Source: a virus
Lineage: Duplodnaviria; Heunggongvirae; Uroviricota; Caudoviricetes
Reading direction: 5' to 3' (one strand)
Length of the DNA stretch: 8,576 nt
Virus record (IMG/VR): IMGVR_UViG_2778261083_000006
The notes under the pieces: model-generated
What the model was told of the DNA's origin: nothing
What the model saw: the letters and a program-made list of their open reading frames with translations, nothing else
Database searches by the model: none
Shown here: positions 1-8,576 of the stretch, one piece after another
Position numbering within the stretch: the first letter of the stretch is position 1
How the letters are laid out: the number at the start of each line of letters is the position of its first letter
Made by a program: the position numbers and the translations under genes

Positions 1-981
1 TTATAACGTCACTCCGCCTTTTAGTGGATTCAGAGCGACGGCATTTTGCAGATAGTCAGGCGCAAGGTGCGCATAGGCCATCGTCTGCTGAATGCTCGCA
101 TGTCCCAGAATCTGTTGCAGTGCGATTATATTGCCCCCATTCATCATGAAATGGCTTGCGAATGTATGCCGCAGGATGTGGGTTGCCTGATTGGGTGGTA
201 TATCAGGTTTCACTCTGCGTAAAATCCCGCAAAATTTCTCATAATCAACTTTGAATAATTTGGCGCTGGCCTCCTCTTTAACTTTTTTCTCCAGTTCCTC
301 AGAAATCGGCACGGTTCGCTTTTTACCGTTTTTGGTTTTCAGGAAGGTAACCCTGCAATTTGTAATCTGTGCTGGTTTTAGCGTGGCAACTTCCGTCCAT
401 CTTCCTCCAGTGCTCAGACATAAAAGCGCGACAAGTAAGTCATCACCAGCCAAAACATTTAACAGTTTTTCGATTTCTGCTTTTTCCAGGAACGTCATTT
501 CAGGGTTGGCCTCCGCCAGTGGCGGCAGTCCGTGAATTGGGTGTTGCCCGGAAAATTCATCCAATTGAATTAATTTTGTGAACATGCCGGATAATCGGTA
601 CATGTCACGGTTTATCGTTGCGGCACTGATACCATCACGTAGTCGCATGGAACGATAATCCATCAAAGCCCTTTTGCTCATCCTGCTCACTGGTATATCA
701 CCTATGCCGCTGATGGTTTTGAGTAGATGATTAAACTCTTTTGTTCCATGCTCGTGGTTTTGCCCGTGATATTTCCACCAGATGTCCAGCAACTCACTCA
801 AAGTCCGGCGGTCTGCTCGCTGGCCTCCCCATTCTTTCTGACTGGCATTGGCGATTGTGTATCGCTCAAATGCTAGTGCTTCAGCTTTTCTTTCGAATTT
901 CCTGCGGATGCGTTTTCCGTCGCGACCGCGAGGTCTAATGTCCACTTCATAGCGACCATCATCGAGCTTCTTAATTGCCAT
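1..981 (-). CDS. int: Tyrosine site-specific integrase (P2 Int-like)
   Basis: C-terminal catalytic signature ...HILRHTFASHF...LGHASIQQTMAYAHL... (R, H-x-x-R, catalytic Y) typical of phage tyrosine recombinases. Start chosen at ATG 979-981 (MAIKKLDDGRYEV...) because it is preceded by GGAGGG with a 7-nt spacer; the track ORF start at 1011 (MVNTAPEGFL...) has no Shine-Dalgarno. Confidence 0.9.
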   Translation of the reverse strand: MAIKKLDDGRYEVDIRPRGRDGKRIRRKFERKAEALAFERYTIANASQKEWGGQRADRRTLSELLDIWWKYHGQNHEHGTKEFNHLLKTISGIGDIPVSRMSKRALMDYRSMRLRDGISAATINRDMYRLSGMFTKLIQLDEFSGQHPIHGLPPLAEANPEMTFLEKAEIEKLLNVLAGDDLLVALLCLSTGGRWTEVATLKPAQITNCRVTFLKTKNGKKRTVPISEELEKKVKEEASAKLFKVDYEKFCGILRRVKPDIPPNQATHILRHTFASHFMMNGGNIIALQQILGHASIQQTMAYAHLAPDYLQNAVALNPLKGGVTL

Positions 982-1050
982 AAGAAAGCCCTCCGGCGCT
1001 GTATTCACCATCTTGGTAGCAAATGGTGAAAATGTAATCTTTATATAGAG

Positions 1051-1344
1051 TTAGCCAATCCTTTTCGCGGAGTGGTTGGACTCTGTTGACTCTGGCCCAA
1101 TGTGCGCGAGAGCCGGTGCGATTTGTCCTGCGTCCGGCGCGGTTTTATCTGTCATAAGCCATAGAGCATATTTTTGGAATGTGGGATGCATAGTGATTTT
1201 TAGCAAAGCTGTGCCACCGGGTTCAAAGTTTCCTCCTTCATATTTTTTAAGTGTGCTTAGCGGTAACTCTATGATTTCACAGAATTTTGATTGGCTTAGC
1301 CCTTCAGCCTCACGCAAGGCCTTAATCTTTTCGCTTAATTTCAT
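1051..1344 (-). CDS. C: Immunity repressor, HTH (P2 C-like)
   Basis: 97 aa; N-terminal HTH-like segment (LSEKIKALREAEGLSQSKFCEII); lies immediately upstream of int on the same strand and divergent from cox, as in P2-type phages. Confidence 0.8.
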   Translation of the reverse strand: MKLSEKIKALREAEGLSQSKFCEIIELPLSTLKKYEGGNFEPGGTALLKITMHPTFQKYALWLMTDKTAPDAGQIAPALAHIGPESTESNHSAKRIG

Positions 1345-1403
1345 TTGACATGGTGCCTATATAGGGACTAAATTCCCTCAAAACTGGAACCTATATAGGT
1401 TCC
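1345..1403. promoter_or_regulatory. Lysis/lysogeny switch region: candidate early promoter (-35 TTGACA 1345-1350, -10 TAAATT 1369-1374) with two copies of the palindrome CCTATATAGG (1356-1365 and 1390-1399) as candidate repressor operators
   Basis: Perfect -35 hexamer; the same 10-bp perfect palindrome occurs twice, 34 bp centre to centre, on either side of the -10. The second copy sits in an 18-bp perfect palindrome GGAACCTATATAGGTTCC (1386-1403); an AGGGA/TCCCT dyad (1363-1378) overlaps the -10. Confidence 0.6.
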
Positions 1404-1465
1404 ATTGATTTGAGAATAAACCAGCGTCTAAACGGTTTTGAGTGGTTTAGAAAGGGCTGGATCCT

Positions 1466-1753
1466 ATGAGGGTACCATATATGGACGCTGAAAATTATGT
1501 GATTCAGTATCCGCTTGATGCGGTTCATGTGGATAAATTTGCTGATTTATTAGGGAAGCCAAAGACAGCCGTCAGTGAAATGGTGAAGGCAAATAAATTA
1601 CCAATTATTGAATTGCGTGATCCTTGCAAACCGAAGGCTCGTGCCGGTGAAAAATGGGTTTTCATTCCTGAGTTTAATCGCGCTGTACGTGAGGCGTTTT
1701 ATAACCGACCGGTTGAACAGCGTGATGCATGGCTTTTGTGGATGGGGTTGTGA
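1466..1753 (+). CDS. cox: Cox-like excisionase / transcriptional regulator
   Basis: First gene of the rightward operon, about 90 aa, with wide sequence similarity to P2 Cox as I recall it. Alternative start at ATG 1481 (90 aa) has a GAGGG Shine-Dalgarno. Confidence 0.75.
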   Translation: MRVPYMDAENYVIQYPLDAVHVDKFADLLGKPKTAVSEMVKANKLPIIELRDPCKPKARAGEKWVFIPEFNRAVREAFYNRPVEQRDAWLLWMGL

Positions 1754-1755
1754 TT

Positions 1756-1926
1756 ATGAATGAGCCGCGTTGTATTGCTCAGTTACTGCGTAACGAAAGC
1801 CCCAGGGCGATTGACTTCACCATCACCCACGGGAAGGGTCGCAAGGGAATCATTATCCGCACCAAAAAACAGAGTCCGTTAAAAAAGGCTCTGACCTTTC
1901 TGAAAAGCCGGAGGGTCTGGAAATGA
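1756..1926 (+). CDS. Small early-operon protein (P2 orf78 position), 56 aa
   Basis: ATG 1756 lies 2 nt after the cox stop; its stop overlaps the B start (ATGA at 1923-1926). The track ORF from 1729 overlaps the end of cox and is probably an overextension. Confidence 0.45.
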   Translation: MNEPRCIAQLLRNESPRAIDFTITHGKGRKGIIIRTKKQSPLKKALTFLKSRRVWK

Positions 1927-2423
1927 CAGTGATGACGCTCAATCTCGTCGAAAAACAGCCAGCAACTATGCGCCGGATAATTGGTAAGCATCTGGCCGTC
2001 CCTCGCTGGCAGGATACATGTGATTATTATAATCAGATGATGGAGCGCGAACGGTTAACGGTTTGCTTTCATGCGCAGTTAAAACAGCGTCACGCAACGA
2101 TGCGTTTTGAAGAAATGAACGACGTCGAACGTGAACGGCTGGTTTGTGCAATTGATGAACTGCGTGGGGCATTCTCAAAACGCCGTCAGGTTGGCGCAAG
2201 TGAGTATGCATATATTAGTTTTTTAACAGTCAGTCAGCGTCGTACTTTATTTATGCATGCCGGATTGACTGAAAAAGAATTCAACCAGCCATACTGGCGA
2301 ATTAATGAAGAGTCATGTTACTGGCGTGATGCTTTATTCCGTGCATTACGTGAATTATTCAGTCTGTTTGAGTATGCACCGACAATTCTGACGTCGGTAA
2401 AACCAGAGCAATATCTGCATTAA
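1923..2423 (+). CDS. B: Replication protein B-like (helicase-loading accessory protein of P2-type phages)
   Basis: 166 aa, the same length and position as P2 B between cox and A; ATGA coupling to the upstream ORF. Confidence 0.75.
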   Translation: MTVMTLNLVEKQPATMRRIIGKHLAVPRWQDTCDYYNQMMERERLTVCFHAQLKQRHATMRFEEMNDVERERLVCAIDELRGAFSKRRQVGASEYAYISFLTVSQRRTLFMHAGLTEKEFNQPYWRINEESCYWRDALFRALRELFSLFEYAPTILTSVKPEQYLH

Positions 2424-2444
2424 GTAATTAACCCGAGTTTTTAA

Positions 2445-2472
2445 CGCACTTAATCGTGCGGGGCTTCTTTTT
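2445..2472 (+). terminator. Weak hairpin plus T-run after B (possible attenuator)
   Basis: CGCAC (2445-2449) pairs with GTGCG (2456-2460) around a 6-nt loop, followed by GGGCTTCTTTTT. The stem is only 5 bp. Confidence 0.2.
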
Positions 2473-2486
2473 GCCTGGAGAAAGTC

Positions 2487-2711
2487 ATGCATACAGTTTC
2501 TGAAAATCAGTGCGGTAAATACGCATTACTGCTGCAACAGGCCAGAACCGAAGCACAGGCCGACGCTGCGACGCGCTTTTCTTCTCGTCTTGACGCCATG
2601 ATTCGCCATATCACAAAGGCGGAGTTATCCCGCGTGGAGATAGTCGAGCTGCTCAGTCAGGAGTCGGAAAAATTTCACAATATCGGATTGTCTCGCGGGG
2701 AGGTGCTTTGA
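2487..2711 (+). CDS. Hypothetical early protein (P2 orf80 position), 74 aa
   Basis: ATG preceded by GGAG; stop overlaps the next start (TGATG). Confidence 0.55.
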
Positions 2712-3010
2712 TGTCCTGTTCTCATTCAGTTGTATTACTGAATAACGCCTTAAAAATCGCCGTTATGGAAAATGGTGATTTGTCTCTTATTCAACTTTGT
2801 CTTGATAAAGAAAAACGCGACATAACTGAATCTGTTATCGCGATTTATCAGAATGAATTAAACCTCCTGTCTGATGTGGTCAATTTACTTGTTAAACGCG
2901 CTGTATTCCACAAGCAAATTTCCTCAGTGGATGAACTGACAAAATTAACGACAGAACTTGCCAGTTATTGCGCTGATGTATCCAGGAAACTTAACGATAA
3001 AAGGAGCTGA
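2711..3010 (+). CDS. Hypothetical early protein (P2 orf81 position), 99 aa
   Basis: ATG 2711 preceded by GGAGG with a 9-nt spacer; the track start at 2708 is a TTG three nt upstream. Confidence 0.55.
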   Translation: MSCSHSVVLLNNALKIAVMENGDLSLIQLCLDKEKRDITESVIAIYQNELNLLSDVVNLLVKRAVFHKQISSVDELTKLTTELASYCADVSRKLNDKRS

Positions 3011-3012
3011 TA

Positions 3013-3237
3013 ATGCCGGACAACGTAGATTTTATTCAGGAACAACAGGCTGAATTACTGGAGCGCCAGATTAACGCGGCAAGGGTAAAACATTGCGGTG
3101 TTTCTTCGCTGGTTTGCGAAGAGTGTGACGCGCCAATACCTGCTGCCCGTCGTGCGGCTTATCCGTCAGCCACGCGTTGTGTTTCCTGTCAGTCAGTCTT
3201 TGAAGCAAAAAACAAACATTACCGGAGAACGGCATGA
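3013..3237 (+). CDS. TraR/DksA-family C4 zinc-finger protein (P2 orf82-like)
   Basis: 74 aa with C-x2-C-x17-C-x2-C (CEEC...17 aa...CVSC), the spacing of DksA/TraR zinc ribbons; AAGGAG Shine-Dalgarno at 3001-3006. Confidence 0.7.
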   Translation: MPDNVDFIQEQQAELLERQINAARVKHCGVSSLVCEECDAPIPAARRAAYPSATRCVSCQSVFEAKNKHYRRTA

Positions 3238-3509
3238 GTATTCGTATTGAAATTGGCGAACGTTATGTCGTTACCAGTGACAGCTTTCAGTTTATTCTCC
3301 ACGAGAAAAAGAGAGCGGAAAGCGGTAAAAACGCCGGTCAGGAATGGCTGGCAGTGGTTGGTTATTACCCGAAATTAAGCCAGCTCGTTTCCGGCCTGAT
3401 GCATCACGATATTCTGACCGGAAGCGCAAAGTCTTTTGCTGATTTAAACGCGCAGGTTGAGCAACTCAGCAGGCGTTGTTCAGAGGCTTTTGGCTCATAT
3501 GGCCGTTAA
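3234..3509 (+). CDS. Hypothetical early protein (P2 orf83 position), 91 aa
   Basis: ATGA overlap with the upstream stop; its 3' end overlaps the A start by 11 nt. Confidence 0.55.
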   Translation: MSIRIEIGERYVVTSDSFQFILHEKKRAESGKNAGQEWLAVVGYYPKLSQLVSGLMHHDILTGSAKSFADLNAQVEQLSRRCSEAFGSYGR

Positions 3510-5784
3510 AGCCTCCGGGCGTTTTGTCCCTCCGTCAGCATTTGCCGCAGGCACCGGTAAGGCGTTTACCGGTGCTTATGCATGGAACGCGCCACGCGAG
3601 GCCGTCGGGCGGGAAAGACCCCTTACACGTGACGAGATGCGTCAGGTGCAAGGTGTTTTATCCACGATTAACCGCCTGCCTTACTTTTTGCGCTCGCTGT
3701 TTACTTCACGCTATGACTACATCCGGCGCAATAAAAGCCCGGTGCACGGGTTTTATTTCCTCACATCCACTTTTCAGCGTCGTTTATGGCCGCGCATTGA
3801 GCGTGTGAATCAGCGCCATGAAATGAACACCGACGCGTCGTTGCTGTTTCTGGCAGAGCGCGACCAGTATGCGCGCCTGCCGGGGATGAATGACAAGGAG
3901 CTGAAAAAGTTTGCCGCCCGAATCTCATCGCAGCTTTTCATGATGTATGAGGAACTCTGCGATGCCTGGGTGGATGCGCATGGCGAAAAAGAATCGCTGT
4001 TTACGGATGAGGCGCAGGCTCACCTGTATGGTCATGTTGCTGGCGCTGCACGTGCTTTCAATATTTCCCCGCTTTACTGGAGAAAATACCGTAAAGGGCA
4101 GATGACCACGAGGCAGGCATATTCTGCCATTGCCCGCCTGTTTAACGATGAGTGGTGGATTAGTCAGCTTAAAGGCCAGCGTATGCGCTGGCATGAGGCG
4201 TTACTGATTGCTGTCGGGGAGGTCAATAAAGACCGTTCACCTTATGCCAGTAAACATGCCATTCGTGATGTGCGTGCGCGCCGCCAGGCAAATCTGGAAT
4301 TTCTTAAATCGTGTGACCTTGAAAACAGGGAAACCGGCGAGCGCATCGACCTTATCAGTAAGGTGATGGGCAGTATTTCTAATCCTGAAATTCGCCGGAT
4401 GGAGCTGATGAACACCATTGCCGGTATTGAGCGTTACGCCGCCTCAGAGGGTGATGTGGGGATGTTTATCACGCTTACCGCGCCGTCAAAGTATCACCCG
4501 ACACGTCAGGTTGGAAAAGGCGAAAATAAAACCGTCCAGCTTAATCACGGCTGGAATGATGAGGCATTTAATCCAAAGGATGCGCAGCGTTATCTCTGCC
4601 GTATCTGGAGCCTGATGCGCACGGCATTCAAGGATAATGATTTACAGGTCTACGGTTTGCGTGTCGTCGAGCCACACCACGACGGAACGCCGCACTGGCA
4701 TATGATGCTTTTTTGTAATCCACGCCAGCGTAACCAGATTATCGAAATCATGCGTCGCTATGCGCTCAAAGAGGATGGCGACGAAAGAGGAGCCGCGCGA
4801 AACCGTTTTCAGGCAAAACACCTTAACCGGGGCGGTGCTGCGGGATATATCGCGAAATACATTTCAAAAAATATCGACGGCTATGCACTGGATGGTCAGC
4901 TCGATAACGATACCGGCAGACCGCTGAAAGATACTGCGGCGGCTGTTACCGCATGGGCGTCAACGTGGCGCATCCCGCAATTTAAAACGGTTGGCCTGCC
5001 GACAATGGGAGCTTACCGTGAGCTACGTAAATTGCCTCGCGGCGTCAGCATTGCTGATGAATTTGACGAACGCGTGGAGGCTGCACGCGCCGCCGCAGAC
5101 AGTGGCGATTTTGCGTTGTATATCAGCGCGCAGGGCGGGGCAAATGTCCCGCGCGATTGTCAGACTGTCAGGGTCGCCCGTAGCCCGTCGGATGAAGTTA
5201 ACGAGTACGAGGAAGAAGTCGAGAGAGTGGTCGGCATTTACGCGCCGCATCTCGGCGCGCGTCATATTCATATCACCAGAACGACGGACTGGCGCATCGT
5301 GCCGAAAGTTCCGGTCGTTGAGCCTTTGACTTTAAAAAGCGGCATCGCCGCGCCTCGGAGTCCTGTCAATAACTGTGGAAAGCTCACCGGCAGTGATACT
5401 TCGTTACCGGCTCCCACACCTTATGAACATGCCGCAGCCGTGCTTAATCTGGTTGATGACGGTGTTATCGAATGGAATGAGCCAGAGGTCGTGAGGGCGC
5501 TCAGAGGTGCATTAAAACACGAACTGAGAACACCAAATCGTCAGCAGAGAAACGGAAGCCCGTTAAAACCACATGAAATAGCGCCATCGGCCAGACTGAC
5601 CCGGTCGGAACGAACGCAAATTACCCGTATCCGCGTTGACCTTGCTCAGAACGGTATCAGGCCGCAGCGATGGGAGCTTGAGGCGCTGGCGCGTGGCGCG
5701 ACCGTAAATTATGACGGGAAAAAATTCACGTATCCGGTCGCTGATGAGTGGCCGGGATTCTCAACAGTAATGGAGTGGACATAA
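3499..5784 (+). CDS. A: Rolling-circle replication initiator / replication endonuclease (P2 gene A protein), HUH superfamily
   Basis: 761 aa from ATG 3499 (MAVKASGRF...). HUH motif H-W-H at 4693-4701 in VEPHHDGTPHWHMMLF; paired tyrosines in GYIAKYISKN at codons 450 (4846-4848) and 454 (4858-4860), the numbering of the P2 A active-site tyrosines. The track ORF from 3457 starts at an upstream TTG. Confidence 0.95.
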   Translation: MAVKASGRFVPPSAFAAGTGKAFTGAYAWNAPREAVGRERPLTRDEMRQVQGVLSTINRLPYFLRSLFTSRYDYIRRNKSPVHGFYFLTSTFQRRLWPRIERVNQRHEMNTDASLLFLAERDQYARLPGMNDKELKKFAARISSQLFMMYEELCDAWVDAHGEKESLFTDEAQAHLYGHVAGAARAFNISPLYWRKYRKGQMTTRQAYSAIARLFNDEWWISQLKGQRMRWHEALLIAVGEVNKDRSPYASKHAIRDVRARRQANLEFLKSCDLENRETGERIDLISKVMGSISNPEIRRMELMNTIAGIERYAASEGDVGMFITLTAPSKYHPTRQVGKGENKTVQLNHGWNDEAFNPKDAQRYLCRIWSLMRTAFKDNDLQVYGLRVVEPHHDGTPHWHMMLFCNPRQRNQIIEIMRRYALKEDGDERGAARNRFQAKHLNRGGAAGYIAKYISKNIDGYALDGQLDNDTGRPLKDTAAAVTAWASTWRIPQFKTVGLPTMGAYRELRKLPRGVSIADEFDERVEAARAAADSGDFALYISAQGGANVPRDCQTVRVARSPSDEVNEYEEEVERVVGIYAPHLGARHIHITRTTDWRIVPKVPVVEPLTLKSGIAAPRSPVNNCGKLTGSDTSLPAPTPYEHAAAVLNLVDDGVIEWNEPEVVRALRGALKHELRTPNRQQRNGSPLKPHEIAPSARLTRSERTQITRIRVDLAQNGIRPQRWELEALARGATVNYDGKKFTYPVADEWPGFSTVMEWT

Positions 5785-6236
5785 TGGCAAAAATTCACGA
5801 GGTAAAGCTGCACGCAAAATATTTCGACCTTGTGCTGGAAGGAAAGAAACGTGCAGAGTTCCGGAAAAATGACCGTAATTATGAGCGCGGGGACACGTTG
5901 ATTTTGTATGAATGGGTGCAGGGTGTGTATACGGGGCGAAATGTTGAAGCCCGGATAACAGATGTTACTGACCTGTCAGACTGGCTGGAAGATTATGTCT
6001 TGCTAAGTATTGAGCTGCTTAATACAGGCGCATATGAGATTGTGAACTGGAAAGAACTTAGTGAGCGTGGCCTGGTATTCAGAATTAATCATGAAATTAT
6101 GCATCAGCTCGGCCTTGCTGTTATGTATGAACCAGAGACGGGGATGTCTGGCGGGGCAATGGTTGCCACGGATGGAGCATGGAACTATTCAGATGAACAG
6201 ATGGAGCGTGCACAGCAAAACGGGTGGCTTGGATAA
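5784..6236 (+). CDS. ASCH/PUA-like (DUF3850-type) domain protein, 150 aa
   Basis: N-terminus MAKIHEVKLHAKYFDLVLEGKKRAEFRKNDRNYERGDTLILYEW fits the ASCH beta-barrel pattern (G-x-K...R...GD). ATG 5784 overlaps the A stop (TAATG) and follows GGAGTGG. The track start at 5748 is a GTG inside A. Confidence 0.65.
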   Translation: MAKIHEVKLHAKYFDLVLEGKKRAEFRKNDRNYERGDTLILYEWVQGVYTGRNVEARITDVTDLSDWLEDYVLLSIELLNTGAYEIVNWKELSERGLVFRINHEIMHQLGLAVMYEPETGMSGGAMVATDGAWNYSDEQMERAQQNGWLG

Positions 6237-6442
6237 TGCACAGAATACCAGGCGAGATACCGCACCATAAAACTAAAAATATCAAGCTGATGGCTATTGT
6301 TCAGCGTTTACAGCGGATTATGGTCAACGAAAATCTGACGCCCGATGAGCTGGTCGGGTGTGCCGAAATAGTCCGGGATAATTACGGGCGGTTTAACCAT
6401 ATCGGTCAGTCCAGAGTTGCGCCACCACAACGCAGACGATAG
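6236..6442 (+). CDS. Hypothetical small protein, 68 aa
   Basis: ATG 6236 overlaps the upstream stop (TAATG); phage-like GC; no recognisable motif. A shorter start at MAIVQRL... is possible. Confidence 0.35.
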   Translation: MHRIPGEIPHHKTKNIKLMAIVQRLQRIMVNENLTPDELVGCAEIVRDNYGRFNHIGQSRVAPPQRRR

Positions 6443-6448
6443 AGAACG

Positions 6449-6483
6449 CCGCCAGTCGTGAAACTTGTTTTCAGGGCTGGCGG
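6449..6483 (+). other. Imperfect hairpin at the boundary between phage core and low-GC cargo
   Basis: CCGCCAG (6449-6455) pairs with CTGGCGG (6477-6483); inner stem TGAAA (6459-6463) with TTTCA (6469-6473). No T-run follows, so it is not a canonical intrinsic terminator. Confidence 0.3.
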
Positions 6484-6629
6484 GGTTGAATAACGAGTGT
6501 CGCGAGGCGTTAGTTTGAGCTTACAATTAAACCTATTGAAAATTAATGAGAAGTCAATTTTATCTTTTTCTCGTTAAAGATGACCACAACTACTAAAACG
6601 TGAGAATATCAAGACTTGGCAAAATCTAG

Positions 6630-6679
6630 CTTTTCCCAACGGGGTGTTTCGCTATAATACGCGGTCGGTTTTTAGGAGG
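6630..6679 (+). promoter_or_regulatory. Candidate promoter and RBS for the methyltransferase gene
   Basis: Consensus -10 TATAAT at 6653-6658 with a weak -35 (CTTTTC, 6630-6635, 17-bp spacer); AGGAGG at 6674-6679, 5 nt before ATG 6685; 243-bp AT-rich intergenic region. Confidence 0.45.
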
Positions 6680-6684
6680 GGTCA

Positions 6685-7623
6685 ATGCCAACTGTAGTTT
6701 CACTTTTTTCTGGATGTGGTGGTTCTGATGCGGGAGTTTTGAACGCAGGTTTCAATGTGCTTATGGCAAATGATATTTTGCCTTACGCAAGGGACGTTTA
6801 CTTAGAAAACCATCCTGAAACTGACTACATTTTGGGCGATATCTCAGGGCTCCAGTCGTTCCCTTCTGCTGAGTTGCTCATCGGATGCTATCCTTGCCAA
6901 GGATTTAGTCAAGGTGGGGCAAGGAAGGCAGATAGAAAGATTAATACACTATATTTAGAGTTTGCCCGTGCTTTGAGTAAAATTAAGCCAAAAGCATTCA
7001 TTGTAGAGAATGTCTCTGGTATGGTAAGGCGTAACTTTGAGCATTTATTAAAGGATCAATTCAAAGTTTTCGAAGAAGCAGGTTATACAGTAAGCTCGCA
7101 AATTCTGAATGCGTCCCATTATGGGGTATCCCAAGATAGGAAGCGAATCTTTATCGTAGGAATACGAAAGGACTACGGTATTACATACAAATTTCCAAAA
7201 CCAACACATGGTGATGGTTTGACACCATATTCCACAATTCGTGATGCTATTGGGCATATGCCTGTTTGGCCTGTTGGCGAGTTTTATGACGCCGATTTTC
7301 ATTGGTATTATCTATCGCGAAACCGTAGGCAAGATTGGGATCAGATATCTAAAACAATTGTTGCAAATCCTAGACATATGCCTCTACATCCAATAAGTCC
7401 AACATTAGAAAAATTGGGACCTGATAAGTGGCAATTTACTTCGGATGCACCAGCTCGTAGGTTTAGCTATCGAGAGGCTGCTATTTTACAAGGTTTTGGG
7501 GATTTAATTTTCCCAGAAACTGAACGGGCTTCTATTAATATGAAATATACTGTGGTAGGTAATGCAGTACCGCCTCCATTGTTTGAGGCGGTTGCTAGAA
7601 ACCTTCCAGATTTATGGGATTAA
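6685..7623 (+). CDS. DNA (cytosine-5)-methyltransferase
   Basis: Motif I FSGCGG (6703-6720); catalytic P-C in GCYPCQGFSQGG (Pro-Cys at 6892-6897); motif VI FIVENVSGM; motif VIII SQDRKRIFIVG; C-terminal REAAILQGF and VVGNAVPPPLF. 312 aa, about 40% GC. Confidence 0.93.
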   Translation: MPTVVSLFSGCGGSDAGVLNAGFNVLMANDILPYARDVYLENHPETDYILGDISGLQSFPSAELLIGCYPCQGFSQGGARKADRKINTLYLEFARALSKIKPKAFIVENVSGMVRRNFEHLLKDQFKVFEEAGYTVSSQILNASHYGVSQDRKRIFIVGIRKDYGITYKFPKPTHGDGLTPYSTIRDAIGHMPVWPVGEFYDADFHWYYLSRNRRQDWDQISKTIVANPRHMPLHPISPTLEKLGPDKWQFTSDAPARRFSYREAAILQGFGDLIFPETERASINMKYTVVGNAVPPPLFEAVARNLPDLWD

Positions 7624-8525
7624 GCAGCGATCGCGCTGGAAGGATCAAGGATGATATCTAGATAGCTAATATTTTGACTGTGATCAATATTATCAGATGC
7701 TCTGGTTAAATTGATTAATCTTAGGCGATCAACAAAAATAGCATCGCCTAACTTATTTTTATGCGCCCACTCACCATCTATCCATCGTAGATCTTGAGGT
7801 AAGAAATAATAAGTTGCCCATCGGTGAGCTACGGGGAATTTACTGTAGAGCATCGCAGGTGAGGCCTCAAGCTGCTTCGCTTCCCACTCTTCTTGAGAAC
7901 AGCCACACTGAACAAAAGAAATAGGGATGGCATCTCGTTGATCTCCCATTGGATGCCAGGCAATTATGTCAAGGCCTCCGTCACCACTATTTCCTCGACT
8001 GAAATCTCGTTCTTTGAAGTTCGCTGTGCAACGGATATCGGAAGCAATACTCTTAAATTTATTATATAGAGTTCCAGTGTAAGGGGCCGCTTGACCACCA
8101 GAAGCCCAGCATGCTTTTATTATGCTACCGCTAGGCATTAGGCTTTCAAAAATAGGTAAACTAATTAGTTCAAAACTGCGCGTTATCTCTCTTCTGCTCA
8201 TTATGTTGACATATTTTATGTTAGCACAGATTAGTAAAGCTAAATATAGTCTTTCTAAATGTTCCAGTGGCTTTTCTGATATATCACGTAACTCTACAGT
8301 ATCGTTGTCTTCTGATAAAGTAAAAGGGTAACTATCCCCAAATAAATCAATGCGTTGTCGTATGAAGCCTATCGCATAGCTCCACTTTCTGTCAGTATAT
8401 GCTCGACTAACACTTCGTTTTGTTCTCTTGCGTACAGGCGTATCATTTTCATCATCAACATCATAAACGCCCTCTTCTTCTGCTTCATCTGTTTCAGCTA
8501 GGGAAGGTGCGAATAAGCAGGTCAT
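7620..8525 (-). CDS. Unknown protein convergent with the methyltransferase; candidate restriction endonuclease or other defence effector; may be 5'-partial
   Basis: At least 301 codons; its stop overlaps the methyltransferase stop by 4 bp (7620-7623); about 33-38% GC. The frame has no stop between ATG 8523-8525 and the window end at 8576, so the true start may lie outside the window. No motif I can assign confidently; a weak PD-(D/E)xK-like pattern (GLDIIAW ... EAK) is speculative. Confidence 0.7.
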   Translation of the reverse strand: MTCLFAPSLAETDEAEEEGVYDVDDENDTPVRKRTKRSVSRAYTDRKWSYAIGFIRQRIDLFGDSYPFTLSEDNDTVELRDISEKPLEHLERLYLALLICANIKYVNIMSRREITRSFELISLPIFESLMPSGSIIKACWASGGQAAPYTGTLYNKFKSIASDIRCTANFKERDFSRGNSGDGGLDIIAWHPMGDQRDAIPISFVQCGCSQEEWEAKQLEASPAMLYSKFPVAHRWATYYFLPQDLRWIDGEWAHKNKLGDAIFVDRLRLINLTRASDNIDHSQNISYLDIILDPSSAIAA

Positions 8526-8576
8526 TTCTTCCCAAGTTGACTCGCTGATTAAAATTTCGCGGATCTGGGCCGATTT

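Follow-up and report, generated by a model that had tools for sequence, protein, structure and literature searches.

Palindromic 10-bp repeats around the early promoter as probable operators of the L-413C immunity type of P2-like phages

Operators have been mapped experimentally for three immunity types of P2-like phages: P2, P2 Hy dis and WPhi (PMC1904268). In P2 they are 8-bp direct repeats, GTTTAGAT, that lie 22 bp apart and flank the -10 (sequence annotation; PMC1904268); in P2 Hy dis, whose C repressor is 63% identical to P2 C, 8-bp operators lie 26 bp apart and flank the -35 (PMC1904268). The WPhi operators, established by mutagenesis, EMSA and SPR, are two 10-bp sites, 34 bp apart centre to centre, that flank the -10 of the early promoter Pe (PMC1904268, PMC1904263); mutation of one site is tolerated, and repression is lost only when both are mutated (PMC1904268). 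The published generalisation is that repressors of the P2 family recognise non-palindromic direct repeats (PMC2995052). The recognition helices of P2 C stand 26 Å apart, and residues Tyr31, Thr33, Ser35, Tyr36 and Arg41 have been proposed to read bases (PMC2995052). Published immunity groups have C proteins at least 95% identical inside a group (PMC3448106).

The stretch of DNA analysed here (the window, 8576 bp) holds the early and immunity region of a P2-like (Peduovirus) prophage, in the order int-C-Pe/Pc-cox-B-A. The ORF map and Pfam matches give the arrangement of a P2-type switch, with a leftward C-int operon in which C comes first and, convergent with it, a rightward Pe-cox-B-A operon. 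[quoted passage not shown] The immunity repressor gene C (1051-1344, minus strand) encodes a 97-aa helix-turn-helix (HTH) protein, as found by the ORF map, phmmer and Pfam HTH_3. The sole phmmer match of this protein in the PDB is P2 C (2XCJ/2L49; E 2e-21, residues 3-97); the gene is annotated as C or immunity repressor in L-413C and others, while the database names of the protein are generic. The Cox repressor/excisionase gene (1481-1753, plus strand) was assigned by Pfam (Phage_Cox, E 1e-23) and by the annotation of relatives. Its ORF also opens at 1466, the longest form; the ATG at 1481 is the one used in RefSeq and most phage records, gives a gene of 273 nt, the length found in WPhi, and has a better placed Shine-Dalgarno sequence. 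Genes B and then A follow 3' of cox, A matching Pfam Phage_GPA. Downstream of A, at the old/tin hotspot, lies cargo not found in P2 (5748-8525): a DUF3850/ASCH-domain protein gene (5748-6236), into which the end of A extends, a C5 cytosine methyltransferase gene (6685-7623), and a 301-aa ORF with no Pfam match (7620-8525), convergent with the methyltransferase gene and overlapping it by 4 bp. The methyltransferase gene and this ORF probably form a type II restriction-modification pair.

Between C and cox, the -35 of Pe (TTGACA, 1345-1350, plus strand) directly abuts the C start codon, the position of the annotated or published -35 of P2 and WPhi (PMC1904263). The -10 (1368-1374, plus strand) can be read as CTAAAT with a 17-bp spacer or as TAAATT with an 18-bp spacer, and aligns with the TATATT of WPhi and P37; Pe is thus near consensus, with 10 of 12 positions matching. 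The window contains exactly two copies of CCTATATAGG; they occupy 1356-1365 and 1390-1399, with 34 bp from start to start, and no other 10-mer of the window recurs within 60 bp. The first, strand-neutral copy is the core of a site that we call O1, in the spacer between the -35 and -10 of Pe; extended to 18 bp (1352-1369, GGTGCCTATATAGGGACT) it is imperfect, with 7 of 9 dyad pairs. The second copy is the centre of O2 (1386-1403, likewise strand-neutral), GGAACCTATATAGGTTCC, which is the sole perfect 18-bp palindrome within the window. On the inferred Pe transcript the O2 core would span about +9 to +19 and the 18-mer about +5 to +23. The preliminary description of this DNA had reported a 10-bp palindrome present twice within about 45 bp of the switch, which is confirmed, and had placed one copy in the promoter spacer, which is correct, and the other just downstream of the -10, which is approximate, the second core starting 16 bp past it. 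In having two short identical copies, two to three helical turns apart, that overlap Pe and bracket its -10, the window conforms to the P2-type switch; it departs from the non-palindromic direct repeats described for that type (PMC2995052), each core being a perfect palindrome. This departure bears on the proposed binding mode and leaves the homology to the P2-type switch untouched.

To assess chance, the C-cox spacer (121 bp) was shuffled 20,000 times with its dinucleotides preserved. A direct 10-mer repeat of any kind arose in 76 shuffles and a single 10-bp palindrome in 2,139, while a 10-bp palindrome occurring twice arose in none, excluding a chance origin of the repeats. Beyond O1 and O2, a search for distal copies of CCTATATAGG with up to one mismatch in the complete 32-kb genome of P24B2, a phage of the same immunity type, found none; the window has one match with two mismatches, at 7131, which is the chance level. 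A third 10-bp palindrome of the spacer region, CCATATATGG (1475-1484), overlaps the probable cox ATG (1481, preceded by GAGGG). Considered as a third operator, it is absent at the equivalent place in the sister classes described below and is treated as incidental, which by this comparison it probably is.

The C gene and switch are 99.5-100% identical to those of the Yersinia phage L-413C and of P24B2, R18C, FSL SP-004, P2_AC1 and others. Over 789 nt the window has four differences from L-413C, with the C gene identical, and none from P24B2; with C at least 95% identical and a near-identical, alignable C-cox spacer, it belongs to the L-413C type, which is not among the three whose operators have been mapped (PMC1904268). 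We put at roughly 0.85 the probability that the two CCTATATAGG elements are the O1/O2 operator pair of this L-413C-type class in the P2-like phages, a reading built from sequence comparison.

The closest characterised analogue of this switch is WPhi (immunity class III), not P2. Both have a 97-aa C and 10-bp sites spaced by 34 bp around the Pe -10, and in both the -35, TTGACA, lies directly against the C start codon; the segment between the sites, TTCCC(G)TCAAAA, is conserved. They differ in the site itself, asymmetric and directly repeated in WPhi (TATTGGTGAC) and palindromic here, and in the helix-3 signature of C, KNYESGH in WPhi and KKYEGGN in the window. Membership of the WPhi class is ruled out by a C identity of 56%, below the criterion of about 95% (PMC3448106), and by the unlike operator sequences. 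With P2 (class I) the window shares the fold and family of C and the C-int / Pe-cox-B-A layout; both have two sites that span the Pe -10, and their replication genes are nearly identical, B at 99%. It differs in C, only 43% identical, and in the sites, 8-bp repeats at 22 bp in P2, which rules out the P2 class. In the alignment with P2 C, four of the five residues proposed to read bases are changed (Tyr31, Ser35, Tyr36 and Arg41 to Leu, Lys, Lys and Asn), and Thr33 is kept. P2 Hy dis shares the two-site operator of P2 type, but site length, spacing and position around the -35 all differ, and its C is 63% identical to P2 C, against 43% for window C, so that this class is ruled out as well. Set against identities of at least 95% inside groups, the values of 56% to WPhi C and 43% to P2 C make the window a separate specificity class. 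Earlier claims that the P2 operators are direct repeats of another sequence, that the repressor is unlike P2 C and that the replication genes are held in common with P2 are all borne out; the further proposal that the palindromes are operators conferring a distinct immunity specificity is supported, as an inference from sequence, and the region is of the L-413C type, not of a characterised type with other mapped operators.

Two further kinds of repressor bear comparison. The structural relatives of P2 C include C.Esp1396I-type controllers and the 434 and P22 c2 repressors, which as symmetric dimers bind to palindromes; C.Esp1396I occupies two repeated palindromic sites, one dimer on each, and forms a tetramer (PMC2995052), which is the mode we propose for window C. 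They differ in having no sequence homology to C detectable by phmmer, in the 15-bp spacing of Esp1396I and in their other biological context. CI of phage 186, a P2-related phage with convergent promoters, likewise recognises inverted repeats, but is a 196-aa two-domain protein of another repressor family that uses distal sites and looping (PMC1904268).

A scan of IMG/VR yielded 64 loci with C proteins 59-100% identical to window C. In the alignment of these immunity regions of P2-like phages, palindromes resembling CCTAWWTAGG stand at both equivalent positions in five sister classes (L042, L066, L044, L051 and L060), whose C proteins are 64-86% identical to window C. Their O1 lies 11-12 nt from the start of TTGACA and their O2 32-34 bp further, and the remaining spacer DNA is unalignable; with the window class, dyad symmetry at both positions is thus found in six classes. 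Across classes the site type goes with the helix-3 signature of C, a comparison that is confounded by shared ancestry. L066 and L044 have the Pc/cox half of L063 and L057, yet different sites, which argues that the site type tracks C and not cox. L044, L052, L057, L058, L063 and L066 have nearly the same sequence in the right half of the C-cox spacer (…CCAGCCGCTAGAACGTTTTCAAACGGTTTAGAAAGGGCTGGATC…); such a near-identical Pc/cox half beside quite different C genes and operators points to a recombination boundary just right of O2. Direct-repeat sites are found in WPhi, L057 and P2. P37 (L004) has an inverted pair of sites, TTAATGAC / GTCATTAA, and GTTC-N7-GAAC dyads occur in other P2-type classes (loci among L049-L056 and L063-L068), and with these the operator arrangements of the family are more varied than the description as direct repeats.

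How the sites are read is a separate question. We hold it an even bet that the C repressors of the window class and of five or more sister classes form a subfamily in which every CCTAWWTAGG palindrome is read as a true dyad, by one symmetric dimer. The alternative is that C reads two asymmetric half-sites in direct repeat, as in P2 and WPhi, and that the palindromy is incidental. The geometry, identical to that of the WPhi direct repeats (PMC1904268), is in keeping with such half-sites, as are the O1 flanks, which are symmetric only in part (7 of 9 dyad pairs). Against them stand the dyads at both positions in six classes and the GTTC-N7-GAAC dyads elsewhere, and P2 C is itself a symmetric dimer that resembles binders of palindromic sites (PMC2995052). 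In the nearest sister class (L042/43, C 86% identical) each of the two sites, CCCATATAGG / CCTATATGGG, is the exact reverse complement of the other, which would not be tolerable unless each site were read symmetrically. We consider the half-site reading unlikely. If the symmetric reading is right, a single small fold would serve operators arranged as direct repeats, inverted pairs and palindromes across the P2 family, contrary to the published generalisation (PMC2995052), and the window would offer a palindromic counterpart to P2, where the puzzle is how a symmetric C dimer can read direct repeats that are themselves asymmetric.

Natural variants of the switch bear on the assignment of the two palindromes as operators. 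R18C (L070), published as a virulent or lytic P2-like phage without a genetic explanation (PMC6823313), has an identical C and only two differences from the window in 789 positions, one in each core: 1364 G>T in O1 and 1390 C>T in O2. The chance that both differences would land in the cores is 3e-4; 'virulent' is the description of its authors, who reported no test of lysogeny or immunity insensitivity (PMC6823313). L-413C (L002), a clear-plaque, lytic mutant of the temperate L-413 (PMC3448106, PMC2893161), has an intact C gene and carries 1356 C>A in the O1 core, 1402 C>A in the O2 18-mer and 1373 T>C in the -10, its fourth difference (1632) being Cox P51L. Since the -10 change and Cox P51L are also present, its lytic phenotype is not pinned on the operator changes alone; 1373 T>C as the cause is unlikely, the same change having been found in a lysogen. 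All three core mutations of the lytic phages fall in the outer CC/GG, bases that do not vary among the sister classes, and the hits in both sites of R18C and L-413C match the finding in WPhi that only double-site mutation abolishes repression (PMC1904268). Point mutations in both sites are thus a candidate genetic basis of the lytic behaviour of the two phages. HQ103 (L075), a lytic Yersinia phage, has intact operators and a 7-bp deletion (1179-1185) that frameshifts C; it would be a clear-plaque phage of the repressor-null type, unlike the putative operator mutants.

The lysogens present the opposite pattern. Of 5,426 complete E. coli genomes, 420 have a prophage of this switch type, its C gene and switch being 99-100% identical; the 71-nt switch core is that of the reference in 314 of them and has 1374 T>C in 80. 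Other haplotypes have 1351 T>C (three lysogens), 1355 G>A (two) or 1373C with 1374C (at least one). Haplotypes with intact cores cover 400 of the 420, the remaining 20 not being individually identified, and no core change was seen in the 15 variant lysogen genomes that were read directly. Neither R18C mutation, and no operator mutation of L-413C, was found in any of the 420, and none of the 420 is nearer to L-413C than the wild-type haplotype is. The two -10 polymorphisms each leave one -10 register whole when alone: 1374 T>C leaves only the register with the 17-bp spacer (CTAAAT), and 1373 T>C of L-413C only that with 18 bp (TAAACT). One lysogen, strain 41EC2 (L083), has 1373C and 1374C together, and its Pe may be crippled.

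If the palindromes are operators, the following scheme can be drawn. C, as a homologue of P2 C, is presumably a symmetric HTH dimer, and one dimer would sit on each dyad-symmetric site, probably reading the outer CC/GG and leaving the AT-rich centre uncontacted. Ten base pairs of palindrome are few for an HTH dimer whose recognition helices are spaced by 26 Å, as in P2 C, so the flanks (GGnnCC...GGnnC) may belong to the site. Two dimers about three helical turns apart would cooperate, as inferred for WPhi and P2. With O1, in the -35/-10 spacer, and O2 occupied, RNA polymerase would be excluded from Pe or trapped there, keeping cox, B and A silent. A lysogen would be immune to phages with the same operators and sensitive to P2, WPhi and P2 Hy dis. 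C may also regulate its own gene, as the weak Pc that is predicted would place O2 at about +4 to +20; this is a guess. R18C and the plague-diagnostic L-413C would on this scheme be natural double-operator (vir-type) mutants.

O2 might instead be primarily an RNA element, either an attenuator or a stem-loop at the 5' end of the Pe transcript, the Pc transcript or both. It was flagged as terminator-like in a scan, and the hairpin predicted for the plus strand has a folding energy of -11.3 kcal/mol (z -3.3), that for the minus strand one of -18.4 (z -4.3). In most classes O2 forms the centre of an extended dyad whose arms are specific to the class. An RNA role, however, leaves unexplained both O1, where the same core has no hairpin around it, and the hits of R18C and L-413C in both copies; 1390 C>T of R18C keeps a G-U pair in the plus-strand hairpin, and the O2 of WPhi, which lies inside such a dyad, has been shown to be a C-binding site (PMC1904263). 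As the primary function it is therefore very unlikely; as a second role overlapping that of an operator, the hairpin is conceivable, if on the doubtful side. The longer dyad in the window is imperfect and spans 1372-1417, with arms CTCAAAACTGGAACC/GGTTCCATTGATTTGAG. O2 is centred in, or bracketed by, a longer inverted repeat in the window, L042, L044, L046, L060, L001 and others, the arms again specific to each class: CCCTCATTGG/CCAATGAGGG in L042, TCAAAAGG/CCTTTTGA in WPhi and CCCGAAAAGG/CCTTTTCGGG in P37. The predicted hairpins of these repeats range from -11 to -25 kcal/mol, and they lie in the stretch that the inferred transcripts from Pe and Pc would have in common.

That the repeats are instead targets of Cox, which also binds the switch region in P2-like phages (PMC3936717), of IHF or of the restriction-modification system to which the C5 methyltransferase in the window would belong (6685-8525), or a chance AT-rich repeat, is the least credible reading and can be dismissed, as in natural recombinants the sites go with C and not with cox, phages that share the very same operators carry different cargo (e.g. 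P24B2), and the spacer shuffles exclude chance.

The operator pair proposed here reveals no new kind of system. The L-413C type is widespread and long deposited, distinct from P2 yet not new. The genome of phage L-413C was reportedly described by Garcia et al. 2008, and Karlsson et al. 2006 are said to have divided P2-like phages into immunity classes I-VII, of which the L-413C type is very probably one. A full-text literature search for CCTATATAGG returned only unrelated papers (MADS-box sites and similar). Two points appear modestly new, namely that the sites have dyad symmetry and that operator mutations may account for the lytic behaviour of R18C and L-413C. Immunity specificity determines whether a P2-like phage can superinfect a given lysogen, and the L-413C type is present in about 8% of complete E. 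coli genomes; its operators, if correctly assigned, would explain why R18C and L-413C are lytic despite intact repressor genes.

On the other side of the switch, the weak promoter Pc predicted for the C-int operon (1413-1441, minus strand) has a -35 of TCAAAA (1441-1436), a 17-nt spacer and a -10 of TATTCT (1418-1413). It matches the consensus at 7 of 12 positions, was found in a looser promoter scan and missed by a stricter one, and is placed like the annotated Pc of P2. Its -35 is flanked by an inverted pair, CTAAAC (1428-1433) and GTTTAG (1445-1450), which matches the P2 operator half-site GTTTAGAT at 7 of 8 bases and resembles TTAAAC in the Pc region of P2. Going by the P2 Cox-box consensus, this pair may be Cox-binding sites.

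Follow-up and report, generated by a model that had tools for sequence, protein, structure and literature searches.

The analyzed window, that is the whole 8,576-nucleotide stretch of the viral record IMGVR_UViG_2778261083_000006, ends in two convergent open reading frames, which were called at 6685-7623 on the plus strand (methylase ORF, 312 aa) and at 7620-8525 on the minus strand (partner ORF, 301 aa). The tetranucleotide TTAA at 7620-7623 is common to both stop codons, giving the convergent layout with a 4 bp stop overlap that a previous sequence-only reading had described and that is conserved in relatives. As that reading also stated, both ORFs have a low GC content (methylase 0.409, partner 0.407, compared to 0.537 in gene A) and occupy the accessory locus of tin and old in P2: gene A lies upstream, and a portal gene lies downstream of the module in the near-identical chromosome of E. 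coli 98206. In P2-like phages this site, the tin/old hotspot bounded by gene A and the portal gene, is described to hold diverse defence systems (PMC9519451). The following features were assigned.

3457-5784, plus strand: P2-type replication gene A (Pfam Phage_GPA, 5.9e-123), the upstream border of the hotspot
6674-6679, plus strand: AGGAGG ribosome-binding site, 5 nt 5' of the methylase ATG, by direct reading
6685-7623, plus strand: C5-cytosine DNA methyltransferase, 312 aa, homologue of Wphi Mth, apparently intact
7620-8501, minus strand: 3' remnant of a gp96-family gene, codons 49-341 plus stop; the whole predicted PD-(D/E)xK domain is kept and the conserved N-terminal 48 residues are gone
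8498-8501, no strand: CTAG target site of an IS insertion, found as a duplication at either end of the element in E. coli 98206
8502-8576, no strand: end of an IS5-family element (ISKpn26-like), its terminal 75 nt; divergence from Wphi starts at 8502

Identity to E. coli 98206 is claimed for positions 6443-8576 only, where it amounts to 99.9%. A simple offset comparison of the whole window with this chromosome gave many mismatches, for which indels further upstream are the probable cause. A promoter scan of 6443-6684 yielded no site above chance, and promoters, terminators and repeats in 6200-8576 did not exceed the shuffled expectation, with no meaningful repeats being present.

The assignment of the plus-strand gene as a methyltransferase, already made from the sequence alone, was borne out by matches to Pfam PF00145 (DNA_methylase, 9.9e-62) and TIGR00675 (1.8e-54), and direct reading revealed intact catalytic motifs I, IV, VI, VIII and X (FSGCGG, PCQGFS, ENV, QDRKR and GNAVPP). 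The protein is 100% identical to the methylase of phage Wphi over 312 aa. Its closest solved structure is M.HaeIII (GGCC), which was matched with 1.6e-48 over residues 4-307, the target-recognition region included; this likeness is the sole basis on which GGCC or a related site is suggested as the target of the methylase. A score of 1e-110 was also obtained on the DruM2 model of Druantia type II. This candidate was rejected on gene content, as DruE, DruF and DruG are not present: the methylase has gp96, gp98 and the portal gene as neighbours, and no large DruE-type helicase is found.

The window is collinear with phage Wphi up to position 8501 and from 8502 runs on as GGAAGGTGCGAATAAG..., which is the terminal repeat of an IS5-family element. 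Across the junction, the last 82 nt of the window (8495-8576) are matched by IS copies of other phage records, and thousands of E. coli records matched the query in part, compared to 104 that covered at least 80% of it. The window itself holds 75 nt of the element. The full copy was read in E. coli 98206, where at the same site an element of 1199 bp, annotated as ISKpn26, is flanked by the CTAG duplication. The terminal inverted repeat (GGAAGGTGCGAA...), the 4-bp CTAG duplication, the length of about 1.2 kb and a DDE transposase place it in the IS5 family (ISKpn26). In this near-identical locus, the annotated IS5-like ISKpn26 transposase is co-directional with the gp96 remnant.

Because of this insertion, the partner ORF is truncated and chimeric: its ATG at 8523-8525 and the next seven codons, i.e. 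the first eight codons of the 301-aa ORF, are IS sequence. The true partner protein is gp96 of phage Wphi with 341 aa, of which residues 1-48 are lost in the window copy. The sequence-only reading had presented the partner as a gene without any recognizable motif. Indeed, neither the window ORF nor full-length Wphi gp96 was matched in Pfam, PADLOC or NCBIfam, PHROGs matches of the partner were restricted to the unnamed families phrog_3984 and phrog_3694, and the 267 homologues that were found identify it as a real gene; as an intact gene, however, the 301-aa ORF does not stand. By inserting at codon 49, ISKpn26 has parted gp96 from its own start and from gp98, the gene upstream of it in Wphi. 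Since gp96 is truncated and chimeric, the window copy is probably restriction-dead, and the sequence most likely represents a still-active methylase next to a dead or crippled nuclease remnant. Retention of a methylase together with a crippled nuclease is a typical decay state of restriction systems. Independent IS5-family insertions in gp96 suggest that the nuclease is costly to keep.

The sequence-only reading had further proposed to search the partner for nuclease folds. The AlphaFold2 model of gp96 (pLDDT 90.3) contains the alpha-beta-beta-beta-alpha-beta core of PD-(D/E)xK nucleases, and a restriction-endonuclease-like fold of the PD-(D/E)xK type, including a D…Q motif that resembles the one of Mrr and MspJI, is accordingly predicted from this model for gp96. 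With a deeper family profile searched against the PDB, GDGGxD...QCxC of gp96 was aligned with SGDGGVD...GQAKC of MspJI at E=0.049; PDB sequence searches with the single sequence and with the first family profile gave no meaningful match, and Foldseek of the model against the PDB gave no significant one. A Pfam scan of 46 diverse family members detected no nuclease family and no Mrr_cat match, and similarity between the gp96 profile and an Mrr_cat protein was limited to 20 columns at the GDGGID motif (probability 25%). None of the known type II endonuclease families matched gp96 in the Pfam, PADLOC, NCBIfam and PDB sequence searches.

The nuclease-like gp96 family comprises about 1500 clusters at 50% identity and is distributed over many phyla. 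Among members sharing 25-45% identity, no variation is seen at E159, D222 and D226, and very little at Q246 and K257. The catalytic D...(E/Q)xK motif is incomplete, as D226 (and D222) and Q246 are conserved and the position of the Lys is occupied by Gly or Ala family-wide; gp96 could therefore be a non-catalytic domain. At a guess, K257 in the next helix compensates for the missing Lys, and in the modelled fold E159, D222/D226, Q246 and K257 are candidate catalytic residues. MspJI and Mrr cut modified DNA. Apart from the Gly/Ala substitution, gp96 differs from these D...QxK enzymes in having no SRA-like or other known modification-reading domain, and the cassette described here is, unlike them, linked to a modification enzyme.

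It had been suggested that the module may continue past the end of the window, and in both Wphi and E. coli 98206 a further gene, gp98, was found beyond it. Gp98, which lies outside the window, was read in Wphi and relatives. Instead of the two genes initially proposed, Wphi and the IS-bearing E. coli 98206 show a layout of three (methylase, gp96 and gp98), and in Wphi the gp98 stop is located about 5 nt ahead of the gp96 start on the same strand. The intact triad occupies positions 29419-32460 of Wphi and 4338703-4341750 of E. coli W (NC_017635). Of 5426 complete E. coli genomes, 104 (~2%) carry the cassette with an identity of at least 99%. Gp98 is predicted to have a ParB/KorB-like (ParB/sulfiredoxin-fold) nucleotide-binding domain and a KorB/Spo0J-like helix-turn-helix. 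Its NPR and EGNRR motifs are invariant, and EGNRRLAA aligns with the GERRFRAA box of Spo0J. Residues 45-195 match 24 PADLOC PD-Lambda-5_A models (best 3.2e-24), covering only profile positions 1 to ~160 of 440-500. From the CTP-dependent clamps ParB, KorB and Spo0J, gp98 differs in its marginal match to Pfam ParB_N (E=0.026, which does not reach the curated cut-off), in a C-terminal half that is a different helical domain, and in an Asn in place of the Glu of the GERR box, so that its nucleotide chemistry may differ from that of ParB. Judged from its gene neighbourhoods, its role would also be in defence rather than in partition.

Linkage of the three genes was analyzed in a sample of 73 GTDB loci from several phyla, each encoding a gp96 relative. 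In 69 loci, the gene directly preceding it on the same strand is a gp98 relative, the two being separated or overlapping by a few bases; of the four without an adjoining gp98, three lie at contig ends and one (L046) has a truncated gp96. C5-methylases were found in the flanks of 61/73 loci, usually convergent and with stops overlapping or abutting, and about 12 loci harbor Vsr alongside the methylase. Among the 12 loci without a flanking C5-methylase, dndCDE or dndBCDE adjoins the gp98-gp96 pair in seven, which are among the most divergent gp96 members, and the other five are mostly contig-limited. The dnd-linked branch includes pairs from Thalassotalea and Marinomonas. Distant members adjoin GmrSD, Mrr, HerA and Uma2 genes, which is a defence-island context, and the triad also occurs in chromosomal, non-phage settings, e.g. 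in Methylomonas and Ramlibacter.

These data bear on the classic type II restriction-modification layout that had been suggested from the sequence, in which the partner alone would be a sequence-specific endonuclease and the ParB-like gene an unrelated neighbour. Like type II systems with M.HaeIII-like methylases, the cassette combines a methylase that is similar over its full length and has intact catalytic motifs with tightly packed, convergent genes with overlapping stops, a partner with a restriction-endonuclease-like fold in the model, and Vsr often nearby. In contrast to a single endonuclease gene without further subunit or nucleotide cofactor, the restriction side here is, by comparative genomics only, a conserved two-gene operon with a ParB-like protein carrying nucleotide-binding-type motifs. 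Its position upstream of gp96 in 69/73 loci is far more constant than expected for a chance neighbour, only about 5 nt separate the two genes in Wphi, and the same pair is found with dnd genes and no methylase. We therefore regard the classic layout as very unlikely.

We consider it probable that the locus belongs to an RM-like three-gene defence cassette which is carried by Wphi-type P2-like prophages and restricts by means of a two-protein module, and that the window copy has decayed to the methylase and a nuclease remnant. The components of the cassette would be a C5-cytosine methyltransferase resembling M.HaeIII and an operon running towards it, in which gp98 (ParB-like) is followed by gp96 (PD-(D/E)xK nuclease-like). 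The methylase would mark host and prophage DNA, gp98 would bind DNA and read the presence of the mark, and the Mrr/MspJI-type domain of gp96 would cut DNA lacking it. The two-protein module would be portable, being combined mostly with a C5-methylase and in a divergent branch with dnd phosphorothioation genes. Restriction, protection by the methylase and contact between gp98 and gp96 are what we infer from the linkage of the genes and the predicted protein folds.

In E. coli O145 prophages, a 98%-identical methylase is accompanied by a gp96/gp98 pair with identities of only 25% and 32%. One methylase with two such different pairs appears to fit poorly with simple co-evolution at a cognate site. 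It would agree with mark sensing in the manner of SspE and DndI, in which the pair would scan the DNA, and the 5mC or phosphorothioate marks of the host would control how it hydrolyzes nucleotides and binds DNA. The mark would then bring about discrimination as a regulator, rather than by shielding every cleavage site sterically. DndI and SspE read a DNA mark by means of a ParB-like NTPase that is fused to a nuclease, and gp98 shares its ParB-like fold with SspE, DndI and BrxU (PMC11662687). As in SspE, DndI and GmrSD/BrxU, a nuclease is coupled here with a ParB-superfamily nucleotide-binding domain, and both would act alongside a DNA-modification module; one branch of the gp98-gp96 pair adjoins dndBCDE, as DndI does (PMC11662687), which links one pair family to two chemically different marks, and E-G-N-R-R of gp98 resembles the D-G-Q-Q-R NTPase motif of DndI. 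The known proteins are fusions of DUF262 (DGQQR NTPase) with a DUF1524 HNH nuclease, which gp98 and gp96 are not. Mark sensing of exactly this type seems unlikely to us. Tentatively, and still with the odds against it, gp98 and gp96 can be pictured as a new class of nucleotide-dependent restriction enzyme, in which a ParB/KorB-like nucleotide-gated clamp is loaded onto the DNA or slides on it, reads the mark (mostly 5-methylcytosine, phosphorothioate in the sister branch) and allows an Mrr-like nuclease, present as a separate subunit, to act. In such an enzyme it would be the scanning subunit, and not a cognate cleavage site, that tells self from non-self, which would explain how one methylase serves pairs that are 25-32% identical.

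The closest validated relative of the cassette is PD-λ-5 of E. coli ECOR7, an experimentally protective system of a ParB/HEPN protein and a methyltransferase (Vassallo et al. 2022, PMC9519451), which its authors regard as a compact RM-like system and which was cloned in a host without the mrr region (PMC9519451). Both systems pair a ParB-N-like protein with a DNA methyltransferase, whereas PD-λ-5 has two genes with the HEPN effector fused to the ParB domain, and the cassette has three, with a separate PD-(D/E)xK-like effector that has no PADLOC match. The authors' label 'RM+Abi' for PD-λ-5 (PMC9519451), the resemblance of gp98 to the partition/repressor proteins ParB and KorB and a lone gp98-like gene kept in Yersinia phage L-413C would agree with an orphan or anti-restriction methylase serving the phage itself, next to which gp98 and gp96 form a prophage maintenance, partition, replication or abortive-infection/addiction module with no tie to marks. 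This is highly improbable given that the triad occurs outside of phages, that the alternative partner (dnd) is again a DNA-modification system, that distant genomes have defence genes as neighbours and that the gp96 model has a restriction-endonuclease-like fold.

Although the P2 hotspot is a proven defence reservoir, the cassette has been missed as a defence family. As a whole it is not recognized by PADLOC 2.0, Pfam or NCBIfam, which recognize the methylase and, through PD-λ-5 models, the N-terminus of gp98; it is currently annotated as 'methyltransferase + hypothetical + ParB N-terminal domain protein', and no published description of the methylase-gp96-gp98 triad was found in the literature on Wphi restriction and ParB-like defence. 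Should the two-protein module act in the proposed way, it would represent a restriction architecture of a ParB-type nucleotide switch and a PD-(D/E)xK nuclease, and if it can operate with 5mC as well as with phosphorothioate marks, methylation- and sulfur-based restriction would be linked mechanistically.

In 1967, phage lambda was reportedly restricted by E. coli W and its Wphi lysogens, and Kerszman, Glover & Aronovitch and Glover & Kerszman are said to have described in that year that Wphi lysogeny confers W-specific restriction and modification of λ. The gp98-gp96 pair may be the long-unassigned genetic basis of this restriction. Lysogens with an intact cassette should restrict incoming DNA and phages, and those in which an IS interrupts the nuclease gene should be left with an orphan 5mC methylase, leading to an altered methylome and to DNA exposed to McrBC-type enzymes.

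The module at the end of the window, consisting of the C5-methylase, its predicted nuclease-like partner gp96 and the ParB-like protein gp98, is a widespread and unrecognised putative defence architecture with a testable mechanism, and its local copy is broken. The defence reading rests on genetic linkage and on predicted folds, and a description of the triad was not found in the literature searched. ORF calls and Pfam searches identified the window as that arm of a Wphi-type P2-like prophage which carries the early genes, with the following features:

1-1011, minus strand, integrase
in the window, C repressor, cox and small early genes
3457-5784, replication gene A (Pfam Phage_GPA, 5.9e-123)
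5748-6236, plus strand, two-domain ORF (DUF3850/ASCH and DUF7415) at the orf91 position
6685-7623, plus strand, C5-cytosine methyltransferase ORF, 312 aa
7620-8525, minus strand, partner ORF of the gp96 family, 301 aa

The end of gene A is overlapped by the start region of the 5748-6236 ORF, which comprises 162 aa as called mechanically and 150 aa in the annotation of E. coli 98206, versus 93 aa for orf91 of Wphi. The stop codons of the methylase and partner ORFs have the TTAA at 7620-7623 in common, and both ORFs show a GC content of 0.41 versus 0.54 in gene A. The coordinates, convergent orientation, overlap and low GC described in the sequence-only reading were all real, as was its unknown partner, since scans of the 301-aa ORF against Pfam, PADLOC and NCBIfam gave zero matches. 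The ORF pair thus stood, whereas the partner ORF turned out to be an IS-truncated chimera and not an intact gene.

DNA searches recovered the module at 99.9-100% identity from phage Wphi, where its genes are mth and gp96, as well as from 104 complete E. coli genomes, with identity ending at window position 8501 in all but one matching record. Alignment showed that the window departs from Wphi directly after ...CAGCTAG and continues with GGAAGGTGCGAATAAGCAGG..., the end of an IS5-family element. E. coli 98206 matches the window through 8576; the element there is 1199 bp long, carries a CTAG duplication on both sides and is annotated as ISKpn26. Beyond it follow the 5' piece of gp96, an intact ParB-like gene and then the portal gene, so that the module indeed continues past the window end, as had been supposed, and lies between gene A and the portal gene in the P2 tin/old hotspot. 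Because the Wphi divergence and the 98206 element place the IS at this position, the first eight codons of the window ORF (MTCLFAPS, with the ATG at 8523-8525) are IS sequence.

Family comparison gave true lengths of 341 aa for gp96 and 357 aa for gp98, and the starts given for Wphi in GenBank, which make the proteins 369 and 401 aa, appear to lie too far upstream. As deposited (positions 5178-7413 of the Wphi locus L001), they produce an 80-bp gp96/gp98 overlap that the shorter starts remove, leaving the gp98 stop about 5 nt before the gp96 ATG. The window ORF corresponds to residues 49-341 of the real gp96, and among the 48 N-terminal residues lost are D18 and E21, both invariant in the family alignment, and P9, which is nearly so. 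Since gp96 is severed from its N-terminus, gp98 and the operon promoter, restriction is probably lost in the window copy. The IS transposase is co-directional with the gp96 remnant, which makes read-through into the remnant possible, and the window methylase looks intact. In L083 and L086 (E. coli FXCREC123 and JXZ9A32M), gp96 is interrupted near codon 148 by another, independently inserted IS5 element, in a decayed prophage from which parts of gene A and of the portal gene are missing as well. That gp96 was hit more than once by IS elements while the methylase was retained suggests that the nuclease is costly to maintain.

Exact-protein look-ups of three distant gp96 homologues revealed the order ParB_N-like, gp96-like, convergent C5-methylase in all three. 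This order occurs at the same hotspot in Enterobacter P2-like prophages and, together with Vsr, at non-phage chromosomal sites in Methylomonas and Ramlibacter. When one genome for each GTDB species was scanned with a profile, 73 loci were obtained, from Pseudomonadota, Campylobacterota, Bacteroidota, Chloroflexota, Acidobacteriota, Armatimonadota and Verrucomicrobiota; ORFs were then called in these loci and scanned with HMMs. A gp98 relative was located directly upstream of gp96 on the same strand in 69 of these loci; of the four exceptions, three lie at contig ends and the fourth carries a truncated gp96. The view of the module as a classic two-gene type II system was not confirmed, as this extra conserved subunit rules it out.

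A C5-methylase was present within the flanks of 61 of the 73 loci. Its gene is convergent to the pair in Proteobacteria, where the stop overlap frequently recurs, and points the same way as the pair in other phyla. Vsr was present in about 12 loci. In seven loci without a C5-methylase, also among the most divergent, dndCDE or dndBCDE adjoins the pair (L077, L080, L081, L070, L072, L074 and L079, from Salinibius, Marinomonas, Thalassotalea, Arcobacteraceae, Helicobacteraceae and others); in L081 Pfam identified DndB (3.8e-129), DndE (9.9e-30), PAPS_reduct for DndC and AAA_23 for DndD. Other distant members neighbour GmrSD, Mrr_cat, HerA, Uma2 and HEPN genes. That the gp98-gp96 pair travels with some kind of DNA-modification module is our strongest argument that it would provide the restriction side of a defence system based on DNA modification.

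A GmrSD/DndI-like gene lies immediately upstream in L072 and L079, and in L072 a HEPN_Swt1 gene lies immediately downstream. In L003 (7373-11589), L027 and L034 (Ramlibacter, Pelomonas and a Burkholderiales MAG) a convergent operon comes after the pair and encodes a protein of ~1040 aa with a weak N6-methylase-like motif and a more distant C5-methylase (41-44% identical). Yersinia phage L-413C (L084, 207-1199) has retained in the hotspot a single gp98-like gene (34% identity) but neither gp96 nor a methylase, and Pseudomonas P2-like phage vB_PaeM-D14A (L085, 3498-6465) carries the full triad at a different genome position.

For the gp96 family, a word-indexed search gave 267 clusters; at 50% identity the family has 1536 representatives (E <= 1e-3), the best 150 of which were all stand-alone proteins of ~300-380 aa. 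A divergent restriction endonuclease had been suggested as one possibility for the partner, to be checked by profile-HMM or structure searches. These assigned it to no library family, and the only PDB near-match of a 46-member profile (25-45% identity) was MspJI (E=0.049), with gp96 sGDGGlD...aFaQCaC aligned to SGDGGVD...GQAKC, which we take to be the D...QxK catalytic motif of MspJI. The GDGGID stretch also aligned with an Mrr_cat protein, in agreement with a nuclease-like partner. An AlphaFold2 model was confident (pLDDT 90.3, pTM 0.90); as Foldseek found no significant match to it in the PDB, support for the predicted PD-(D/E)xK fold is moderate. In the secondary structure of the model, the first core helix holds E159; D222 and D226 stand just before strand 227-230 and Q246 at the end of strand 241-247, with K257 on the helix after it. 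Gly or Ala replaces the canonical Lys across the whole family, a real caveat for the predicted catalysis.

Two motifs are invariant among gp98 relatives, NPR and EGNRRLAA, the latter aligning with the Spo0J box GERRFRAA; both correspond to nucleotide-phosphate-binding motifs of ParB. The acid-Gly-amide-x-Arg pattern recalls the DGQQR NTPase motif of DndI (PMC11662687). In PADLOC, only the candidate model PDC-M38A overlaps gp98. The methyltransferase assignment held (PF00145, 9.9e-62; TIGR00675, 1.8e-54), with all catalytic motifs intact. M.HaeIII was closest over the full length including the target-recognition region (1.6e-48), and GGCC may serve as a lead for the target. The methylase also tops the PADLOC Druantia DruM2 model (1e-110) with other Druantia genes absent; Druantia II was ruled out as only the methylase model scores, and such methylase-only matches can mislead automated defence annotation.

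From the observed gene content, order, linkage, conservation, IS disruption and fold-level similarities, we infer that the methylase would mark resident DNA, that gp98 would bind DNA and tell marked from unmarked DNA by a nucleotide-dependent switch, and that gp96 would cleave unmarked DNA. The cassette would thereby work most like an RM system in which a ParB-like protein and a nuclease together make up the restriction enzyme. Wphi lysogeny presumably confers the restriction of phage lambda by E. coli W reported in 1967; in that case the cassette would be the prime candidate. Among validated systems PD-λ-5 comes closest; it pairs a ParB/HEPN protein with a methyltransferase, gives broad protection and was called a compact 'RM+Abi' by its authors (PMC9519451). 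Only the ParB part of its A protein is matched by gp98, and PD-λ-5 itself was ruled out, as the module has no HEPN domain, three genes and an unmatched effector. In mechanism the module would most resemble SspE and DndI, which sense phosphorothioate marks by means of a ParB-superfamily NTPase fused to an HNH nuclease (PMC11662687); a GmrSD/SspE/DndI protein was ruled out by the split architecture and the different nuclease fold.

Across Proteobacteria the methylase is 66-74% identical and gp96 down to 30-35%. In E. coli O145:H28 RM12581 (L082, 5001-8037), a methylase 98% identical in protein to that of the window occupies the same P2 hotspot with gp96-like and gp98-like partners only 25% and 32% identical to those of Wphi; by sequence comparison, these prophages kept the methylase and had the restriction pair swapped. 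As the family uses 5mC or phosphorothioate partners and the same methylase occurs with a divergent pair, discrimination may involve more than the steric blocking of a cognate site. Phages vB_EcoM-12474II-V also carry a 98%-identical methylase with a divergent pair.

Follow-up and report, generated by a model that had tools for sequence, protein, structure and literature searches.

The window analysed here, a stretch of 8,576 nucleotides from a Caudoviricetes virus record (IMGVR_UViG_2778261083_000006), ends with an intact DNA methyltransferase gene that faces the remainder of a nuclease gene, which is interrupted by an insertion sequence at the window edge. The features are listed below, with nuclease residues given in the numbering of the intact 345-aa protein.

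6685..7623, plus strand: cognate C5 cytosine DNA methyltransferase (Wphi Mth), whose gene runs towards the nuclease gene and shares 4 nt with its end
7620..8501, minus strand: 3' part of the nuclease gene (882 nt, codons 53-345 plus stop, Wphi orf96 family), encoding the PD-(D/E)xK-like nuclease domain in full, together with the acidic/basic loop and some of the N-terminal domain
7863..7886, minus strand: WEAKQLEA helix, K261 at least 90% conserved
7896..7916, minus strand: FVQCGCS, second catalytic-motif strand, Q250 aligning with MspJI Q355
7956..7985, minus strand: GDGGLDIIAW, first catalytic-motif strand, with the same D230 in every sequence of alignments A1 and A3
8157..8180, minus strand: RSFELISL helix, E163 at least 90% conserved
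8403..8498, minus strand: acidic/basic variable loop, intact residues about 54-85
8498..8501, no strand: CTAG target-site duplication (4 bp, IS5-family insertion), supplying the retained codon L53
8502..8576, minus strand: end of ISKpn26 (IS5 family), the terminal 75 bp at the right end of the element
8502-8517: 16-bp inverted repeat CTTATTCGCACCTTCC within the ISKpn26 end
8523-8525: fortuitous ATG within the ISKpn26 end; the 17 'open' codons also belong to the element

An ISKpn26 junction in the nuclease gene

The minus-strand reading frame that stops at 7620 (TAA) had been described in an earlier note, made from the sequence alone, as uninterrupted up to the window edge, and this is correct, as ATG 8525 opens a 301-codon frame and the 17 codons at 8526-8576 are open as well. 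The open edge is not a continuation of the gene, since the frame reads into an insertion sequence. The segment 8502-8576 is ISKpn26, with repeat, CTAG duplication, 1196-bp length and transposase all fitting the IS5 family. The reverse complement of its IRL repeat, which begins GGAAGGTGCGAA, is found at 8502-8517 and both repeats are present in locus L001, CTAG stands on both flanks of the 1196-bp element in strain 98206, and next to the IS tail the RefSeq annotation of NZ_CP173544 reads 'IS5-like element ISKpn26 family transposase'. Among complete E. coli genomes, 104 carry the gene, and these diverge from the window exactly at 8501/8502, except where an IS5-family element occupies the same CTAG, and about 3000 E. 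coli records match only the window tail at 8502-8576, with 1803 places on plasmids. ISKpn26 entered at a CTAG in codon 53 of Wphi orf96, a gene of Wphi/P2-type prophages, and thereby cut off the rest of this gene from 52 codons at its start, from the overlapping upstream gene orf98 and from the upstream region that the two genes share. It shares its 16-bp terminal repeats, 1196-bp length, CTAG duplication and single transposase ORF with other IS5/ISKpn26 insertions, the only notable difference being that the same CTAG is occupied by IS5 itself (91% identical) in another strain. This one CTAG of the nuclease gene has been struck at least twice independently by IS5-family elements.

In strain 98206, which provided the only full-length match, the frame continues for 8 codons into the element and then meets an in-frame TGA, and native residues 1-52, family-invariant ones among them, are encoded beyond the 1196-bp IS, at a distance of 1.2 kb. 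The true N-terminus is located beyond the window, as had been suspected. An in-frame stop just past 8576 had been proposed as a means of settling ATG 8525 as the start; such a stop formally exists in this TGA, but it lends no support to the ATG because both are inside ISKpn26. ATG 8525 was therefore rejected as a start codon, the first eight residues of the window ORF (MTCLFAPS) being encoded by the element. The window copy is a truncated gene, a pseudogene, and as it is devoid of the invariant N-terminal residues P13, W20, D22 and E25, its nuclease is most likely inactive. The methyltransferase gene beside it is intact, and a broken nuclease next to an intact methyltransferase would be the pattern expected for a decaying restriction system.

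The unusual composition that had drawn attention to this protein was correctly located, with the acidic run AETDEAEEEGVYDVDDENDTP at 8436-8498 (11 D/E in 21 residues) and the basic patch VRKRTKRSVSR at 8403-8435 (6 K/R in 11), but instead of being N-terminal this stretch forms an internal, lineage-specific loop insertion. The loop measures 37-39 aa in the Wphi clade compared to 8 aa in most of 45 aligned homologs, and other lineages carry independent inserts of 23-29 aa at the same site that are mostly acidic-then-basic, too. The predicted model is less confident over the loop (block mean pLDDT 72-82). Under the nucleotide-switch model tentatively proposed below, a recurrent element of this kind could act as a DNA-mimicking autoinhibitor of the nuclease.

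Fold and motifs of the intact nuclease

Scans of intact orf96 against Pfam, NCBIfam and PADLOC returned no match, confirming that the protein is unrecognised by these collections, and PHROGs only assigned it to a family of unknown function. Profile searches of all PDB sequences with two family alignments gave nothing significant, with MspJI as the best relevant hit remaining below significance (E 0.87), and a Pfam scan of 47 diverse family members revealed no bridging domain. The family comprises more than 1500 sequence clusters at 50% identity. The intact protein of 341-345 aa yielded a confident predicted model (pLDDT 91.5), and the structure prediction and fold comparison that the earlier note had asked for bore out its idea of a nuclease-like protein, as the model resembles restriction endonucleases with MspJI as nearest match. 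It shows the C-terminal domain to adopt a restriction-endonuclease PD-(D/E)xK fold closest to the MspJI/Mrr type, including the alpha-beta-beta-beta-alpha-beta core that characterises the superfamily, with MspJI ranking first and AspBHI also among the fold matches of the nuclease domain. The N-terminal domain is helical with weak winged-helix-like fold matches, unlike the SRA-like domain of MspJI, and in orf96 neither an SRA-like domain nor any other domain known to read 5mC was detected.

The nuclease domain shares the core fold of the MspJI/Mrr catalytic domain, and the GDGG(I/L/V)D and xxQ strands of its GDGGxD...QCxC motif align residue for residue with D334 and Q355. GDGGLDIIAW lies along GDGGVD334 of MspJI, which places the invariant D230 opposite D334, and Q250 is at least 90% conserved. 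The position of the canonical lysine, K357 in MspJI, is occupied by glycine in this protein, by alanine in most relatives and by either of the two family-wide. We consider it unlikely that orf96 is a catalytically dead DNA-binding or specificity subunit of PD-(D/E)xK fold, with the activity residing in the ParB/Srx-fold protein encoded next to it (a 'ParB-like nuclease') or in a host factor. In our preferred reading of orf96 as a nuclease, K261 on the following helix, which is at least 90% conserved, may be a relocated catalytic lysine replacing the missing one, while E163 is a candidate for the acidic residue of the first helix of the nuclease core. The earlier choice of the aspartate in GLDIIAW and the lysine in WEAK as catalytic candidates was sound in view of this conservation. 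A further difference to MspJI is found in two cysteines flanking the motif, one of which is invariant while the other is at least 90% conserved.

A conserved module with a ParB-like partner

The methyltransferase matches Pfam DNA_methylase (9.9e-62) and aligns end-to-end with M.HaeIII (1.6e-48). Its best 25 of 63 PADLOC matches are DruM, MTase_II and DrmMII models, and PD-Lambda-5_B was not among the matches listed. The partnership of nuclease and adjacent C5-methyltransferase stated in the earlier note extends well beyond this locus, as an orthologous, HaeIII-like C5-methyltransferase gene lies convergent and immediately downstream in 31 of 33 species-level loci from Gamma- and Betaproteobacteria. 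A Vsr gene adjoins the methyltransferase gene in several loci (L018, L019, L026, L047) and directly follows the nuclease gene in Ramlibacter.

An even more constant neighbour is a ParB/Srx-fold gene directly upstream of the nuclease gene, found in all 33 species-level loci. In Wphi this is orf98, a gene outside the window that encodes 357 aa and overlaps orf96 translationally. The N-terminal domain of orf98 adopts a ParB/Srx fold and retains two nucleotide-binding motifs, ParB box I and the GxxR of box II; this fold, in combination with a helical middle region, resembles Spo0J and KorB. ENLQR is the box III catalytic motif of ParB partition CTPases; in orf98 an invariant GYRHITG stands in its place. 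In Pfam, orf98 scores 15.3 against ParB_N, under the cut-off of 26.3, whereas residues 1-151 match PD-Lambda-5_A models with an E value of 2.5e-24, the rest of orf98 being unmatched. A HEPN effector in orf98 was considered and rejected, as no HEPN family was detected. Intact orf96 is predicted to be the effector of a tightly conserved module of ParB-like protein, nuclease and C5-methyltransferase.

The gene is present at 99% identity or more in 104 of 5426 complete E. coli genomes (about 2%). It is under selection in E. coli, since all copies but a few (at least 3 of the 104) are uninterrupted. The setting is the P2 A-Q hotspot, the variable region flanked by replication gene A and portal gene Q in P2/Wphi-type prophages, and the module is also found in chromosomes outside prophages beside TIR-STAND, HicB and UvrD/NERD genes. 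The gene arrangement appears in a supplementary table of Rousset et al. (2022), whose main text makes no mention of testing it. Our literature search found no description or experimental test of the module; two preprints, an anti-plasmid study of 2026 and a Tn-seq study of Pectobacteriaceae, turned out to deal with other subjects.

Proposed function and alternative readings

Taken together, the segment 7620-8576 probably represents an insertion-disrupted nuclease gene of a three-gene, restriction-modification-like putative defence module in the P2/Wphi hotspot. The HaeIII-like methyltransferase would mark host and prophage DNA, while the ParB/Srx-fold protein would bind DNA and probably a nucleotide, and would license or position the nuclease on incoming DNA that is unmethylated, for the nuclease to cut. 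The linkage to a methyltransferase implies unmodified DNA as the target of orf96, unlike that of MspJI.

Among described systems, PD-lambda-5 (Vassallo et al. 2022, PMC9519451), a validated, prophage-derived system of a ParB/HEPN protein and a methyltransferase, shares the compact prophage module that combines a ParB-N-domain protein, a DNA methyltransferase and an effector nuclease. There the ParB-like domain carries the effector, a HEPN domain, as a fusion, whereas the module described here employs a separate PD-(D/E)xK-fold protein, has no PADLOC match for orf96 and is known from sequence, in contrast to the validated PD-lambda-5. Classical Type II restriction-modification systems that include a C5-methyltransferase and Vsr show the same convergent gene pair, HaeIII-like methyltransferase and occasional Vsr, as well as nuclease genes decayed by IS insertion next to a surviving methyltransferase. 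They differ in that orf96 belongs to no described restriction-enzyme sequence family and in that the overlapping 357-aa ParB/Srx-fold gene preceding the nuclease gene in 33 of 33 loci is absent from standard Type II systems. As this partner is obligatory, orf96 is disfavoured as a stand-alone enzyme.

A coupling of ParB/Srx-superfamily nucleotide-binding modules to DNA nucleases in defence is also realised in GmrSD, BrxU and SspE, where ParB-like DUF262 domains serve as NTPase/sensor modules. This resemblance gives rise to a Type IV-like reading, in which orf98 and orf96 would form a modification-dependent system split in the manner of GmrSD/SspE into a ParB-like NTPase and a nuclease, with the methyltransferase serving another use such as shielding the prophage from the restriction systems of other hosts. 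It gains from the fact that both MspJI, the top structural match of the nuclease domain, and AspBHI are 5mC-dependent. We nonetheless regard it as improbable, as the C5-methyltransferase tied to the pair in 31 of 33 species would render such a system self-destructive unless their specificities were disjoint, and a 5mC-reading domain was not detected in orf96. Furthermore, neither orf96 nor orf98 matched DUF262 or DUF1524 in Pfam at E values up to 1. GmrSD, BrxU and SspE also differ in build: they are Type IV or phosphorothioate-sensing enzymes of one or two chains, with a DGQQR motif and a DUF1524 nuclease of HNH type, whereas the nuclease here has a PD-(D/E)xK fold and comes with a cognate C5-methyltransferase.

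That the window ORF is a complete gene for a functional, 301-aa stand-alone Type II endonuclease with a charged N-terminus, starting at ATG 8525 or just upstream, we judge very improbable. RefSeq does list a hypothetical protein of strain 98206 with exactly these 301 aa, the in-frame stop is found 8 codons past the window edge, and the nuclease domain is wholly retained. The IS junction contradicts this reading, given that the start codon and first 8 residues are derived from the element, while a longer form, with the conserved N-terminal residues missing here, is encoded by 101 of the 104 copies in E. coli and in each of the 33 species loci, and scanning the surroundings of the IS end for promoters revealed no outward promoter-like site able to drive the truncated ORF. 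Alternatively, the ParB-like gene could act with its neighbour in the partition or maintenance of a prophage that persists as a plasmid, in place of a role in defence. This idea could draw on the ParB/Srx fold of orf98, which in combination with the helical middle region resembles Spo0J and KorB, and on the putative partition systems that Rousset et al. report in a quarter of P2 hotspots. It is nevertheless the least probable of all, and a partition function of orf98 was rejected, as box III is replaced, no ParA/ParM-type ATPase gene adjoins the module in those loci for which genes were listed, the supplementary table of Rousset et al. gives the partition cassettes as StbA/Plasmid_stab_B, the genes that constantly accompany orf98 encode a nuclease-fold protein and a C5-methyltransferase, and the module also resides in chromosomes outside prophages.

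Returning to the restriction-modification-like module, we tentatively propose, as a possibility still short of a likely one, that in its intact state it constitutes an uncharacterised restriction class, in which a ParB/Srx-fold nucleotide switch reads the methylation of a HaeIII-like site and loads or activates a separate MspJI-like nuclease. Within this proposal, the switch might possibly be a CTP-dependent DNA clamp like ParB and KorB.

The gene had been named as the likeliest place for novelty, which does not apply to the truncated window copy but holds for the intact family and its three-gene context. The locus also advises caution, as an edge-open ORF with an odd 'N-terminal' composition proved to be an insertion-sequence junction. 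The repeated IS5-family insertions provide natural loss-of-function alleles for comparison. If the proposed class exists, it would represent a nucleotide-gated restriction enzyme in which a ParB fold takes the place of a helicase or GTPase motor and the nuclease has a rearranged active site. A ParB-fold switch restricting unmethylated DNA would add a new coupling of site recognition to cleavage in restriction-modification, and would link the validated, mechanistically unexplained PD-lambda-5 to a broader theme of ParB-like proteins acting together with methyltransferases.

Insertion sequence at the window edge

The window spans the left portion of a Wphi/P2-type prophage, whose genes are arranged as follows.

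1-1011, minus strand: integrase, first in order
1051-1344, minus strand: C repressor
Between the C repressor and gene A: cox, B and orf80-83
3457-5784: replication endonuclease A
5748-6236, plus strand: DUF3850/ASCH + DUF7415 protein gene, overlapping the end of replication gene A
6224-6684: 72-codon ORF (RefSeq: hypothetical protein) and downstream non-coding DNA, between the ASCH and methyltransferase genes
6685-7623, plus strand: C5 cytosine methyltransferase
7620-8576, minus strand: the ORF studied here, convergent to the methyltransferase

On the minus strand, ATG 8525 opens a 301-residue frame that ends at TAA 7620 and, as the earlier note described, continues upstream without a stop through the 17 codons at 8526-8576; the acidic run (D/E at 11 of 21 residues) and the basic patch following it (K/R at 6 of 11) are likewise real. 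When window 6400-8576 was compared by megablast with 5426 complete E. coli genomes, the region was present in 104 of them, with nearly all alignments ending at 8501. Some 3000 further records, including many plasmids, match nothing but the last 75 bases, as is typical of a mobile element present in many copies. Only strain 98206 (NZ_CP173544) matched over the whole length; there the neighbour just past the ORF is annotated as an 'IS5-like element ISKpn26 family transposase', and the next gene as a 'ParB N-terminal domain-containing protein'. An IS5-type terminal repeat (...CTTATTCGCACCTTCC) ends at window 8502, followed by CTAG (8498-8501), and the other terminal repeat of the 1196 bp element, GGAAGGTGCGAACAAG, is preceded by the same CTAG. 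As the IS-free SMS-3-5 and phage Wphi read ...GAA GCA GTA CTA GCT GAA ACA... (E-A-V-L-A-E-T) at this site, inside a 1038-nt gene, the junction places the insertion in codon 53.

ATG 8525, formerly taken as a start, thus belongs to the IS, as do the 17 codons upstream of it and the residues MTCLFAPS; the gene's own codons 1-52 are found 1.2 kb away. An in-frame stop beyond 8576, which had been suggested as a check on the start, does exist in strain 98206 as a TGA 8 codons past the edge, but it lies within the IS. We regard this reading of the window end as practically certain; the window copy of the nuclease gene is a pseudogene, and the finding as first written is largely an artefact of the IS junction. 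Over the retained 882 nt the gene matches the intact allele at every base (100%), which suggests a recent insertion with little time elapsed. At window ~8537, within the IS end, one base differs from strain 98206 (A vs G), so the window stems from another, closely related genome with the same insertion.

Fold, candidate active site and charged loop of the intact protein

Pfam, NCBIfam and PADLOC scans of the intact homologue, the Wphi orf96 protein, returned no match and PHROGs gave an unknown-function family, in agreement with the earlier description of the product as unrecognised. A word-indexed search yielded 203 family matches, and an exhaustive profile search 1528 cluster representatives at E<=1e-3 (454 at <=1e-30); nearly all members listed are ~300-370 aa long, and none of 47 diverse members contained a Pfam domain. 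The confident AF2 model built from the alignment (pLDDT 91.5, pTM 0.90) gave one significant Foldseek match, the nuclease MspJI (E 1.1e-4, probability 1.00). The family profile rdtGDgGlDlvaW...faQCaC aligns to SGDGGVD334FIG...LGQ355AK357C of MspJI, an alignment that is not significant alone (E 0.87 vs PDB sequences) and is consistent with the fold match.

Among members of only 23-39% identity, D230 and C251 are invariant, and conservation reaches 90% or more at E163, D226, Q250, K261 and the flanking cysteine, C253 (345-aa numbering). This supports two catalytic candidates named previously, the D of GLDIIAW (D230) and the K of WEAK (K261). The lysine expected two residues past Q250 is G or A across the family, and K261 on the next helix would be the obvious candidate to replace it, in analogy to the Cfr10I/NgoMIV group, whose catalytic residues are relocated. 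The N-terminal invariants P13, W20, D22 and E25 of the WADYxE helix are exactly those removed by the IS. For phage Wphi (AY135739, L002 5221-6330), GenBank lists gp96 with 369 aa and an 80-nt overlap with gp98, and RefSeq with 345 aa. The homologue alignment favours the second ATG (341 aa, MITNLDS...), so that the start in the deposited record probably lies too far upstream.

The charged segment, previously read as an N-terminal feature, is an internal variable loop and not an N-terminal signal. In an alignment of 45 homologues (41-89% identity to the reference), the Wphi clade has 37-39 residues between the conserved QPE and (D/E)xxW positions, against 8 in most of the other members. Independent inserts of 23-29 residues, mostly acidic then basic, occur in this loop in a few unrelated lineages (family alignment A1, columns 55-88, intact residues ~54-88; e.g. 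P0051, P0054, P0081). AF2 confidence is lowest here, with block means of 72-82 vs >90 elsewhere. That the loop acts as an autoinhibitory DNA mimic is only a guess.

A three-gene module in the A-Q hotspot

In Wphi and E. coli SMS-3-5 a 357-aa gene (Wphi orf98) of ParB/Srx fold lies upstream of the nuclease gene, its stop overlapping the nuclease start, and a convergent methyltransferase gene lies downstream. We profile-scanned all ORFs of 33 species-level loci from the genome collection and found this synteny to be strict: an orf98-like gene lies directly upstream in 33/33, and an adjacent, convergent orthologue of the window's methyltransferase is present in 31 (phmmer E between 1e-57 and 1e-190; contig ends cut the weakest ones). 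In another locus a more distant C5-methyltransferase and Vsr lie 3 kb away. Loci L018, L019, L026 and L047 have Vsr next to the methyltransferase, and in Ramlibacter it comes immediately after the nuclease gene. This Ramlibacter locus appears to be a composite island, suggesting that the ParB-nuclease pair may have methyltransferases in common with other systems or exchange them. Between its Vsr and more distant C5-methyltransferase genes lies a 1044-aa protein without recorded Pfam match (L004 8373-11507). These loci belong to Gamma- and Betaproteobacteria; their settings include both P2-like prophages and chromosomal islands adjoining TIR-STAND, HicB and NERD/UvrD genes.

An end-to-end alignment of the window's methyltransferase with M.HaeIII (1.6e-48) makes a GGCC-like site plausible. 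The methyltransferase also scores 1e-110 against the PADLOC 'DruM' (Druantia) model and is labelled 'BspRI methylase' in one phage record, so automated defence annotation could mislabel the locus. The ~240 bp of non-coding DNA between the 72-codon ORF and the methyltransferase gene is likely its promoter or regulatory region.

Gene A has a G+C of 0.50-0.57, which drops to 0.38-0.43 across 6500-8500. This stretch is the A-Q region, variable among P2-like phages and recognised as an anti-phage gene hotspot (PMC9122126, PMC9519451). The hotspot table of Rousset et al. 2022 lists the arrangement 'DNA_methylase + hypothetical + hypothetical' (WP_001143634, WP_000570053, WP_000368931) and a sister arrangement 'DNA_methylase + hypothetical + ParBc', and shows the DUF3850/ASCH gene in the same arrangement as the module; the systems tested or validated according to the text are others (PMC9122126). 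Our literature search found no published characterisation of the ParB-nuclease-methyltransferase module. A Tn-seq preprint on Dickeya reported a prophage gene with an ASCH domain to be essential.

Interrupted copies and proposed function

The gene is present at >=99% identity in 104/5426 complete E. coli genomes, and at least three copies are interrupted.

Strain 98206 (allele of this window): ISKpn26
FXCREC123: IS5 of 1195 bp, 91.2% identical to ISKpn26, same CTAG and orientation
JXZ9A32M: rearranged IS5 allele, 3' junction in common
Occupied CTAG in the nuclease gene: window 8498-8501; L001 8099-9302; L009 5603-6797; L010

ISKpn26 and IS5 struck this one CTAG independently. All three strains keep an intact methyltransferase gene, the pattern expected during loss of a restriction system. 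In a Dechloromonas MAG (L048 2694-3485) a frameshift or stop divides the orf96-like gene into two ORFs, apparently another decayed nuclease copy, and the adjacent ParB-like and methyltransferase genes look intact.

In the function we propose, the methyltransferase would protect self DNA, and the ParB-like protein would bind DNA and nucleotide and license the nuclease on unmethylated DNA. The window copy would be inactive, as its conserved N-terminal helix and operon context are missing. We consider a restriction-modification-like function of the module probable and the specific nucleotide switch rather doubtful. The family behind the finding is widespread and uncharacterised, and supplies the nuclease of a ParB-linked, restriction-modification-like module.

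Follow-up and report, generated by a model that had tools for sequence, protein, structure and literature searches.

The 312-residue open reading frame at positions 6685–7623 of the window (the complete 8,576-nucleotide stretch of viral DNA analyzed here) is, by sequence, a genuine and intact C5-cytosine DNA methyltransferase, and it would have the protective role in a widespread three-gene cassette that also comprises a nuclease-like protein, gp96, and a ParB-like protein, gp98. We consider it probable (at roughly 0.6) that the methylase serves as the modification enzyme of a restriction–modification-like defense cassette placed in the P2 hotspot. The enzyme itself is nothing new: it is the known mth of phage WPhi, with an enzymology that is probably ordinary and HaeIII-like.

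The reading frame runs from ATG to TAA on the plus strand, and the open reading frame listing of the window gives exactly the limits proposed in an earlier sequence-only reading, which had described a compact, complete enzyme with the core motifs present. That description is substantiated by both curated profiles, the whole-domain scores of which lie above their thresholds and place the protein in the C5-cytosine DNA methyltransferase family: residues 3–307 match positions 2–322 of the 324 in Pfam PF00145 (DNA_methylase; E = 9.9e-62, 209.7 bits with a cut-off of 22), and NCBIfam TIGR00675 (dcm) is matched with E = 1.8e-54 (185.6 bits with a threshold of 100.65). The catalytic and SAM-binding motifs (I, IV, VI, VIII and X) are all present in the translation, as FSGCGG (motif I, residues 8–13), PCQ (IV, 70–72), ENV (VI, 108–110), QDRKR (VIII, 150–154) and GNAVPPP (X, 292–298), together with REAAILQGF (IX, 263–271). 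The catalytic cysteine of motif IV, Cys71 (codon at 6895–6897, plus strand), pairs with Cys71 of M.HaeIII in the alignment of the two proteins. The methylase corresponds to RefSeq WP_001143634.1 (100% identical cluster P0121), its counterpart in WPhi is annotated 'mth', and among its close relatives all 120 matches listed bear the generic name 'DNA cytosine methyltransferase'. An antisense open reading frame of 84 residues at 7048–7302 was regarded as spurious.

The Shine–Dalgarno sequence AGGAGG (6674–6679, plus strand), which the sequence-only reading had rightly called strong, lies 5 nt before the ATG and is invariant in the enterobacterial alignment. The promoter proposed in the same reading fared less evenly. 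Its candidate −10 box is a perfect TATAAT (6653–6658, plus strand), and the block TTCGCTATAAT...AGGAGGGGTCAATG, with the box and the 30 nt after it, is invariant across seven divergent enterobacterial copies, which argues for function; however, the −35 element is weak, the best candidate being TTTTCC with three of six matches, and a consensus sigma-70 scan of the window did not report the TATAAT site. No terminator was found between the early operon and the methylase downstream of it. We envisage that the methylase would be made constitutively from its own promoter and, in lytic growth, by read-through from the early operon.

The genes of the window (integrase, C repressor, Cox, B, orf80–83 and a 775-residue Phage_GPA protein) identify it as the left arm of a P2-like (Peduovirus) prophage, and positions 6200–8501 are 99.7% identical in nucleotide sequence to the gp92–mth–gp96 region of phage WPhi, so that the methylase is indeed phage-borne, as had been proposed. 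In WPhi (AY135739 / NC_005056) the gene order is gp92, mth, gp96, gp98 and portal gene Q, and the record names the three genes of interest 'DNA cytosine methylase', 'orf96' and 'orf98', with no further function. As in WPhi, mth of the window is flanked by gp92 and gp96 and the prophage site lies next to cpxP: in the best E. coli match, CP173544 (L002), the prophage adjoins cpxP, and the WPhi1 site in E. coli W is cpxP–fieF (PMC3032704). In P2, tin and old occupy the gap that separates gene A from the portal gene, and this gpA–portal locus has been named a defense hotspot (PMC9519451; PMC9122126). The G+C content drops from ~0.52–0.57 in gene A to ~0.40–0.44 in the cassette.

The window differs from WPhi, in which gp96 and gp98 are intact, by an IS5-family element that interrupts gp96. 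The 301-residue open reading frame that faces the methylase (7620–8525, minus strand) matches no family in Pfam, NCBIfam or PADLOC, and it is a chimera of a gp96 remnant and an IS end. The remnant, recognized by its match to WPhi, comprises the 3′ part of the gp96-type gene (7620–8501, minus strand; 293 codons plus the stop codon; PD-(D/E)xK-like by fold), and its stop codon overlaps that of the convergent methylase gene at 7620–7623. The IS target site, CTAG at 8498–8501, has its duplicate at the opposite end of the element, and both junctions are present in the near-identical CP173544 (L002) as ...CAGCTAG/GGAAGG... and ...CCTTCC/CTAG/TACTGC.... Divergence from WPhi after 8501 marks the left end of the ISKpn26-like element (8502–8576), with the terminal inverted repeat GGAAGGTGCGAATAAG; RefSeq annotates the element in L002 as ISKpn26 transposase, and in the window it supplies the ATG and the first eight codons of the chimeric frame (8502–8525, minus strand). 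Intact gp96 has 341 residues in the commonest gene call (P0001) and 369 as annotated in WPhi; residues 1–48 of the 341-residue form, which include the invariant P9, W16, D18 and E21, are lost from the window. The element thus appears to have cut off the N-terminus of gp96 and to have parted the gene from the gp98 promoter, and the window does not hold both genes of a Type II restriction–modification pair in intact form. With this loss, the window copy has probably been orphaned by decay, and its methylase is probably what is left of a broken-down system and, in practice, solitary; the most likely outcome would be a methylase that is alone and still active.

The disruption in the window is one of several. 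One and the same CTAG of gp96 has been hit independently by the ISKpn26-like element and by an IS5 of 91% identity (at least two events), a third genome carries a rearranged IS5 at that site, and in strain GF47 gp98 is split by IS1 with the nuclease gene intact. The methylase is unhit in all four of the IS-disrupted copies examined, and its gene is present at 80% coverage or more in every one of the 140 E. coli carriers. In restriction–modification biology the restriction gene is expected to be lost before the modification gene, and the pattern of decay agrees with this, as supporting evidence from small numbers and from an element, IS5, that prefers CTAG anyway.

In intact copies, gp98 (which falls outside the window) lies 4 nt upstream of gp96 on the same strand, the two forming an operon, and the P2-like phage vB_EcoM-12474III shows an equal layout, with 98% identity in the methylase, 25% in the middle protein and 32% in the ParB-like protein. 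A survey of 5426 complete genomes of E. coli located the methylase gene in 140 (about 2.6%): 104 genomes carry it at ≥99% identity and exactly 104 contain WPhi-type gp96–gp98 DNA, while 36 carry it at ~93% nucleotide identity and exactly 36 contain the 12474III-type pair, the partner pair thereby accompanying the methylase in all carriers. In 186/P2-like prophages, the interval from gpA to the portal gene holds an orthologue from Klebsiella/Enterobacteriaceae (84% identity), whose partners have 308 and 359 residues. The gp96 homologues of Methylomonas, Oryzomicrobium and Methylotenera occupy an ordinary chromosomal, non-prophage setting, each with a gene for 331–359 residues upstream and a convergent C5-methylase; this upstream gene gives a weak match to Pfam ParB_N in Methylomonas and Methylotenera, and none was recorded in Oryzomicrobium.

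A species-level scan with the methylase, limited to one genome per species, returned 80 loci at 62–87% identity, almost all of them from beta- and gammaproteobacteria, and partner profile searches were applied to those 69 loci for which the downstream flank reached 2.3 kb or more. In 64 of these 69 species the methylase has both partners next to it, and in all 69 it has at least one, mostly outside prophages and mostly in the convergent layout, which is occasionally replaced by a colinear one. Methylase and nuclease are thus co-inherited, in E. coli and across species, in the manner looked for in a Type II restriction–modification system. The pairing with the neighboring gene that had been raised as a possibility is therefore real, although the choice offered with it, between half of a restriction–modification pair and an orphan, needs revision: the conserved unit is a three-gene module, and the IS-cut copy in the window is probably solitary. 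Over the same range, in which the methylase holds its 62–87% identity, the partners fall to about 25–30%. The coefficient of variation of the HMM score is 0.06 for the methylase, 0.64 for the nuclease and 0.47 for the ParB-like protein, and the nuclease and ParB scores correlate with a Spearman coefficient of 0.90 (0.39 with the methylase), indicating that the ParB-like protein and the nuclease are swapped together, as one unit, while the methylase hardly changes; some of the nuclease–ParB correlation may be mere co-inheritance. At least seven loci have a gene for a Vsr T:G mismatch endonuclease directly beside the methylase (PF03852; the four open reading frames checked with Pfam gave 1e-24 to 1e-28). 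Active 5mC methylases are usually accompanied by Vsr, and its place beside the methylase is expected only where 5-methylcytosine is actually produced.

These linkages weigh against the alternative that the enzyme is an orphan phage methyltransferase, which would protect WPhi-type DNA from GGCC-cutting host enzymes or tune expression, with gp96 and gp98 representing an unrelated hotspot defense. Phage-borne solitary methylases are common, and several features of the locus would suit one: the methylase lies on the strand opposite to gp96 and gp98, in its terminator-free position downstream of the early operon, its module recombines independently of the partners and, with gp96 disrupted, it is effectively alone in the window. 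An orphan should nonetheless have no conserved partner gene, and across the Proteobacteria this methylase does have one, as seen in the invariable presence of the pair in E. coli carriers and in the adjacency of both partners in nearly all of the other species, most of them outside P2 prophages. The stop codons of the methylase and gp96 overlap, and a chance neighbor in a hotspot would not accompany the methylase into the chromosomes of Methylomonas or Dechloromonas. We regard the orphan account as quite improbable.

The assignment of gp96 as a nuclease is putative, resting on a structural model, and we think it rather likely to be correct. The AlphaFold2 model (73 homologues; pLDDT 93.2) contains a winged-helix-like N-terminal part followed by a nuclease-like domain, with a helix (148–169), three strands (175–178, 227–230 and 242–247), a helix (254–261) and a further strand (277–281), in that order, and the invariant residues E159, D222, D226, D235, Q246 and K257 fit a PD-(D/E)xK-like core. 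The motif is non-canonical, reading Q246-C-G in place of E/D-x-K; with another residue at the position of the (D/E)xK lysine, catalysis is only putative. Foldseek found no significant match to the model in the PDB, and gp96 gave no match in Pfam, NCBIfam, PADLOC, PDB phmmer or PDB profile searches; in PHROGs it falls only in phrog_3984, a family of unknown function.

The second partner, gp98 (357 residues in RefSeq, 'ParB N-terminal domain-containing protein'; model pLDDT 87.6), combines a ParB/KorB-type N-terminal nucleotide-binding part with a ParB-type helix-turn-helix domain, and its best structural match is the repressor KorB. Two motifs are invariant in the family, FDPxNPRF and EGNRRLAA, which look like the motifs that bind CTP in ParB (boxes I and II); the EN of ENLxR, the residues of CTP hydrolysis in ParB, is not conserved. 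In PADLOC, gp98 matches PD-Lambda-5_A (3e-24, gp98 residues 45–195), and its best model is protein A of PDC-M38 (9.2e-25, residues 85–371 on profile positions 58–342).

The same features could be read as those of a regulator. In a classical two-gene Type II system, gp96 alone would be the GGCC endonuclease and gp98 a controller, similar to KorB or a C protein, that times the nuclease on prophage entry and takes no part in restriction itself. The structural match to KorB, the ParB-type helix-turn-helix and the lack of conserved hydrolysis residues all fit such a role, control proteins are commonly encoded upstream of Type II nuclease genes, and gp96 owns both a winged-helix-like part and a nuclease-like domain. 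This account is nevertheless unlikely. From E. coli to Methylomonas, gp98 (about 358 residues) retains ~55% identity, compared with 41–45% for the nuclease; the two vary together (the Spearman coefficient of 0.90, though it may reflect only co-inheritance); gp98 has a homologue in protein A of PD-lambda-5, which bears the effector; and the IS1 knock-out of gp98 beside an intact nuclease gene would be dangerous if gp98 were a pure repressor.

The sequence-only reading had noted that parts of the target-recognition region (SRNRRQDW ... LHP) resemble M.HaeIII and had taken this as a weak hint of a short GC-rich target, suggesting an alignment with characterized C5-methyltransferases. In a HMMER search of all PDB sequences, M.HaeIII (1dct) was matched over residues 4–307 (E = 1.6e-48, 168.8 bits), with the SRNR and LHP segments inside the alignment, and it is the only PDB sequence that aligns through the target-recognition domain to the C-terminus, the next best reaching ≤80 bits and covering the catalytic half only. 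The target-recognition domain spans approximately residues 197–247 (7273–7425, plus strand). Within it, S211-R212-N213-R214 (7315–7326, plus strand) correspond to HaeIII S224/R225/N226/R227, and R230 (7372–7374, plus strand) corresponds to R243. A laboratory-evolution study of M.HaeIII assigned to Arg225 a contact with the first guanine and to Ser224 and Arg227 contacts with internal bases, and reported that Arg243Gln moves preference away from GGCC (PMC3526282). All four base-contact residues are thus conserved, and none of S211, R212, R214 and R230 varies among six cassette methylases, drawn from six taxa that include E. coli, Klebsiella, Methylomonas, Oryzomicrobium and Methylotenera.

Given the alignment through the target-recognition domain and the retained GGCC-contact residues, the hint becomes a specific prediction: the target is probably GGCC, or a site that contains GGCC, with the reservation that identity to HaeIII in the target-recognition domain is only about one third. 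The P2-like record OU784549 names the gene bspRIM, an independent label given by similarity, and BspRI is a GGCC enzyme too. Avoidance of GGCC was considered as a further clue to the target and rejected: WPhi has an observed/expected ratio of 0.66 and P2, which has no cassette, one of 0.68, and the similar depletion in both makes it uninformative. The window methylase and M.HaeIII (1dct, 3ubt) share a compact single-domain build (312 and 330 residues), all ten motifs and an aligned target-recognition domain, and they would differ if the predicted target proved to be a longer site with GGCC inside. The likeness to M.BspRI rests on annotation transfer, and the known GGCC endonuclease families in Pfam have no sequence relation to the partner genes of the cassette.

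In the restriction–modification-like scheme that we favor, the methylase would mark host and prophage DNA at the inner cytosine of GGCC, and gp98, as a possible NTP-gated DNA clamp or sensor, would act with the gp96 nuclease to attack unmarked incoming DNA. McrBC attacks G-m5C sites such as the products of M.HaeIII. E. coli W, the natural WPhi host, is without mcrBC, mrr and hsd (PMC3032704), a host background that supports the scheme. Several points count against it: the replaced lysine of gp96, the non-conserved hydrolysis residues of gp98, a GGCC depletion no greater in WPhi than in P2, and the contrast between the two E. coli variants, which have methylases with 98% identity and partners with 25% and 32%. 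This last is unusual for a classical pair. That the methylase is far steadier than its partners could mean that the partners themselves do not read the site. More tentatively, and on balance doubtfully, the cassette may represent a new class of restriction–modification in which the ParB-fold, nucleotide-gated clamp or sensor gp98 licenses gp96 on DNA without GGm5CC, the conserved methylase would provide a universal self-mark, and the clamp–nuclease pairs would diversify and swap as units. The driver of such rapid diversification would perhaps be phage inhibitors.

What is out of the ordinary is not the methylase, which has already been deposited, but the setting in which it lies. The trio is present in the P2 hotspot of ~2.6% of complete E. 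coli genomes, in many prophages of Klebsiella and other enterobacteria and, on the chromosome, in dozens of species of beta- and gammaproteobacteria, and it has no name, its nuclease having no Pfam family. Literature searches on the cassette, the WPhi methylome and the mechanism of PD-lambda-5 returned nothing specific: no experiment on the cassette, no paper on the trio, and no methylome or protection data for WPhi lysogens were found. If the cassette restricts unmethylated DNA, a ParB-type nucleotide switch would join the known restriction mechanisms and would offer a mechanistic handle on the validated PD-lambda-5. Carriers would have GGCC-methylated DNA, with effects on cloning, HaeIII-type digests, transfer into McrBC-proficient recipients and 5mC-driven C-to-T mutation, and the IS-broken copy in the window would serve as a natural 'R-minus M-plus' control.

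Comparison with known systems places the cassette apart from those that its methylase most readily recalls. The top PADLOC matches of the methylase, DruM2/DruM (PDLC00027; 1e-110) and DrmMII (2.4e-48), could suggest a remnant or component of a larger methylase-bearing defense, Druantia type II or DISARM class 2. The DruM-like methylase is the one Druantia element present: no DruE, DruF, DruG or Drm helicase/PLD genes flank any examined copy, the genes on either side of the cassette are gpA and the portal gene or chromosomal genes unrelated to it, and the PADLOC matches reflect general C5-methylase similarity. Membership in either system was rejected with the other system genes absent, and we give the remnant explanation hardly any weight. 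The ParB-fold (DUF262) restriction enzymes GmrSD/BrxU and SspE carry a fused HNH/DUF1524 domain, whereas the cassette nuclease is a separate PD-(D/E)xK-like protein; unlike these enzymes, the cassette carries its own methylase and should therefore target unmodified DNA. From the ParB/KorB CTPase clamps it differs in having no ParA or parS context. PDC-M38, a PADLOC candidate system, resembles the cassette through gp98 only: its protein A profile has 715 positions, twice the size of gp98, and gp96 matches no PADLOC model.

PD-lambda-5 comes nearest. This system was selected experimentally in E. coli and gives broad protection, and its authors interpreted it as an 'RM+Abi' system in a compacted, prophage-borne form (Vassallo et al. 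2022, PMC9519451), and its cloning required a strain with the mrr region deleted (PMC9519451). Like the cassette, it joins a methylase to a protein with a ParB-like N-terminal domain, and gp98 matches its protein A. PD-lambda-5 has two genes, however, and its protein B is a Dam-like, D12-class N6-adenine methylase (PF02086), whereas the cassette methylase is a C5 enzyme and the cassette has no D12-class protein B; protein A has a putative HEPN/DUF4145 C-terminus, from which the C-terminal half of gp98 differs; and PD-lambda-5 is without the separate PD-(D/E)xK-like gene that the cassette possesses in gp96. The cassette is not PD-lambda-5, but it is a relative of that system by its logic and its ParB domain, and PD-lambda-5 is its closest validated relative.

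The roughly 130 nt that lie 5' of the methylase gene are conserved across Enterobacterales, as seen in the alignment of seven divergent copies (window 6540-6684), and GGCC sites recur within this region. Six of the seven aligned copies carry TGGCCA approximately 100 nt before the methylase ATG, with TGACCA occupying the corresponding position in the window, and an additional GGCC-containing sequence, AGGCCT, is located between the putative -35 and -10 elements of the methylase promoter in three of the seven. The GGCC sites upstream of the methylase may reflect autoregulation through methylation, or binding of the methylase itself.

The 4-base palindromes were compared by their observed/expected (O/E) ratios. 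GATC is depleted far more strongly than any other, its ratio being 0.34 for the window, 0.23 for WPhi and 0.20 for P2. In both phages the next lowest is GGCC (0.66 in WPhi and 0.68 in P2); the low GGCC ratio is common to the phage that carries the cassette (WPhi) and the phage that lacks it (P2).

On the side of gene A, a plus-strand gene (5748-6236) whose start overlaps the gene A end encodes a protein of 162 aa that contains the domains DUF3850/ASCH and DUF7415, and sits where P2 has orf91. The small plus-strand ORF at 6224-6442 (72 aa as listed; unknown-function phage family phrog_11386), the WPhi counterpart of which is annotated as the shorter gp92, accompanies the enterobacterial prophage copies of the cassette and not the chromosomal cassettes. 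Opposite the methylase gene, an antisense ORF of 84 aa (7048-7302, minus strand) is present in WPhi too; nothing supports it as a real gene, and it was taken as spurious.

Insertion sequences interrupt two of the cassette genes. The end of an IS5-family element (ISKpn26-like; window 8498-8576) is inserted at a CTAG inside the gp96 gene, and E. coli genomes CP196168 and CP193883 have the same CTAG occupied by a different IS5 copy (91% identical) or a rearranged IS5. In strain GF47, the ParB-like gene is split by IS1.

Among the other cassette loci, Vsr (very-short-patch repair endonuclease) genes are found directly next to the methylase in L023, L025, L033, L047, L053, L065 and L068, which belong to several beta- and gammaproteobacterial genomes; L004 contains a Vsr fragment (9590-9766), and the window has no Vsr gene. 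Gene order in L030, L031, L040, L050, L054 and L084 differs from the usual convergent layout, with the methylase either colinear with ParB and then the nuclease, or placed after both.

The third cassette member, gp98, lies past the right end of the window and is represented by the 357-aa ParB/KorB-fold protein of WPhi (sequence L001, 6455-7528), with conserved DPxNPRF and GNRRL motifs. Its PADLOC matches include PD-Lambda-5_A, protein A of the PD-lambda-5 defence system, and PDC-M38A, protein A of the candidate system PDC-M38.
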